A DNA stretch of 64,000 nucleotides from Candidatus Lustribacter sp. Lineage in GTDB: Bacteria > Vulcanimicrobiota > Vulcanimicrobiia > Vulcanimicrobiales > Vulcanimicrobiaceae. The notes under the pieces are model-generated. The model saw only the letters and a list, made by a program, of their open reading frames with translations, was not told the origin of the DNA and did not search any database. A program made the translations under genes and the position numbers. Below, in pieces: positions 1 through 64,000 of the stretch (positions are counted from its first letter, which is position 1; each line of letters opens with the position of its first letter). The stretch covers positions 1,856,001-1,920,000 of the forward strand of contig OZ255842.1 in NCBI GenBank assembly GCA_965277805.1. Direction: 5' to 3'.

Positions 1-283
1 GCACCGCGATGTACGTTGCGTACACCATCGGCGGGAGCGGCGTGATCTCGACCTTGCCGAGCGGCACCGACTGATCGGCCAGATGAAACGCCGGCGTGAC
101 CGCACGGTCGGCGTCGTGGATCAGGCCGCCGGCGAGCTTGTCGGTGACGGCGCTGATCTGCGCTCCGCTGACGTTCTGCGTGACCAGCGGCGCCAGCGCC
201 ACCGTCGACGCCGCAAATGCTGCGGCCGTCGTGGTGCAAACCACGAGCGGCAGGAGCATGACGGCGAGGAAGCGGCGCAGCAT
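1..283 (-). CDS. flgA: Probable flagellar P-ring formation chaperone FlgA (N-terminal part; runs off the window)
   Basis: Manual translation from ATG 283: MLRRFLAVMLLPLVVCTTTAAAFAAST..., a Sec-type signal with an open frame to the window edge. Lies directly downstream of flgG. Identity rests on gene order only. Confidence 0.55.
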   Translation of the reverse strand, partial: MLRRFLAVMLLPLVVCTTTAAAFAASTVALAPLVTQNVSGAQISAVTDKLAGGLIHDADRAVTPAFHLADQSVPLGKVEITPLPPMVYATYIAV

Positions 284-288
284 CGGCG

Positions 289-1077
289 CTATTGCGCTTT
301 CGTATTGACCGCGGTCGCGAGCACTTGGTCGGCAGTCGAAACGGCTTTGGAGTTCGCTTCGAACGCGCGCTGCGCGGTGATCAGGTTGACGATCTCGGTC
401 ACGACCGAGACGTTGCTCTGCTCGAGGTAGCCGCCCTGGATCGAACCCGTGCCGTTGAGCTGCGGGGCCGAGATCTGCGGTGCGCCCGAGGCGGCCGTTT
501 GGATGTACAAGTTCTGGCCCTGCGGCGAGAGACCGGCCGGGTTCGAGAAGCGCACGAGCGTGATTTGTCCCAGCTGCGTCGGCGCCAGCTGACCGGGCGT
601 CAACGCGGTTACGGTTCCGTCTTGCCCGACCGCGATTTGCGTTGCATTGGCCGGAACCGTGATTTGCGGGCTGAGGAAGTAGCCGTCGGCGGTGACGATC
701 GAACCGTTGGAGTCCTTCTTGAACGAACCGTCACGCGTGTAGGCGGACGTGCCGTCCGGCAGCGTCACTTGGAAGAACCCGTCGCCCTCGATCGCGAGAT
801 CGAGCGGGTTGGAGGTCTGCTGCAGCACGCCTTGCGTGAATTCTTTTTCCGACGCACCGATCTTCACACCCAAGCCGACGTCTTGACCGACGGCGATCTG
901 CGAAGCACCGACCGGCGTACCGGGCGCGCGCAGTTGCTGGTAGATCAAGTCCTGGAAATGCGCCAGGTTGTCGCGGAAGCCGGTGGTGTTGACGTTCGCC
1001 AAGTTGTTGGAGATCGTATCGATGTTGTACTGTTGGGCGATCATGCCGCTGGCAGCGGTGAAGAGTGCACGCATCAT
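289..1077 (-). CDS. flgG: Flagellar distal rod protein FlgG
   Basis: MRALFTAASGM..ISNNLANVNTTGF, FQDLIYQ, DLAIEGDGFFQV, YTRDGSF, LEQSNVSVVTE..QRAFEANSK. Confidence 0.95.
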   Translation of the reverse strand: MMRALFTAASGMIAQQYNIDTISNNLANVNTTGFRDNLAHFQDLIYQQLRAPGTPVGASQIAVGQDVGLGVKIGASEKEFTQGVLQQTSNPLDLAIEGDGFFQVTLPDGTSAYTRDGSFKKDSNGSIVTADGYFLSPQITVPANATQIAVGQDGTVTALTPGQLAPTQLGQITLVRFSNPAGLSPQGQNLYIQTAASGAPQISAPQLNGTGSIQGGYLEQSNVSVVTEIVNLITAQRAFEANSKAVSTADQVLATAVNTKAQ

Positions 1078-1096
1078 GGTGGGTTAAAGACTCCCT

Positions 1097-1894
1097 TTAG
1101 CTGTTGTGGCCGACGGTCGCGATCGCCTGATTGGTGGCGTCGTCTTGGGTCTGGATACTCTTTTCGTTGGCATCGAACCAACGCTCGGCGTTGATGAGGT
1201 CGACGATCGACTTCACGACATCGCCGTTGCTCTTTTCTTCCGAGTACTGAAGCACGTTGGTGCGCGAGGCGGGCCGGAGACCGGCGTCTTGGCCGGCGAT
1301 GTAGCCGGTCGCGCCCTGCGGCTGCAGCGCGTTGACGTTGTTGAATTCGAACACGCCGATGTTGCCGCTCGTCACGCCGTCGACGTTGATCGCGCCGTCG
1401 GTGCCGACTTCGATCTTACCGAGCGCGGGCATCGGGATCGAATGACCGGCGGCATCGAGCACGGTCTTGCCGTCGACGGTCGCGAGCGTGCCGTCTGCGG
1501 CGCGCATGAACGAACCGTCGCGCGTGTACTGGATCTGGCCCGTGGCGGGATCTTGGACGGCGAAGAAGCCCGGCCCCGAAAGCGCGAACGAGAACGTGTT
1601 GCCGTTCATCGCGATCTGGCCTTGCTCGAAGTTGGTCGGCGTCGCGTAGACGTCCGAACCATTGCCGAGCGGCCCGATCGGAACTTGCGCGGAAACGCCC
1701 GGCAAACGGTTGAGCGGATTCTGACCGGGATCCGTTTGGAACCGGTAGAGCTGCTGCATGGGCTGCGACTCGATCTGCAGCAACGTGCGTTTGAAACCAT
1801 TGGTCGACGAGTTTGCGAGATTATTCGAAACGTTGTCGATCATGGCTTCCGCAACCATTGCGCCGGCCGCTGAAGTGTATAACCCGCGAATCAA
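1097..1894 (-). CDS. flgF: Flagellar basal-body rod protein FlgF (FlgF/FlgG family)
   Basis: (M)IRGLYTSAAG..VSNNLAN..GFKR, YTRDGSF, EKSNGDVV. TTG start at 1894 with GGAGG upstream. Confidence 0.85.
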   Translation of the reverse strand: MIRGLYTSAAGAMVAEAMIDNVSNNLANSSTNGFKRTLLQIESQPMQQLYRFQTDPGQNPLNRLPGVSAQVPIGPLGNGSDVYATPTNFEQGQIAMNGNTFSFALSGPGFFAVQDPATGQIQYTRDGSFMRAADGTLATVDGKTVLDAAGHSIPMPALGKIEVGTDGAINVDGVTSGNIGVFEFNNVNALQPQGATGYIAGQDAGLRPASRTNVLQYSEEKSNGDVVKSIVDLINAERWFDANEKSIQTQDDATNQAIATVGHNS

Positions 1895-2013
1895 AAGAAA
1901 AACCCCTCCGCACACCAGGTTGCCGCCGTTACCGGGCGACCACGAAACCGTCAATCAATCGGGTTCCGTCGCGGCCCCCACCGTGCGAGGGTAGTCCAGC
2001 CGCGCTATATGTA

Positions 2014-2040
2014 GCATCGGCATCTGGCCCGCCGACTTTA
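2014..2040 (-). promoter_or_regulatory. Sigma28 (FliA/SigD)-type promoter upstream of flgF
   Basis: TAAA-N15-GCCGATGC on the minus strand versus consensus TAAA-N15-GCCGATAA. Confidence 0.7.
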
Positions 2041-2053
2041 GGGCCCTCTATAG

Positions 2054-2085
2054 CAAGAGCCCCCCGGCGGACCGGAGGGCTCTTG
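2054..2085 (-). terminator. Stem-loop after fliE, probable intrinsic terminator
   Basis: Inverted repeat CAAGAGCCC..CCGG/CCGG..GGGCTCTTG about 30 nt after the fliE stop; weak U-tract. Confidence 0.6.
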
Positions 2086-2114
2086 AGAGGGTGGCCGCCC
2101 GGAGGCGAAGCGCC

Positions 2115-2459
2115 CTACACCTGAAGGCGGGAGATTTCCGAGTACGCGTCCAGCAGCTTGGTGCGGATCGACATCATGTATTGCATTGCGAGGTTGGCTT
2201 CCTCGACCGAGGTGACGACCTTCTGGATGTCGCCGGTGGCGCCGGTGGCCAGATCGCGCATGTTGTCGTCGGAGGTGTTCAGCTTGTCGTTGACGTCGCC
2301 GAGCATCTTCTGGAGCGTATTCTTGAAGGTGACGTTGGGGTCGGCAGCCGCACCCGGGATCGCCGAGACCTCGGGGCTCTCGTCGGACTTCTTCGTCCCG
2401 CCGATGTCGGGGACGAAGCTCGCCGGAGTGATGCTGCTGAGGGCGCCTGCGTAGTCCAC
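2115..2459 (-). CDS. fliE: Flagellar hook-basal body protein FliE
   Basis: C-terminal EEANLAMQYMMSIRTKLLDAYSEISRLQV; follows flgC. Confidence 0.92.
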   Translation of the reverse strand: MDYAGALSSITPASFVPDIGGTKKSDESPEVSAIPGAAADPNVTFKNTLQKMLGDVNDKLNTSDDNMRDLATGATGDIQKVVTSVEEANLAMQYMMSIRTKLLDAYSEISRLQV

Positions 2460-2461
2460 GA

Positions 2462-2923
2462 TCAGCTCTTCAACAGGTTCAGGGCGGCGCTGCCCATGCT
2501 GCGCGACTCGGAGATCGCCGTGACGTTGGCTTGGTACGCGCGGGAGGCGGCGATCATGTCGACCATCTCTTTGACCACGTCGATGTTGGGCATGTGAACG
2601 TAGCCGTTGGCGTCGGCGTCGGGATGGGTCGGGTCGTAGACCATGCGGTCGGGGCCCGGATCGCTCATGATGCCGACGGCCGAGACGCCGTCGCGGGACT
2701 TGCCCGGGTCGGTCGCGTCGTCGTTATCGAGCGGATCCATATCCGGATCGTTCGTCTGTTCTTGCTTCTGCGCGAAGATGACCAGCTGGCGCTTGAAGGC
2801 ACCGCCTTCGGGCGTACGCGTCGTGTTCACGTTGGCGAGGTTGTTCGCGATGACGTCCATCGCGAGGCGTTCGGCGGAGAGACCGGACGCGCTGACCTCG
2901 ATCGAGCTGTACATACCGGGCAT
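2462..2923 (-). CDS. flgC: Flagellar rod protein FlgC
   Basis: SASGLSAER..IANNLANVNTTRTPEGG, YDPTHPDADANGYVHMPNID..ASRAYQANV. Confidence 0.95.
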   Translation of the reverse strand: MPGMYSSIEVSASGLSAERLAMDVIANNLANVNTTRTPEGGAFKRQLVIFAQKQEQTNDPDMDPLDNDDATDPGKSRDGVSAVGIMSDPGPDRMVYDPTHPDADANGYVHMPNIDVVKEMVDMIAASRAYQANVTAISESRSMGSAALNLLKS

Positions 2924-2926
2924 GTG

Positions 2927-3382
2927 TTAGGCCTTCTCCTCAATCGCTTCGCGAATACGCGAGTACTGTTGCGAAAGCAACGCGTGCATGGTCTGAGAAT
3001 ACGAGGAATTTATTGACAATTTCGCCATTTCCTGATCGAGGTCGACGTTCGAACCGTCGACGCGCATCTGCTGCGTGTCGTCGATGCTGGTCGTCACCTT
3101 GAACGGCTGCGGCTCGAAATCAGGTCCGGCCGGTATCTGCTTGTTGTCGTCCGTCACGAGCGCGAGCTCGGAGGAATCGTCATAGCGCGGCAGCTCGGCC
3201 GCGAGCGCTTCGCGGAAGTCGACGTCCGACCGTTTGAAGCCCGGCGTGTTGATGTTCGCGATGTTGTTCGCGATCGCGTCATGGGTCTGGCGCGCACCCG
3301 TACCGGCATCTTTCAGCATGGTAATGGTTTGGCCGAACATCGAAGACGCGCCGACTGGGGCGTCCATAGACATGTCGCTCAT
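2927..3382 (-). CDS. flgB: Flagellar rod protein FlgB
   Basis: IANNIANINTPGFKRSDVDF, RVDGSNVDLDQEM. Confidence 0.95.
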   Translation of the reverse strand: MSDMSMDAPVGASSMFGQTITMLKDAGTGARQTHDAIANNIANINTPGFKRSDVDFREALAAELPRYDDSSELALVTDDNKQIPAGPDFEPQPFKVTTSIDDTQQMRVDGSNVDLDQEMAKLSINSSYSQTMHALLSQQYSRIREAIEEKA

Positions 3383-3390
3383 CTATTGGT

Positions 3391-3417
3391 TCTTCGGCGT
3401 CCGCGGCTCGAATCTTA
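3391..3417 (-). promoter_or_regulatory. Sigma28-type promoter upstream of flgB
   Basis: TAAG-N15-GCCGAAGA, ending 8 nt before the first flgB ATG. Confidence 0.6.
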
Positions 3418-3443
3418 GCGCGTACCACTCCGTTGAGGGAGCT

Positions 3444-5213
3444 TTACACACTGAATTGAGCGGCGTGGAGCCCGGCGTAGGAGCCGCCGGAGGCCAGCAA
3501 AGCGTCGTGGGTCCCGGTCTCGCGGACCTCGCCGCTCTCGATATAGAGGATCTTGGTGGCGCGGCGGATCGTCGAGAGGCGGTGCGCGATGATCAGCGTC
3601 GTCCGGCCCGGGAGTATACGATCGAGCGCTTCCTCGATCAGGTGCTCGGAATGACTGTCCAGGGCGCTGGTGGCCTCGTCGAGGATTAGGATGCGGGGGT
3701 CGCGCAGGATCGCGCGGGCGATCGCGACCCGCTGGCGCTGGCCGCCCGAGAGCCGCACCCCGCGCTCGCCGACCCGGGTGTTGTAGCCGTCGGGCAGCGA
3801 CGAGACGAACTCGGCAACGTTGGCCTCGCGGGCCGCGGCCAGCACCTCGTCGTCGGTTGCCTCGAGGCGGCCGTAGCGGATGTTGTCGGCGATCGTGCCG
3901 TTGAAGAGCTGGGTCTCTTGCGGCACGAGGGCGATCGCCCCGCGCAGGTCGTCGAGGCGCACGCCGGCGATGTCGACCCCGTCGAGCGTGATGCGGCCGC
4001 CCTGGGGAGCATAGAAGCGCGGCACCAAGTTGGCGATGGTCGACTTGCCGGCGCCCGACGGCCCGACGAGCGCCACGATCTCGCCGTGCAGCATCTCGGC
4101 CGTGAAGCCGTCGAGCACCGGCGGGCCGTCGGGGCTATAGGCGAAGCGCACGTTCTCGAAGCGCACGTCGCCGACGATCGCCGGCATACGCACCGCGCCC
4201 GGCGGATCGTCGGCTTCGATCGGCAGATCGAGGACCTCGAACACGCGTGAGGCGCCGACCAGCGCGCGCGAGAAATCACCTAGGAAGATCGAGAACCGGT
4301 TCATCGGGTTGATCGTCAGCGCCATCGCGCCGAAGAACGCGATCGCTTGGGCCGGCGCGATGCGGCCCGCGCCGATTTCGCTCACCACCATCACGACGAT
4401 GACGATGATCGCGAGCGAGACGATCGTCGCGATCACCGGCGACTGCGTTTGGTTGAGCTGCGTGACCTTCATCTGCGCGCCGAAGTAGGCGTCGTTGGCG
4501 CTCGCGAAGCGGTCGCGCTCGAAGTTCTCGCGGCGGAACGCCTTGACCACGCGCTGATTTCCCAGCACTTCGGCGAGGTTCGAGGAGACGTCGGCGATGC
4601 GTTCCTGCGCCATGCGCGTGCTGACGGTGACCAGTTTGTTAAACCGGCCGATGACGATCGAGACGACCGGCGTGCAGGCCAGCAGCACGATCGCAAGTAC
4701 CCAGTCGAGCGAGACCATCCAGGCGACCGCGGCGACGAACGTGACCGTGACCTGCACCATCTGCGGCAGCGAGATGCTCACCGCGTCGATCATCAGCCCA
4801 AGGTCGATCGAAAAGCGCGACATGAATTCGCCCGGGCGCCAGCGATCGTAATCCGCCAGCGACATGCGATTGACGTGATCGAACATGCGCGCGCGCAGCG
4901 AGGCGATCATGCGCTGACCGGCCCACGCGGTCATGTAGCTCTGGCCGTAGCCGGCCAAGTTTCCGATGACCTGCGAGATGAAGATCACGCCGCAGACGAT
5001 CCACAGCGCGGTCCAATCGATGTATGTCGGCAGCGTGACGCCGTGAACGACCGGCTGGTAGTGGATGACCCGCGTCATCAGCAAGCCCGGCAGCTGCAAG
5101 AGCACCGTCGGCGCGATGCCGGCGATCACACCGAGAAGCATCGCCACCCCGACGCGGCCGAGATACGGCCGCGCCTCCAAGTAGATGCGATGCAGGACCA
5201 CCGAGCGTTCCAC
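3444..5213 (-). CDS. ABC exporter, fused TMD+NBD (MsbA-like)
   Basis: N-terminal transmembrane helices, Walker A GPSGAGKST, LSGGQRQR signature, LILDEATSALD. GTG 5213 preferred to the ORF-track start at 5543. Confidence 0.9.
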   Translation of the reverse strand: MERSVVLHRIYLEARPYLGRVGVAMLLGVIAGIAPTVLLQLPGLLMTRVIHYQPVVHGVTLPTYIDWTALWIVCGVIFISQVIGNLAGYGQSYMTAWAGQRMIASLRARMFDHVNRMSLADYDRWRPGEFMSRFSIDLGLMIDAVSISLPQMVQVTVTFVAAVAWMVSLDWVLAIVLLACTPVVSIVIGRFNKLVTVSTRMAQERIADVSSNLAEVLGNQRVVKAFRRENFERDRFASANDAYFGAQMKVTQLNQTQSPVIATIVSLAIIVIVVMVVSEIGAGRIAPAQAIAFFGAMALTINPMNRFSIFLGDFSRALVGASRVFEVLDLPIEADDPPGAVRMPAIVGDVRFENVRFAYSPDGPPVLDGFTAEMLHGEIVALVGPSGAGKSTIANLVPRFYAPQGGRITLDGVDIAGVRLDDLRGAIALVPQETQLFNGTIADNIRYGRLEATDDEVLAAAREANVAEFVSSLPDGYNTRVGERGVRLSGGQRQRVAIARAILRDPRILILDEATSALDSHSEHLIEEALDRILPGRTTLIIAHRLSTIRRATKILYIESGEVRETGTHDALLASGGSYAGLHAAQFSV

Positions 5214-5296
5214 GCCTCGCGCTTTGCGCGCCAAGCGGCGAAACCTTCGCTGCGGTCGCCCGGTACATGCGACGAAACCCGATGGGAGGCCAAAGC

Positions 5297-5908
5297 GTGG
5301 ACTGTTATTTTCATCATGCGGTGCCGTCCGTGGCCCGCTGCGCGGACTGCGGTAAGTCGATTTGCGCGACGTGCCGCGACGAGCAGGGTGCCTGCCCGAG
5401 CTGCCGTCTCGCCGCGCGAATCGACCAAGCCGCCGCGCAGCGGCAAACCCTGGCAGGCGGCGTCGGGCCGTCGTCCAAGGCGAGCGCCGGCCACGACGAT
5501 GCGAACGAGTGGCGCCGGCAGTGGCAGTCCAGCGCGCCCACACCGCCGCCGCAGCGCTCGACGGCCGTGGCCAACGTGCGGCCCGAGTCGCGCGCGCTCG
5601 TTGCGCTCGGCTACCCGTTCTGGCCGCTCGCGCTAATCGCGCTCTTCGACCGGTCGGGCTCGAACTTCGTCCGCCGCAACGCGTGGCAGGCGCTCGGGTT
5701 CAACGCCGGCATGTACGGGCTCGGCTGGCTGTTTTCATCGATCGCGATGATCCCGTTGATCGGCATGTCGGCCTGGCCGCTGCTGCCGTTCATCGTGCCG
5801 GTCACGATCGTCGCGAGCGTGGTCTACGCCATCAAGGTGTGGCATGGTGACGACGTGCACGTGCCGTTTGTCTCGGAGATCGTCGACCAGAAGCTCTCGC
5901 CGAGCTAG
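5297..5908 (+). CDS. B-box-type zinc finger plus DUF4870-like membrane protein
   Basis: CYFH..CADCGKSICATC..CPSC N-terminus; three C-terminal hydrophobic helices with FVRRNAWQAL; GGGAGG before GTG 5297. Confidence 0.7.
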   Translation: MDCYFHHAVPSVARCADCGKSICATCRDEQGACPSCRLAARIDQAAAQRQTLAGGVGPSSKASAGHDDANEWRRQWQSSAPTPPPQRSTAVANVRPESRALVALGYPFWPLALIALFDRSGSNFVRRNAWQALGFNAGMYGLGWLFSSIAMIPLIGMSAWPLLPFIVPVTIVASVVYAIKVWHGDDVHVPFVSEIVDQKLSPS

Positions 5909-7317
5909 GCGACGACCTCGGCGCGATAGCGCGCGAGGAAGGCCCGCGCCGCTTCCTCGTGATCGAGGATCGGCGCGGGATATTGCCGCGCACCGAAGAG
6001 CGGCAGCGCGAGTTGCGGCTGCCGTTCCCCGCGCTCGAAGATCGTGGCATCGGGCAAACCCGCCAGCTCGGGGATCCAGCGCCGCACGTAACCGGCCGCC
6101 GGATCGAAGCGGTGCGCCTGTTTGACCGGGTTGTAGATGCGCGGATAAGCGGCGAGATCGGCACCAACTCCCGCGACCCACTGCCAGTTGGCCGTCGCCA
6201 GCGCCGGATCGTCTTCGATCAGGAAGCGGTCCCACTCATCGCGGCCGACGCGCCAATCGACGCCCAGATCGAAGCACAGGAACGACGCGCTGATCGCGCG
6301 CACGCGCGGATGCATCCGTCCCGTTGCGCGCAGTTCGCGCATCCCCGCGTCGACGAGCGGAAAACCGGTCGTGCCGCTGCGCCACGCATCGAGTTGCGGA
6401 TGCGTGCGCGCGAAGGCGAAGCGGCGCATCTTCTCTTGCAGCGGCGCATCGTCGAGCGCGTCGTTGTACCACCCGAGCTGCAGAAAGAAATCGCGTTGCG
6501 CGAGCGCGCGCAGCCACAGGCGCACCGCGGTCGTTTCTTCGCTGAGCAGAAACGGGTCGGTGGCGCGAGCGCAGGCTCCGCGCACCGCGCTGCGCGCCGA
6601 GATCAGGCCGAACGACAATTCGGCCGAGAGCTCCGATGTTGCGCCGGCGTCGGGTACGTTGCGCGCGATGCCGTAGCCGAGGATCGGGCCGTTGAGGAAC
6701 GCCGCGAGCTTCTCGGCGGCGGCGGCCGGCGAGACCCCGCCGGCATCGTCATCGCGTCCGCCGAATTCGGCCGCCACCGGCAATGCCTCGCTCGCCACCT
6801 CGACCCGCGAGAAATGGACCGGCGGCGGGGCGTCGACCGGAATGAGCGTTCGCCAGCGCTCGAAGTACGGCACGAACGCGCGCCAGCCGTCGCCGCTGCG
6901 GTGCGCGAGCGCGATGTCCTCGGGCGGCACGACCGGTGCATCGTGCACGGCGAGGACGCGAATCCCCGACTCCTCGAGCGCGGCCTGCACGTCGCGGTCA
7001 GCGCGGATCTCCTTGGCGTCGTAGCGGACGCTCCAGGCCACCGTTTCGGCACCGATCCCGCGGGCGAGCGAACGCAGCGTCGCGGCCGTCCCGCCCCGGC
7101 GCACGATCAGCCGGCCGCCGCGCGCCGCGATGGCCGCATCGAGCGCGGCAACCGCGGCGCAGTAGAAGGCCGCGCGCCGGGGTGATGCCCGCAGGCGGGC
7201 GGAGCGCACCGGATCGAGGACGAGCACGGGCACGACCTCGCCGTAGCGCGCGGCTTCGGCGAGCCCGAGGTGATCCTCAACGCGCAAATCGCGCGTGAAC
7301 GCGAAGAGCGTCTTCAG
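5905..7317 (-). CDS. Photolyase/cryptochrome family protein, divergent active site
   Basis: FTRDLRVEDH, TSELSAELSFGLISAR, WRSGTTGFPLVDAGMREL..MH.R.R, NWQWVAG..RIYNP. Start uncertain: CTG 7317 proposed; the ORF track gives TTG 7368. Confidence 0.9.
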   Translation of the reverse strand: MKTLFAFTRDLRVEDHLGLAEAARYGEVVPVLVLDPVRSARLRASPRRAAFYCAAVAALDAAIAARGGRLIVRRGGTAATLRSLARGIGAETVAWSVRYDAKEIRADRDVQAALEESGIRVLAVHDAPVVPPEDIALAHRSGDGWRAFVPYFERWRTLIPVDAPPPVHFSRVEVASEALPVAAEFGGRDDDAGGVSPAAAAEKLAAFLNGPILGYGIARNVPDAGATSELSAELSFGLISARSAVRGACARATDPFLLSEETTAVRLWLRALAQRDFFLQLGWYNDALDDAPLQEKMRRFAFARTHPQLDAWRSGTTGFPLVDAGMRELRATGRMHPRVRAISASFLCFDLGVDWRVGRDEWDRFLIEDDPALATANWQWVAGVGADLAAYPRIYNPVKQAHRFDPAAGYVRRWIPELAGLPDATIFERGERQPQLALPLFGARQYPAPILDHEEAARAFLARYRAEVVA

Positions 7318-7454
7318 CGCGCGAACCGGCGGTCGATCATAAAGCCGCCGTTCTTCGCTTCGCCTCAAAGCTTCCTTTGCTAGGCGGGACGCCCCGGCTC
7401 ACAATCTCCGCACGGTAAGAGGAGAACCGTAAAATTCTTGTTCAATTCTCTCGC

Positions 7455-7946
7455 GTGCCTCACATTGCTCTGCGCGCGTGCACGACGCGCGACGTGACGC
7501 GGCTCGTGAACGACGGTGTGCTCACGGGCGCGCTCCCCGGTGGGGAGAGCTGGCCCAGCCGCGCCGCCCAGTGGCTGGAAGAAATGAAGGAAGGCCGCCG
7601 GCTCGTCATGATCGCCGAATTCGACGGCAAGACAGTGGGCATGGGCCAACTGATCTTCAAGTTCGCAAACGGCTACCAAGATCCGGAGGCCGCCAACGGC
7701 GCGGAGATCGCAATGATCGATTCGATCCGCATGCGCCCCGATGCGCCGGCAAATCTCTCCACGCACATCATCTCCGAACTCGAAAAGTACGCGAAGAAAA
7801 CGAAGCGCATCAAAATCCTCACGTTCCTCGTCCCGATGGACAACAACCGCGCGCTCAACCAAGTGAAGAGCTGGGGCTTCGAAGAATTCCGCATCATGCC
7901 CGAAGGCGCGAAGTTGCTCGCGTTCTTCCGCAAACGCATCGCGTGA
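7455..7946 (+). CDS. GNAT-family acetyltransferase-like protein
   Basis: MIAEFDGKTVGMGQL strand and C-terminal NNRALNQVKSWGF (motif B-like); CoA-binding motif A is degenerate. Confidence 0.65.
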   Translation: MPHIALRACTTRDVTRLVNDGVLTGALPGGESWPSRAAQWLEEMKEGRRLVMIAEFDGKTVGMGQLIFKFANGYQDPEAANGAEIAMIDSIRMRPDAPANLSTHIISELEKYAKKTKRIKILTFLVPMDNNRALNQVKSWGFEEFRIMPEGAKLLAFFRKRIA

Positions 7947-8091
7947 GGATATCGAGCTGTTTGCGAAACGTGTCGGAGATCGAGAGCTCCGTCGTGCGGC
8001 CGCCCATGACGGATGCGAGGACGATGCGCCCGCCGAAACGCACGGCGTCGACTGCGAGCGTTACCATCGCCGGACCGCCGGCGTTATCGAG
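7945..8091 (-). pseudogene. Internal fragment of a zinc-binding/quinone oxidoreductase (MDR family)
   Basis: LDNAGGPAMVTLAVDAVRFGGRIVLASVMGGRTTELSISDTFRKQLDIL resembles the MDR C-terminal domain; no N-terminus, and both ends abut neighbouring genes. Confidence 0.5.
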
Positions 8092-8887
8092 CGAGCTTTT
8101 CAAACTCCACGTTGTCCGGTGCGGCCACGACGTCGATCGTATCGACGGTGAAATCACCCTGCGGCGTGATCTCGAAATAGTTCACGGCCTCGTGCGACAC
8201 CGTTTGCTGCAGCGACCGGATGGCATCGGTTCGCACGCGCGGCGTGTTCATGCGCTCGATCCACGACGCAAACTCCAGATGCAGGCGGCGCATGACGGTG
8301 CGTTCGATCCGGAAGCCCGCCTGCGCGAGCAATTGTTCCCACTCGCGCGGCGAGTAGTCGCGCACGTGCGAGGGATCCCGGAACACCTCGATCGCCTGCA
8401 AGAACGTATCGAGCACCGGGCGTGCCGGCGCGGCAACGTCGATGAACACCGCGCGACCCGAATCGCGCAGCACGCGCCGCGCTTCGGCGAGGCCTTGCGC
8501 AACGTCGTCCCAATGATGCGCGCTGTACCGCGTCAGCACGAGATCGAACGACGCATCGTCGAACGGCAGCGACGTCACGGAGCCGGCGACGGTTGTAACA
8601 TTGCCGAGCCCGCGCTCCTTCGCAACCGAGGCGACGGTCGCTAACATTTCGGTCGAAAGATCGTAGGCCACGACGCCGGCAACATGCGGAGCAACCGAAA
8701 AGCTGACGTGCCCGCCCCCGCAGCCGAGATCGAGTACGCGCACGGGGCCGGCCGCCGCAGCCATCGTGGCGAGCTGCTGCAAATCTTCGCCTTGCGAATG
8801 CACGGTGCTCGCAACGTACTGCGTGCTGCGGCTACCGAATTGCGCGACGATCAGCGCGTCTTGCGTGCCGGCTTCGTTTTGATCCAC
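8084..8887 (-). CDS. Class I SAM-dependent methyltransferase (YafE/UbiE-like)
   Basis: VLDLGCGGG, LPFDDASFDLV..YSAHHW, RDPSHVRDY. The ORF-track ATG at 8920 falls inside a repeat, so GTG 8887 is used. Confidence 0.88.
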   Translation of the reverse strand: MDQNEAGTQDALIVAQFGSRSTQYVASTVHSQGEDLQQLATMAAAAGPVRVLDLGCGGGHVSFSVAPHVAGVVAYDLSTEMLATVASVAKERGLGNVTTVAGSVTSLPFDDASFDLVLTRYSAHHWDDVAQGLAEARRVLRDSGRAVFIDVAAPARPVLDTFLQAIEVFRDPSHVRDYSPREWEQLLAQAGFRIERTVMRRLHLEFASWIERMNTPRVRTDAIRSLQQTVSHEAVNYFEITPQGDFTVDTIDVVAAPDNVEFEKLAR

Positions 8888-8915
8888 GCGATCCGATTCT
8901 GCGCCTACCCCCCGT

Positions 8916-8939
8916 GTCATCCCGAGCTTGTCGAGGGAC
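8916..8939 (+). repeat. REP-like intergenic repeat, copy 1
   Basis: GTCATCCCGAGCTTGTCGAGGGAC; 21/24 identical to the reverse complement of 22701-22724. Confidence 0.65.
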
Positions 8940-9018
8940 AGCCTCTCACCGTAAAGTGGGCGGCATCACGCAACAAAGGGCGGCTTTGGGTACGTTCCTC
9001 CGGTAGAGGTAAACGGCC

Positions 9019-9231
9019 ATGAACATCTTCGATACGGCACAATGGCGCGAATTCGAGAGCGAACAATGGCATCAAGCAGTGCGCAACCGCGGCCTAGAAC
9101 TGCGCTCCCTCGACGTGGATGAACGCGGCCTCGTCTTCGACGCCATCACGACCGACCTCGAACGCCGCAAACGCGCGCGCGAGGCGGCCGAGACGCCGAC
9201 GATTCACCCGTCGCTGACCGACTGTCCTTAG
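9019..9231 (+). CDS. Small hypothetical protein (70 aa)
   Basis: AGAGG upstream of the ATG, GC-rich third positions, 4-bp overlap with the convergent moaA stop. Confidence 0.6.
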   Translation: MNIFDTAQWREFESEQWHQAVRNRGLELRSLDVDERGLVFDAITTDLERRKRAREAAETPTIHPSLTDCP

Positions 9232-10244
9232 CCGCCGATTTCGCTTAGGGCGCGCATGGCGCTGGCGGTTTGGCCGATGTCGAGGTGGTGCCGTTCGGGT
9301 TTGACGTACATCGAGCCGCGCAGGATTGCGATAAGGGCTTCTTCGCCGGCGCGATCGCGGACCGGCGTGCGCAGATCGATGAAGTGATCGCCGAAGAGGC
9401 ACAGCTTCAGGCGGCCGTCTGCGGAGAGGCGCACGCGGTTGCACGTATCGCAGTAGTCATGCGAGAGCGGTGAGATTACGCCGACGCTGCCGGCCGCGCC
9501 GTCGAAGGCGTAGTAGCGCGCGGGGCCGTTGCCCTTCGGGCCCTCGACCGGCTGCAGGTCGCCGTTCGTCCGAATGCGCTCGAGGATCTCGGTCGCGCTG
9601 ATGTACTGGTTCTCATGGCCGTCCACGTTTTCGTGCACGGGCATCACCTCGATAAAGCGCACGGCAACGGCGCGATCGCGCGTCATCTCCGCGAAGGCTT
9701 GCACTTCATCGTCATTCTGACCGCGCATCACGACGCAGTTGAGCTTGATCGGACCGAGGCCTGCGGCGAAGGCCGCGTCGATGCCCGCAAGCACGCGCTG
9801 CAATCCCGGCCGGCGCGCGATCGCTTCGAAGCGATCCTCACGCAGCGTATCGAGGGAAATGTTCGCGCGCGTGAGGCCCGCGTCGACCAAGCCTTGCACT
9901 TGCTCCGCCAGCAGCAGGCCGTTGGTCGAGAGCGCGATGTCATCGATGCCGGGAATCGCGGACAGCATCGCGACGAGGCGCTTGAGGTCCTTGCGGATCA
10001 GCGGCTCGCCGCCGGTAAGGCGAATGCTGCGCACGCCGACCTTGGCCGCGGCGCGCACGATCTCGGCAATCTCCTCATAGGTGAGGATCTCGCGCTTGTC
10101 GATCCACGGCAAGCCCTCTTCGGGCATGCAGTAGACGCAGCGCAGATTGCAGCGATCCGTCACCGAGATGCGGAGATAGGTAATCGGCCGATGGAAGGCG
10201 TCGGCGAGCTGCGGCTCCGTCGGCCTCGCAATCAAATCGATCAT
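9228..10244 (-). CDS. moaA: GTP 3',8-cyclase MoaA
   Basis: LRISVTDRCNLRCVYCMP, RLTGGEPL, CDTCNRVRL..LCL, C-terminal IGG. Confidence 0.97.
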   Translation of the reverse strand: MIDLIARPTEPQLADAFHRPITYLRISVTDRCNLRCVYCMPEEGLPWIDKREILTYEEIAEIVRAAAKVGVRSIRLTGGEPLIRKDLKRLVAMLSAIPGIDDIALSTNGLLLAEQVQGLVDAGLTRANISLDTLREDRFEAIARRPGLQRVLAGIDAAFAAGLGPIKLNCVVMRGQNDDEVQAFAEMTRDRAVAVRFIEVMPVHENVDGHENQYISATEILERIRTNGDLQPVEGPKGNGPARYYAFDGAAGSVGVISPLSHDYCDTCNRVRLSADGRLKLCLFGDHFIDLRTPVRDRAGEEALIAILRGSMYVKPERHHLDIGQTASAMRALSEIGG

Positions 10245-10274
10245 TTAGCCAGCGACCTTAGACTTGAGGGCGGC

Positions 10275-10318
10275 TCGGCCCTCGGGCCGAACGCAACGGA
10301 CTCGCGGAACTCGAGTCC
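10275..10318. other. Two tandem GC-rich hairpins between the LolA-like gene and moaA
   Basis: TCGGCCC-N2-GGGCCGA (10275-10290) and GGACTCG-N7-CGAGTCC (10298-10318). Confidence 0.45.
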
Positions 10319-10953
10319 TAGTCCGTCGCGAAGACGCCTTGGTCGATCGGCACGTTCAACTTGTAGTTGGAGAACGAAGAGGCCACGTCGGCATGATACG
10401 ACGGCAGATCGACCTTGCCGGTCTGCGATTTGATCACGTAGTTGCCGTTCAACACGGCGTAGGTCTGCTGAAACGAGATGGTCCCTCCATCTTTATAGAT
10501 GTAGGCCATCGAGGTGACCGTTGCGGTCCGGTCGTCCACCGAAACATCGACATGGTCGACCCGGCCGTTGACCTTACGCACCAGCCGGAACTTGGCCGTC
10601 GTCCCATCGTCGGCAACCGGGGTCACGTCGTAGACCGCAGGCCACTCGGACGGGGGCTCCAGCTGCGGGTAAACCTTCTTGAATTGGCTGGCGAGCGCTG
10701 GGACGGTATCGAAGACGACCGCGTTCTTGTCCGGCTGCTCGAAGTAGGCTTTGCCGTCGAGCGAGGGGCTGATGAACGGGAAGCCGTGCGTCGTTACGTC
10801 GACGTGCAGGTCGGCTTGATATGACTTCAGGGCCGCATTGACGCGCTGCATCCGGGCATAGACGGCGTTTCCGTCCGCGCCCGGGGCGTCGGCAGCAATA
10901 GAACCGGCGATTAGGGCGGCGGCGAGGGTCAGGCGGAAAAACACGGCAATCAT
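10318..10953 (-). CDS. Exported protein, LolA/lipoprotein-sorting-like fold
   Basis: Signal peptide, LKSYQADLHVDV..GKAYFEQPDK pattern, beta-rich. Confidence 0.55.
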   Translation of the reverse strand: MIAVFFRLTLAAALIAGSIAADAPGADGNAVYARMQRVNAALKSYQADLHVDVTTHGFPFISPSLDGKAYFEQPDKNAVVFDTVPALASQFKKVYPQLEPPSEWPAVYDVTPVADDGTTAKFRLVRKVNGRVDHVDVSVDDRTATVTSMAYIYKDGGTISFQQTYAVLNGNYVIKSQTGKVDLPSYHADVASSFSNYKLNVPIDQGVFATD

Positions 10954-10958
10954 CGCGA

Positions 10959-12092
10959 CTATCCTACCCGAGGCGACTGAGAATGGCATAGCACGGCGGC
11001 TTGGATTTCATCCAGCGCCAACGCGTCTGTCTCGGTCTCCAGGCGACCGCGCAGGGCGGCCAAGGCGCGCGGCGACCCGATGCGTCCCAGCGCCCAGGCG
11101 GCGTGGCCGCGGACCAGCGGATGCGGGTCCCCGGCGAGCGCTTCTTCGAGCACCGGCACATCGGCGCGGTCGAGCAGGTTGCCCATCGCCACTGCCGCGT
11201 TGCGCCGCAGCACCGCGCTGCCCCGCCAGCCGATCGCCGTGCGCGCGTAGCGGCGCTTGAACTCGCCGCTCTTCAACCGCAACAACGCGGCGAGCGACGG
11301 GGCACGCGTTTCGGCATCGAGCGGCACGAAGGCACCGGCCGTGCGCGGCGCGCGGCTCGTCGGCGGACACGCCTCCTGGCAGAGATCGCACCCCCACACC
11401 CAGGTCCCGATCAGCGGACGCAACTCGCGCGGGATCGGCCCGGAGCGCTGGGTGAGATCGGAGATACAGCGCGTCGCGTCGATCGTGTAATCGCCGCGCA
11501 GCGCGCCGGTCGGACATGCCGTCACGCAGCGCGCACACGCGCCGCAGCTCTTCTTCAGCGGCGCGTCGGGCGCAAGGTCAAGCGACGTCACCACTTCGCC
11601 GAGGAACACGTACGAGCCGAGGCCGGGAGCGATCAGGTTCGTGTGTTTGCCGATCCAGCCGATGCCGGCGCGTTCGGCGAACGCGCGCTCGGCGACGGGT
11701 GCGGTGTCGCACGCAATCGCGGTCGTCGCGCCCAGGCCTTCCAGCTCGCGCGCGAGCGCGGCCAGCAGTTCGCGCATCCGCCGGTGGTAGTCGTCCGACC
11801 AGGCGTAATTCGAGACGCGTCCGCGGCCGGCGCGCTGCGCTTCGCCCGGCGTCGCGTAGGCGACCGCAACGCACACGACGCTGCGCGCCGCGGCCAAGAG
11901 CGTTCGCGGGTCGGCCGCTTTCGCCGCGTAGCGTTCGTCGTAGGGCCACGTCTGCAGATCGCCGCGTTCGAACGATGCGTTCATCCGCTCGTGCGTCCAG
12001 GCTTGCGGATCGGCCGGCGCGATGCGCACGGCGTCGGCGCCACACTTGCGAGCTGCGGCCAGCACGCCGGCACGCAACCCGACGGCGGTCAT
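10959..12092 (-). CDS. queG: Epoxyqueuosine reductase QueG
   Basis: SNYAWSDDYH, DTAPVAER, GWIGKHTNL, CGACARCVTACPTGA, GCDLCQEACP, C-terminal HEAT repeats. Confidence 0.93.
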   Translation of the reverse strand: MTAVGLRAGVLAAARKCGADAVRIAPADPQAWTHERMNASFERGDLQTWPYDERYAAKAADPRTLLAAARSVVCVAVAYATPGEAQRAGRGRVSNYAWSDDYHRRMRELLAALARELEGLGATTAIACDTAPVAERAFAERAGIGWIGKHTNLIAPGLGSYVFLGEVVTSLDLAPDAPLKKSCGACARCVTACPTGALRGDYTIDATRCISDLTQRSGPIPRELRPLIGTWVWGCDLCQEACPPTSRAPRTAGAFVPLDAETRAPSLAALLRLKSGEFKRRYARTAIGWRGSAVLRRNAAVAMGNLLDRADVPVLEEALAGDPHPLVRGHAAWALGRIGSPRALAALRGRLETETDALALDEIQAAVLCHSQSPRVG

Positions 12093-12937
12093 AGCGTCGG
12101 CAAGCCGCCGCGCCGGCGCCGGGCGGGAAAGGCCCGGTCGATCGCCGCGATCTCGTCGTCCGTCAAGCGAAAATTGCCGCCGGCCGCGTTGTCGGCCACG
12201 TGCGCGAAGTTCGACGCTTTCGGAATCGCAAACGACAAGTCGTCGCGAGTGAGGAACGCGAGGATCACCGCGTGCGCGCTGACGTTGTGCGCCTTACCGA
12301 TGTGCTCGAGTTCTCTTGCGCCGGGCGTGCCGCGCCACTCGCCGCGTCCGAACGGCGTGTACGCCACCGTCGCGATCCCCGCTTCTTTGCAGAACGGGAT
12401 CTCGTGCGCTTCGACCGATCGTTCGCCCAAGTGATACAGCACTTGGTTACAGGCGATCCGCTCGCGCTTGAGCGCAGCTTGCGCTTCTTGCAGATCGGGA
12501 ACGCTGAAATTGCTCACGCCGAGCGCGCGAATGTCGCCGTTGGCGACGAGGTATTCGAACGCGCGCATCGTTTCGGCGATCGGAAAGCTGCCGGGCCAGT
12601 GCAAGAGATAGCCGTCGAGGTATTCGACGCCCATCCGCTGCATCGACGCATGGCACGCCTTGATCGTGCCGTCGTAGGACGCATTCGACGGCAGCACTTT
12701 GGAGACGAGAAAAAGCTGCTCGCGCGGCAAGCCCGCAATCGCCTCGCCCACCAGCGACTCGGCGCCGCCGTCGCCGTACATCTCGGCGGTATCGATGTGC
12801 ACCATGCCGAGCTTGACGCCGTCGCGCAGCGCACCGATCGCTTCGTCGCGCGCTTGGCCGCGGAGCGGCACGTTCCAGGTGCCCTGGCCGATGATCGGTA
12901 CGGACGGGAAGCCCGTACCGAATTCGCGCGCGATCAT
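12089..12937 (-). CDS. Aldo/keto reductase
   Basis: IGQGTW, IDTAEMYG, LVSKVLP, YLLHWP, GVSNF, AIPKAS. Confidence 0.93.
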   Translation of the reverse strand: MIAREFGTGFPSVPIIGQGTWNVPLRGQARDEAIGALRDGVKLGMVHIDTAEMYGDGGAESLVGEAIAGLPREQLFLVSKVLPSNASYDGTIKACHASMQRMGVEYLDGYLLHWPGSFPIAETMRAFEYLVANGDIRALGVSNFSVPDLQEAQAALKRERIACNQVLYHLGERSVEAHEIPFCKEAGIATVAYTPFGRGEWRGTPGARELEHIGKAHNVSAHAVILAFLTRDDLSFAIPKASNFAHVADNAAGGNFRLTDDEIAAIDRAFPARRRRGGLPTL

Positions 12938-13245
12938 TCGAAGACGTATTGCATGCGCGCCGACTCTTCGCGATACGGCGAGATGTAGGTCTTGACGATC
13001 ATCTTGTGGTGTTCGCGGCCCATGTACGTGCGAAAGTCCGCTTCGTTGTCGAAATCGAGCACGATCGCGAAATCCATGTTCTTGAAGTTGGCCGCTTCGA
13101 GCCCGAGCTTCGCGTCGCGGTGCACGCCCATCTTGCGGATCTCTGGAAAACGCTGCGGGAAGTCGGCAAGCATCTCGAACACCTTGTCGATCGCTTCGGG
13201 CGGCGTGCCGGCCTTCCAGCGGTTGAAATGGATGTGGCGTATCAT
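12934..13245 (-). CDS. Dabb (stress-responsive A/B barrel) family protein
   Basis: MIRHIHFNRWK..DFAIVLDFDNEADFRTYMGREHH. Confidence 0.75.
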   Translation of the reverse strand: MIRHIHFNRWKAGTPPEAIDKVFEMLADFPQRFPEIRKMGVHRDAKLGLEAANFKNMDFAIVLDFDNEADFRTYMGREHHKMIVKTYISPYREESARMQYVFE

Positions 13246-13261
13246 TCCGGGCTCCGTTTCA

Positions 13262-14389
13262 TCAGAAGATGTCGAACGTGGCGTCGAGGGCGGCGTAGGC
13301 GAGTAGGCCGTCGCGCAGGTGACGCACGCCGCCGAAGCCGGCGTCACGCAGGCGCCGGGCGGCCCAGCGCGATTTTACCCCGACGCGGCAGGCGACGACG
13401 TAGTGCGCGGTCGGATCCAGTTCGTGCAGACGGGCTTCGAGTTCGCTCGCCGGCATCGAGATCGTACCCACGGGCGCGCCGAGCACCGCTTCATGCGGTT
13501 CGCGCACGTCGAGCAAGCGCGCTTGCGGGTCGCGCGCCAGCAGTGCGTCAAGGTCGGTCGCGGCAATCTCCGCATCGGCCGGATCGGCGGCGGCAGGCGG
13601 CGCTTCTGCCGAGACGTCGTGGATCGCCGGTGCGTCGCCGCAGACGGGACACGCCGGATCGCGCGCGAGGCGCACTTCGCGCACGCGCGCGTCGAGTGCG
13701 TCGACGAGCATCAGGCGGCCGATCAGCGGCGTGCCGATGCCGAGCACAAGCTTGAGCGCCTCCGAGGCTTGCCACGTGCCGATGATCCCGGCCAGCACGC
13801 CGAGCACGCCGCCTTCGGCGCAATTGGGCACGAGTTCCGGCGGCGGCGGTTCGGGATACAAACAGCGATAGCACGGTCCGCCCTTCGTAGCGAACACCGA
13901 GACTTGGCCGTCGAACCGGAAGATCGAACCATAAACGTCGGGCTTACCTTCGAGCACGCAGGCGTCGTTGATGAGATAGCGCGCGGCAAACGTGTCGGTG
14001 CCGTCGACGACGACATCATAGAGACGCACGATCTCGCGCGCGTTACTCGCATCGAGCCGCACCGGCAGGACATCGAGCGCGATCTGCGGGTTGAGCGCGT
14101 GCAAACGTTCGGCCGCCGTCGCGGCCTTCGATTTGCCGACGTCGGCAGTGTCGTAGAGAATCTGGCGCTGCAAGTTCGTCACGTCGACCGCATCGTCGTC
14201 GACGATGCCGATCCGTCCGACGCCGGCCGCGGCGAGATACGCCAGCACCGGCGACCCGAGACCGCCCGCGCCGACCACGAGCACGCGCGCGGCGGCGAGC
14301 CTTTCCTGTCCGGCGAGCCCGACTTCGGGAATGAGCAAGTGGCGGCTATAGCGCCGCAGATCCGTCTTGCCCGCCAGCGACGGGGTCAT
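13262..14389 (-). CDS. moeB: Molybdopterin-synthase adenylyltransferase with rhodanese domain (MoeB/MoeZ)
   Basis: RYSRHLLIPEVG, GAGGLGSP, NLQRQ, PCYRCL, CPVC, rhodanese LLDVRE..CRVGVKS. Confidence 0.93.
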   Translation of the reverse strand: MTPSLAGKTDLRRYSRHLLIPEVGLAGQERLAAARVLVVGAGGLGSPVLAYLAAAGVGRIGIVDDDAVDVTNLQRQILYDTADVGKSKAATAAERLHALNPQIALDVLPVRLDASNAREIVRLYDVVVDGTDTFAARYLINDACVLEGKPDVYGSIFRFDGQVSVFATKGGPCYRCLYPEPPPPELVPNCAEGGVLGVLAGIIGTWQASEALKLVLGIGTPLIGRLMLVDALDARVREVRLARDPACPVCGDAPAIHDVSAEAPPAAADPADAEIAATDLDALLARDPQARLLDVREPHEAVLGAPVGTISMPASELEARLHELDPTAHYVVACRVGVKSRWAARRLRDAGFGGVRHLRDGLLAYAALDATFDIF

Positions 14390-15114
14390 CAGACGGCGAC
14401 CCGCACGTGGCGTTCGTTGAGCCACGCCAGCACGGCCGAGCGCGAGTTATCGCCGGCGAAGGTGTGATCGCTTGCGACCGTAGCGAACGTCTTCGGATCG
14501 GGCGCGCGCTCGAATAATTCCTCGACGCTGGATCGCGCGACCATGCCGTCGCGTTCGGCCGCGATGTAGAGCTGCGGCCGGCCGGCGAGCTTCGGCAGTG
14601 CTGCATCGAGCAGCGGCTGCCACTGCGTCGCCACCTCCGGCAACGCGAGCCCGTCGACGTACGACGAACGCAGATCGACGACGCCGCCGCGCGCCAGCGC
14701 GTTGAGCGCTTGCGGGCGGCCGTAACCGGTGGCGATGGAGATGACGCCGTCGATCGTCGGGTCGTCACCGGCCGTGCATAGCGCGGTCGTCGCGCCCATG
14801 CTATGGCCCATCACATACAGCGTGCCCGCCCCACGTTTGCGCGCTTCGGCGACGACCGCGTGCATCGCGGCGGTGAGATCGGTCGCGGCGTTGAGCCGTC
14901 CGCCGCTCGAACCGAGTTTGTGGCCGGGAAAGTCGAGCGAGTAGATCGTGAATCCGTGCCCGGAGAGAAACGAGCACAGCATGTCGAGGTTCTGCTTTGA
15001 ACTCGAGTAGCCGTGGCCGGCGACCAGCGTCACGCCGCGCGGCCGGCGCGCTTCGTAGCCCAGCACGGCCACCGAATTCGTCCCGGCATCGACGCGGAAC
15101 AACTCGACGTTCAT
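14389..15114 (-). CDS. Alpha/beta hydrolase
   Basis: HGYSS, DFPGH, GHSMG nucleophile elbow, Asp (RDGMV) and His (SDHTF). Confidence 0.85.
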   Translation of the reverse strand: MNVELFRVDAGTNSVAVLGYEARRPRGVTLVAGHGYSSSKQNLDMLCSFLSGHGFTIYSLDFPGHKLGSSGGRLNAATDLTAAMHAVVAEARKRGAGTLYVMGHSMGATTALCTAGDDPTIDGVISIATGYGRPQALNALARGGVVDLRSSYVDGLALPEVATQWQPLLDAALPKLAGRPQLYIAAERDGMVARSSVEELFERAPDPKTFATVASDHTFAGDNSRSAVLAWLNERHVRVAV

Positions 15115-15533
15115 GGCGGCGTGTTGGCGATCCAGGCCGTCTCGCCGTCGCGATAGGTCTCGCGCTTCCAGATCGGTGCGTTGGCCTTGAGCGTATCGAT
15201 CGCGAACTCGCACGCATCGAAAGCCGCGCCGCGGTGCGGCGATCCAACCGCGACCGCAACGCTCGCTTCACCGAGCGCAACGCGGCCGGTGCGATGGCAG
15301 ATCGCGATCTCGAGCGGTCCAAAACGCTCGCGCGCCTGGGCGGCAATGGCTTCGAAATCCGCCTTCGCCAGTTCGAGATAGGCTTCGTAGTCGAGCGCTT
15401 CAACCGGGCGATCGTCGCCGGGCGACGTCTCGCGCGTGGTGCCGAGAAAGCTGCAAATGGCACCGTGCGCGGGACTGCTCACCGCGGCGATCATGGCGGC
15501 CAGATCGATGGGCTCGGGGCCGATGCGGATCAT
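15111..15533 (-). CDS. moaE: Molybdopterin synthase catalytic subunit
   Basis: GAICSFLGTTR, LDYEAY, HRTG, SPHR, LKANAPIWKRE. Confidence 0.95.
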   Translation of the reverse strand: MIRIGPEPIDLAAMIAAVSSPAHGAICSFLGTTRETSPGDDRPVEALDYEAYLELAKADFEAIAAQARERFGPLEIAICHRTGRVALGEASVAVAVGSPHRGAAFDACEFAIDTLKANAPIWKRETYRDGETAWIANTPP

Positions 15534-15775
15534 CCGCCACCGACCGGCGGCATGAGCGCGATTTCGTCGCCGTCGGAGACGCGCGTCGCTCCGTCGACGA
15601 CGACGCCGTTACGCGCGAAGCGCGTCGAAGCGCGTAGGCGGCCGGCTTCCGGTGAACCCGAGGTCAGCGAAACCCACACATCTTCCAGCGTCGCCGACGG
15701 CCCCACTTCCAGCGTGCGCTCGCCGAAGCCGAGCAATTCGCGCAAGCGTGCGAACGCGAGCACGCGGAGCGCCAT
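15530..15775 (-). CDS. moaD: Molybdopterin synthase sulfur carrier
   Basis: RVLAFARLRE...DGDEIALMPPVGGG with C-terminal GG. Confidence 0.92.
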   Translation of the reverse strand: MALRVLAFARLRELLGFGERTLEVGPSATLEDVWVSLTSGSPEAGRLRASTRFARNGVVVDGATRVSDGDEIALMPPVGGG

Positions 15776-16032
15776 CAGTATCCGCCCAAGTCGGTCGTGT
15801 AGCCGTGCTCCTCGAGCCAGGCACGGCTCTCGTCGTGTTTGCCGAGCAGGTCGATGCGACCGCAAGTAAGCTTGTGCATCAGCACTTCCCAAAAGTGCCG
15901 GCCTTGATTGTAGACGTCATCCGGGATCTGGTTGTGCGTGCGCGAGTGCTCGCGCAGCGCTTCCCAATCGCGGCGTGCCAGGATGTCGCGCAGGGCGTCT
16001 TCGTATTCGGGGCTCGGTGCGGCAGGCTGCAT
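15775..16032 (-). CDS. Hypothetical protein (85 aa)
   Basis: 1-bp stop/start overlaps on both sides (HAD upstream, moaD downstream); typical codon usage. Confidence 0.7.
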   Translation of the reverse strand: MQPAAPSPEYEDALRDILARRDWEALREHSRTHNQIPDDVYNQGRHFWEVLMHKLTCGRIDLLGKHDESRAWLEEHGYTTDLGGY

Positions 16033-16847
16033 TACGCGCTCTTCTTCTCCGCGGCGAAGCAAAACCGCTCGATCGCCTGCGCGACGCCGTCATCGGCGCA
16101 ATCGCCGGTCACATAGCGCACGGATTGCCGCACGTCGGCCGCGGCATTGGCCATCGCGACGCCGATCCCGGCCCAGCGCAGCATCGGCACGTCGTTCCGC
16201 GAATCACCGATCGCGAGCACGGAGTCACTGTGAATACCGAAGTCGGCGCACAGACGCACGAGCGCGTTCTTCTTGTTCGCATCGCGGTTGAGCACGACGC
16301 ACTCGATGAAGTCCTTCCACGTCTCATAGAGATAGGTGAGCGGCAAGTCGCCGAACTCGCGCTTCATCGCCTCGACGGCATCGGCACCCAAAAAGCGGAT
16401 GAAGGTGGGCGCGCCGGTGGCCAGCGCATCGAGCAGCGACGGCACCTCGCGCCAGTTCGGACCGACCACCTCTTGCATGAACACCTGCGAGCCGGTCGGG
16501 CGCAGGAACATCTCCTCGGCGTAGACCGCCACCGCAATGTTGTTGCGCTGCGCGAATTCGAGCATCGGCTTCGCATATTCGAGCGGCACCGGCGTGTGTT
16601 CGAGGACCTTGTTTGCGCCGAAGTCTTTCGTCAATGCGCCGTGGCAGCAGATCACGGGCAAGTTCAGCCCGAGTTCTTTCGAAACGCGAATCGGCGTGTC
16701 GACGCCGCGGCCGGTCACGAGCACGACGCGGATGCCGCTCTTGAGCGCGCGGGTAATCGCCGCGCGATTACCGGGTGAGACCGACTCGTCGGCGGCAAGC
16801 AGCGTGCCGTCAAGGTCGAGGGCTATGAGGTCGATTGACTGCGTCAC
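16032..16847 (-). CDS. Cof-type HAD-IIB hydrolase
   Basis: LDLDGTLL, VTGR, NK, IGDSRNDVPML. Confidence 0.93.
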   Translation of the reverse strand: MTQSIDLIALDLDGTLLAADESVSPGNRAAITRALKSGIRVVLVTGRGVDTPIRVSKELGLNLPVICCHGALTKDFGANKVLEHTPVPLEYAKPMLEFAQRNNIAVAVYAEEMFLRPTGSQVFMQEVVGPNWREVPSLLDALATGAPTFIRFLGADAVEAMKREFGDLPLTYLYETWKDFIECVVLNRDANKKNALVRLCADFGIHSDSVLAIGDSRNDVPMLRWAGIGVAMANAAADVRQSVRYVTGDCADDGVAQAIERFCFAAEKKSA

Positions 16848-16870
16848 GTGGGAAGATCGTCTTTCATCTG

Positions 16871-17416
16871 TTAGTTGAGCCGGCGTTCCATGCGAATGGT
16901 GCGCGCTCGATAGTGCCCGTCGGGCTCGAGGCGCACGCTCTTCGATACGGTATCGGCAGCCGGGCCGTCGAGCAACGCCTCGAGGTCGATCCCGGGTTCC
17001 GGATCGGCCCAGTATTCGTCGTAGGCGGTAAACCCGTTGGCCAGGTAGGCGGCGATCGCTCGCCGGTTATACCCCGCCACCTCCAAATGGAGACGGCGAA
17101 AGCCTTCGTTGGCAAGAACCGTCACAAAAGCCCCCAGGATGCGGCGCCCCAAGCCCTGGCCGATATACGCCGGATCGAGCATGATGCCGAGTTCGCCCGA
17201 AGCCATGGCCGGATCCATGTGCCGCAGAACCAAGGTAGCGACGAGCCGGTCGCCGGCCAAACCGGCGTACGGCCGGCGCACCGCCGGGGTCCCGGAGAGA
17301 AAAGCCCATAACTCATCGGCTGTGGCCGGGGTCAGGGCCGGGAGGTTGTAATGATGGAACAGCGGATCCGTGTGGCGCTCCCAGGCGGCTAAGGCGTCGA
17401 TGTCGCCCCGGTTCAT
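16871..17416 (-). CDS. GNAT (RimJ/RimL-like) acetyltransferase
   Basis: ELGIMLDPAYIGQGLG, NRRAIAAYLANGF; start approximate. Confidence 0.82.
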   Translation of the reverse strand: MNRGDIDALAAWERHTDPLFHHYNLPALTPATADELWAFLSGTPAVRRPYAGLAGDRLVATLVLRHMDPAMASGELGIMLDPAYIGQGLGRRILGAFVTVLANEGFRRLHLEVAGYNRRAIAAYLANGFTAYDEYWADPEPGIDLEALLDGPAADTVSKSVRLEPDGHYRARTIRMERRLN

Positions 17417-17461
17417 GGGCCGGATCGAAACGTTCGTGGCGGCGCCGACGTTGTTCGGGAT

Positions 17462-17842
17462 ATGCGTCTCCTCGCTCGGTCCCTCGCGGGAACGACCGTC
17501 GTTTTCCTCGCCGCGAACGCGAGCGCCCTTGCTCAAGGCGAGAACTGTACGCACGACACGCTCGTCATGGACGCCTCGCCGATCAGAGCGACGTTTTGCG
17601 TCGCCGGGCCGCCGGCCGCGCACGTGACGGTGAACGAGACCTTCGTCCGCGGCGACAAACGTCTCTCTCGGCCGCTCACGATCGACGTCGTCAACGGGGC
17701 CAGCGTGACGCGGGCCGTCGACGACGTCCCGCTCTCCGACCTCGGCTCGGACAGACAATTGCACCTGACGATCGCCTATCGCGAGGGCCGGGTCGAACTC
17801 GAGCACGCGCTGCTCTTACCGGGCGCCGTCGTCCTGAAGTAG
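17462..17842 (+). CDS. Hypothetical exported protein
   Basis: Signal peptide ending ALA-Q, Cys pair, beta-rich. Confidence 0.65.
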   Translation: MRLLARSLAGTTVVFLAANASALAQGENCTHDTLVMDASPIRATFCVAGPPAAHVTVNETFVRGDKRLSRPLTIDVVNGASVTRAVDDVPLSDLGSDRQLHLTIAYREGRVELEHALLLPGAVVLK

Positions 17843-17910
17843 CCGCAACCTCTGGTTGCCGGCTCCGGTTACTACAGCGCGATATGGCCTGTACGGCGGT
17901 AGCCCCCGGA

Positions 17911-19320
17911 ATGACGCCCGCGGAGCGGAGCCGCTACGTCATCGAGCACCTTCCGCCCGGCTTGTTTCGCGTTCCCGAAGGCGAAGACGGCGCGGTCGCT
18001 TGGCGCATCGCCTCGGAGCCGTTCCGGCTCGCGCCCGCGACGCTCGCGAAGATCGAAGCGCTTGGCCCGGATCTCGTCGCGTTTTACCGCGCGCTCAACG
18101 GGCTCTACACGCGCAGCGCGCGCGGGACGATTCCCGGATTTCTGGCCGAGTATCTCGATCAGGGCAAACCCGAGAGCATCGTCAAGCTCGCGCGGCAGAA
18201 CCGCTTTCGCGCGGATATTCCGCACGTGATCCGGCCCGACTTGATCCTCACCGACGGCGGCTTCGTCGCCAGCGAACTCGACAGCGTTCCCGGCGGCATG
18301 GGCTTCGTCGGCGCGATGGCGCACACGTACTGCGAACTCGGCCTCGACACGGTCGGCGATAACGACGGCATGCCGCGCGCGTTCACCGCGATGGTCGAAG
18401 CGACCGCGCAAAAAGAACGTCCGTGTACTGCAATCGTGGTATCCGAGGAGTCTTCCGACTATCGCGGCGAGCTGAACTGGCTCGCCGCTCGCATTCGCGA
18501 GCTCGGTTTGGGTGACGTGTTCGTGTGCGCGCCGCAAGACATCGTGTTCACCGAAGAGGCGCTTTTCATCCGTCACGAAGACGGCAAAGAAGATCGCATC
18601 GACGTCCTCTATCGCAACTTCGAACTCTTCGATCTGCTCAACGTTCCAAAGCAAGAGCTGATGCTCTATGCGGCGCGCCACAATCGCGTAAAGATGACGC
18701 CGCCGCCGAAACCGCAGTTCGAAGAGAAGTCGGCTTTCGCGCTCCTGCATCATCCGCTGCTCGAAGCGCTGTGGCGCAAAGAACTCACCGACGATGTCTT
18801 CACGCGGTTGCGCGCGCTCTTTCCGCAGACGTGGATCCTCGACTCGCGTCCGTTGCCGCCGCAAGCCGCGATCATGGGCCTGACCGCGAACGGCTTGCCG
18901 GTCAACGACTGGATGCAGTTGGAAACGCTCGGCAAAGGCGATCGCGACTACGTCGTCAAGCCGTCGGGCTTCAGCGAACTCGCCTGGGGATCGCGCGGCG
19001 TGCAGATCGCCAACGACCTCACGCGCGAGGACTGGAAAGCCGCGCTGATCAACGGGCTCGCCGCGTTCGAAAAAACGCCGCACATCCTGCAGCGCTTCCA
19101 TAAGGGCCGGCGCGTGCGGGTGGCTTACTTCGACCCCGGCAGCGAAGGGATGCGCGAGATGGACGGGCGCGTTCGTCTGACGCCGTACTATTTCGTCGCC
19201 GGCGATGCCGTGCGTTTGGGCGGCATTCTCGCCACCGTCGCGCCGGCCGACAAACGGCTCATCCACGGTATGAGCGACGCGATCATGGCGCCCTGCGCGA
19301 TCGCGGAGGACGGCGCCTGA
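17911..19320 (+). CDS. Circularly permuted ATP-grasp / glutathionylspermidine-synthase-like peptide ligase
   Basis: IRPDLIL, SELDSVPGGMG, YRNFELFD, EEKS, VVKPSGFSELAWGSRGV, ILQRF, RVRLTPY. Confidence 0.65.
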   Translation: MTPAERSRYVIEHLPPGLFRVPEGEDGAVAWRIASEPFRLAPATLAKIEALGPDLVAFYRALNGLYTRSARGTIPGFLAEYLDQGKPESIVKLARQNRFRADIPHVIRPDLILTDGGFVASELDSVPGGMGFVGAMAHTYCELGLDTVGDNDGMPRAFTAMVEATAQKERPCTAIVVSEESSDYRGELNWLAARIRELGLGDVFVCAPQDIVFTEEALFIRHEDGKEDRIDVLYRNFELFDLLNVPKQELMLYAARHNRVKMTPPPKPQFEEKSAFALLHHPLLEALWRKELTDDVFTRLRALFPQTWILDSRPLPPQAAIMGLTANGLPVNDWMQLETLGKGDRDYVVKPSGFSELAWGSRGVQIANDLTREDWKAALINGLAAFEKTPHILQRFHKGRRVRVAYFDPGSEGMREMDGRVRLTPYYFVAGDAVRLGGILATVAPADKRLIHGMSDAIMAPCAIAEDGA

Positions 19321-19997
19321 CTTCCGCCTCGGCGGGAACTTCGTGGTTTACGATCCGCTGGGTTGGGATTGCGGCTGCCGTCGTCGCCGCGCTGCTGGTC
19401 TACCTCCTTGCGCCGCCAACGCTGCACGGAACGGTGCGCGCCGTCCTCGCTTACGACGCCGCAGCGCTCTTGCTGCTGGTGTGGGACTGGACGATGGGCT
19501 TACGCAACAACTCCGGGCACACGATCCGCCGCGCAGCGCAAGCCGACCCCGGCCGTAATTTTCTGGCCGGCGTCGTAATCATCAGCGCGCTCGCGGGCTT
19601 GGCGTCCGCGACTGTGATCCTCGGCAAGGGACCGAACGTACCGGCATCCGATCGTGAGATCGCGCTGGCGGCCGGCATCGCTGCGGTGATCCTCGGGTGG
19701 GTGCTGATCCACACGATGTTCATCTTCCGCTATGCGCATCTGTACTATTTCGACTCGGATCAAGACGGAACCGCGCAGCGCGGGCTCGACTTTCCCGGCA
19801 CGACCGAGCCCGACGACTACGACTTCGCGTACTTCTCGTTCGTCATCGGCATGACGTTCCAAGTCTCCGACGTGCAGATCACCGATCCGGGCGTGCGGAC
19901 GATCGTGCTCGTGCACGCGCTGATGGCCTTCGCCTACAACACGGCCATCCTCGCGCTCGTCGTCAACCTCGCGTCAAACTTGCTCAATACGCACTAA
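19317..19997 (+). CDS. DUF1345 family membrane protein
   Basis: FRYAHLYY, GLDFPG..PDDYDFAYFSFVIGMTFQVSDV..HALMAFAYNT. CTG start at 19317 inferred; the ORF track gives 19434. Confidence 0.85.
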   Translation: MTSASAGTSWFTIRWVGIAAAVVAALLVYLLAPPTLHGTVRAVLAYDAAALLLLVWDWTMGLRNNSGHTIRRAAQADPGRNFLAGVVIISALAGLASATVILGKGPNVPASDREIALAAGIAAVILGWVLIHTMFIFRYAHLYYFDSDQDGTAQRGLDFPGTTEPDDYDFAYFSFVIGMTFQVSDVQITDPGVRTIVLVHALMAFAYNTAILALVVNLASNLLNTH

Positions 19998-20626
19998 GCG
20001 CCGACGACGTCTTTCGTTTTCCACGCGATGTTTTGGGCGCGGTCGCCGACGCGTTCGATCGTCGCGAGCACGAACAGCAAGATCGTCCCCGCCGGAACGA
20101 CGCCCGAGTCGGCTTGCATTTCACTCTGCAGTGCCTCGATGCCGCTGCGGTAGAGCCGGTCGACTTCGTCATCGCGCTCGATCACCGAATCCGCGACCAC
20201 CGCATCGCCTTCGCGATAGGCGCGCATCGCGTCGGCCAGCATCGTTTGAGCGACGGCGGCGATTTGCCCGATCTCGACCGACGCCGGACGAATCGGCACG
20301 TCGATCAGCTTGATCGCATTCTTCGAAATGTCCACGGCGTAGTCGCCGATCCGCTCGAGGTCGGTGACGATCTGCAGGGCACCGGCGATCGCGCGCAGTT
20401 CGCTCGCGACGGGCTGCTGCTTCCAGATCAGTTCGATACAGGCCGACTCGACGCGGCGGCGGGTGTCGTCGATCTCGTCGTCGCCGGCGATGACGCGCGC
20501 GGCCAAGGCCCCGTCGCGACGCTCGAGGGCATGCGTCGCCGATCGAATGGCATCGAGTGTTAGAGCGCCGAGCCGCACAACGTCGAGTCGCGCGTTGTCC
20601 AAAGCTTGGTGATAGGCGGTACGCAT
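19994..20626 (-). CDS. phoU: Phosphate signalling protein PhoU
   Basis: QQPVASELR, DLERIGDYA, DDEVDRLY, IERVGDRAQNIA. Confidence 0.93.
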   Translation of the reverse strand: MRTAYHQALDNARLDVVRLGALTLDAIRSATHALERRDGALAARVIAGDDEIDDTRRRVESACIELIWKQQPVASELRAIAGALQIVTDLERIGDYAVDISKNAIKLIDVPIRPASVEIGQIAAVAQTMLADAMRAYREGDAVVADSVIERDDEVDRLYRSGIEALQSEMQADSGVVPAGTILLFVLATIERVGDRAQNIAWKTKDVVGA

Positions 20627-20664
20627 TTTGCCACTATATCACGCTCGACCGTCTGCCGCGCACT

Positions 20665-20683
20665 CTTAATCTCATCTTACGAA
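20665..20683. promoter_or_regulatory. Possible Pho-box-like 11-bp direct repeat upstream of phoU
   Basis: CTTAATCT and CTTACGAA spaced 11 bp, upstream of a TATAGT -10 box (20633-20638, minus). Confidence 0.3.
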
Positions 20684-20718
20684 AGGGTGCCCTTCTCCGG
20701 CCCGCAAACGGCGAAGGC

Positions 20719-21501
20719 ATGGACGACATCCTCAAATTGGAGATCGACGGCGCGGTCGCGACCCTCACGCTCAACCGCCCGGCGGTACTCAACGCGCTCA
20801 ACCACGATCTGCTGACGATGCTCGAAGAGTCGCTGGACGCGTTCACCGGCGATCCCGCGCTGCGGGCCGTCATCATCACCGGCGCCGGCGAGCGAGCCTT
20901 TGCGGCCGGGGCCGACATCGCCGAACTTGCCGAGCTGCCGGGCGCGGTCGCGGGCGAGTACAAGGCGCGCACGGGCCAGCGCATCACGCAGTTGATCGAA
21001 GCGCTACCAGTGCCGGTGATCGCGGCCGTCAACGGCTTCGCACTCGGCGGCGGATGCGAGCTCGCGATGGCGTGCGACTTCCGCATCGCGAGCGAAAACG
21101 CGAAGTTCGGCCAGCCCGAAGTGAACCTCGGCGTTCCGCCCGGCTACGGCGGCACGCAGCGCACGGTGCGCCTGTTGGGCCCGGGGATGGCGCTATTCAT
21201 GTGCCTCACCGGCGAGACGATCGATGCGGCCGAAGCCTACCGCATCGGGCTCGTGCAGCGCGTCGTTCCGATTGCCGAGCTGATGCCGGAAGCGCGGCGC
21301 ATCGCGAGCACGATCGCATCGAAAGCGCCGCTCGCGATCACCGCCACCAAGCGCGCGATTCGCGAGGGCGCCGCTCTGCCGCTCGCCGAAGGCCTGGCCC
21401 TCGAAGCGTTGCACTTCGGCGCGATGGTCAGCACCAGCGATTTCCGCGAAGGCACGCGCGCGTTTCTCGAAAAGCGCAAACCCGTCTTCGAAGGACGATA
21501 G
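20719..21501 (+). CDS. Enoyl-CoA hydratase/isomerase (crotonase)
   Basis: LNRPAVLNAL, AFAAGADI, NGFALGGGCELA, FGQPEVNLG. Confidence 0.93.
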   Translation: MDDILKLEIDGAVATLTLNRPAVLNALNHDLLTMLEESLDAFTGDPALRAVIITGAGERAFAAGADIAELAELPGAVAGEYKARTGQRITQLIEALPVPVIAAVNGFALGGGCELAMACDFRIASENAKFGQPEVNLGVPPGYGGTQRTVRLLGPGMALFMCLTGETIDAAEAYRIGLVQRVVPIAELMPEARRIASTIASKAPLAITATKRAIREGAALPLAEGLALEALHFGAMVSTSDFREGTRAFLEKRKPVFEGR

Positions 21502-21502
21502 C

Positions 21503-22678
21503 ATGACGACCGGCGACGCCACCGACTTCGCGCACGTTGGACCGGAGACGTTAGCCGGACGGTACTTGCGCCGTTTCTGGCATCCGATCGCGCGCGGCGC
21601 CGATCTCGTCGAAGGCCGGCCCGTGCGGGCGCAGTTTGCGAACGAGCACTTCACGCTTTATCGCGGGCAGAGCGGCGCCGTCGTACTGCTCGACGATCGC
21701 TGTCCGCACCGTCAGACGTCGCTCTCGTTCGGCTGGGTGGAAGACGACTGCATCCGGTGTCTCTACCACGGCTGGGTGTTCGATCCAACCGGCCAGTGCG
21801 TCGAACAGCCGGCCGAGAACGCGGCGTTTGCCGCGAAGGTGAAGATCAACGCGTATCCGGTGCGCGAGTATCTCGGCCTCGTGTACGGCTATTTCGGCAC
21901 GGGCGAGCCGCCGGAGTTTCCGCGTTATCCGGAGTTGGAAGACGCAACCGGCGCCGACTACTCGGTCAACATGCACGAGGTGCCGTGCAGCTGGTTCCAG
22001 CGTCTCGAAAATGACGTCGACGAAGTCCACGTGCATTTCGTGCACTCCGTTTCGACGCGCGCCATCGGCATGCTGGAACTGCCCGAAATCACGGTGAGCG
22101 AAACGGAATACGGCATCCGGCGCGAGGGCAAGCGCTCGGGCAGCGGCGTGAACGTCGCGCGCGTCGGGCACATCATGATGCCCAACATCAACATGGTCGA
22201 TCTGCCGCCGTCGCCCGAGATGCGCTACTGGACCGTCCATTTAGCCTACCGCGTGCCGATGACCGATGAGTCGGCGATGACGTTCTCGATCCGGTTGAGG
22301 AAACCGGAACCCGGTGCACCGCTGCCCAGCGGAAAAGCCGGCGGTGCGATCAAGAATCGCCCCGATTGGGATGTCGATCCGAGCGTGCTGGTCGAGAAAA
22401 TATTGGCCGGCAAGATGCGGTTGCAAGACGTCGACAAAGATTACCCCGCCTTGTTTATCGTGGAAGATAACGTCGCGCTTACGGGTCAAGGGTGCATTAC
22501 CGAACGGCAGAAAGACCGTCTCGGACAATCCGACAAGGGCATCATTTTGCTGCGCAAGATCTGGGAGCGCGAGTTGCGCGCGCTGGACGAAGGGCGCCCA
22601 TTAAAGACGTGGTCGCGGCCGAAGGAACGTCTCGATCTCGCCGTGTCGACCATCCGCGAAACGGTGGACTTCGCTTAA
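21503..22678 (+). CDS. Rieske non-heme iron oxygenase alpha subunit (phthalate 4,5-dioxygenase-like)
   Basis: GRYLRRFWHP, CPHR..CLYHGW Rieske motif, ENDVDEVHVHFVH iron site, DRLGQSDKGIILLR. Confidence 0.9.
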   Translation: MTTGDATDFAHVGPETLAGRYLRRFWHPIARGADLVEGRPVRAQFANEHFTLYRGQSGAVVLLDDRCPHRQTSLSFGWVEDDCIRCLYHGWVFDPTGQCVEQPAENAAFAAKVKINAYPVREYLGLVYGYFGTGEPPEFPRYPELEDATGADYSVNMHEVPCSWFQRLENDVDEVHVHFVHSVSTRAIGMLELPEITVSETEYGIRREGKRSGSGVNVARVGHIMMPNINMVDLPPSPEMRYWTVHLAYRVPMTDESAMTFSIRLRKPEPGAPLPSGKAGGAIKNRPDWDVDPSVLVEKILAGKMRLQDVDKDYPALFIVEDNVALTGQGCITERQKDRLGQSDKGIILLRKIWERELRALDEGRPLKTWSRPKERLDLAVSTIRETVDFA

Positions 22679-22700
22679 GCCAATCGACACGATGCTCGCA

Positions 22701-22724
22701 GTCCTTCGACGAGCTTGGGATGAC
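22701..22724 (-). repeat. REP-like intergenic repeat, copy 2
   Basis: Reverse complement is GTCATCCCAAGCTCGTCGAAGGAC; 21/24 identical to 8916-8939. Confidence 0.65.
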
Positions 22725-22754
22725 GGGGGCGCCGTACTAGCGAAGCGGTTGCGC

Positions 22755-23690
22755 GTGAAGCAATTGACAATGTCGCTCGTTCCGGGACCGTTGACCGATC
22801 CGATCGTTAGCGGCGAAGTGTCCGTTGGCGGCGATGCCGCTTGGTCGATCGTGCCGGGGCCGTCGGTCGACAGCAACTCGCGCAAGATGCTCGACGGCGC
22901 GTTCGATGTGGCCGAGATGTCGTTCGCAACGTTTCTCAAAGCCTTCGAACTCGGGCGCGATTTGATCGGCTTGCCGCTCTTCACCGGGCGCGGATTTCTC
23001 CAGCCCGGGCTCATCGTTTCGGCTAAGTCGGGGATCAAGCGGCCCGAAGAACTGGCCGGTAAACGCGTCGGCGTGCCGCAGTTTTGGATGACCTCATCGG
23101 TGTGGCACCGCGGCGTGCTCGAACAGCAGCACGGCGTAAAGCAAGAGCAGATCAGATGGTCCACGGCGAGCGAAGAGCGCTTCGAGAACCTCGTGTTTCC
23201 GAAGGGTGTGTCGATCGAACGTCTGCCGGAGTCCGTCGTCTTTCAAGATGCGCTCGCGCAAGGTGCCGTCGACGCCACGATGTCGCCGCCGCGCGGCGCG
23301 CCGAAAGCGATGAATCCGGCGATCGCGTCGCCCTATGCGGATCTCGCGCAGGCCGAACGCGACTACTACGCCGCGACGAAGGTGTTTCCGATCATGCACT
23401 TCGTCGTCATGAAAAAATCGCTCAGCACGGAAATGCCCGGGATAGCGAAGGCCGTCATCGATGCGTTCGTTGCGGCGAAGCAACGTGCAGCGGCCGCCGG
23501 TGCGCTCGGCGACATCATTCCGGGCATGAAGCCCGATGAAGAACGGCGCCTGCTCGGCGACGATCCGTGGGCGTTCGGACTCGAGGCGAACAAGGCCGCA
23601 GTCGACACGTTCTTCGGGTTTGCGCACGGACAGCGGTGGGTGCCGCCCAGCGTCAACGTGGAGTCGTGTTTCCTGGTGGCGTCCACATAA
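22755..23690 (+). CDS. 4,5-dihydroxyphthalate decarboxylase-like protein
   Basis: FDVAEMSF, GKRVGVPQFWMTSSVWHRG, ERDYYAATKVFPIMH, DPWAFGLEAN; no signal peptide. Confidence 0.8.
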   Translation: MKQLTMSLVPGPLTDPIVSGEVSVGGDAAWSIVPGPSVDSNSRKMLDGAFDVAEMSFATFLKAFELGRDLIGLPLFTGRGFLQPGLIVSAKSGIKRPEELAGKRVGVPQFWMTSSVWHRGVLEQQHGVKQEQIRWSTASEERFENLVFPKGVSIERLPESVVFQDALAQGAVDATMSPPRGAPKAMNPAIASPYADLAQAERDYYAATKVFPIMHFVVMKKSLSTEMPGIAKAVIDAFVAAKQRAAAAGALGDIIPGMKPDEERRLLGDDPWAFGLEANKAAVDTFFGFAHGQRWVPPSVNVESCFLVAST

Positions 23691-24609
23691 TTTCCGCCGC
23701 CGGAACCGGCTTCTCGAGGTAACCGTACTTCGCGGCAACGTCGAGCGGCGGCTGAATCATCTTCGGATCGAGGTTCACGCCGTACACCGAGCGCCCCATA
23801 TCGTTGACCACGCTGACCGGAATTTTCGAATACTTGCTGAGAATTTCGGCCGACTCCTTATGATGCGCGTTGCCCCAGATCGCGCCTTGCCGGATCGCTG
23901 CGGCAAAGCGCGCCGCCACGTCGGGGTGCGCGTTCAGCCAGGCACCGGTCGAGAACCAGCCGAGCGTCATGAACTGCGGCGCGACGCCGTCTTCGGCGCT
24001 GCCGATTACGCGCGTATCCTCACGCGCGGCCGTGGCCCACGGTTCGGTAACGACGACCGCATCGACGCGATGCTGCCCGAGCGCCGCATCCATCTGCGGG
24101 AACGGGATCTCGACGAACTGCAGGCTGCGCCCGTTGCCGCCGTGCCGGTCGGCCCACGCAACGGTGGCGACTTGCAACATGCCTTTCAAGCCGGCGACCG
24201 CAACGGTCTTGCCGTTCAGGTCGGCGGCGGTGCGGATCGGTGAGGTCTTCGGGACGAGCACGAGTTCGGTCGGCGCAGCCGATTCCGTGAACAGCCCGGA
24301 CGGTGCGAAAAAGCGGAAGTCGATGCCGCGCAAATGCGCCTGCGCGATCGTGGCCGTGTTGGCCGACGCAACGTCGACCGAACCGCCGAGCAGCGCCGCG
24401 GCCGCGCCCTCGACCGTCACTTGCGAGGTGGAGATGTGCACGTCCAGCCCAGCCTTGGTGAAATAGCCCAGGTCTTGCGCGTAAAACAGCGGCCCGTTGA
24501 GGTCGAACGCGGCACCCTGGACGTTGACCGGTATCAAGGTGGTCTGGCCGGTAGCGGGACCGGCCGATACCATCGCGAGGCAGGCTAGGAGGATAGGCAA
24601 GCGTTTCAT
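23653..24609 (-). CDS. ABC substrate-binding protein, SsuA/NMT1/THI5 family
   Basis: Sec signal, YAQDLGYFTKAGLDV, ADLNGKTVAV, FVEIPFPQM, EPW. Confidence 0.85.
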   Translation of the reverse strand: MKRLPILLACLAMVSAGPATGQTTLIPVNVQGAAFDLNGPLFYAQDLGYFTKAGLDVHISTSQVTVEGAAAALLGGSVDVASANTATIAQAHLRGIDFRFFAPSGLFTESAAPTELVLVPKTSPIRTAADLNGKTVAVAGLKGMLQVATVAWADRHGGNGRSLQFVEIPFPQMDAALGQHRVDAVVVTEPWATAAREDTRVIGSAEDGVAPQFMTLGWFSTGAWLNAHPDVAARFAAAIRQGAIWGNAHHKESAEILSKYSKIPVSVVNDMGRSVYGVNLDPKMIQPPLDVAAKYGYLEKPVPAAEIMWTPPGNTTPR

Positions 24610-24667
24610 TGGTCGGGTCTTTCGCTAAGGAGCAGGGAGATGGCAAGGGCACGGCCGATATCGGCCG

Positions 24668-25780
24668 ATGACCGAGAGCGAGATGTCTGCCGTAAAGGAT
24701 GCGGCAACGGTTTCTGAGACGCCCGCTTCGCCGGAACCTGAACCTGCCGCGGCGGCCGCAAACCCCCATGGTTTCGTCATCCCGGACTTCGCCGAAGATG
24801 CGCGCACGGTGGCATCGTTCGAGTCGGCCCGCGAGCGCTTCGAGCGCGCGGAATCGCAGTCGGCCGAAGACGAGATTCGCCTCGATTTCAAGCGCCGCCG
24901 CGAGCTGCTGCAGGCCGAAATCGCCACCGCGCAAGCCGTGATCGACGAGCGCCAGACGAAGTGGGAAAAGGCGATTCAAGCCTACGGCCGGCGCTATCCG
25001 AAATTGTGCGAAAAGAACAAGGCGCGCAAGCCGGGTTTCATGCAGAACCTGCTCAGCTTCGGCAGCGCGGGAAAGATGTATCAAACGACGGTCGATACGT
25101 TTGCGGATCTCAACGATGCGCGCTCGCTTCGCCGCCGTAAAGAGCACGACGACGAAGAGCTCGATACGCTGCAACGCCGCGCACTCGCCAAGCTCGAAGA
25201 GACGCTCAAAGACCAAGCCAAGCACCAGAACAAAATGGAGAAGTTTCTCTCCCGTCCGGGCAATGCGGCGCTGGCCAAGAAAGTCCAAGAGATCCAAGCG
25301 GAGCGCGCGGCCTATGCTGCGCGGCTCGAAGCCGGCAAGGTTCCGCCGCTCGAACACCGCGACCGCCACTTCGCGCAGCTCGGCGCCGTGCCGCTCGAAC
25401 CGCCGTGCGCCGGCATCGCGATCGTCGGCGTCGAGACCTACGGCGATCTCTGCTACCTCATCTTCCGCGATCGCGAACGGCACCACTTCTACCGTCCGTT
25501 CGATGCGCGGCTCGAAGGCCTCTCGGATTCCGTGTTCGACGTCTACCGGATCGCCGATCGTTTCGAAGCGAAGCTGCATCGCCGCGAAGGCAAGCCGATG
25601 AACTTGGCCGATCATCTTACCGAATACTTGCGCGACGACGAGCGCGCGAAATCCGACGCCCGCCGGATCCGCGCGCTGTTACGCGAACCGCGCCAGGCAA
25701 AACCGGTCGAAGGCGCCGACAAAGCCTTCATGGACCTGCTCGCCGAACTCGCGAAAACCGCCGGCCGCTTTACAACGTAG
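24668..25780 (+). CDS. Hypothetical protein, coiled-coil N-terminal half (370 aa)
   Basis: Long ORF with native codon bias; charged helical N-half and alpha/beta C-half; no family recognised. Confidence 0.75.
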   Translation: MTESEMSAVKDAATVSETPASPEPEPAAAAANPHGFVIPDFAEDARTVASFESARERFERAESQSAEDEIRLDFKRRRELLQAEIATAQAVIDERQTKWEKAIQAYGRRYPKLCEKNKARKPGFMQNLLSFGSAGKMYQTTVDTFADLNDARSLRRRKEHDDEELDTLQRRALAKLEETLKDQAKHQNKMEKFLSRPGNAALAKKVQEIQAERAAYAARLEAGKVPPLEHRDRHFAQLGAVPLEPPCAGIAIVGVETYGDLCYLIFRDRERHHFYRPFDARLEGLSDSVFDVYRIADRFEAKLHRREGKPMNLADHLTEYLRDDERAKSDARRIRALLREPRQAKPVEGADKAFMDLLAELAKTAGRFTT

Positions 25781-26768
25781 GCTTCCAGCGGCTGGCATTC
25801 AGCTCGGCGTTGATCGCGCGCACGAGGCTGAAGTCGTAGACTTTGGAAATCGGCGGGATCTGGTCTTTTGGGAAGTTCAAGAGGCCGGCGCGCACGATCA
25901 GGTCGCTTTGGATCAGCGCGTCGCTCACGGTGCCGTCGGGCGTAACCTCTTGCACGAACTCATCGTAGTCGAGCTCGCTGCCGCGCTGGCTGAACGTTTG
26001 CTGCTCGTAGGCTTTGGTGAAGCCGATCACCTGCGCTTTGAAAACCCGTGAGAAGCGCGCACCCTTCACGATCGCGCGCAGCATCTTCTTCGCCAGCACC
26101 GGGTTGCCGTAGAGCAGCTTCTCCGAGACGACGAACGAATTCCATGGCATGTGGACCTTGCCGTAGAAATCCGCAATCATGTGCGCGTTCTTGAGCGCGC
26201 CCTGCTCGCGCATTTCGATCGTCGTTCCGGGACTCACGATCACGGCCGCGAGCGCACCCGAATCGAACGCCGCGCCCACCGCATCGCCGAAGCCGACCGG
26301 CGCGTACGTCACCGAATCCGGCGAGAGGCCGGCCTGTTGAAGCGCCAAGCGCATCGCGATCTCGAACGTGTCCCCGCGCGTGTTGACGCCGACCGGCTTA
26401 CCTTTGAGATCCGCCAGCGAATGGATGTCGGGCTGCGCCAAAACCTGATAAGCGGGCGATGCGGTGAACACGTACACGATTCGCAGCGCGGCACCGCGCA
26501 AGATCGCGCTCAGCGCGGCCGACCCCGACGCGCTGCCGTCAACCGTGCCGGAGATGATCGCCGGCGTGGCAACGCCGCCGCCCGCAAACACGAACTCGAC
26601 ATCGAGACCTTCGGCCGCAAAATAGCCCTTCTGCAATGCCGCGAAGTACGCCGAATCGGCGACCGTCTGGGTCGGAATCGTGAGTTTGATCGACTGCGCG
26701 GCACTAGCCGTTCGTGCAACGGCGAAGAACGCGGGCAGCGCGAGAAACGACGCACGTGAGACGCTCAT
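25770..26768 (-). CDS. ABC substrate-binding protein, SsuA/NMT1 family
   Basis: KGYFAAEGLDVE, ADLKGKPVGV; Tat-like N-terminus SRASFL. Confidence 0.85.
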   Translation of the reverse strand: MSVSRASFLALPAFFAVARTASAAQSIKLTIPTQTVADSAYFAALQKGYFAAEGLDVEFVFAGGGVATPAIISGTVDGSASGSAALSAILRGAALRIVYVFTASPAYQVLAQPDIHSLADLKGKPVGVNTRGDTFEIAMRLALQQAGLSPDSVTYAPVGFGDAVGAAFDSGALAAVIVSPGTTIEMREQGALKNAHMIADFYGKVHMPWNSFVVSEKLLYGNPVLAKKMLRAIVKGARFSRVFKAQVIGFTKAYEQQTFSQRGSELDYDEFVQEVTPDGTVSDALIQSDLIVRAGLLNFPKDQIPPISKVYDFSLVRAINAELNASRWKPTL

Positions 26769-26810
26769 GGACGGGTCTTGTCCGGAGCGGCGAAAGATAC
26801 TCCTTTCGGA

Positions 26811-27161
26811 CTAGAGGCTGCGCAGGTGATCGGCGAATAACACGAGGGCGAACCCGGCCGCGCCGATGACGAATGCGTAGGCGGCCTCGGCGGGAAAGTC
26901 GATGCGGCCCTCGATGAATGCAAAGAGCAGGAACACGCTCAGCACTATCGCCGATGCGCCAAGTGCGGGTGCCTGTTTCCGCGGGATGCGCAATCGCAGA
27001 AGCACCAGCGGGAAGAACAGCGTCGTCACAAATCCGCCCGCGGTCAGCATCGTGAATTTCAATGACGCCGGCCAGGCCTGCGGGATGAAGAGCGACGCGG
27101 CGCTGCACGCGAGCAAGATCGCGGCGAACAGCCGATCGCGCTTGGTATCCGCCGTGTCCAT
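26811..27161 (-). CDS. Hypothetical 4-TM membrane protein
   Basis: Four hydrophobic segments; fills the space between two genes. Confidence 0.55.
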   Translation of the reverse strand: MDTADTKRDRLFAAILLACSAASLFIPQAWPASLKFTMLTAGGFVTTLFFPLVLLRLRIPRKQAPALGASAIVLSVFLLFAFIEGRIDFPAEAAYAFVIGAAGFALVLFADHLRSL

Positions 27162-27236
27162 TCCGGTTGCTTTGGGTATTGCGATGAAGTCTCTTGCCGG
27201 AGCACAATACGAGAGGCGCACTGGACGCAACGTATC

Positions 27237-27752
27237 ATGATCGCTTTGCTGCTCGCAGCCGTGCTGGCTGCGTTGCCGTTACCCGCCCCTCCCCCGCCGG
27301 GAACACCGGTTGCTTCGACGCTCCGCGACGCGATGACGGCGATCGAGCGAGCCGCCGCGACCAACCCTGCCGCCGCGCAAAACGCTGCGCTGTCCTACAA
27401 TGCCGCCATCGAGCAGTACAACGCGCACCAATACGAACGCGCGCGCGCCAGCGCCTTGATGGCGATCAGCCAGTCGGCTGCACCGCCACCGCTCGCACCG
27501 CCGGCGCACGCTCCGATCGTTGCGCCGGCTTTCCCCGGCCCGCGCTATTACATCATCCCCGATGAATCGCCCGCGACCGCGGCCAACGCGCGAAAGTACG
27601 TGACGCTGGCGCATCGCGCGCTGGCGAATTGTGCGGCCCTCAAAGCCGCGACCGTGGAGTATAGCGGGGCGCTGACCGCGCTCGACGCGAAACAGTACCG
27701 CGCGGCCATGGCCGCTTCACGGAATGTCGTAGACGACTGCAGCGGCAATTGA
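27237..27752 (+). CDS. Hypothetical exported helical protein with Pro-rich linkers
   Basis: Signal peptide; two similar helical halves (YNAA..YERARASA and YSGA..YRAAMAAS); Cys pair. Confidence 0.6.
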   Translation: MIALLLAAVLAALPLPAPPPPGTPVASTLRDAMTAIERAAATNPAAAQNAALSYNAAIEQYNAHQYERARASALMAISQSAAPPPLAPPAHAPIVAPAFPGPRYYIIPDESPATAANARKYVTLAHRALANCAALKAATVEYSGALTALDAKQYRAAMAASRNVVDDCSGN

Positions 27753-27767
27753 AGAAAGCAGGGACGG

Positions 27768-28802
27768 ATGTTACGTAGCGATGTGCTCCTTGGTCTGGCG
27801 GCGCTCGGCGTCGATGCAGCGCTGCCGGCTCGGGCGCTGGCACAAGCCGCGAACCCGCCCGCAACGCGCATCGACCTGCACCATCATTACTGTTCGCCCG
27901 AGTGGCTGGCATCGCTGACGCAGCATCACAAGACTGATCCTTTTCCCGGTCTCGAGACGATCACCGGCTGGTCGGCCAAAGCGGCGATCGACGCGATGGA
28001 CAAGGCCGGCGTGGCCACCTCGGTCCTCTCCACGACGACGCCCGGCATTTGGTTCGGGAACGCGGCCGAGACGCGCCGCATGGCGCGCAACATGAACGAC
28101 TACGGAGCGAGCCTCGTCCGCGACCACAAGGGGCGCTACGGGCTGTTCGGCGTGTTGCCGCTGCCCGACGTCCAAGCGAGTCTTGCCGAGATTCCCTATG
28201 TGATGGATACGCTGAAGGCCGACGGCATCGGCGTACTCTCGAGCTATGGCAACAAGTGGCTGGGAGATCCGTCGTTCGAGCCGGTTTGGGCGGAACTCAA
28301 CCGCCGCAACGCCGTCGTCTTCAGCCATGCGACCGCACCCGACTGCTGTAAGGTGCTCGTGCCGCACATCGAAGCGACGACGATCGAGTTCAATACCGAT
28401 ACCGCGCGCTCGATCATCGACCTCATCGAAACAGGCGCAGCCGACCGTTATCCGAACATTCGCTTCATCTTCTCGCACGCCGGCGGCACCATCGCGGGGC
28501 TCGCGGGACGCTATATGCGCAAGGAGCTCTCGCCGCAAAACTTGGCCTCGCAAGTCGCGCCCGGATCGAAACTCGGGCATCTGCGCCGCTTTTACTACGA
28601 TACGGCCGGCTCGGCAAATATCGTCAACCTGCAATCACTCAAGATGATCGTCCCGACGACGCAGTTTGTGTTCGGCACCGATTTTCCATGGGCGCAGCCC
28701 TCTGAGATCGTCGCCGGCCTGAACCAATCCGGTCTCACGCCCGAAGAAATCCGGGCGATCGACCGCGACAACGCCGTCCGGCTGCTGCCGCAGTTCAGCT
28801 GA
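27768..28802 (+). CDS. Amidohydrolase_2 family protein (ACMSD/6-methylsalicylate decarboxylase-like) with export signal
   Basis: IDLHHH, MNDYGA, FSHAGG, FYYDTA, FGTDFPW; N-terminal signal ending ALA-Q. Confidence 0.87.
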   Translation: MLRSDVLLGLAALGVDAALPARALAQAANPPATRIDLHHHYCSPEWLASLTQHHKTDPFPGLETITGWSAKAAIDAMDKAGVATSVLSTTTPGIWFGNAAETRRMARNMNDYGASLVRDHKGRYGLFGVLPLPDVQASLAEIPYVMDTLKADGIGVLSSYGNKWLGDPSFEPVWAELNRRNAVVFSHATAPDCCKVLVPHIEATTIEFNTDTARSIIDLIETGAADRYPNIRFIFSHAGGTIAGLAGRYMRKELSPQNLASQVAPGSKLGHLRRFYYDTAGSANIVNLQSLKMIVPTTQFVFGTDFPWAQPSEIVAGLNQSGLTPEEIRAIDRDNAVRLLPQFS

Positions 28803-28819
28803 CGCGAGGTAAACTGCAT

Positions 28820-29677
28820 TTGACACGGCCGACGATTTACAACGAATTGCTTGGTGCCGAAACACGGTTCTATGATGCGGGCGGCGTTCGCACCCGCAGC
28901 ATCCAAGCCGGCGCCGGCGAGGCGGTCATCATGCTGCACGGCATCGGCGGTCACGCTGAAGCCTTCGCTCGAAACGTCGTACCGTTAGGTAAAGAGTTCG
29001 ATGCACGTTCGCTCGACTACTATGGACACGGCATGACCGATGCGGCTTCTCAACCGATGGGCAAGGACGCTTTCGTCAAACATCTCATCGATTACATGGA
29101 CGCGGCTCAGATCAAAAAGGCGCACCTCGTCGGAGAATCGCTGGGCGGCTGGATCGCTCTTTGGACCGCGATCGACCACCCGGACCGTGTCGGCAAAGTG
29201 ATTTATACGGTAGGGGCGCATCTGCAAGTCCCGATTGATGATGCGACCAAGGCAAAGACGCAAGCCGGCTTGAGCGAGTTGAAGCGACTGACGGAACAGT
29301 TTCAGAAAAACCCGACGCGCGAGAACGTGCATGCGCGCTTAAAGTGGCTCTTCCACAAGCCTGAACGCGACATCACGGACGAGCTGATCGACCTGCGCTG
29401 GAACCTCTATCAGCAATCCGTCGGTAAATCCGGCTCCCTAGCGGTGATTGGCGAAAGCGAATACGATCTCACGCCGGAGAACCTTGCAAAGGTCCCTCGT
29501 CCGACGCTCTTCTTGTGGACCGATAACAACCCGTCGCAGCAAGCCGCCACGGCCAAAGAGGCTATGAAATACGTCAAGGGCTCCACGTGGGCCATGATTG
29601 AAGACGCGGGTCACTGGCCCCAATGGGAACATCCCGAAACATTCAACAGGATCGTCAGCGACTATCTAAAGCCTTAG
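28820..29677 (+). CDS. Alpha/beta hydrolase, meta-cleavage-product (C-C) hydrolase-like
   Basis: MLHGIGGH, GESLGG, AGHWPQWEHPETFN; TTG start; somewhat lower GC. Confidence 0.82.
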   Translation: MTRPTIYNELLGAETRFYDAGGVRTRSIQAGAGEAVIMLHGIGGHAEAFARNVVPLGKEFDARSLDYYGHGMTDAASQPMGKDAFVKHLIDYMDAAQIKKAHLVGESLGGWIALWTAIDHPDRVGKVIYTVGAHLQVPIDDATKAKTQAGLSELKRLTEQFQKNPTRENVHARLKWLFHKPERDITDELIDLRWNLYQQSVGKSGSLAVIGESEYDLTPENLAKVPRPTLFLWTDNNPSQQAATAKEAMKYVKGSTWAMIEDAGHWPQWEHPETFNRIVSDYLKP

Positions 29678-30624
29678 CGGGCGGCTGCGTCGCTGATCAG
29701 ATCCGTCGCCGGGAACGCCTTCTCGATGAATTTATATTTCGCCGACACATCGATGACGGGTTGAATGTCCGCTGCGCTGACCGTCGTGCCCATGCGTTGC
29801 CGCTTCATATGGGCGATCACCGCGGGATCCTGTTTCGTGTAGAGCGCTTCGTCGTTCACGGTCGCCTCCGGATGGGCGCGGGCAAACGTCCCGGCGTCGG
29901 CGACGACCCGCGAGAAGCGTTCGACGATCGAACGATTCTTTTCGACATAACTTTGCATCACGACCCAGACGCCGAGCGAAAATTGTTTCCCGACCGCATC
30001 GTAGACGTGAGCGGCGCTGCGGGCGCCGTCGTCGATCGCAGCGGCATACTGCGGGTTGCTGAGCAGCGATCCGTCGACGCGGCCTTGAAACAGCGCGGCC
30101 TCCGCCGCAGCCGCCGGCAGCTCGAAGAACTTCACCGTCTTTGAGTCACCGCCGTTTTGGTCGACCCACGCCTGCATCGCAACCGTGTCCAGCGAAGAGA
30201 GCGCGTTCGCGCTGATCGTCTTGCCGTTGAAATCGCTCGCCTTGCGCAATGTCGAAGACTTTGCGACCAGCAGCCCGGCGGTATCGGAATCGACCCACAG
30301 GCCACCCGGCGCAACGATCGTCAGCGGGATGCCGCGCAAGTGGGCTTGGATAATCGCAACGAGGCTCGAGAGCCCGAAGTCCAGCGCGCCACCGACGACG
30401 GCCTGCGTAATCGCATTCCCGCTTCCCATCATGCTCAACTCGATCTGCAGGCCCGCCTTCGCGAACATGCCGGTGCGCATCGCGTAGGCGACGGGGGCCA
30501 GCGAATCGATCGGCGTCGCGCCGACACGAATCGTCGTCAGCGCGCTTTGTGCGAATGCGCGCGCCGAGGGGCGCGCCAGCACGACGGCGCTGCTAAGCAG
30601 AGAGAGGCTCGTAGCACGATTCAT
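29674..30624 (-). CDS. ABC substrate-binding protein, SsuA/NMT1 family
   Basis: GMFAKAGLQIE, SDFNGKTI, WVDQNGGDSKTVKFFELP. Confidence 0.85.
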   Translation of the reverse strand: MNRATSLSLLSSAVVLARPSARAFAQSALTTIRVGATPIDSLAPVAYAMRTGMFAKAGLQIELSMMGSGNAITQAVVGGALDFGLSSLVAIIQAHLRGIPLTIVAPGGLWVDSDTAGLLVAKSSTLRKASDFNGKTISANALSSLDTVAMQAWVDQNGGDSKTVKFFELPAAAAEAALFQGRVDGSLLSNPQYAAAIDDGARSAAHVYDAVGKQFSLGVWVVMQSYVEKNRSIVERFSRVVADAGTFARAHPEATVNDEALYTKQDPAVIAHMKRQRMGTTVSAADIQPVIDVSAKYKFIEKAFPATDLISDAAAR

Positions 30625-30676
30625 GCGAGCGTCTACAGCGGGGCAAGCGTCGTGCCCTTTAGAACTAGCCCTGGGC

Positions 30677-32401
30677 ATGGGAACGCTGACCGACGTCGAT
30701 CCGATCACCCTCGAAGTTATCCGTCATAGCGTCATCTCGATCGCCGACCAGATCGATGCCAACATGACGCGCACCGCCTTCAGCGCGTACATCTACGAAT
30801 ATAAGGACTACGCCGTCGGGCTGTCGGGACCGGACGGCGAGCTCATCGCGCAATCGACGGGCGGCATGCCGGTGTTCGTCGCGGATTCCGTCGGCATGGC
30901 CGTCCGCGATGGCCTTGCTATTTACGGCAAAGAGCGTTTGCACCACGGCGACGTGATCGTCTGCAACCATGCGGCGGTGCAAGGTCAGCACCTGAACAAC
31001 ACGGTCATGTACACGCCGATTTTCGCCGGCCCGCAGCGCGACCAGCTGATCGGCTTCTTTGCAATCAACGCACACTGGTTCGACATCGGCGGCTCAACGG
31101 TCGGCTCGCTCTCGAAACGCTCGACCGACATCTTCATGGAAGGCCTGCAGCTGCGCACGGTCAAGCTGTGGTCGAACGGCGAGCGCGTCGAGGAAATTTA
31201 CCGCATCATCGACGGCAACACGCGCTTTCGCGCGGAGATGACCGGCGACATCGAAGCGCAACTCGCGGGCTGCCTGCTCGGCCGCGATCTCACGGCGAAG
31301 CTCGCCGATAAGTACGGCGTTGCGACCTACCTCGCCGGCGTCGCCAAGATCCTCGACCAATGCGAGGCCTCGACGCGCGCCCAGATCGCGCAGATCCCCG
31401 ACGGCATCTATGAGTCGGAAGCGTTCCTCGATGACGACGGCACGAACGACGTGCCGGTTCCGATCAAGGTGCGCATCATCGTCGACGGCGATGAGATGAC
31501 GGTCGACTACTCGGGCATGCCGCCGCAAGCCAAAGGTGCGATCAACTCGGGCGCCGCCGGCGGCGGCCGCACGACCGCGCGCGTGGCCTTCAAATACCTC
31601 ATCGCAACGGACGAGCCGGCAAACGAAGGCACGTTCCGGCCCTTGAAGCTCATCTTACCGGCCGGTACGCTCGTGAGCGCATCGGAAACCGCGCCGATGA
31701 GCAACTACTCGACGCCGTTTCCAACGATCATCGACACGTTCATCAAAGCGATGGAGACGGCGCTCCCCGAGCGCGTGACCGCGGCGCACTTTGGTTCGTT
31801 CTCCGGCATGCGCTTCATCGGCAAGCACCCGAACGGCGCGCCGTTTCAATGCTACGACAGCGGCTTCGGCGGCTGGGGGGCGAGCTTCGACCGCGACGGG
31901 ACCGGACCGTTCCGCACCATGGCGCACGGCGACACGCGCATCATTCCGGTCGAATTGCAAGAATCGATGTATCCGTACTTGCTCGAGGAGTTTTCGCTGC
32001 GCGAGGATTCGGCCGGAGCCGGCCGGTATCGCGGCGGCCTTGGCTTTCGCAAGCGCTATCGGCTCTTGGCGGATTGCAACTTGCACACCAATTACGAACG
32101 CGTGAAATGCCCGCCCTGGGGCGTGAACGGCGGTTCCGCAGCGATGCCGGGACGTCTCACGGTGCGAAAGCCCGGCGAGCCCGATCGGCAGATGCTCAAA
32201 GCCGAAGGCTACAAACTCGCCGCCGGCGACATCGTCATCGCGGAAACGGGGGGCGGCGGCGGTAACGGGCCGCCGGCGGAACGTTCCCTCGAGGACATCG
32301 AGCGCGATCTCACCCGCGGCTACATCACCCCCGAGGCCGCAAGCCGCGATTACGGCGTCGCGATCGCTTCGGACGGAAAGGTCGCGCGCGAAGCTACGTA
32401 G
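30677..32401 (+). CDS. Hydantoinase B/oxoprolinase family protein
   Basis: DPITLEVI, RTAFSAYIYE, QHLNN, HWFDIGG, DSAGAGRYRGGLG, ETGGGGGNGPPAER. Confidence 0.92.
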   Translation: MGTLTDVDPITLEVIRHSVISIADQIDANMTRTAFSAYIYEYKDYAVGLSGPDGELIAQSTGGMPVFVADSVGMAVRDGLAIYGKERLHHGDVIVCNHAAVQGQHLNNTVMYTPIFAGPQRDQLIGFFAINAHWFDIGGSTVGSLSKRSTDIFMEGLQLRTVKLWSNGERVEEIYRIIDGNTRFRAEMTGDIEAQLAGCLLGRDLTAKLADKYGVATYLAGVAKILDQCEASTRAQIAQIPDGIYESEAFLDDDGTNDVPVPIKVRIIVDGDEMTVDYSGMPPQAKGAINSGAAGGGRTTARVAFKYLIATDEPANEGTFRPLKLILPAGTLVSASETAPMSNYSTPFPTIIDTFIKAMETALPERVTAAHFGSFSGMRFIGKHPNGAPFQCYDSGFGGWGASFDRDGTGPFRTMAHGDTRIIPVELQESMYPYLLEEFSLREDSAGAGRYRGGLGFRKRYRLLADCNLHTNYERVKCPPWGVNGGSAAMPGRLTVRKPGEPDRQMLKAEGYKLAAGDIVIAETGGGGGNGPPAERSLEDIERDLTRGYITPEAASRDYGVAIASDGKVAREAT

Positions 32402-32741
32402 CGTCGACTGCGGAGCAAATTTGGGCACGAATGTCGCGCAACTCTTCCTCGCTGACGGATGACGGTGTTTCAGTGAGCCGCGCATGTGAAACCGTCTGCA
32501 CATTCCATGCGAGCGCATAACTTCGCTTCGTGCAGCCGTTCTGAGGTGTCGGTTCGATGACCATGGACGCTCCGACGATTGCGAGCGCCGGCTCCCCCGT
32601 AAGCGGCACAACAATGTCGACCGGCAGCCCCGTCCCGAAGAATCGTGGCGAACCGACCACGATCGCGGGCCGCTTATTGGGCTCGCCGGCCCCCGGAAGC
32701 GCATCGCGCCAGTCGACCATCACGATTCGCCCCGGCTTCAC
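32394..32741 (-). CDS. PemK/MazF family toxin
   Basis: GRIVMVDW..GAGEPNKRPAIVV..IVVPLT..NG..S. Confidence 0.85.
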   Translation of the reverse strand: MKPGRIVMVDWRDALPGAGEPNKRPAIVVGSPRFFGTGLPVDIVVPLTGEPALAIVGASMVIEPTPQNGCTKRSYALAWNVQTVSHARLTETPSSVSEEELRDIRAQICSAVDAT

Positions 32742-32935
32742 CGGGAGCTATTAGAAAAAAACTCGGCCGGATCATCGTCCCAGTCATCCGGATGGCTTCG
32801 AAGGAAGCTCACCGCGCGTTGCACGCTCGTCTTTGTCTGCGATGCGAGCGTCTCCGCCGCCCAGCGCTCGAGGATATCGCGTGCCAGTGCAGATGCTCCC
32901 GCTGCATCATGTGTGGGGGCCGCCTCTGCCAGCAC
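32738..32935 (-). CDS. Putative cognate antitoxin (ribbon-helix-helix-like; N-terminus uncertain)
   Basis: GTGA overlap with the toxin start; acidic C-terminus; in-frame upstream VHVRLSPATRR bounded by TGA at 32969-32971. Confidence 0.6.
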   Translation of the reverse strand: MLAEAAPTHDAAGASALARDILERWAAETLASQTKTSVQRAVSFLRSHPDDWDDDPAEFFSNSSR

Positions 32936-33047
32936 ACGCCGGGTCGCGGGCGAAAGCCGTACATGGACTCAACTCGCTAAAGGAGACCTTAAATACACCA
33001 AGTAACTTAGTATCTTACGGACAGAGCTTGCCGCTGAGGGGGATGCG

Positions 33048-33950
33048 ATGCAGATCGTGCTGTTTGACGAGAGCAACTGGAAGATGGACCATCCGACCGG
33101 GCAGATTGCCTTTCATCATCTGCTCAAGGGCACGGATGGTACGCCTGAAAATTTCATGTACGTTCTCGGGCGGCAAGACCGCGATTTCTTCATGCCGCGG
33201 CATCGTCACAACTTCGATCAGATTCGTTTGCCGCTCGTGGGAACCATGAATCACGGCGGCGGTACCGTTATCGGTCAAGGCGAGGTCGGCTACATTCCAG
33301 AGGGTCTGCCATACGGTCCGCAAGACGATCCGTGCGAACCGTATGCGCCCGGCGAGCGACTCCAACTCGTGTTGCAATTCGGCGGCGCGTCCGGCATGGG
33401 TTTCATGAGCATCGAACAGCGGCGCCAAGCGTGGAAAGAGCTCGAGCAGAGCGGTAAGTTCGCCGGTCCCTACTATCATCGCAACGACGGAACGTCGGCG
33501 TGGGGACTCAACGCGATCTGGGAGCACGTGTTCGGAGATCGCATCAAGTATCCGCGTCCGCGGTACAAGAGCATCATCATCGCGGACCCGAAGGTCATGA
33601 ACTGGCTGCCGCTTCCGGAAACAAGCGACGTCCATCGCAAGTTCCTCGGCACGTTTTCCGAACGTGGCGTAACCGTCGAGATGATTCGCGTCGCTGCCGG
33701 GGCGAAATGGAATTCGGCAGACGGCGACGCGCTGCGTTTGATCGTCGTTCTCTTCGGTGAAGGAACGGTCGGCGGCACGAACATCACGCGCCTCTCGGCA
33801 TTGCAGGTCGAGGCGCGCGAAACGCTGGCGCTCTCCGCAACGACGGAGATGGAACTGTTCAGCATCGCCCTCCCGCCCGTGCAGCTGCCCGTGGCCCCGT
33901 CAACCGAATACGATTTCGAAGAACTGCCGGGCGAGCCGGTGCTCGCATGA
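33048..33950 (+). CDS. Hypothetical bicupin-like protein
   Basis: PRHRHNFDQIR (cupin motif 1) and GYIPEGLPYGPQ (motif 2); second degenerate barrel; GAGGGGG upstream. Confidence 0.65.
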   Translation: MQIVLFDESNWKMDHPTGQIAFHHLLKGTDGTPENFMYVLGRQDRDFFMPRHRHNFDQIRLPLVGTMNHGGGTVIGQGEVGYIPEGLPYGPQDDPCEPYAPGERLQLVLQFGGASGMGFMSIEQRRQAWKELEQSGKFAGPYYHRNDGTSAWGLNAIWEHVFGDRIKYPRPRYKSIIIADPKVMNWLPLPETSDVHRKFLGTFSERGVTVEMIRVAAGAKWNSADGDALRLIVVLFGEGTVGGTNITRLSALQVEARETLALSATTEMELFSIALPPVQLPVAPSTEYDFEELPGEPVLA

Positions 33951-34897
33951 CGTTCACACGCAATGGTTTTGTCGCGACGCTCGCCGCCGCGCTCGCGACC
34001 GCGGCACCGCGCATCGGCTGCGCGCAGACCGCTTCGACCGTCACGACGCGCATCGGCGTCGCGCCGGTCGAGGTGTGCGCTGAAGCCTTCTACGGCGTTG
34101 ATCTCGGCATTTTCAAAAAGGCCGGCCTCGACGTCGAGCTGCAATTCTTTCCGAGTCCCGGTGCGATCTCCACGGCGCTGGCCGGAAACGCGATCGACGT
34201 CGGGCTCTTCGATTCCGTCGGTTTGGTCGCCGCGCATTCGCATAACGTGCCGATCATCTTTCTCGCGCCCGGCAAGCTCTACGAAGATGCCGCTCCCGAG
34301 ATCGGACTCGTCGTCCGCGACGATGGCCCGCGTGCGGCGAAGGACGTCGTCGGAGCGGTCGCCGCGCCCAGCATCAACAACATCGGCGCGCTCGCAACAC
34401 TGGTTTGGCTCGATCGCAACGGCGGCGATTCAAAAAAGGTGAAGTTCGTCGAGCTGCCGTTCCCGGCGATGAACGATGCGGTGCAGCGCGGCACGGTCAT
34501 CGGCGCGGTCTCCGTCGAACCGTGGCTGAGTGACGCGCGCGACAAGGGCATGCGCACGATGGCACCGGCAAACGGCATCGGCAGCGTCTTCGTCGCGAGC
34601 GCCTGGGTTGGCTCGCAAACGTGGGCTCAAGCGCATCCCGCGATCGTCGCCCCGTTCGTCTCTGCCATTTACACCGCCGGCCATTGGGGCAACAACAATC
34701 ACACTGCCTCGATTCCGATCGTTTCGAAGTACACGAAACTGCCGCCGGATACGCTGGCCAAAATGAAACACGGACACTTCGGTGAGTCCACGGATCTCAA
34801 GACGATCCAACCCGTCATCGATGCCATGGTCAGCTATGGCTTCATTCCCAAGGGCTTCCCGGCCGCCGATTTGATCTATCACGCCCCCGCGACCTAG
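33947..34897 (+). CDS. ABC substrate-binding protein, SsuA/NMT1 family
   Basis: GIFKKAGLDVE, WLDRNGGDSKKVKFVELPFPAM, EPW. Confidence 0.85.
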   Translation: MTFTRNGFVATLAAALATAAPRIGCAQTASTVTTRIGVAPVEVCAEAFYGVDLGIFKKAGLDVELQFFPSPGAISTALAGNAIDVGLFDSVGLVAAHSHNVPIIFLAPGKLYEDAAPEIGLVVRDDGPRAAKDVVGAVAAPSINNIGALATLVWLDRNGGDSKKVKFVELPFPAMNDAVQRGTVIGAVSVEPWLSDARDKGMRTMAPANGIGSVFVASAWVGSQTWAQAHPAIVAPFVSAIYTAGHWGNNNHTASIPIVSKYTKLPPDTLAKMKHGHFGESTDLKTIQPVIDAMVSYGFIPKGFPAADLIYHAPAT

Positions 34898-35703
34898 CGG
34901 ATGGCTACGGGCCGCTCCGGGGCCGCCAGTTGCGCAAGGATCGAGGCCAGTTGCGCGTGGCGGCCGGTGTGCGTGCGTTGCTCGGCATCGACGAGGTGAA
35001 ACGCGCGTGCATTGAACGCGCTTACCCGTGCGGCAAACTCGTCGGCGTCGCGACGTTTGAGCGCCTCAACGATGGCGATGCGATCGGGCTGCAGCAACTC
35101 GACGAGATGATGCCACTCCTCGAACGTGCTGCCGGTGGTGCGTGCGAGTTCGAGTTGGACGTCGACCAGAAACCCGACGAGCGCCAGCAACAGCGGGTCG
35201 TGCGCGGCGCCGGCGAGCGCGGTGATGAAGTGCTTGACCGACCGCACGATGCCGTCGATATCGGTCACGGCATCGATCGCCGCGATTGCGTCTTCGAGCG
35301 CCGTGATGTCCTCGTCCGTACTGCGCGTGACTGCCAGCCGCGCGGCATAGCCGTGGAGCGCACCGAGCAGTCCGATCAAATTCTGCACGCTGACGCTCTG
35401 AAGTTGAATCACGGTACCGAGCGCCTTCGCAACGAGCGAATCTGCAAGCGCGGAAACGTATGTGCCGCTGCCGTGGCGCATCTCGACTAAGCCCAACGCG
35501 TTCAAGCCCTGGAGCGCTTCGCGGATCGTCGGGCCGCTCACGCCGTACCGTTCGGCGAGGTCGCGTTCGGCCGGCAAGCGTGCTCCTGACGGAATCGCGC
35601 CCGACGCAATCTGACCGCGCAAATCTTCCGCAATCGCATCGGCGATGCGGCGACGGCCGTTGAACGGTGCGGCGCTGGTCTTCGCGGCAATTGCACGGGC
35701 CAT
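34894..35703 (-). CDS. GntR/FadR family transcriptional regulator
   Basis: GARLPAERDLAERYGVSGPTIREAL..GSGTYV followed by an FCD-like domain. Confidence 0.9.
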   Translation of the reverse strand: MARAIAAKTSAAPFNGRRRIADAIAEDLRGQIASGAIPSGARLPAERDLAERYGVSGPTIREALQGLNALGLVEMRHGSGTYVSALADSLVAKALGTVIQLQSVSVQNLIGLLGALHGYAARLAVTRSTDEDITALEDAIAAIDAVTDIDGIVRSVKHFITALAGAAHDPLLLALVGFLVDVQLELARTTGSTFEEWHHLVELLQPDRIAIVEALKRRDADEFAARVSAFNARAFHLVDAEQRTHTGRHAQLASILAQLAAPERPVAIR

Positions 35704-35729
35704 TTCCTCCGCACGTTCGCCGTTGTAAC

Positions 35730-35746
35730 AATGTGGTCCTACGATT
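35730..35746. promoter_or_regulatory. Candidate FadR-subfamily operator
   Basis: TGGT-cct-ACGA core resembles the FadR/PdhR TGGT-N3-ACCA palindrome; lies between the regulator and the divergent HD gene. Confidence 0.35.
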
Positions 35747-35796
35747 GACTAGGTGACTATTTGACTCGCCCGCGATGACCGTGCTTTACTTCTTAT

Positions 35797-36516
35797 GTGA
35801 CTCAGCTGCAACAGGGTCGGCGCCGGCTGATTCTTCCCGCTCCCGTCGGACGCATCGGAACACCGGTGCCGAATCCCGAGCCCGAATTGCTCGCGCAACT
35901 CAGTCCGGACACCGTCATGATGATGGGCGACAATCCGGCGTTACCAAAGATGCCGCCGAAACCGCGCTTGCTCGATTTCTTTCGCTCGCGATTCGACGAC
36001 TTCACGGTCACGCATCTGCTCACGAGCGCGAAGCGCGCGCTCGAGGCGGGTCAGGACGAGAAAGTCGTGATCGCGTGCTTGCTTCACGACATTTCGAATG
36101 CGTGTCTCGTGCGCAGCGATCACGGCTACTGGAGCGCCCAGCTGATCGCGCCGTACGTCAGCGAAGAGGTCGCGTGGGCCGTAAAATATCATCAGGCGCT
36201 ACGCTACTTCGCCGATGAGTCCGCCGGATACGCATATCCCGAGAGCTACCTGGCGTTCTTCGGCGCCGACTATGTGCCGCCGGAGTACATCTGCCGCGAT
36301 GCCGAAGACGCGAGACGCCATCGTTGGTACATGACGTCACGCTCGGTCACGCTGTTCGACATCTACTTCTTCGACCGCAGCGAGACGATCGATCCCGAGA
36401 TCTTCACCGACATCATTGGGCGCAATTTCAAGGAGCCCGAAGAGGGCCTCGGCTTCGACGGATCGCCCGTGGCGCACATGTGGCGCACGATGATCTGGCC
36501 GAATAACTTTCTCTAA
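35797..36516 (+). CDS. HD-domain metalloprotein (PhnZ/MIOX-like ligand pattern)
   Basis: HLLTSA, VIACLLHDI, DHG, VKYHQALRY, distal Asp in FDIYFFD. Confidence 0.75.
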   Translation: MTQLQQGRRRLILPAPVGRIGTPVPNPEPELLAQLSPDTVMMMGDNPALPKMPPKPRLLDFFRSRFDDFTVTHLLTSAKRALEAGQDEKVVIACLLHDISNACLVRSDHGYWSAQLIAPYVSEEVAWAVKYHQALRYFADESAGYAYPESYLAFFGADYVPPEYICRDAEDARRHRWYMTSRSVTLFDIYFFDRSETIDPEIFTDIIGRNFKEPEEGLGFDGSPVAHMWRTMIWPNNFL

Positions 36517-37391
36517 CCGGTTCGTTCGGCGATGCGCTCCGAGAGTGCGCGATACACGACGCTCACGTCTTGATTCCCCAGCCCGGAGTCCAACGCGCGC
36601 TGCCACTCACGATTGAGCGCCTCGAGCATCGGGAGCACAACGCCGTTGCCCGAGGCATCGGCCTGCAACGCCAGGCGCACGTCCTTGGCGGCGTTCGCCA
36701 GCGAAAACTCCGAATCGAATTTGCCGGCGGCGATCTTCGTCAATTTCGAGCGGACGAGCGGTGCTTCGAGCGGCCCCCCGTGCAGGCACTCGGCAACGCG
36801 TTCGAGTTCGACACCCAGCGCCGTTGCAAGCGCTGCGAATTCGGCGGTGCCTTCCACGAGCATCGCGAGCCACGAATTCAGCACCAGTTTCATGCGCGAG
36901 CCGGCGCCGGCTTCACCGAGCCAAATTGTCCTCTGGCCGAGCGCAGCAAACAGGGGCTCGAGCGCATCCACGCTCGCTTTCGGGCCCGACGCCAAAATCG
37001 TCAGGGTCCCGGCGCGCGCCGGGCCGGTGCTGCCGGAAACCGGCGCATCGATCAGCACCACATCCGGATAGCGCGCCGCAAGCCCGATTGCTTCCGTGGT
37101 TGCAGCGACTCCGATCGTGCTCATCTGTAGCCAGATGCTGCCGGCGCGCATTCGCCGCAACGCGCGGTCCATCGTCGCAATGACCGCCGCGCCATCCGCG
37201 AGCATCGAGATGACGACGTCGGCGTCTTCGACGGCCGCCGCAATATCGCGAAATGGACGGGCTCCACTGGCGCCGAGGGCTTCGGCTCTCTCCCACGTGC
37301 GATCCCAAATGCGCACGTCGAAGGATCGTTCGAGCAGGCGGAGCGTCATCGCGGAGCCCATCGCTCCCGCCCCGAGAATACAGACGTTCAT
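36513..37391 (-). CDS. NAD(P)-dependent oxidoreductase, 3-hydroxyisobutyrate dehydrogenase family
   Basis: ILGAGAMG, DAPVSG, GSRMKLVLN, KDVRLA. Confidence 0.9.
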   Translation of the reverse strand: MNVCILGAGAMGSAMTLRLLERSFDVRIWDRTWERAEALGASGARPFRDIAAAVEDADVVISMLADGAAVIATMDRALRRMRAGSIWLQMSTIGVAATTEAIGLAARYPDVVLIDAPVSGSTGPARAGTLTILASGPKASVDALEPLFAALGQRTIWLGEAGAGSRMKLVLNSWLAMLVEGTAEFAALATALGVELERVAECLHGGPLEAPLVRSKLTKIAAGKFDSEFSLANAAKDVRLALQADASGNGVVLPMLEALNREWQRALDSGLGNQDVSVVYRALSERIAERTG

Positions 37392-37503
37392 GGCCCAAGG
37401 ATAGCGCGAGATGCCGACACCCGCTGCAAAGCCGTTGTTAACACCGCCGCCCTCGAAAAATCGTTCTAGGCGCCGTCCGGGCCGATGCGCTACCATAACC
37501 AAC

Positions 37504-38067
37504 ATGGAACCGATCTTGATGGAGCAAAATGATGCCGGCATAGCAACCGCGCCGAGCCTGGCAAGCGTAACCATCGAGATCAACGGCCAGCAGCACGAAC
37601 TCGCCCTCGACACGCGAACCACGCTGCTCGACGCGCTGCGGGAACACGTGCAGCTCACCGGCACGAAAAAAGGCTGCGATCATGGGCAGTGCGGCGCGTG
37701 TACGGTTCTGCTCAACGGCGTGCGCATCAACTCTTGCCTCACGCTCGCCGTGATGCACGAAAACGACAAAATCACCACGATCGAAGGACTCGGCACGCCG
37801 GCCGCCCTGCATCCGCTTCAGGCGGCCTTCGTCGAGCACGACGGTTTCCAGTGCGGATACTGCACGCCCGGCCAGATCTGTTCCGCGGTAGCGGTGCTCG
37901 GGGAGATCGAAGCCGGAATTCCAAGCCACGTCACGGCCGACATAACGGTCAAAGCCCGCACGACCGATGCCGAATTGCGCGAACGAATGAGCGGTAATAT
38001 CTGTCGGTGCGGAGCCTATTCGAATATTCTCGATGCGATTCGGGACGTCGCCGGAGAGCCGGCATGA
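37504..38067 (+). CDS. paoA: Aldehyde oxidoreductase 2Fe-2S subunit (PaoA/YagT-like)
   Basis: [36 protein letters not shown]; no twin-arginine leader. Confidence 0.9.
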
Positions 38068-39020
38068 GACCGTTCACCTTCGAGCGTGCGACCACGCCGG
38101 CTGCAGCCGCTTCAGCCGCCGCGGCCTCGCCGAATGCCAAGTTCATCGCCGGCGGCACGAACTTGCTCGATCTCATGAAGCTGCAGATCGAAACCCCGGC
38201 GCACATCATCGACCTCACCAAACTCGACCTCGATCGCATCGAAGACACGAACGACGGAGGCTTGCGCATCGGAGCGCTGGTCACGAATACGAACATGGCC
38301 GCGCACGGCCGGGTGCGGCGCGAGTACGGCGTGTTGTCGCGCGCGGTTGTCGCCGGCGCGAGCGGACAGTTACGAAACAAAGCGACGACCGCCGGAAACC
38401 TGCTGCAACGCACGCGCTGCCCGTACTTCTACGATACCAACCAGCCTTGCAACAAGCGCCGCCCCGGCTCGGGGTGCGCCGCTATCGACGGCGTCAGCCG
38501 GCAATTGGCCGTGATCGGCGGCAGCGACGTGTGCATTGCGACGAACCCGAGCGATATGGCCGTGGCGATGCGGGCGCTCGATGCGACGGTAGAGACGGTC
38601 AAACCGGACGGCACGACGCGCGCCATTCCGATCGCCGAGTTCCACTCGCTGCCGGGTTCCACGCCGCACATCGAGACGACGTTGAGTCCCGGGGAACTGA
38701 TCACCGCGGTGACGCTGCCGAAGCCCATCGGTGGAACGCACATCTATCGCAAAGTGCGCGATCGCGCGTCGTACGCGTTCGCGCTCGTCTCGGTCGCGGC
38801 GATCGTTCACCCCGACGGTTCCGGACGCGTCGCGGCGGGCGGCATCGCACCGAAACCCTGGCGCGTTGAGGCTGCGGATGACATGATGCCGCACGGACCA
38901 AAGGCCGTCGCGACGCATTTGCTTGCCGGCGCGAAACCGACAACGGATAATGCGTTCAAATTACGGTTGCTCGAGCGCACGCTCGCCGCGGTTATGGCCG
39001 ATGCGCAGGCGCCCGCATGA
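38064..39020 (+). CDS. paoB: Aldehyde oxidoreductase FAD subunit (PaoB/YagS-like)
   Basis: [26 protein letters not shown] Fe-S insert, [14 protein letters not shown]. Confidence 0.92.
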
Positions 39021-41224
39021 AATTCGACACGCCGTCATTACTCAATCCGATCGACCAGCTGAAATTCGTCGGAAAAGCGACCGACCGGATCGACGGTAAG
39101 CTGAAGACCACGGGAACTGCACCATATGCCTACGAGCGGCACGATGTCGTGGCGGATCAGGCCTACGGATTCATCGTGGGCTCGGCGATCGCAAAGGGTG
39201 TCATCACCTCGATCGACGTCGCCGACGCCAAGGCATCACCCGGCGTCATCGCCATCGTGACGACGCTTGATATGCCGCGGCTCGGCCGCGGGCGCATGAA
39301 CTACGCATATCTGTTCGGCGGGGCGGAGATCCAGCATTACGATCAAGCCATCGCGATCGTCGTGGCCGAGACATTCGAGCAGGCGCGCGCCGCGGCGCAT
39401 CTGATTCGCGCCGATTACGTTCAGAGTTCCGGCCGGTTCGATCTCGCCGCCGAGGCCCCGAACGCCCCCGTCGTGGGGAACCTAGCCGAACACGTTGAGG
39501 CAAGCCAGCGCGTCGGCGACTTCGTGAGCGCGTTCGCGGCCGCGCCGGTGACGCTCGATCAAATCTACACGACCCCCGATCAGAGCCATGCCATGATGGA
39601 ACCGCACGCCTCGATCGCAGCGTGGGACGGTGACCACCTGACGGTGTGGACGTCGAACCAGATGATCAACTGGGGCAAGGCCGATATTTCCACGATACTC
39701 GGCATCGCCGCCGATAAGGTGCGGCTCGATTCGCCGTTCATCGGCGGCGGGTTCGGCGGAAAGCTGTGGGTGCGCGCCGACGCCGTGCTCGCCGCGCTCG
39801 GCGCCAAAGCCGCCGGGAGGCCCGTCAAGGTCGCATTCGCGCGCCCCTTCATCACGAACAATACGACGCATCGCGCGGCGACGATCCAGCGCGTTCGCAT
39901 CGGCGCCGGCGCCGACGGCAAGATTACGGCGATCACTCACGAGAGCACGTCCGGCAACCTGCCCGATGGTTTTCCCGAAGGAGCCGTCGGACAGACGCGG
40001 CTGATGTATGCCGGTGCGAATCGCCTGACCGAATTGCGGTTCGCGATTCTCGATCTGCCGGAGGGCAACTCGATGCGCGCTCCGGGCGATGCGCCCGGGC
40101 AGATGGCGCTCGAAATTGCGATGGATGAGATGGCCGAGAAGCTCGGGCTCGATCCGGTCGAATTTCGCGTGCTCAACGACACGCAAGTCGACCCAGCCAA
40201 ACCGGAACGGCCCTTCTCTTACCGCAACCTCAACGGCTGCCTGCGCCGTGGCGCCGAAACGTTCGGCTGGAGTGCGCGTAATCCGAAGCCTGGCCAGGTA
40301 CGCGACGGCCGGTGGCTCGTCGGCATGGGCGTAGCGGCGGGGATTCGCAACAATCTTCTACTAAAATCCGGCGCGCGCGTCGACCTCGACAAAGACGGCG
40401 TCGTCACGGTCAGCACCGACATGACCGATATCGGTACCGGAAGCTACACGATCATCGCCCAGACGGCCGCGGAAACGATGGGCGTCGATCTGGACCGCGT
40501 CGTCGTACGGCTCGGTGACTCCGATTTCCCGGCATCGGCCGGCTCCGGCGGACAATTCGGCGGCAACAACTCAACCGCCGGTGTCTACGCGGCCTGCATG
40601 AAACTGCGTGAGCTGATTGCGCAGAAGCTCGGCTTCGACGCGGCCGAAGCGAAATTCGCCGACGGCTGCGTGCGGGCGAGCGGACGCAGCGTGCCGCTCG
40701 CAGCCGCAGCCGGAGATACGGGACTTTCGGCCGAGGACAGTATCGAATACGGCGACCTCGATGAACGCTTTCAGCAATCGACCTTTGCCGCGCACTTCGT
40801 GGAGGCCGCCGTCGACGCGGCAACCGGTGAGACTCGCATCCGGCGTATGCTGGCGGTGTGTGCTGCGGGACGCATTCTCAATCCCAAGACGGCGCGCAGT
40901 CAGGTGATCGGCGCGATGACGATGGGCGCCGGCGCTGCCCTAATGGAAGAGCTCGCCGTCGACACGCAACGAGGGTTCTTTGTCAACCACGATCTGGCCG
41001 GTTACGAGGTCCCCGTTCACGCGGACATCCCGCACCAAGACGTGATCTTTCTCGACGAGGTCGATCCGATCTCGTCGCCGATGAAGGCCAAGGGCGTGGG
41101 CGAACTCGGGATCTGCGGCGTAATAGCCGCGATTGCCAACGCCGTCTACAACGCGACCGGCATCCGCGTGCGCGACTATCCGATCACGCTGGACAAAATG
41201 ATCCATCAGCTGCCGGAACTCTAG
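39017..41224 (+). CDS. paoC: Aldehyde oxidoreductase molybdopterin subunit (PaoC/YagR-like)
   Basis: [34 protein letters not shown]. Confidence 0.92.
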
Positions 41225-41226
41225 CA

Positions 41227-41235
41227 TGATATAAT
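41227..41235 (+). promoter_or_regulatory. Extended -10 promoter 6 nt before the cydA ATG (leaderless geometry)
   Basis: TG-A-TATAAT-cgcgcc-ATG, no Shine-Dalgarno. Confidence 0.6.
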
Positions 41236-41241
41236 CGCGCC

Positions 41242-42576
41242 ATGGACGTTGCGGCCGATCGGCTACAGTTCGGCTTTACTATCATGTTCCACTATCTGTT
41301 CCCGATCGGAACGATGGGTGTCGCACCGTTTATCGCCTGGTATAACTATCGCGCAATGAAGACCGGCGAGCAGCAGCACGCGCAGGCTGCTCGGTTCTGG
41401 ACCACGATCTTTGCGATCAATTTTGCCATCGGCGTCGTGACGGGTATCCCGATGGAGTTTCAGTTCGGCACCAATTGGGCCGCCTTTTCGGCCAAGGCCG
41501 GCGAGGTGATCGGTCAGCCGCTGATGATGGAAGGCGTGTACGCGTTTTTCGTTGAGTCGGTCTTTCTCGGCGTTTTACTGTATGGCCGCGGACGTGTGAC
41601 GCAGACCGTGTACTTGGCGTCGGCCGTGATCGTCTGGCTCGGTTCATGGCTTTCGGGATTTTTTATTTGCGCCACCGATTCGTGGATGCAGCATCCCGTG
41701 GGCTACACGATCGCGGCCGACGGCCGGATCGAATTGAGCAGCCTTGCGGCGCTGCTGCTCTCGCCGTTCGCCTTCTGGCAAACCGCACACGCAATCGCCG
41801 GCGCGGTCGCCGCCGGCGGATTCATCGTGGCCGGTGTGGGCGCGTATTATCTCTTAGCGCGACGCGACATCATCTTCGGCCGCGAGTTCGTGCGCACGGG
41901 CGTCATCGTCGCGTTCATCGCTTCGGCGCTCGTGATTTTCCCGACGGGCGATCGCAACGGCAACAACGTCACGGTCTACCAGCCCGTGAAGCTCGCCGCT
42001 ATGGAGGGGCTCTTTACGTCGGAACGCGGCGCCCCGCTCGCCATCATCGGCATGCCCGATGTGCCCAAGAGGACACTTATCGACCCGATCATCGTACCGG
42101 ATCTGCTGAGCTTTCTCGCCTACGGCAACTTTCGCACCGATGTCGCCGGGCTGACAGCCTACCCTGACGCGCTCTGGCCGCCTGTGGAGGTAACGTATTA
42201 TGCCTACCACGTGATGGTCGGCCTCGGCACGATTTTCATCGGGGTTGCATTCATCGCCGGACTGCTGCTGTGGCGCAAGCGTTTGTTCGAGATGCCGCTC
42301 GCGCTCTGGGCGTTATTGCTGGTCATGCCGTTTCCATACATTGCGAGCGAAGCCGGCTGGGTCGTGGCGGAGGTTGGCCGCCAACCCTGGGTCGTCTACG
42401 GCCTGATGAAGACCCAGGACGGCGCTTCGCCGAACGTCGGCTCCGGCGAGACGATCTTCACGCTCATCGGCTTTGCCGGCATGTATTTTCTGCTCGGCGT
42501 ATTGTTCTTGTTGCTGACGCTGCGGACGATTGCGATCGGGCCCGGCGCGCCCGCCGCCGAGCAGGCGGAAGTGTAA
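41242..42576 (+). CDS. cydA: Cytochrome bd ubiquinol oxidase subunit I (short Q-loop)
   Basis: RLQFGFTIMFHYLF, MEFQFGTNW, QPVKLAAMEG, EVGRQPW. Confidence 0.96.
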   Translation: MDVAADRLQFGFTIMFHYLFPIGTMGVAPFIAWYNYRAMKTGEQQHAQAARFWTTIFAINFAIGVVTGIPMEFQFGTNWAAFSAKAGEVIGQPLMMEGVYAFFVESVFLGVLLYGRGRVTQTVYLASAVIVWLGSWLSGFFICATDSWMQHPVGYTIAADGRIELSSLAALLLSPFAFWQTAHAIAGAVAAGGFIVAGVGAYYLLARRDIIFGREFVRTGVIVAFIASALVIFPTGDRNGNNVTVYQPVKLAAMEGLFTSERGAPLAIIGMPDVPKRTLIDPIIVPDLLSFLAYGNFRTDVAGLTAYPDALWPPVEVTYYAYHVMVGLGTIFIGVAFIAGLLLWRKRLFEMPLALWALLLVMPFPYIASEAGWVVAEVGRQPWVVYGLMKTQDGASPNVGSGETIFTLIGFAGMYFLLGVLFLLLTLRTIAIGPGAPAAEQAEV

Positions 42577-43586
42577 TGGCTGCTATCATTGCCTTCTGCG
42601 TCATCGCCGTCATGCTGACGGTCTACACGCTGCTCGACGGCTACGATCTCGGTGCCGGTGCGGTCTCGCTCGTCCTCGCGAGGACGCGCCCGGAGCGTAC
42701 CGCAATCGTCGAAAGCATCGGCCCGTTCTGGAGCGGCAACGAAGTTTGGCTCGTCGCCGCGGGCGGCACGCTGTTCGCGCTCTTCCCCAAAGTCTACGCC
42801 GTGTCGTTCAGCGGGTTCTACTTGCCGTTCATCGTGGTGCTCTGGCTGCTGATGTTTCGCGGCATTGCCATCGAGTTGCGCGAACAGCTCCCGGGCAGCG
42901 TGTGGCTCGATTTTTGGGACACGGCGTTCTCGCTCTCGAGTCTGCTCCTGATCGTGCTCTTCGGCGTTGCGTTCGGCAATCTCGTCCGCGGGCTGTCGCT
43001 CGATGCAGACGGCTACTTCTTCGGAACCTTCTCCTCGCTGCTCAATCCCTACGCGCTCGCCGTCGGCCTGCTCGCGGTCGTCGCGCTGGTGCAGCACGGC
43101 CTCGTCTATCTCTCCGCGCGCGTGGACGGACCGCTCGGCGAGCGCGCCTTGCGCTACGCCGGCGGCGTTTGGTGGGCCGTGCTCGTCGTCTTCATCGCCG
43201 TTACGGCGGCAACGATGCTCCTCCGCCGCGGCGTGGAGGGGGCCGGTGCACCGCTCGCCTTCACGGCGGGCACGGTCGCGCTGCTTTCGCTGTTGGCGAT
43301 GCGCTCGCGCCCGGCACGCGAACGGGCCGCGTTGCCGTTTCGGCTGTCGCTGCTGTTCCTCGCGGCGCTGCTGGTCACGGCAAGTGCAACGATGTATCCC
43401 TACCTGATCCGCCCCTATCCCGGGCACGCCGGTGGACTGACCATCGCGAACGCGGCGCCGCCGGCCGCCGCCCTGGCCGTCTCTCTGCCGATCGCGATCG
43501 CCGGACTGATCGTGGTCATCGCGTACTCGACCTTCGTCCATCGGCTGATGCCGGCGCGAGTCGCCGTCCGCGAAGGGAGGGAATAG
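42576..43586 (+). CDS. cydB: Cytochrome bd oxidase subunit II
   Basis: LDGYDLGAG, GPFWSGNEVWLV, FRGIAIE; TAATG overlap with cydA. Confidence 0.95.
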   Translation: MAAIIAFCVIAVMLTVYTLLDGYDLGAGAVSLVLARTRPERTAIVESIGPFWSGNEVWLVAAGGTLFALFPKVYAVSFSGFYLPFIVVLWLLMFRGIAIELREQLPGSVWLDFWDTAFSLSSLLLIVLFGVAFGNLVRGLSLDADGYFFGTFSSLLNPYALAVGLLAVVALVQHGLVYLSARVDGPLGERALRYAGGVWWAVLVVFIAVTAATMLLRRGVEGAGAPLAFTAGTVALLSLLAMRSRPARERAALPFRLSLLFLAALLVTASATMYPYLIRPYPGHAGGLTIANAAPPAAALAVSLPIAIAGLIVVIAYSTFVHRLMPARVAVREGRE

Positions 43587-43592
43587 GCCGTT

Positions 43593-43949
43593 TTAGGCTG
43601 CGGGCAGCACCTTCTTCGCCGATCGGAACTGCGACGGCGTCACCCCAACGTGACGAACGAACTGCCGCGTGAAATAGCAGACGTCGCCGAAGCCGACCGC
43701 TTCGCACACCGCAACCACATCTTGCTCCGTCTCGATCAGCAGCGCTTGCGCGGCGGCGAGCCGTCGCTTGATGATCCACGCGGTGACCGGAGTGCCCGTC
43801 AGCGATGAGAAGCGGTGCGTCAGATGTGCGGGAGAATAGCCGAGCGCCTCGGCGACATCGCGCAGGCTAATCGACGAGGCGAAGTTTTCCTCGACGTAGT
43901 CGACGACGCCCCGAACGATTTGGTGCTCTCTTACCGGTCCGTTCAGCAT
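43593..43949 (-). CDS. Stand-alone AraC-family HTH protein (118 aa)
   Basis: ISLRDVAEALGYSPAHL..VGFGDVCYFTRQF..GVTPSQFR; GGAGG upstream. Confidence 0.88.
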   Translation of the reverse strand: MLNGPVREHQIVRGVVDYVEENFASSISLRDVAEALGYSPAHLTHRFSSLTGTPVTAWIIKRRLAAAQALLIETEQDVVAVCEAVGFGDVCYFTRQFVRHVGVTPSQFRSAKKVLPAA

Positions 43950-43964
43950 GTTTACCTCCCTCGC

Positions 43965-43999
43965 ACTCGTGTCGGATACAAGCGTAGCCCGCCACGAGT
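43965..43999 (-). promoter_or_regulatory. Hairpin in the AraC leader next to the RBS
   Basis: ACTCGTG..CACGAGT arms with further internal pairing. Confidence 0.4.
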
Positions 44000-44121
44000 A
44001 CGATGTCTGCCAACATGCTGTTAACACTCACCCCCTGATTGAGCGTGCTCACGTCCGGAGGTCGCCGCTCTCCGAAAGATTAGCCATTCGCGCGGCCGGC
44101 CCGGCGGGCTAGCATCCGAAT

Positions 44122-44802
44122 ATGGCCGTCGCATATCTCCAGCATCAGCCCTCACCGCGCCTCATGCGCTACCGCGATGCGCGCAGCGAGCCGTGTACGG
44201 GGGACCTGACCGATGTCTTTCCTAGCGGCGACGAGAGTGCGACGATCGTGATGGCCGACGTGTGCGGAAAAGACGAGCAGGCTTACGGCCACGCGCGCTA
44301 TCTGCGTAACGCTGTACGCGCGCTGGCGGATGATTATTCACCGGCCGGCGTATTGGACCGCGTCAACGTCGCGTTCTCGCGCCGCATCGCCGACTTCGGC
44401 GACGATCGCTTCGCCAGCATCTTCGTCGCGACGCTGACCGGACATCGCTTGGCGTACGCATCGGCCGGCCACGATTTTGCCCTGATGGTTAGCGCCGACG
44501 GACGCCATTGGCATCTTCCGCCGACCGGCGTGATCGCCGGCGTTCGCGGATCGGAGAGTTATGCAGAGAAGACGATCCCCGTCGCCTCGACGGACTGGCT
44601 CGTCCTCGTCACCGACGGCATCACCGACGCGCGCGGCGCCGACGATGCGTTCTTCGGCACGGGCGGTGTTGCGCGCAACGCGCTCTGCGCCGTCAGAAGC
44701 GGCAAGGACGACCCGGCCGCGCACATCCTCGAGGCCGCTCGCGCGCACGCCGGCGGCCGCTTCAAGGACGATGCCTCCGTGCTCTGCGTCCGTTTTTCTT
44801 AG
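44122..44802 (+). CDS. PP2C/SpoIIE (RsbU-like) phosphatase without sensor domain
   Basis: GDLTD, MADVCGK, ASAGH, VTDGITDA, DDASVL. Confidence 0.88.
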   Translation: MAVAYLQHQPSPRLMRYRDARSEPCTGDLTDVFPSGDESATIVMADVCGKDEQAYGHARYLRNAVRALADDYSPAGVLDRVNVAFSRRIADFGDDRFASIFVATLTGHRLAYASAGHDFALMVSADGRHWHLPPTGVIAGVRGSESYAEKTIPVASTDWLVLVTDGITDARGADDAFFGTGGVARNALCAVRSGKDDPAAHILEAARAHAGGRFKDDASVLCVRFS

Positions 44803-44808
44803 GGCCCG

Positions 44809-45258
44809 TCAGCCGCTTTCCGCGAGCCTGATCGTTGCGACGGGCAACCCCGGCAAGGAGCGCTTGCGCAAGTGCGTCGGCGTTTCGTTCAGGACGATTT
44901 CCAAGGTTGGATTCACGTGTAATTCCAACAGATGACCGCCGAAGGCGGCACCGCCGCGTCTGGCGATTACGACGTGCGCATGCACTTGCGGCTTGCCGTC
45001 TTCCGTTGTCGCGATGTCGCCCGCGATCGAGACCACCTCGACTTGTTCGTCGAAGCGATTCGGTTTGTATGTCTTGGCACCGAAGTCGAACCAGCCCAAG
45101 ACCGCCGAAGACGCCGCGCCGACGCCCGTAAACGAGGCGCCGTTCACGCCCGTCTCGCGAGCGAATCGCGCCATCTCAGCGGCCGCCTCGTCGCCCGCTT
45201 CGAAAATCAAGGCATAGGTCGCGACGACCTCATCGTCGGCGATGATTCGATATTGCAT
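44809..45258 (-). CDS. PPC-domain (DUF296) putative DNA-binding protein
   Basis: EVVSIAGDI, VHAHVV, FGGHL, PTLE. Confidence 0.88.
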   Translation of the reverse strand: MQYRIIADDEVVATYALIFEAGDEAAAEMARFARETGVNGASFTGVGAASSAVLGWFDFGAKTYKPNRFDEQVEVVSIAGDIATTEDGKPQVHAHVVIARRGGAAFGGHLLELHVNPTLEIVLNETPTHLRKRSLPGLPVATIRLAESG

Positions 45259-45293
45259 GCGATCATTTTGCCCACGCGCGGCGCGCGCGAAGC

Positions 45294-46265
45294 TTATTTG
45301 AGCGCGAGCGGGCTGATCAGATCGCGAACGTCGATCTTAGCGGGCAGCGCTTTGAGTTCCACGGCGGTATCCAGCAGCGGCTGAAGCGCGCCAACATCAA
45401 AGACTTGACCGTAGTACGCGCGGTGCATTTTCTCCGCTAATCCGTTCGGGAACGGCAACCACTGTTGCAACATCGCGGCAGATCGCGCGTGATTGCGCGG
45501 GTCGTCGGCCCACACGGCGGCGTCGTGGATCGCGGCGACAAAGCGCTTTGCTGCATCGGGATTAGCGCGCGCCCAGTCCGCACTCGCACACCACGCCGTC
45601 GCTTGCACCTGTTTGCCGACCGCCGCATAGGTCGATGCGAGCACGCGCACGTCGTCGCCGGCCGCGGTAACGTTGGGCTCGCCGTCTTGCGCAGCCGCGA
45701 TCGTGCCGCGCACGAGTGCGGCGGCCATGCTGATCTGCGGGACCTCAACGAACTTGATCGTGCTGATATCGGCGCCGTTGCTTTGCAGCCACTTCGTCGT
45801 CAGCAGCCGCCCGACGCCGCCGAGCGACGTGACGCCGATCGTCTTGCCGTCGAGGTCCTTCGCCGTGGTGATGCCCGAGTTGCGGCCGGTGATGATCACG
45901 CTGGTCAGGTCGCCGGTGCGAAACATGTACGACGGCGCGAGTAACGTGACGGGGACGCCGTGCTCGTAGGCCGACGCGATGCCGATAACGTCGGATTCGC
46001 CGACGTCGATGGCCTTGCCGACGATGCCCGCGAGAATGGTCGCGCCGCCACCGGACCGGATCGCTTGGATCTGCGGATCGATACCGTACTTCTGGAACAG
46101 CCCCAGCGCCTGGGCGTAGAACGCCAGCGCGTTGCCGTCGTTACCCGGGGTGGCGATTCGAACGGGGATGAGACCGGTGCTTTGGGCACCGGCCGGCGTT
46201 GCACCAGCAAGGACGGCAACCGATGCCATGCCTGAGAGCAGAAGCGAGCGTCGCATCTGCCCCAC
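45294..46265 (-). CDS. ABC substrate-binding protein, SsuA/NMT1 family
   Basis: FYAQALGLFQKYGID, KDLDGKTIGV, IKFVEVP. Confidence 0.85.
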   Translation of the reverse strand: MGQMRRSLLLSGMASVAVLAGATPAGAQSTGLIPVRIATPGNDGNALAFYAQALGLFQKYGIDPQIQAIRSGGGATILAGIVGKAIDVGESDVIGIASAYEHGVPVTLLAPSYMFRTGDLTSVIITGRNSGITTAKDLDGKTIGVTSLGGVGRLLTTKWLQSNGADISTIKFVEVPQISMAAALVRGTIAAAQDGEPNVTAAGDDVRVLASTYAAVGKQVQATAWCASADWARANPDAAKRFVAAIHDAAVWADDPRNHARSAAMLQQWLPFPNGLAEKMHRAYYGQVFDVGALQPLLDTAVELKALPAKIDVRDLISPLALK

Positions 46266-46483
46266 TGCTCGCTCTAGGCTTCGACGGCCTCTCGAGCCTT
46301 CGGCTTTTCGCGATTCGAAGTCAGGACCTCATCACGGCTGCGCACGCATGAGCATTGGAAATTTTCACCGAGACAGCCCACGGCCGAATGCAACACAAGC
46401 GCGTGGTTGCATGAGGAGCAATAAATCGAATCATCCACAGCACCCACGGTCATACCCAGCCCGTCGTGTTGCTTAAACCACGC

Positions 46484-46942
46484 TCACCCTTGCGCGGCGG
46501 CGACCGCTTCATCAAGTGTGGGGTGAACGTTGAAGAGTTTATCGAAGCCGAGAATTGCAAAGACCTTCTGGAGATGTTTCTGCGGCAGAACGATGTAGAG
46601 CTCATCGCCGCGGGCGCTCATCCGGGACTTCGCGCGCGCGAGCGAGTTTAGCCCCGTACTATCCATGTAGCGTACGTGGCTCAAGTCGATGACGAGCGGC
46701 GAATGCGCTCCGTCCACGGCGGATTTGAGCGCTGTCTCAAACGCATCTTTCGCGGAGTAATCGACTTCGCCGGCAACGCTAAAAACATGGATGCCATGAG
46801 ACACTCCGTTTGCACATAGCAGATCCGGGAGTCCGCCTGTGTTATCCACCGTACATTCAGTGTAGACTTCTAACTGCGCTGCGTCCGTACGATATTGCAC
46901 CAAACGGCCCTCCAAGCGACGTACGGTATTTTGTACTATCAC
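46484..46942 (-). CDS. STAS-domain anti-sigma-factor antagonist
   Basis: GEVDYS, VIDLSHVRYMDSTGL (phosphorylatable Ser); start uncertain; lower GC. Confidence 0.82.
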   Translation of the reverse strand: MIVQNTVRRLEGRLVQYRTDAAQLEVYTECTVDNTGGLPDLLCANGVSHGIHVFSVAGEVDYSAKDAFETALKSAVDGAHSPLVIDLSHVRYMDSTGLNSLARAKSRMSARGDELYIVLPQKHLQKVFAILGFDKLFNVHPTLDEAVAAAQG

Positions 46943-46991
46943 CTAGCCGGGCACATCCGCGCCCCGCTCATCCGCTAACGGAGAAACCGTC

Positions 46992-47819
46992 ATGAGCTTC
47001 ATCACGACCACAGATGGTACGGAGATTTATTACAAAGACTGGGGATCCGGTCGCCCGATCGTATTCAGTCATGGCTGGCCGCTCTCGGCTGATGACTGGG
47101 ACGGGCAGATGATGTTTTTCTTAAGCCACGGTTATCGTGTCATCGCTCACGATCGCCGCGGCCACGGCCGCTCATCGCAGGGGAGCACCGGTCATGACAT
47201 GGACCATTACGCCGACGATCTGGCCGCGCTGACCGCGCATCTCGATTTGAAGAACGCCATCCACGTTGGCCATTCGACCGGCGGCGGCGAGGTGGCGCAC
47301 TACATCGCGCGCAGCGGCGAGAGCCGCGTCGCAGCTGCCGTGCTCATCAGTTCGGTGCCGCCGTTGATGCTGAAGACGCCTGCGAATCCCGGCGGCCTGC
47401 CGAAGGACGTGTTCGACGGTCTTCAAGCGCAGGTCGCCACCAATCGCGCCCAGTTCTTTCTCGACTTCCCGAGCGGGCCTTTCTTCGGCTACAACCGTCC
47501 GGGCGCAACGCCGAAGCAAGGCGTGATCAACAACTGGTGGCGACAGGGCATGATGGGTGGCATCAAGGCGCACTATGACGGGATCGTGGCATTCTCGCAA
47601 ACCGACTTCACCGACGACCTCAAGAAAATCTCGGTGCCGGTGCTGGTGATGCACGGTGAGGACGATCAAGTCGTGCCGTATGCCGATTCCGGACCGCTGT
47701 CGGCCAAACTCGTCCAGCACGGGACGTTGAAATCATATCCCGGCTATCCGCACGGCATGCCGACGACGAACGCGGACGTGATCAACGCGGACCTACTGGC
47801 GTTCTTCAAGACCGTGTGA
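46992..47819 (+). CDS. Non-heme chloroperoxidase-type alpha/beta hydrolase
   Basis: [33 protein letters not shown]. Confidence 0.93.
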
Positions 47820-49183
47820 CGGCAAAATCGGTACGCGCAGTCGTTGCGCTGACGTGCTTTGCCCAGTTCGTCCTGCAACTGGATTTCAGCATCGTCAACG
47901 TGGCGCTGCCCTCGGTTCTGCGCGACCTGCGTCTGCCGCCGGCGCAGCTCCAATGGATCGTCACCGGTTATGCGTTGACCTTTGGTTCGCTGCTGCTCGC
48001 CGGCGGCCGGGCAGCAGATGTGCTCGGCCGTCGCCGAGTTTTTACCGGCGGCTTGATCGTGTTCGCGATCGCTTCGCTCGCGTGCGGTCTGGCGCAATCC
48101 GGCATGCTGCTGGTCGCCGCACGCATGGTGCAAGGTCTGGCCGCGGCCGCCACCTCGCCGGCGGCGCTCTCGCTGCTCACGACGTCGACGGAGCAAGGAC
48201 CGCAACGCACGAAGGCGCTCGGCGTGTGGCAGGCGATGACCGCAGCCGGAGCGATGACCGGAATCATCGTCGGCGGTGCGCTGACCCAATTCTTCGGTTG
48301 GCGCTCGATCTTCCTGATCAATCCGCCCATCATTCTCGCGATGCTCTTCTTCGCTCGCGCGCTGCCGCCCGAGCGCCCTACGGGCACGTCGTCATCGATC
48401 GACGTGCGCGGCGCACTGCTGCTCACGGCATCCATTGCGGCGTTCATTTTCGGGCTCAGTAACGGCGAGCAGGCCGGATTCGCCGACCCGCTCACGATCG
48501 GCGCGCTCGTCGCCGCCGTCGCACTCGGCGGCTGGTTCTTCGTCGCCGAACGCGGCGTTGCGGAGCCCATGGTGCCGCGCTCGATCTCCTCGTCCCGTCC
48601 GCGGCAAGCGGCGGTGGCGGTCATGCTGTTGCTGGGAGCCGTCATCGCCGGGTACGTGTACTTCGTGTCGCTCTATCTGCAGCGTGTGCTGCAATTCAGT
48701 CCGGCGCTGGCCGGGCTCGGCCTCGTGCCCTCGACGCTCGCGGTCGTGCTCGTCTCCACATACGTCATGCGGCCGGTGCTCGCACGCATCGGCATCTGGC
48801 GGACGATCCTCGCGGGGTTGACGCTGCTCGGCTTCGGGCAACTGTGGCTCGTCGCCGTGTGGTCGACCGGCGGCTACGTAGAGGTGGTACTGCCCGGCCT
48901 CATTCTCACCGCATCCGGCATGGGACTCGCCCTGCCGGCCGCCTCGGTTGCGCTCACCAACGGCGTGGAACCGCGCGATGCCGGACTCGCCGGCGCGCTG
49001 TTCGTTGCAAGCCAGCAGGTTGGCGGCGCGATTGGGCTTGCGGTGCTCGCAACTGTGGCCGCCGCGCGCAGCTCGGCAACGGATGCGACGCTCCAGAGCG
49101 GTTATAGCCTTGCGTTTCTCGTCTCGGTGTTCCTCATACTGATCGCGGCTACGGTTGCATTCGGTGCGCAACGCGCACGTTAG
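47816..49183 (+). CDS. MFS transporter (DHA2/EmrB-like)
   Basis: [31 protein letters not shown]. Confidence 0.9.
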
Positions 49184-50282
49184 CGGCACCGCGATCGTCG
49201 TCGGCGGCTCGCTGACCGGATTGGCGGCGGCGATTGCGTTAGCGCGAATCGGCGTACGGGTCACCGTGCTCGAACAAACGGTACGCTTCGACCGCGGCGG
49301 CACGGGCTTAGGCGTCGATCGCGGCCTGCTCGCGGCGGTCGTGGGCGCCGATCCGCGCACCGACCGCGACCAGCCGCACCTGCCGGTGATCGTCACGAGC
49401 CGCGAGACGTCGACATGGCATGCCATCCGCGCGTGGCTCGTTGCGCTCGCCGCCCGCGTGGACGGCTTAAAGATGCGCGAAGGGGTGCGCGTGACGGGCA
49501 TCGCGCAACGCGGCGATTCCGCCACGGCCGTTGCCGGCAGCGAATCGTTTACCGCCGACGTGCTGATCGGCGCCGACGGCTATCGCAGCACGGTGCGCGC
49601 CGTCGTCGATCCGGACAACGCATTCGCGCCGTACGCCGGGTTTCTGATCTGGCGCGGGCTCGTCGCCGAGCGCGACCTGCCGGGGCGCGCCGCGCAGGCG
49701 CACGTCGCCGGCGGCCTGCTTCCGTTTCCTGAAGTCGCGCGATTGATCGCCTATCATGTGCCGGGCGCCGACGGATCGGTGCAGAGCGGCGAACGGCAGT
49801 TCACCTTCGCATGGTACGATGCGTCGCGCACGACATGGCTGCGCGCGAACGGCGCATTGCGCGGCGACGAAGTACAGCATTCGATCGAGAGCGCAGCGAT
49901 CGATGAAGCAATGCGCGCGGAATTGCGCATGGCCGCACGGCGCGGCTGGACGGGCACCGCACTCGACATCGTCGTGCGCGCCATCGACGAGCGCATCATC
50001 TTCGGTACGCCGCTGACGGAGTATTATCCGCAGCGCCTGGTCAACGGCCGGGTCGCGATCCTCGGCGACGCGGGCCACGTGGCATCGCCAATGGTCGGGC
50101 ATGGTCTAGCACTCGGCTGGCTCGATGCGCACGCGCTCGCGGCCGCTATTGCGGCTGAAGGAAAGCCGAACGGACGCGCGCTCGCCGCCTACGAGGGCGC
50201 GCGCTTGAGCGAATCACAACAGCACGTGACGGAAAGTCAACGCTCGACGCATCAGTTGCTACTGCACGCTCAGGGTCGCTGA
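49155..50282 (+). CDS. FAD-dependent monooxygenase
   Basis: VVGGSLTGL, IGADGYRS, YAGFLIWRG, LGDAGH..P; start uncertain. Confidence 0.85.
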   Translation: MHSVRNAHVSGTAIVVGGSLTGLAAAIALARIGVRVTVLEQTVRFDRGGTGLGVDRGLLAAVVGADPRTDRDQPHLPVIVTSRETSTWHAIRAWLVALAARVDGLKMREGVRVTGIAQRGDSATAVAGSESFTADVLIGADGYRSTVRAVVDPDNAFAPYAGFLIWRGLVAERDLPGRAAQAHVAGGLLPFPEVARLIAYHVPGADGSVQSGERQFTFAWYDASRTTWLRANGALRGDEVQHSIESAAIDEAMRAELRMAARRGWTGTALDIVVRAIDERIIFGTPLTEYYPQRLVNGRVAILGDAGHVASPMVGHGLALGWLDAHALAAAIAAEGKPNGRALAAYEGARLSESQQHVTESQRSTHQLLLHAQGR

Positions 50283-53200
50283 GGCAGTCCGGCCGAATTC
50301 TTCCGGCCGATCGATCAGGCGCGCTTCCGCACCCGGCCACGCGAACGTGCCCGGCGTGACGGTGCGCGCGATGTAGTGCAGCACGTAGATGCCGGGCCCG
50401 AGATGATCGGCGTAGGCTTCGATCCGATCGTGATAGATCTGCTGATCGTCGATCTGCCAGCTCTGCGCCGGCGCGACGGCGGTATTCGTCTTGAACGAGG
50501 TGTCGACGGCTTCCATGCCGGCCGGTAGCGGATCGGTGATCTGCACGCGATCGATCGGATGATCGGTGATGACTTGCAACTCGACATCGAACACTTGCGC
50601 TGCGTGCAAGGCAACGGGATCGGCGAGCACGGCCAGGCCCATCGTTGCCAGCGCGCTCGCGGCGCCGGCCGGATGAACGATCCGCGTGACGCGCAGGCCG
50701 TTGAGCTGACCGCGCTGCGGGCCGGCCAGGCGATAGCGGTAGCTCAATGCGTAGTGGAGCGGCCCCGGGCTTTGCAGCGCGAGGTTGACCGGAGTCGTGC
50801 CCGGCGCAAGCCGCGCGGCCGGAACGTTGGCCGTTAGCGAGGCGGGGCGATGTCCGCTGAAGGCTACGGTAGCAATCGAGGATGTGCCCAGCGTTGCAGT
50901 TGCGTTGAGGTTCGCCGGCGGCCCGGCGGCAACGGCAACGTCGACGAGGGCATCGAGCGCCGCGGCGTTCTGGCAGGCACAGCCCCACGAGCCGTTGCGG
51001 CGCAGCGCGAGCAGACTGCGCGTGAGACGGTCGATGGTGAGAGCGTCGGCATGTTGCGCCAGGAGCAAGCGCGTCATCAGCGCTTCCGCGATCACCGGCT
51101 GTGCGAACCAGCGGTAGCGGTCCGGCGCGTTGAATGTTGCGAGTGCGCCGGTCTGGTACACGCGATCGCCGAGCGCTTGGGCTTCGGCATTGCCGCGATC
51201 GCCGTAGCCCGGCGCAAGCAGCAGCAGCCGCGCGAGCCGGATTTGATCGGGGGTGTCGAACTGGGCGCGCACCGCATCGATGTCGCCCAGATAAGACGTG
51301 CGGCGATCGCCGGCATCGGCCAGCGCATCGAGCGCGTGCAGGCGCAGCTGGTTCTTGCAGGCGGCGCTCTTGCACCACGGCCAGGCGCCCGGATCGGCCA
51401 GCACGGTGCTAGCAAAGTTGACCGCCTTCGCACGCGAGGCCGCGTTGACCGCGATGCCGGCATCGCTCGCGCGCGCATACGCGTGCAGCACCTCGAGCGA
51501 GTCGTAGGGATCTGTAACCTTTCCCCCCGGATACGACGCGAAGCCGCCGTCCGGCCGTTGGAGCGAGGCGAGAAACGCAAGATCGCCGGCAGCGGTCGTG
51601 CGCGCTTCGGGCGGCGGCGCCGAATTGGTCAACGCACCGAGACGAATGACGTCGGCCGCGACGGTGAGACGACCGGCGGCGGCAAGCGCCACGCGGCCTT
51701 CGTCGGCGAAGACGGATTGCGCGGCAACCAGCGCATCGGGCAGCAGGCTGTTGGCGAGCACCAGTTGCACGCCACCCGCATCGGCCGGCGTGCCGGCCGC
51801 AACGTTGAGCGGAATCGCGGTGCTGCCCCTCGCCAACACACCGGTCGTGATGACGCTCTCCATCACCGCGCGATCGATGACCGGAACGGGAATCGCGAAG
51901 CCGTCGCTCGCCGCTCCGCCCGTGCCGCTGCGTTTGGCGGTGAACGTTGCGGTGCTCGTGCCCGGGCCGCCGGCCAGCATCGGAAAGCGGTAGGCTTTGG
52001 TAATCTGGTCGATCGGCGCGGAGAACGTCGTCGTGGGCACGGGTTGCTGCGTCTCGTTGAGGAACGCGAGGGGCGCGGTCAGCGTGCCGGCGATCGCGAT
52101 CGTGGCGCCGGTTGCGCTCGCCGCGTCGGTCACCGCGACGCCGGCATTGAAGCGATCGCCCGGGCGCGCAAACTGCGGAACCACCGGATTCGCAATCAGC
52201 GATTTGGTCGTGAGGAAGGTCGTCTCGCCGTTACCGAAGCGGCCATCGGTCGTTGCGGCGACCGCCATGACGCGCCAGGTCGTGAGATCGTCGGGGAGAT
52301 CGAAGGCAACGTCGGCATCGCCGTTCGCATCGGTAAGGATGGAGCCCGCGTAGTACGCCAGCGGATCGAACTTACGGCGGATGCGCGTGTCTTCGGCCCC
52401 GGTCGACAGGCCTCCACCGAACCCCCAGCCCTTTTCGACCGGGCGGGCCAAGCTTTGCAGCACGATTGCGCCGCGGTTGTCCGCGAAGCGCGTCGAGATC
52501 GGCTGATCGCCGTACACGAGCGCAACGAGGTCGGGCGGCCGGTAACCGCTGAGCTGAAGGATCGCATCGTTCGCAACGATCAGCGTGACCTGACCGCGTA
52601 CGGCATGCTGCGCACGATCGGTGACGTGCACGTGAATCGATTGGTGCGCGGCCGGCGCGAGGCGTGCTTGTTGCGGCTTCGCGGTCACCGTTAAGTATTT
52701 GGCATCGAGCGCGACGTCGAAGGCCGCGAAGCCGTTACGCGCGACCGCATTGCCGGTATCGGCCGGCGCGGTTTTCGGCAGCGGGCCATGACGCACGGCG
52801 ATGGCTTCGAATGCTGCGTTCGGCAGCATCCCCGGCGTGACGGTGAACGACACCGCCGGCGCCGCGCCGTGCGCGTGGAGGCGCTGCTGCCAGATCACGC
52901 CGCTGCGCACGACCGCGACCAGAATGTCGGCATCGGGGAACGGCGAGACGATCAGCGCGCGCGCAACCTCGCCCGGGCGATACTTCGTTTTGTCGAGATG
53001 CACGTCGAGCTGGTTGGGGTCGCGCGCCCCCCAGGCCGCTTCGCCCGGTCCGGTAACGTAGAGCTGCACGTCGGTCTCGCCCGCATCGGAGGTCGCACCG
53101 GCCGTATTCGCGCGGATGCGATACGTTCCGGAACTCGGCGGCGTCAGCTGCGCGCTGACGGCGCCGGTTGCGGTTTCGACATCGGTGGTCGCGATGGTCT

Positions 53201-55928
53201 TGTAGGTGACGCTCTCTTCCGCGGAATCGCCGCCTTCGACAACGGCGGTCGCCGCAAGGTAGGTCGCGAGCTGCAACTCGAGATGAACCTTCGTTTGCGG
53301 TACCGGGGCGCCGTTCGGATCCAGCGCGATCACCGAGATCTTCGCCGGCTGCTGCGCGGTCGCGACGAAATCGGTTTTGAGACCGATCTGCACCTTGCCC
53401 GGAAACGCGGTGAACGTTTTGCTGTCGCCGACCGAGAGGTTCGCGACGTCGGTCGTATCGGCGTCGACTTGATAGGTCATCGGATACGGCAGATCGGCGG
53501 CCACCGGTACGGAGAGCGGCGCATTGCCACTCGCGTCGACGGGAACCGTTTGCTGCAGCACGTCGGAACTCACCGAGGGCGCGCTCTCGGGCCAGAACCA
53601 TTGGCGCCCGAACGTGTAGCTCGGGTCTTTGGCCCACGTATAGTTGGTGAGCGAGCGCGTGACTTCGTAGTACGTCGACGCGCCGGCGACGGGCGAGCCG
53701 AACAAATACGTGCTCGTCGTTCGCGCCGCGACCGATTCGCCGGCAACCGCGGCCTTGACCGGCAGCGCGAGGGTGACGGCGAAGTTCGGCGGCTTGAATT
53801 CCGCGACGCGGAAGCTGCCGTCGATCGTCTCGCCGTTGCCGGCACTCGCGTGCACGTTGTAGTAGCCGAGCGGCGCGTTCTTGTCGATCGTGATCGGAAT
53901 TGACGCCGTACCGTAGGCGTTGAGCGTGATGCGCGGTAACGTGCGCTTCTCTTGATTCGGGAATTGCAACTCGACGCTATAGTTCGCGGCTTTCCCGCGA
54001 CCGAGCACACCGTGCGTGAGGAACCACCCGACCGCGGTGAGCTTCACCGTCTCGCCCGGCTGGTAGAGGTCGCGGTCGGAGAAAATCGTGCCGTGCGCGA
54101 TCGGGGTTGCCGATGACCAGCCCGTGTAGAGATTGGCCGCGAACGCACCGGAGCCGTCGTCGGAGCGCACGTACGTCCAGTCGGGGCCGTCGCGCACGAT
54201 CGTGACCAGTGACGGTGCCGTGTTCTGGCCATTATCGAGCACGGCACACGGCGCAAAGCCGGAGCCGCCGAAGTGCGCGATGCCGTCGGCGCCGGTTTGC
54301 GCCGTCGTACACGGGATCGCCGCATTCTTCACCTTGGCGCCGGTTTGCGATGAATACACGGAGACGGAGGCGCCCGCAACGGGCGTGCCGTCGCTGAGAC
54401 GATTGACGCGCACGAACCCGCTGTCGGGAAACCACTGCGCGAACACGCCGAGATTCGTCAGCCCGACGAGGCCGCTGAACGAAGCACTATGGTCGGGGAT
54501 CGTCGCGGCAACGGAATACGCGAGCACGCCGGCCGGACCGCCGAGCTGTTCGCGCAGCGGCACCGTAATCGTGCGATCGACGTTCGGCCGGCTGGTCGTG
54601 TCGAGCGCCACGTGGCGCGTCGCCGGCAGCGCAAAAAGCGCGGAGGTGTCGTCTTGCGGATCCTCGTTGAGCACGACATCGGCCGGCTGCAGCGCGGTAA
54701 AGCGCGCGTCGACCGACCCGCGCGGCACGTTTACGGCATCGACGTTGAGCGCGACCTTGAGCGGCGCTGGAAAGAGATTGGAACCTGTGGGAGCCCAGAG
54801 GGACGGTGTCACGTCGGTCGTACGGAAGGTCGCGCTCGCGCTGGTACCGAGCTTCTGACCGAAGGTGTCGGCCAGCGCCGGATCGATCGTCACCGTGTAG
54901 TCGGTGTTCGGTGCGAGCAGCGCCGGGTTGATGCCGACGGTGCTGTCGTCGATGGTCGCGACGGCGGTGCCCGCGGCCGGCGCCGGCTGGATGTGAATCG
55001 CGCCGAGCGTCTTCGTATCGACCGGATTGCTGAACGAGAGTTGGGGCGTGCCGCTGTCGAGCCGGTCGGCGGGATCATGCGGTTGCAAGAGCCCGTCGAA
55101 CGTGAGCACTCCATAGGTGCGTAACCGGCCGCTGAACGTGGCCGAACTCGGCATGTTCCCGCGCACCGGCACGATACCGGGCGTGAAGATGATGTGGTAG
55201 CTCGTACCTTTGGCCAGCGGTTGCGCCGGCAAGAAGACGTAGGTGTACGCTTGTTGTGAGGGGTCGAAGGCTTGATCCGGCGGTGGCGACGGCGACGCGG
55301 AGTTCGCCGGGCTCGGCGGCACGATGAGTCCCACGGCCGGCCCGGCGGTGTCGGGCAGCAGCGAGCCGTGCGCGATGAGGCTCTGCACGTCGAGCGCGGT
55401 GTTGGATGATAGGCGAATCGTAGGCGTGAGCGGCCCCGGATCGGGCGCGGTCTTCGCGTCGTCCTGCAGCGGGAGATCGCTCAGCGCGATCGCAGCGGTT
55501 TGAAACGTCCAAGTGAAGTCGCTCGCCAGCGCGTGGCCGCTCAGATGGTGGAGACCCTTCGCGATCGTCACCCGCACGCGCGTTGCGAGCGGGAGCGCGG
55601 CGTCGGCTTGGAAGCCGATCATGCGCGGCGTGAGAAAACGGAAATGTCCCGGCAGCGCGGGCGAAATCGAGAACTGCGCGAGCACCGCGGCTTCGTCGGG
55701 ACTCTCCAGCCGCTCGAGCGGAATCAGATCGCCGCGGAAGATCACGCGGATCTGCGCCAGCGTATCAACGGTGCCGCTCGGCGCGAACGAGGCGATCGGA
55801 CCCTGCGGCGTCGCGGCCGGCGCGGGTTCGACCGATTGGAGCGCGGACGGCGCGCTCGAGCTCGAGTGGCAGGCGGTAAAACCCAGCACGGCAATTGCGA
55901 CCAGGAGCGTTCGGACCGCGTGCGTCAA
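50259..55928 (-). CDS. Bacterial alpha-2-macroglobulin lipoprotein lacking the CxEQ thioester motif
   Basis: Lipobox FTA-C, FSDRDLYQPGE, FRVAEFKPPNF, LPDDLTTWR, DPLPAGME. TTG start near 55928; the ORF-track extension to 57218 is antisense to pbpC. Confidence 0.9.
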   Translation of the reverse strand: MTHAVRTLLVAIAVLGFTACHSSSSAPSALQSVEPAPAATPQGPIASFAPSGTVDTLAQIRVIFRGDLIPLERLESPDEAAVLAQFSISPALPGHFRFLTPRMIGFQADAALPLATRVRVTIAKGLHHLSGHALASDFTWTFQTAAIALSDLPLQDDAKTAPDPGPLTPTIRLSSNTALDVQSLIAHGSLLPDTAGPAVGLIVPPSPANSASPSPPPDQAFDPSQQAYTYVFLPAQPLAKGTSYHIIFTPGIVPVRGNMPSSATFSGRLRTYGVLTFDGLLQPHDPADRLDSGTPQLSFSNPVDTKTLGAIHIQPAPAAGTAVATIDDSTVGINPALLAPNTDYTVTIDPALADTFGQKLGTSASATFRTTDVTPSLWAPTGSNLFPAPLKVALNVDAVNVPRGSVDARFTALQPADVVLNEDPQDDTSALFALPATRHVALDTTSRPNVDRTITVPLREQLGGPAGVLAYSVAATIPDHSASFSGLVGLTNLGVFAQWFPDSGFVRVNRLSDGTPVAGASVSVYSSQTGAKVKNAAIPCTTAQTGADGIAHFGGSGFAPCAVLDNGQNTAPSLVTIVRDGPDWTYVRSDDGSGAFAANLYTGWSSATPIAHGTIFSDRDLYQPGETVKLTAVGWFLTHGVLGRGKAANYSVELQFPNQEKRTLPRITLNAYGTASIPITIDKNAPLGYYNVHASAGNGETIDGSFRVAEFKPPNFAVTLALPVKAAVAGESVAARTTSTYLFGSPVAGASTYYEVTRSLTNYTWAKDPSYTFGRQWFWPESAPSVSSDVLQQTVPVDASGNAPLSVPVAADLPYPMTYQVDADTTDVANLSVGDSKTFTAFPGKVQIGLKTDFVATAQQPAKISVIALDPNGAPVPQTKVHLELQLATYLAATAVVEGGDSAEESVTYKTIATTDVETATGAVSAQLTPPSSGTYRIRANTAGATSDAGETDVQLYVTGPGEAAWGARDPNQLDVHLDKTKYRPGEVARALIVSPFPDADILVAVVRSGVIWQQRLHAHGAAPAVSFTVTPGMLPNAAFEAIAVRHGPLPKTAPADTGNAVARNGFAAFDVALDAKYLTVTAKPQQARLAPAAHQSIHVHVTDRAQHAVRGQVTLIVANDAILQLSGYRPPDLVALVYGDQPISTRFADNRGAIVLQSLARPVEKGWGFGGGLSTGAEDTRIRRKFDPLAYYAGSILTDANGDADVAFDLPDDLTTWRVMAVAATTDGRFGNGETTFLTTKSLIANPVVPQFARPGDRFNAGVAVTDAASATGATIAIAGTLTAPLAFLNETQQPVPTTTFSAPIDQITKAYRFPMLAGGPGTSTATFTAKRSGTGGAASDGFAIPVPVIDRAVMESVITTGVLARGSTAIPLNVAAGTPADAGGVQLVLANSLLPDALVAAQSVFADEGRVALAAAGRLTVAADVIRLGALTNSAPPPEARTTAAGDLAFLASLQRPDGGFASYPGGKVTDPYDSLEVLHAYARASDAGIAVNAASRAKAVNFASTVLADPGAWPWCKSAACKNQLRLHALDALADAGDRRTSYLGDIDAVRAQFDTPDQIRLARLLLLAPGYGDRGNAEAQALGDRVYQTGALATFNAPDRYRWFAQPVIAEALMTRLLLAQHADALTIDRLTRSLLALRRNGSWGCACQNAAALDALVDVAVAAGPPANLNATATLGTSSIATVAFSGHRPASLTANVPAARLAPGTTPVNLALQSPGPLHYALSYRYRLAGPQRGQLNGLRVTRIVHPAGAASALATMGLAVLADPVALHAAQVFDVELQVITDHPIDRVQITDPLPAGMEAVDTSFKTNTAVAPAQSWQIDDQQIYHDRIEAYADHLGPGIYVLHYIARTVTPGTFAWPGAEARLIDRPEEFGRTASATLSVQ

Positions 55929-55937
55929 CAACCGGGG

Positions 55938-58094
55938 ATGCGCCGTCCTTGGGTCGTCGCCCTTGCGAGTGTCGTTATTGCCGCCGGCGCGTTCTTGGCG
56001 CGGCCGATCGGCCCCGGCGCGTTCGCACCGAGCGGCGGCGCGGTGACGTTCGTCGATCGCGCCGGCTTGCCGCTCGGAACCGTGCTTTCGCGCGATACGG
56101 AACACGCAGTGCATGTGCCGCTGCAAGCGGTGTCGCCGCACTTCCTCGCGGCGATCGTCGCGGTCGAAGATGCACGCTTCGCGCAGCATCGCGGCGTCGA
56201 CCCGGCCGCGCTGGCGCGCGCGACGGCCGAGGTGCTGCGCACGCGACACATCGTCAGCGGCGGTTCCACGATCACGATGCAGTTGGCGCGCCTGCGCTAC
56301 GACCTGCCGCGCACGGTGTGGGGGAAGCTCGAGGAGATCGCGCTGGCGCTGCGGATCGAAGCCGGCACCTCGAAGGCGCAGATCCTCGAAGCGTACGTGA
56401 ACCGGCTGCCGATGGGCGGCAACCTCGTCGGCGTTGAGGCCGGCGCGCGGACCTACTTCGGCGTGCCGGCCGAAGCTCTGGATTGGTCGCAAGCGGCATT
56501 TCTTGCGGCGTTGCCCAACGATCCCTCGGCCCTCGATCCGTACACGCATCGCGCTGCCCTCGAACGGCGCCGCCGCGCGATCATCGCTTACCTGCACTCG
56601 CGCGGCGTGCTCGGTGCCGATGACGCACGCCGCGCCATAACAGAACAGATCGCGCTCGTGCCACGCCGCGAGGGCATTCATGATGCGCCGCAACTGCTGT
56701 TTCGCTTGGCCGCGTCGACCCCGGCCGGCACGGAACGCGTGCGCACCACGATCGATCGCGACTTGCAGCGGTACGTCGAGAACACGGCGCAAGAAGTCGT
56801 TGCGGCGCTCGGCGACCGCGCGGTGCACGACGCCGCGGCGGTCGTGGTCGACAACGCCACCGGCAACGTCCTCGCGTATCTCGGCTCGCCCGAATACTTC
56901 GACGCGCGCAGTTTGGGACGCAACGACGGCGTGACGGCGCTGCGCCAGCCGGGCTCGACGCTGAAGCCGTTTCTCTACGAGCTGGCCTTCGAGCGCCGCA
57001 CGATCCGGCCGGCGACGATTCTCGAAGACGTGCCGACGACGTACGCGATTCCGGGGGCGCAGATTTACGCGCCGGCCGACTACTCCGGTGAATTCGAGGG
57101 CCCCGTCCGGCCGCGCATCGCGCTCGCGGATTCGCTCAACGTGCCGGCGGTGCGCACGCTGAGCGCGGTCGGGGTGACGACATTTCAATCGCGGCTGCGG
57201 GCCCTCGGCTTCGTGCATCTCGACAAACCGGCAGCCTACTACGGCCTCGGCCTGACGCTCGGCAGCGGCGAAGTGACGCTCGAAGAACTCGCGCGCGCCT
57301 ATGCAACGGTCGCCCGCGGCGGCCGGCCGATCGCCTTACGCTACCGCGACGTTGATCCCGTGACGAGCGATGCGCGCGACCTGCGCGTCGGCGATGAGGC
57401 GACCTGGGCGCTGGTGACCGACATGCTCTCCGACGCGCACGCGCGAGCGCGTGCCTTCGGCGTGTCGTCGCTCTTGCGGTTGCCGTTTCCGAGCGCGGTG
57501 AAAACCGGCACGTCGTCGGATTTTCGCGATACCTGGACCGTGGGCTTCACGCGCGATTACACCGTCGCCGCGTGGGTCGGCAACTTCAACGGCGCGCCGA
57601 TGCAGCGCATCACCGGCGTCACCGGTGCAGCACCGTTGTGGAATCGCATCATGCTGCACCTGGCCGAAACGCGCGAACCCGGTCCGTTTACGCGGCCGCG
57701 CGGCTACGCTCGCCGTGCGATTTGCGCGACGACCGGGATGCTGCCCGACCCGTCGTGCGAGAGCGTCGTAATGGAATGGCTCGACCCGCTCGACCGCCGC
57801 GCCCTGCACGCCGCCCCGCATCGCGCGCTCGCGCTGGCCATCGACACGCCGCACAACAACGCCCGCTACCTGCCCGGCGGCACGATCCTGATGCGCGCGA
57901 ACGCCGCATTCGGCAGTGACGTGCGCTGGCTCGTCGACGGCCGCCCCGCCGGCAACGGCACGCGCGTTCCGCTTGCGCTACGGCGCGGCGCGCACACGAT
58001 CGAAGCGCAGAATGACCGCGGTGCCGCCGTTACGCACGTCGTCGTGGCCGACGATATCGCCATGCGACGGAGTGGGTTCACGGTGACGCGCTAG
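55938..58094 (+). CDS. pbpC: Penicillin-binding protein 1C
   Basis: EDARF, GGSTITMQLAR, STLK, SLN and KTGT motifs; C-terminal WLVDG domain; adjacent to the A2M gene. Confidence 0.9.
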   Translation: MRRPWVVALASVVIAAGAFLARPIGPGAFAPSGGAVTFVDRAGLPLGTVLSRDTEHAVHVPLQAVSPHFLAAIVAVEDARFAQHRGVDPAALARATAEVLRTRHIVSGGSTITMQLARLRYDLPRTVWGKLEEIALALRIEAGTSKAQILEAYVNRLPMGGNLVGVEAGARTYFGVPAEALDWSQAAFLAALPNDPSALDPYTHRAALERRRRAIIAYLHSRGVLGADDARRAITEQIALVPRREGIHDAPQLLFRLAASTPAGTERVRTTIDRDLQRYVENTAQEVVAALGDRAVHDAAAVVVDNATGNVLAYLGSPEYFDARSLGRNDGVTALRQPGSTLKPFLYELAFERRTIRPATILEDVPTTYAIPGAQIYAPADYSGEFEGPVRPRIALADSLNVPAVRTLSAVGVTTFQSRLRALGFVHLDKPAAYYGLGLTLGSGEVTLEELARAYATVARGGRPIALRYRDVDPVTSDARDLRVGDEATWALVTDMLSDAHARARAFGVSSLLRLPFPSAVKTGTSSDFRDTWTVGFTRDYTVAAWVGNFNGAPMQRITGVTGAAPLWNRIMLHLAETREPGPFTRPRGYARRAICATTGMLPDPSCESVVMEWLDPLDRRALHAAPHRALALAIDTPHNNARYLPGGTILMRANAAFGSDVRWLVDGRPAGNGTRVPLALRRGAHTIEAQNDRGAAVTHVVVADDIAMRRSGFTVTR

Positions 58095-58853
58095 CTACTC
58101 GATTTCTTTCGCCGGCCGCAGGACGATCTCGTTGATGCTGACGTGCGCGGGCTGGGAGAGCGCGAACACTACCGACGCGCCGATGTCGGCCGGGGTCAGC
58201 GGCGTGACGGAGTCGAGCATCTTCTGGAAGCGCGCGCGCGTTGCGGCGTCGGCCGCGTGCTCGAAGAGTTCGGTCTCGACGATCCCGGGGCTGACGACGG
58301 TCACGCGGATGTTATGGTCCGTCCCTTCTTTGCGCAGCGATTCCGAGAACGTGTTGACGGCGGCCTTCGTCGCAGCATAGGCCGGCGAGCCGGGGTTGGC
58401 GAGGCGCGCGCTGACCGAAGAGATATTGACGACGTGGCCTTGGCCTTGCTCGATCATGAGCGCGAACGCCGCGTGCGTGACGTTCATGAGGCCGATGATG
58501 TTCGTTTCGAACATCTGTCGCCAGTCGGCAAGCTTGGCCTCCGCCGTGCGGGCACTGAGCATGACGCCGGCCGAGTTCACCACGCTATCGAGACGGCCGC
58601 AGCGTTCGGAGATCGTCTGCATGCACGTTGCGACGCTCGTTGCGTCGGCGACGTCCAACTCAACCGCGTGAGCGGTTCCGCCCTCAGCTGCGATCTCGGC
58701 GACGAGTTTCAATAGTCGATCTTGGCGGCGAGCCGCGACGACGACGGTCGCGCCTTCCGCGCCGAGCGCGCGCGCGACGCCTTCACCGATGCCCGATGAA
58801 GCGCCGGTTACCAGTGAAACGTGACCGGCCAGTAAGGATCGTGAACTCGGCAT
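58095..58853 (-). CDS. SDR family oxidoreductase
   Basis: TGASSGIG, NSAG, YAATK, SQPAHVSINE. Confidence 0.92.
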   Translation of the reverse strand: MPSSRSLLAGHVSLVTGASSGIGEGVARALGAEGATVVVAARRQDRLLKLVAEIAAEGGTAHAVELDVADATSVATCMQTISERCGRLDSVVNSAGVMLSARTAEAKLADWRQMFETNIIGLMNVTHAAFALMIEQGQGHVVNISSVSARLANPGSPAYAATKAAVNTFSESLRKEGTDHNIRVTVVSPGIVETELFEHAADAATRARFQKMLDSVTPLTPADIGASVVFALSQPAHVSINEIVLRPAKEIE

Positions 58854-58911
58854 GTCTTCTTCTATCGCCGCTGCTGAAGTTTTTCATGCCCCGAGTGAGA
58901 ATGGCGAGCGT

Positions 58912-60075
58912 ATGGAATTGCGTCTCGGGGTTATCGGAATGGGAACGGCGGCGCAGCGGATGGTGCCGGCCGCCGGCAAAGCGGCGGGCATTCGGGTCGC
59001 TGCCATCTGCGATCGGGTTCCCGAGATGCGCGATCCGATTGCCCAGCGCTACGGCGCGCGCAGCGTGCCGGATATTGAAACGCTGCTTGCAATGGATGAC
59101 ATCGATGCCGTATACATCGCCACGCCGACCGAGATGCACCTCGAGCACGTGCTGGCCGCGGTGAAGGCCGGCAAACACGTGCTGTGTGAGAAACCGGTCG
59201 CCACGACGCTGGCCGAGGCCACCACGATGATCGAGGCTGCCGACCGCGCCGGGGTGGTGTTCAACGTCGGACACTCGCACAGCTATGATGAGCCGAACCG
59301 CGCGATGCGCGAGGTCATCGCGAGCGGTGAGCTGGGGCGCGCGCGGCTGCTCCACAACATCCACTACACCGACTGGGTCTATCGGCCACGGCTGCCGGAG
59401 GAGCTCGACGTCAACTCCGGCGGAGGCGTGACGTTTCGTCAAGGCGCGCATCAGTTCGACATCCTGCGTTTGCTGGGCGGTGGACTTGTGAAGCGCGTGC
59501 GCGGACAGACCTTCGATTGGGATCCGCAGCGGCCGGTGATCGGCGCGCACAGCGTCTTCCTCACCTTCGAAGACGGAACGATCGCGACCGCGATCTACAA
59601 CGGTTACGGCGCGTTCCTCTCGAGCGAGATTACCTATGATGCCGGAGCGGTCGGCTATCCGCAAAAAGACGGGCCGGGAGCGATGCGGCACGCGATGAAA
59701 TCAGCCACGGCCGCAAGCGAGGCGAAGCTCAAACGCTCGCGCGCCGGCATCCCCGCGCAGGAAGAGTTGCCGCCGAACCAGCCCTTCTTCGGTTGGACGA
59801 TGGTGAGCTGCGAAGGCGGCGACATCCGCCAATCGCCGACCGGTCTGTACATCTATACCGAACGCGGGCGCGAAGATCGTCCGCTGCGGATGGACCTCAC
59901 GACGCGCGATCCGGTGATCGAGGAATTCGTCGAGACCGTCGCCGGCCGGCGGCGCGCGCTGCACGACGGCCGTTGGGCCCGGGCGAATCTCGAGGTCTGC
60001 GTCGCTACGGTTGAATCGGGCCGCACCGGTAAGGAAATCACGCTCGAATACCAAGTCGCCGTTCCTAAGGACTGA
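58912..60075 (+). CDS. Gfo/Idh/MocA oxidoreductase, phthalate 4,5-cis-dihydrodiol dehydrogenase-like
   Basis: CEKP, VGHSHSYD, YTDWVYRPRLPEELD..GGGV..HQFDILRLLGGG, HDGRWARANLEVC. Confidence 0.85.
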   Translation: MELRLGVIGMGTAAQRMVPAAGKAAGIRVAAICDRVPEMRDPIAQRYGARSVPDIETLLAMDDIDAVYIATPTEMHLEHVLAAVKAGKHVLCEKPVATTLAEATTMIEAADRAGVVFNVGHSHSYDEPNRAMREVIASGELGRARLLHNIHYTDWVYRPRLPEELDVNSGGGVTFRQGAHQFDILRLLGGGLVKRVRGQTFDWDPQRPVIGAHSVFLTFEDGTIATAIYNGYGAFLSSEITYDAGAVGYPQKDGPGAMRHAMKSATAASEAKLKRSRAGIPAQEELPPNQPFFGWTMVSCEGGDIRQSPTGLYIYTERGREDRPLRMDLTTRDPVIEEFVETVAGRRRALHDGRWARANLEVCVATVESGRTGKEITLEYQVAVPKD

Positions 60076-60080
60076 TACTC

Positions 60081-61040
60081 ATGAATCACGTTTCACGGAC
60101 CTCGTTTATCGTCGGCAGTGCCGTCCTTGCGGTGACGGCACAGGCGGCACTTGGACAAACGCCGGCGCACCTGGTCGTCGGGGCATCGGCGATCGACGGC
60201 GCGATCGGGTTGATCACGGGACAGAACAACGGATATTTCAAAAAGAATGGGGTCGACGTCGAGCACGTCGTCAACAATGGTGCGGCGAGTGCGGCGGGGG
60301 TCGCCGGCGGCTCGATTCAACTTGCGGCGTCGAACGTCGTCACGCTGATCAAAGCGCACCTGAACGGGGTGCCGTTCCAGATCGTCGCTCCCAGCAGCAT
60401 GTACACGAGCGACAATCCGACGCAAGTGCTCGTCGTGCGCAATGACGCCAACTTCAAAACCGCCGCCGACCTCAACGGCAAGACGATCGGCGTCACGGCG
60501 ATCGGCGATCTGCTCTCCGTTGCGACGCTCGCGTGGATCGATCAGAACGGCGGAACATCGAGCACCGTCAAGCTCATCGAGATCCCGCCGACCTCGCAGA
60601 CCGCAACGCTCGTTGCCGGCCGCGTGGAAGCCGCATCGCTGGCGGAGCCGTTCCTCTCCCAAGCGCTCGCCAGCGGATCGGTGCGCATCTTCGGGAAGAT
60701 CTTCGATGCCATCGCACCGCGCTTCTTACAAGCGGCTTATTTTGGCAAGGCCGATTGGATCAACGCCAACCCCGATGCCGTGCAGCGCTTCGTGCGCGGG
60801 CTGCTCGAAGCCAATACCTGGGCGAACGCCCATGAAGATAAGACGCTGCCGTGGCTGATCGACTACGCCAAGCTCGATCCCGCCGTCGCTAAACACGCCC
60901 GGCGCGAACACTTCGGCGAATCGATCGACCCGGCATCGGTCCAGGCCGAAATCGACGTGCTCGCCCGCACGAAGGCCATCGACCACGGCTTCGACGCGCG
61001 CGACATGTTCAGCCCCGTCGTCCTCAATATGCGAAAATAG
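60081..61040 (+). CDS. ABC substrate-binding protein, SsuA/NMT1 family
   Basis: GYFKKNGVDVE, ADLNGKTIGV, WIDQNGG, EPF. Confidence 0.85.
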   Translation: MNHVSRTSFIVGSAVLAVTAQAALGQTPAHLVVGASAIDGAIGLITGQNNGYFKKNGVDVEHVVNNGAASAAGVAGGSIQLAASNVVTLIKAHLNGVPFQIVAPSSMYTSDNPTQVLVVRNDANFKTAADLNGKTIGVTAIGDLLSVATLAWIDQNGGTSSTVKLIEIPPTSQTATLVAGRVEAASLAEPFLSQALASGSVRIFGKIFDAIAPRFLQAAYFGKADWINANPDAVQRFVRGLLEANTWANAHEDKTLPWLIDYAKLDPAVAKHARREHFGESIDPASVQAEIDVLARTKAIDHGFDARDMFSPVVLNMRK

Positions 61041-61452
61041 CTAACGCGCTGCGGCGCGCGATGAGCGCATCCAGTGACCATCGTCCCGGACCGGCAAGCA
61101 CGATTGCGAGCGCGCCGATCAGGTACACGCTCGGTAATTCCATGCTGTCACCACCCGCACTCACGAGCGGTGTATGTGCCGGGATGTGCACGGCGGCAAT
61201 TGCAACCAACATGTCGATCGCGATCAAGCCGGCCGCGACGCGCGAGGCAATTCCGATTACGAGCGCCCATCCGCCGAAGAACTCCGCCACCGCTGCGGTC
61301 TCTTGCACGAATGCCGGCGGATGGAACGGCATTGCGTTCATCCAGGTCGCCGCATGCGCAATCTTCGGTGCACCGTGCAGCACGAACGCGATTCCGATGA
61401 CCAGCCGGAGCAACAGGAGCGCGATTCCGAAACGGTTCGATTCAGTAAACAT
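61024..61452 (-). CDS. DoxX family membrane protein
   Basis: LLLRLVIG..HGAPK, EFFGG, GPGRWSLD. Confidence 0.85.
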   Translation of the reverse strand: MFTESNRFGIALLLLRLVIGIAFVLHGAPKIAHAATWMNAMPFHPPAFVQETAAVAEFFGGWALVIGIASRVAAGLIAIDMLVAIAAVHIPAHTPLVSAGGDSMELPSVYLIGALAIVLAGPGRWSLDALIARRSALAIFAY

Positions 61453-61526
61453 GACCCAACGTATATCCATTAGACCTGAACAAACCATGAGACGCTGGCA
61501 GGCCGTCACTTGCGACGCAAAGCCGA

Positions 61527-62483
61527 TTAGCGGTTGAGTACTTGAGCCGCGATGACATCCTTAGCTGGGAACGATGCTTTGATCAGACCGTACTTTGCCG
61601 AGCAGTCGATGAGGGGTTGCAGCAATGCCGGGTCGACACGTTGGGGGTAGTAGGCTCGCTTTTGGTTGGGGCTGATCGGTTGTTTTGAGTAGGTGTTGAG
61701 GATTTTGGCGGATGCGTCATGGTTTTTGTTGGCCCAATCGGCGGTTTCGGCAATGGCGTCGGCAAAACGGCGGACGGCGTCGGCGTGGGTGGTGACGTAG
61801 TCTTGCAGGCAGAACCAACCGCCGCCGAGCCATTCATCGCCGATCGCGTCGTTCACGTTGGCGACGACGTGCGCGCCGTTCGCCAGCAGCGCGGATTGCG
61901 CGGGCTCTTCTGCGACGACGGCATCGACGCGACCCGTCGCGAGCGCGCCGCCCATGTCGGCGTACGGCATTTCGACGAATTTTACGGCGTCTTGCGCCAG
62001 GCCGTTCTTGTCGAGATACGCCCACATCGCCATTTCGCTCACGCCCTTGAGGCTCGTGACGGCAACGGTTTTACCGACGAGGTCTTTGGCGGTGTGAATG
62101 GGTGCGGTCTGCAATGCGAGGAGCGCGCCCGTCGGCTGTTTCGATGAGTATGCGGCCGACGGCGCGACCAGCACAAACGGGATGCCGCGTTCGCGCGCGT
62201 TGGCGAGCGTGACGACGGCAGCGGTTCCGAAATCGAGCGAACCGCCGACCACGGCTGCAGCCGTGGCGGGACCGTTGGCCATCACCACGAGATCGACGTC
62301 GAGGTTGTGCTTCTTGAACAACCCTAGTGCCTGTGCGTAAAAGACCGTGCCGCTGATGTCGATCGGTACTGCCGCGACGCGCAGTTTCGTCAGCGTCTGT
62401 GCGCTTGCCGGGCCGTGAAGTGCGTACTGCGCAGCAGCAGCCGAGCCGGCGAGAATCAGCGAACGGCGGGAGAGTTCACGCAC
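61527..62483 (-). CDS. ABC substrate-binding protein, SsuA/NMT1 family, canonical Tat signal
   Basis: SRRSLIL, FYAQALGLFKKHNLDV, KDLVGKTVAV, VKFVEMP. Confidence 0.85.
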   Translation of the reverse strand: MRELSRRSLILAGSAAAAQYALHGPASAQTLTKLRVAAVPIDISGTVFYAQALGLFKKHNLDVDLVVMANGPATAAAVVGGSLDFGTAAVVTLANARERGIPFVLVAPSAAYSSKQPTGALLALQTAPIHTAKDLVGKTVAVTSLKGVSEMAMWAYLDKNGLAQDAVKFVEMPYADMGGALATGRVDAVVAEEPAQSALLANGAHVVANVNDAIGDEWLGGGWFCLQDYVTTHADAVRRFADAIAETADWANKNHDASAKILNTYSKQPISPNQKRAYYPQRVDPALLQPLIDCSAKYGLIKASFPAKDVIAAQVLNR

Positions 62484-62498
62484 GGGACGTCCTTTCGT

Positions 62499-63440
62499 TC
62501 ACGCGAGATTGGCGACCAGATCTCCGCTCGTGAGGCGCTTGTCGAGCGCACCGTATTTGTACATGACCGAAAGCACGGAGTCCAAATACCGCGGCTCGAG
62601 CGACGTTGCGTAGATGCAGCGCGTCATCCTGGTCAGCGTCGCCGGGTCCATCTTCGAGTACTTGCCTAGGATCTGGCCCGCCTCGACCTCGTGCGTGTTC
62701 GCCCAGCGTGCGGTGTCGTAAATTGTTGCGACGAACCGCTTCACCAGCGGCAAGTTCGCCTTGAGAAAGTCGGTCGTAACGAACCAGTTCGCGATCAGGA
62801 ATTGCGGCGCGATCGTGGCGTAGGCGTCGCCGACCACGCGCATCGTCTTACCGACGCCGTCGGAGAGGTAAGGTTCACCGACCAGCGCGGCATCGAACGT
62901 GCCGCGTGAGAGCGCCGCGGTCATCAGGCCCATCGGGGTTTCGACAAACTTCACCGTGCGCGAGTCGACGCCGTTGTGATCGAGCCAGACGCGCACGCCC
63001 ACCTCGGTCAGATCCTTGAGCGCGGTGACGGCGATCGTCTTGCCGATGAGGTCGTGCGGCGATTTCACCGGCGAATCGATCCCGGTCACGACGGCCGTGG
63101 TCGGCCGCTTGGCGGTGAAGAGCCCGCCGCCGGCAATGATCTTGAACGGTGCGCCGTGCGTGATCGAGAGCGCGAGGTTCGCGGTATTGGAGATGCCCAC
63201 GTCGAGCGCGCCGGCGGCCACCATCGTTGCTGAGTTGGCACCGGACCCGACCATCGAGAGCGCAACGTTGAGTTGGGCTTGAGTGAAGAACCCTTGGTCG
63301 GCGGCGAAGTAGCCTTCCGCGTACGCGTCGGCTGTCGCGACGCTCACGCGCAGCGGCGCGGCTTGCGCGCGCACGACCGCGGGCATTGCGATGCTGGCTG
63401 CGGCGCCGGCGGTGAGGCCTAGAACCTCATGCCGCTTCAC
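62499..63440 (-). CDS. ABC substrate-binding protein, SsuA/NMT1 family
   Basis: MPAVVRAQ signal end, QGFFTQAQLNV, DLIGKTIAV, VKFVETP, EPY. Confidence 0.85.
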   Translation of the reverse strand: MKRHEVLGLTAGAAASIAMPAVVRAQAAPLRVSVATADAYAEGYFAADQGFFTQAQLNVALSMVGSGANSATMVAAGALDVGISNTANLALSITHGAPFKIIAGGGLFTAKRPTTAVVTGIDSPVKSPHDLIGKTIAVTALKDLTEVGVRVWLDHNGVDSRTVKFVETPMGLMTAALSRGTFDAALVGEPYLSDGVGKTMRVVGDAYATIAPQFLIANWFVTTDFLKANLPLVKRFVATIYDTARWANTHEVEAGQILGKYSKMDPATLTRMTRCIYATSLEPRYLDSVLSVMYKYGALDKRLTSGDLVANLA

Positions 63441-63446
63441 GCGGGC

Positions 63447-64000
63447 TTACGCAACGCTGACGCTCCGGCGGCGAATGAAGTCGATGATGAGGTCGGCCGC
63501 TTCAGCGGCTGCTCCGCCGGCGCCGGCTTTGATGAAGCCATGCGATTCGCCCGGGAAGAGCCGCAGCTCGATCTCACCCCCGGCGCCCTCGTACGCCGCA
63601 GCGAAGTTCGGCGCCATGTCCGGCGGGACGTTTTCGTCGGCGAGGCCTTGCACGACGAGCACCGGCGGCAGCGCACGCGCTTGGCCGGATACGACGATGT
63701 GCTGCGGGCTGGCGGCGATCATCGTCGCTTCGTCGCCGAAATATGCTTCGTGCGCGGCGATCAAGTTGGCCGCGCCGCGGTCCTTCGCCATGCGATAGCG
63801 CGCGAGCGGATCGCTGATCGGCCAGCAGCCAATCGCAAACGCAAGCTCTTCTCCCGGCCGCGCGTCGATCGCGCACAGCAGCGCGGTCTGTCCACCGCTC
63901 GAAACGCCGAAGATGCCCACGAGCGAGGGCAACGTGCGCACTTGCTCGGCGTGTTCCTTGAGCCAGCGAACGGCGCTGCGTACGTCGTCGGCGGCACCCG
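63447..64000 (-). CDS. Alpha/beta hydrolase (esterase/lipase-like), 5' end outside the window
   Basis: GVSSGG, QGLADENVP, ESHGF. Confidence 0.8.
   Translation of the reverse strand, partial: GAADDVRSAVRWLKEHAEQVRTLPSLVGIFGVSSGGQTALLCAIDARPGEELAFAIGCWPISDPLARYRMAKDRGAANLIAAHEAYFGDEATMIAASPQHIVVSGQARALPPVLVVQGLADENVPPDMAPNFAAAYEGAGGEIELRLFPGESHGFIKAGAGGAAAEAADLIIDFIRRRSVSVA

Follow-up and report, generated by a model that had tools for sequence, protein, structure and literature searches.

Introduction

Plant cryptochromes arose from class III CPD photolyases, (6-4) photolyases carry a catalytic His-His pair, plant and insect cryptochromes use a C-terminal extension for output, and in mammalian cryptochromes the former lesion pocket takes up a small molecule or a peptide. 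To our knowledge, the cryptochromes described so far from bacteria are only of the DASH or the FeS type, and all of them keep repair activity or have been assayed for it. The available part of a 2024 structural review names the same two bacterial types only.

In class I CPD photolyases, the substrate-binding set consists of E274, W277, N341, M345 and W384 (PMC8476157; sites are given in E. coli numbering), and five flavin-pocket residues, R344, D372, A377, N378 and G381, are defined in the accessible text of PMC9356274 and PMC8476157. According to the same excerpt of PMC9356274, plant cryptochromes have Asp and insect cryptochromes Cys in place of the Asn facing flavin N5, FADH- is destabilised when site 377 is hydrophobic, and an Asn at 381 makes the radical less stable. 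In Drosophila cryptochrome (dCRY), Cys416, Leu401 and Leu405 govern flavin protonation, as stated in the excerpt available of PMC12335480.

Here, a gene of the photolyase/cryptochrome family (CPF) was analysed in the window, i.e. the whole stretch of 64,000 nucleotides. A previous sequence-only reading had described its product as a photolyase-fold flavoprotein that had lost the canonical repair chemistry.

Results

The locus encodes a complete two-domain CPF protein

The gene, its two domains and its convergent neighbour are located as follows.

5905..7368, minus strand: complete CPF gene of the A type (open reading frame list and translation, start context, Pfam and AF2 model)
6838..7299, minus strand: N-terminal alpha/beta photolyase domain, residues 24-177, a possible antenna-chromophore domain (PF00875)
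5923..6516, minus strand: FAD-binding helical domain, residues 285-482 (PF03441)
5267..5908, plus strand: convergent neighbour, with a B-box-like eight-ligand zinc finger and a DUF4870 membrane domain (PF09685)

The reading frame was intact, as had been noted from the letters, with 487 codons followed by a stop codon at 5905-5907. The end previously placed at 7317 was nevertheless a CTG codon lying 17 codons within a longer frame that reaches 7368, and the residues ahead of this CTG were conserved in close orthologues; the TTG at 7368, with AAGGAAG two bases ahead, is the likely start codon. The gene has no cistron partner; it is flanked by a divergent gene upstream and by the convergent one downstream, whose 3' end overlaps it by 4 bases, and a promoter and terminator scan at the locus revealed nothing exceeding shuffled sequences. 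The divergent neighbour (163 aa) matched GNAT only below threshold (E 0.0012; 19.5 bits vs. a cut-off of 20.7), and no PDB relative of it was found. Adjacency between the CPF gene and the B-box-like/DUF4870 gene was detected at 25 of 25 f1 loci and at 5 of 5 f3 loci, and the ligands of the zinc finger (C13, H16, C25, C28, C33, C36, C43 and C46) were invariant in 25 sequences; this neighbour is a candidate partner of the CPF protein.

Membership of the CPF was given by the two-domain architecture, with matches to PF00875 (111.6 bits vs. a cut-off of 26.6; E 4.7e-32) and PF03441 (204.1 bits vs. a cut-off of 27; E 2e-60). The photolyase fold assigned from the letters was corroborated by the AF2 model (pLDDT 92.5, pTM 0.91), which showed the full bilobal fold and had class I 1QNF as its top structural match (Foldseek TM 0.88). 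The protein retained most residues that contact FAD, as well as both inner Trp of the chain for electron transfer; in the alignments described below, the equivalents of Y222, T234, L237, R278, H340 and R344 were kept, and FAD binding is predicted. In the N-terminal domain, R64, C70, W112, Q128, E132 and E150 were invariant residues specific to the clade of the window's protein. No C-terminal extension was present, the 487 aa of the protein ending level with the 472 aa of E. coli Phr, and a weak search at E<=1e-60 found no longer or fused CPF forms. Isoelectric point and overall charge did not distinguish the clade from canonical enzymes, and only generic photolyase clusters were returned by the ESM Atlas.

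Residues of the lesion and flavin pockets are replaced

The register of the motifs, previously read by eye, was checked by HMMER alignment to the solved photolyases 4U63, 1OWL and 1TEZ and by MAFFT alignment to E. coli Phr from NC_000913, and both agreed with it. WLRALAQRDFF spans residues 285-295, RFAFARTH residues 316-323, MHPRVRA residues 352-358 and IEDDPALATANWQW residues 384-397. The following sites were located from the alignments.

6496..6507, minus strand: codons 288-291 (A-L-A-Q), old CPD-pocket sites E274 (now Ala) and W277 (now Gln)
6412..6414, minus strand: codon 319 (Phe), equivalent to W306, the last Trp in the photoreduction triad
6295..6309, minus strand: codons 354-358 (P-R-V-R-A), N341 changed to Pro and M345 to Ala, with R342 and R344 kept
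6229..6234, minus strand: codons 379-380 (W-D), where site 366 has gained a Trp and site 367 an acid
6178..6216, minus strand: codons 385-397 (EDDPALATANWQW), the rebuilt flavin pocket

The proposed replacements of E274 by A288, W277 by Q291, N341 by P354, M345 by A358 and N378 by A391 were all given by both alignments, and the tryptophans W359, W382 and W384, described as kept, were present as W372, W395 and W397. The five CPD-pocket positions therefore read A288, Q291, P354, A358 and W397, four of them differing from E. coli and occupied by small or variable residues instead, with W384 alone kept. As for the reported change of W306 to Phe, the window's protein does carry F319, but the substitution was not clade-wide (F in 40, W in 9 and other residues in 4 of the 53 rows described below). 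Since Trp is kept in some members of the clade and is missing in some canonical proteins, W306F carries less weight as evidence than had been implied.

Around the flavin, D372 was changed to E385, A377 to L390, N378 to A391 and G381 to N394, whereas R344 was kept as R357, in such a way that the five flavin-lining residues are R, E, L, A and N in the window's protein vs. R, D, A, N and G in the E. coli photolyase. Site 367 corresponds to the position of dCRY Leu405 and Dm(6-4) Glu392, matched by residue offset (-11 to the N5 residue, from the available text of PMC12335480) and not by superposition; nothing usable on Phe366 was found in the literature.

The protein differs in residues or scores from the classes compared

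Class III PhrA of Agrobacterium (4U63) was the top PDB sequence match (208 bits), with similar length, a bilobal fold (TM 0.82) and a D-P-A...A-N-W-Q-W-V-A-G motif shared with the window's protein, including the Asn at site 381. However, E/Q274, W277, N341, M345, D372 and N378, all changed in the window's protein, are retained in PhrA and in the class III representatives. Class I enzymes reached nearly equal sequence scores (207 bits for Anacystis nidulans 1QNF/1OWL and 186 bits for E. coli 1DNP), but the class I cut-offs were missed (249.2 vs. 884.6 bits for TIGR03556, the top NCBIfam match, and 233.2 vs. 506 bits for NF007955), and identity to the E. coli enzyme was limited to one of five substrate-site and one of five flavin-site residues, so that neither class I residue set is carried.

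Regarding the cryptochromes, the PHR of plant AtCRY1 (1U3C) gave 176 bits and a TM of 0.84. Both proteins lack the CPD-pocket residues and have an acid near the flavin as a possible proton donor, although it is located at 378 in the plant protein and at 367 in that of the window, whose lineage is bacterial and without the long C-terminal extension. Plant cryptochromes, like this lineage, seem to have descended from photolyases of the class I/III type. Drosophila cryptochrome resembles the window's protein in a bulky hydrophobic residue at 377, the absence of Asn at 378 and an Asn at 381 (accessible text of PMC9356274). Its Cys at 378, in contrast, is matched by a sister branch (10 of 10 genomes) and not by the window's protein (Ala391), which also has an acid in place of Leu405 and no C-terminal tail.

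Several assignments were rejected. Identity as a plant cryptochrome was discarded by the N5 site (Ala391, not Asp), the TIGR02766 score (185.7 vs. a cut-off of 603.85) and the lack of an extension, and Cry-DASH by TIGR02765 (162 bits vs. a cut-off of 317.05). FeS-BCP or prokaryotic (6-4) photolyases were discarded because PF04244 (DPRP) was not matched, and an active site of the (6-4) type because Pro and Ala occupy sites 341 and 345 in place of the catalytic His pair. Structures of the (6-4)/animal cryptochrome clade, dCRY included, reached only 72-98 bits compared to 186-208 for class I/III; therefore, descent from that clade was rejected and the protein is unrelated by descent to animal cryptochromes.

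In free trees, all unrooted, the lineage formed its own clade on a long stem, outside the class III group (labelled by P0162, with 565 bits to 4U63), and the class III core grouped without it with a support of 92-93. Nevertheless, an equally unrooted tree joining the lineage and the class III core was not rejected (p-AU 0.86) and lay 33 log-likelihood units above the quick free tree. The clade is a new subclass within the known CPF; no description of it was found in the literature searched, and its orthologues are publicly annotated as 'deoxyribodipyrimidine photo-lyase'.

Flavin-lining positions are fixed whereas the old substrate positions vary

In a contrast set of 129 canonical class I/III representatives, N341 was present in 99%, W277 in 98%, N378 in 128, D372 in all 129 and F366 in 127, and with such canonical conservation the substitutions lie far beyond chance. 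They were fixed in 120 orthologues of 66-97% identity. A second set comprised 53 further rows from species genomes, 52 of them of the A type. P341 was found in all 52 A-type rows, and the 53 rows showed A378 in 48 (S in 2), L377 in 46, N381 in 50, E372 in 50, Asp or Glu at 367 in 50 and W366 in 48, with W382 in 51 and W359 in 52; site 274 was Ala in 27 rows and Ser in 24. Among the residues new to the clade, those lining the flavin are conserved most strongly. In contrast, old substrate and DNA-contact positions were unconstrained within the clade: site 277 was Gln in 22, Arg in 13, Leu in 7 and others in the rest (Q/R/L/M/H/K/F/E across the clade); site 226 was Arg in 25, Ala in 10, Val in 5, Leu in 4 and others in the rest; and site 342 was Arg in 29, His in 17 and Lys in 4.

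Within the window's sub-branch, R226, R342, R397 and W384 were kept in 120 of 120 orthologues, which is compatible with continued binding of DNA or nucleotides. The sister branch, which lies in another family of class Eremiobacteria, had C378, L377 and N381 in 10 of 10 genomes; R344 was lost in all 10 and W384 in 5 of them.

That the gene is a decaying, functionless photolyase paralogue is scarcely credible, because, despite two in-frame stops in one of the 52 A-type rows (L078), the frame is intact here, the dN/dS of the clade (0.04-0.18) denotes purifying selection, the substitutions are fixed in the genomes of more than 50 species as well as in the 120 orthologues, and the gene is retained where the canonical enzyme was not found; orthologue conservation, dN/dS and the 53-row survey thus refuted simple decay, the outcome to which the sequence-only reading had itself been exposed. 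With the register right and the substitutions shared under purifying selection, its proposal that the protein belongs to a new subclass of the family, and is not a CPD photolyase, is supported. The cryptochrome-ward rebuilding of the flavin pocket, the sister branch with the Cys of insect cryptochromes and the separate clade go beyond what it had claimed.

The clade is nearly universal in its family

The clade is vertically inherited in class Eremiobacteria, phylum Eremiobacterota. The host group consists of little-known soil and bog bacteria, nearly all of them with this CPF type. Of the 206 genomes sampled from the family, 203 had a match at E<=1e-20, all but about five of these matches being of the window's type, which was the only PF03441 match in 5 of 5 closed genomes tested. 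PF04244 was found neither in the window's own genome nor in five closed relatives, and of 211 genomes of the family only 91 yielded a canonical photolyase paralogue. The window's own genome encodes pufL and pufM. The family has a single member in culture, which shows phototaxis to light of 470 nm, and no receptor is identified in the available text of that report (PMC9758169). Vulcanimicrobium alpinus was absent by name among the 37 and the 80 loci listed.

Discussion

From the residues described above, we lean towards a photoreceptor or redox sensor based on flavin, in which CPD repair has been lost. A CPD photolyase ancestor would have become a cryptochrome-like flavoprotein in a branch of the Eremiobacteria. 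Due to the absence of an Asn for the N5 hydrogen bond, the bulky Leu at 377 and the Asn at 381, FADH- or FADH• would not be held as in photolyases and the resting state would be oxidised FAD. Under blue light, the flavin would be reduced via W395 and W372, possibly aided by the new W379, and the invariant Asp or Glu at 367 may give a proton to yield a neutral radical, as in plant cryptochromes; alternatively, an anionic radical as in insect cryptochromes might be formed. The reduced flavin would be the signal, and cyclobutane dimers would not be split. The lack of a C-terminal extension for output counts against a sensor.

A different role, which we consider rather unlikely, is that of a light-driven DNA repair enzyme still acting as the main photolyase of the lineage, either on CPDs through a non-canonical pocket or on another lesion or nucleic-acid form. 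It would account for a protein that is the sole PF03441 match in closed genomes without PF04244 and nearly universal in a family where fewer genomes yielded a canonical paralogue, a distribution that a housekeeping repair enzyme fits equally well, and it agrees with the canonical-like overall charge and with the retention of R226, R278, R342, R397 and W384 in the window's sub-branch. Against this, four of five substrate-site residues are replaced together with the N5 Asn, and Asn378 is named as crucial for DNA repair in the title of Xu et al. (2008). Furthermore, there is free variation across the clade at sites 226, 277 and 342, and half of the sister branch has lost W384, which a fixed substrate would not permit, and the (6-4) version of this role lacks the His pair, with Pro and Ala at sites 341 and 345.

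Less probable again is a light-independent role as a redox or ligand sensor or as a regulatory scaffold, with the old lesion pocket enlarged for a small molecule or peptide. The pocket residues are indeed smaller (A288, Q291, P354 and A358), the R344-D372 salt bridge is gone in 10 of 10 genomes of the sister branch, suggesting weaker flavin binding there, and the clade is present in almost every genome of the family, phototrophy having been looked at only in the window's own genome. However, W382 and W359, whose sole role is in photoreduction, are retained almost without exception (51 and 52 of 53 rows), the new Trp at 366 is fixed in 48 of 53, and the flavin-lining residues are the best conserved of those new to the clade.

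Returning to the photoreceptor, a more extended proposal is tentative and less likely than not. Cryptochromes would have arisen separately in the Eremiobacteria, apart from those of plants and animals, out of a photolyase of the class I/III type and with two kinds of flavin chemistry: a Cys378 type, insect-like and stopping at the anionic flavin radical, and an Ala378/Asp367 type, that of the window's gene, in which a relocated proton donor would lead to a plant-like neutral radical. The window's protein could then be the missing blue-light receptor for the phototaxis or the photosynthesis control of the phylum, and its signal may be passed on through the conserved B-box-like membrane protein of the adjacent gene.

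If true, this would be a third, independent transition from photolyase to cryptochrome, in bacteria whose protein derives from class I/III and has a residue other than Asn at the N5 site. With the two natural sister variants, Ala with a nearby acid and Cys, it can be tested directly how the surroundings of N5 set the flavin signalling state, and the cultured phototactic member makes the hypothesis testable at the bench, with no blue-light receptor identified in the accessible part of PMC9758169. The 'photo-lyase' annotation probably overstates the photoreactivation capacity of the Eremiobacterota, and a well-kept relative of photolyases may be a new bacterial blue-light sensor.

A divergent member of the photolyase/cryptochrome family

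The gene for the 487-aa photolyase/cryptochrome-family (CPF) protein of the window stands alone, with a divergent neighbour upstream and a convergent one downstream, in the following setting:

3444-5543, minus strand, ABC exporter (ABC_membrane plus ABC_tran), flanking the locus
5267-5908, plus strand, convergent neighbour, whose B-box-like zinc finger with eight ligands is joined through a low-complexity linker to a DUF4870 membrane domain
5905..7368, minus strand, CPF ORF of 487 codons, with a TTG start 2 bases past AAGGAAG
7455-7946, plus strand, divergent neighbour of 163 aa, 86 bases from the CPF start, with a sub-threshold GNAT match (E 0.0012)
9228-10244, minus strand, MoaA, flanking the locus

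The upper coordinate given in the sequence-only reading, 7317, is a CTG internal to this frame. Both family domains were detected, PF00875 (E 4.7e-32) and PF03441 (E 2e-60), and the scores against the curated NCBIfam models were all far below the cut-offs: 249 bits for the 8-HDF type (cut-off 884.6), 233 for the E. coli type (506), 186 for plant cryptochrome (604) and 162 for DASH (317). A confident AlphaFold2 model (pLDDT 92.5, pTM 0.91; input alignment of 84 sequences) superposes with the class I enzyme 1QNF (TM 0.88), AtCRY1 (0.84), the class III enzyme 4U63 (0.82) and E. coli 1DNP (0.81).

The residue register was checked by HMMER alignments to solved structures and by MAFFT against E. coli Phr from NC_000913, and the motif register proposed earlier was reproduced by both. 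The pocket changes claimed on its basis (E274 to A288, W277 to Q291, N341 to P354, M345 to A358 and N378 to A391) and that of W306 to F319 were found in both alignments, as was the claimed retention of the W359, W382 and W384 equivalents. In the available text of PMC8476157 and PMC9356274, the substrate site of E. coli photolyase comprises E274, W277, N341, M345 and W384, and its flavin site R344, D372, A377, N378 and G381; four of the five residues differ at each site, the flavin pocket of the CPF protein reading R, E, L, A, N.

Conservation of the replaced residues

Among the matches listed by a word-indexed search, 120 were relatives with 66-97% identity, whose source names point to Eremiobacterota. 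At the substrate sites these carry Ala (63) or Ser (56) at 274, Gln at 277 (100), Pro at 341 (119) and Ala (111) or Ser (9) at 345; site 306 is Phe in all 120, and the flavin sites are Glu372 (120), Leu377 (118), Ala378 (119, with one Ser) and Asn381 (120). An exhaustive search of 1.84 billion representatives was also made, from whose best 150 matches those with 400 residues or more (136) were analysed and 14 shorter ones dropped. The signature was present there only in the representative proteins P0124, P0125, P0126, P0128, P0130, P0136 and P0140, with P0132 as a variant, the others being canonical. Comparison of 33 clade rows with 129 canonical ones gave N341P, K353F, F366W, D372E, N378A, F396P, F399Y, R457A and A377L as the clade-defining switches.

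A species-genome table was compiled with 53 rows, 52 of this clade (the Ala type, after Ala378) and one canonical control. Locus L081 is cut by a contig end, and L078 (OY970223.1, 2501-3888), whose reading frame is broken or carries two in-frame stops, is the sole broken copy among the 52. Pro341 is present in 52/52, Ala378 in 48 (Ser in 2), Leu377 in 46, Asn381 in 50, Glu372 in 50, Trp366 in 48 and Asp or Glu367 in 50. Site 277 drifts (Q/R/L/M/H/K/F/E), as does site 226 (Arg in 25, otherwise A/V/L/M/G/C/T); site 342 is Arg (29), His (17) or Lys (4), and site 306 Phe (40) or Trp (9). As the old lesion- and DNA-contact positions drift and the flavin-lining ones are fixed, constraint has shifted away from the substrate pocket and onto the surroundings of the flavin. 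The substitutions are thus shared by the 120 listed relatives and by the species genomes, and this clade-wide conservation, together with pairwise dN/dS of 0.04-0.18 among six close orthologues, rules out decay.

Phylogenetic position

IQ-TREE (LG+C20, quick search, hand-chosen subsets of 56 and 52 rows, unrooted and without outgroup) recovered the Ala type with SH-aLRT 99-100, its sister branch, the Cys type, with 100, and the two joined with 99-100; their common stem is about 0.5-0.6 changes per site long. Branching within the lineage mirrors the taxonomy of the window's family (f1), a family of the same order (f2) and one of the same class (f3). A FastTree of 139 rows, three broken rows being excluded, agrees. 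In the free, unrooted trees the lineage falls outside the E. coli-type group and outside the class III group, labelled by P0162 (565 bits to 4U63); an unrooted tree joining it to the class III core lay 33 log-likelihood units above the quick free tree (p-AU 0.86). The protein is assigned to a new subclass within a known family, a possibility raised by the sequence-only reading; it is not class I, and it may or may not belong to class III. The clade is absent from the eight CPF groups listed in the available text of PMC8476157, and no description of it was found in the papers retrieved by the literature searches.

Two other proteins were observed. P0214, a class I-like bacterial representative, has Gln274 and, as in plant cryptochromes, Asp at site 378, and may be another independent cryptochrome-like change. 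L056, a 567-aa distant relative from another family of the phylum (G070, f20), lacks W382, W384 and N378 in a poor alignment and may belong to another CPF class.

Distribution and paralogues

By record titles, the clade sits in Eremiobacterota/Vulcanimicrobiota, with Candidatus Lustribacter, Elarobacter, Velthaea and Cybelea among its sources; a few bins holding clade loci bear other labels. In a survey of 301 genomes of the phylum, matches (E<=1e-20) were found in 203/206 genomes of f1, 3/3 of f2, 21/22 of f3 and 5/69 of the remaining families. Five of the f1 genomes (G077, G213, G246, G290 and G292) matched at best E values of only 1e-29 to 1e-60, the range of the canonical paralogue, so about 198 f1 genomes hold the Ala type. 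Besides the divergent protein, the genome of the window encodes a canonical class I-like paralogue keeping all ten substrate and flavin residues (G000:C1:4213429-4214862, minus strand; locus L001, 1474-2910), in which Tyr replaces Trp at the W306 and W359 sites. This paralogue type occurs in only 91 of 211 family genomes (56/128 of high quality) at E<=1e-90. The 301- and 211-genome tallies take in some genomes flagged unpublished, from which no sequence was used. The divergent protein is the sole PF03441 match in 5/5 closed genomes, picked for having a single match, and PF04244 had no match in any of them.

In f3, the relative is P0132-like and about 40% identical; it was the sole match in nine of ten genomes examined, the tenth having a canonical copy besides. 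All ten Cys-type proteins have Cys378, Asn381, Gln341 and Ala or Gly for R344, Ser378 being seen only in P0132. A hydrophobic residue, Leu or Ile, occupies site 377 in 8/10, W366 is present in 9/10 and W384 is Arg or His in 5/10. Cys at site 378, the flavin-N5 site, is common to this branch and type I animal cryptochromes, of which it is described as a hallmark in the available text of PMC9356274 and PMC12335480.

Gene neighbourhood

The convergent neighbour, overlapping the 3' end of the CPF gene by 4 bases, adjoins it throughout the class, in 25/25 f1 loci and 5/5 f3 loci. Its zinc finger is N-terminal, with C13, H16, C25, C28, C33, C36, C43 and C46 invariant in 25 sequences. The divergent neighbour lies within the fetched flank in 16/25 f1 loci, directly upstream in most. 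In most of the Eremiobacteria loci examined, the ABC exporter and MoaA hold the same positions, so gene order here is unusually stable and, as the exporter beyond also stays, adjacency to the convergent neighbour may be plain synteny.

Repair or photoreception

Near-universal retention as sole family member suits a repair enzyme equally well as a sensor. The window's sub-branch keeps R226, R342, R397 and W384, as would suit repair, and the sensor reading is weakened by the lack of a C-terminal output tail and by a signalling partner that is only putative. On the cryptochrome-like reading, we infer both the flavin state and the lack of repair from residues. According to the available text of PMC9356274, FADH- and repair are both stabilised where residue 377 is polar or small, hydrophobic residues there having the opposite effect and being typical of animal cryptochromes; Asn at the N5 site hydrogen-bonds, stabilising reduced states, and Asn at 381 accompanies low radical stability. 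Having Leu377, Ala378 and Asn381, the CPF protein would rest oxidised and be photoreduced through W395 and W372. By its offset of -11 from the N5 residue, site 367 corresponds to Leu405 of dCRY and Glu392 of Dm(6-4), a position which the available text of PMC12335480 presents as the proton-transfer site. The Ala type has an acid there, whereas E. coli photolyase and the Cys type have Met, so a neutral radical may arise via Asp380 in the Ala type, and an anionic one in the Cys type. F366 has reportedly been discussed as an electron-transfer mediator.

The window's own genome has two adjacent Photo_RC (pufL/pufM-type) genes outside the window (G000:C1:4644464-4646070), so the organism is probably an anoxygenic phototroph. 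Vulcanimicrobium alpinus, the only cultured family member, is phototactic to 470, 527 and 624 nm, and the available text of the paper on it (PMC9758169) puts forward no candidate receptors other than a PYP homologue and a rhodopsin, never mentioning a photolyase or cryptochrome. Judged by its flavin pocket, the CPF protein probably works most like a cryptochrome, and the clade-specific Trp366 and the invariant acid at 367 suggest that selection maintains photoreduction chemistry.
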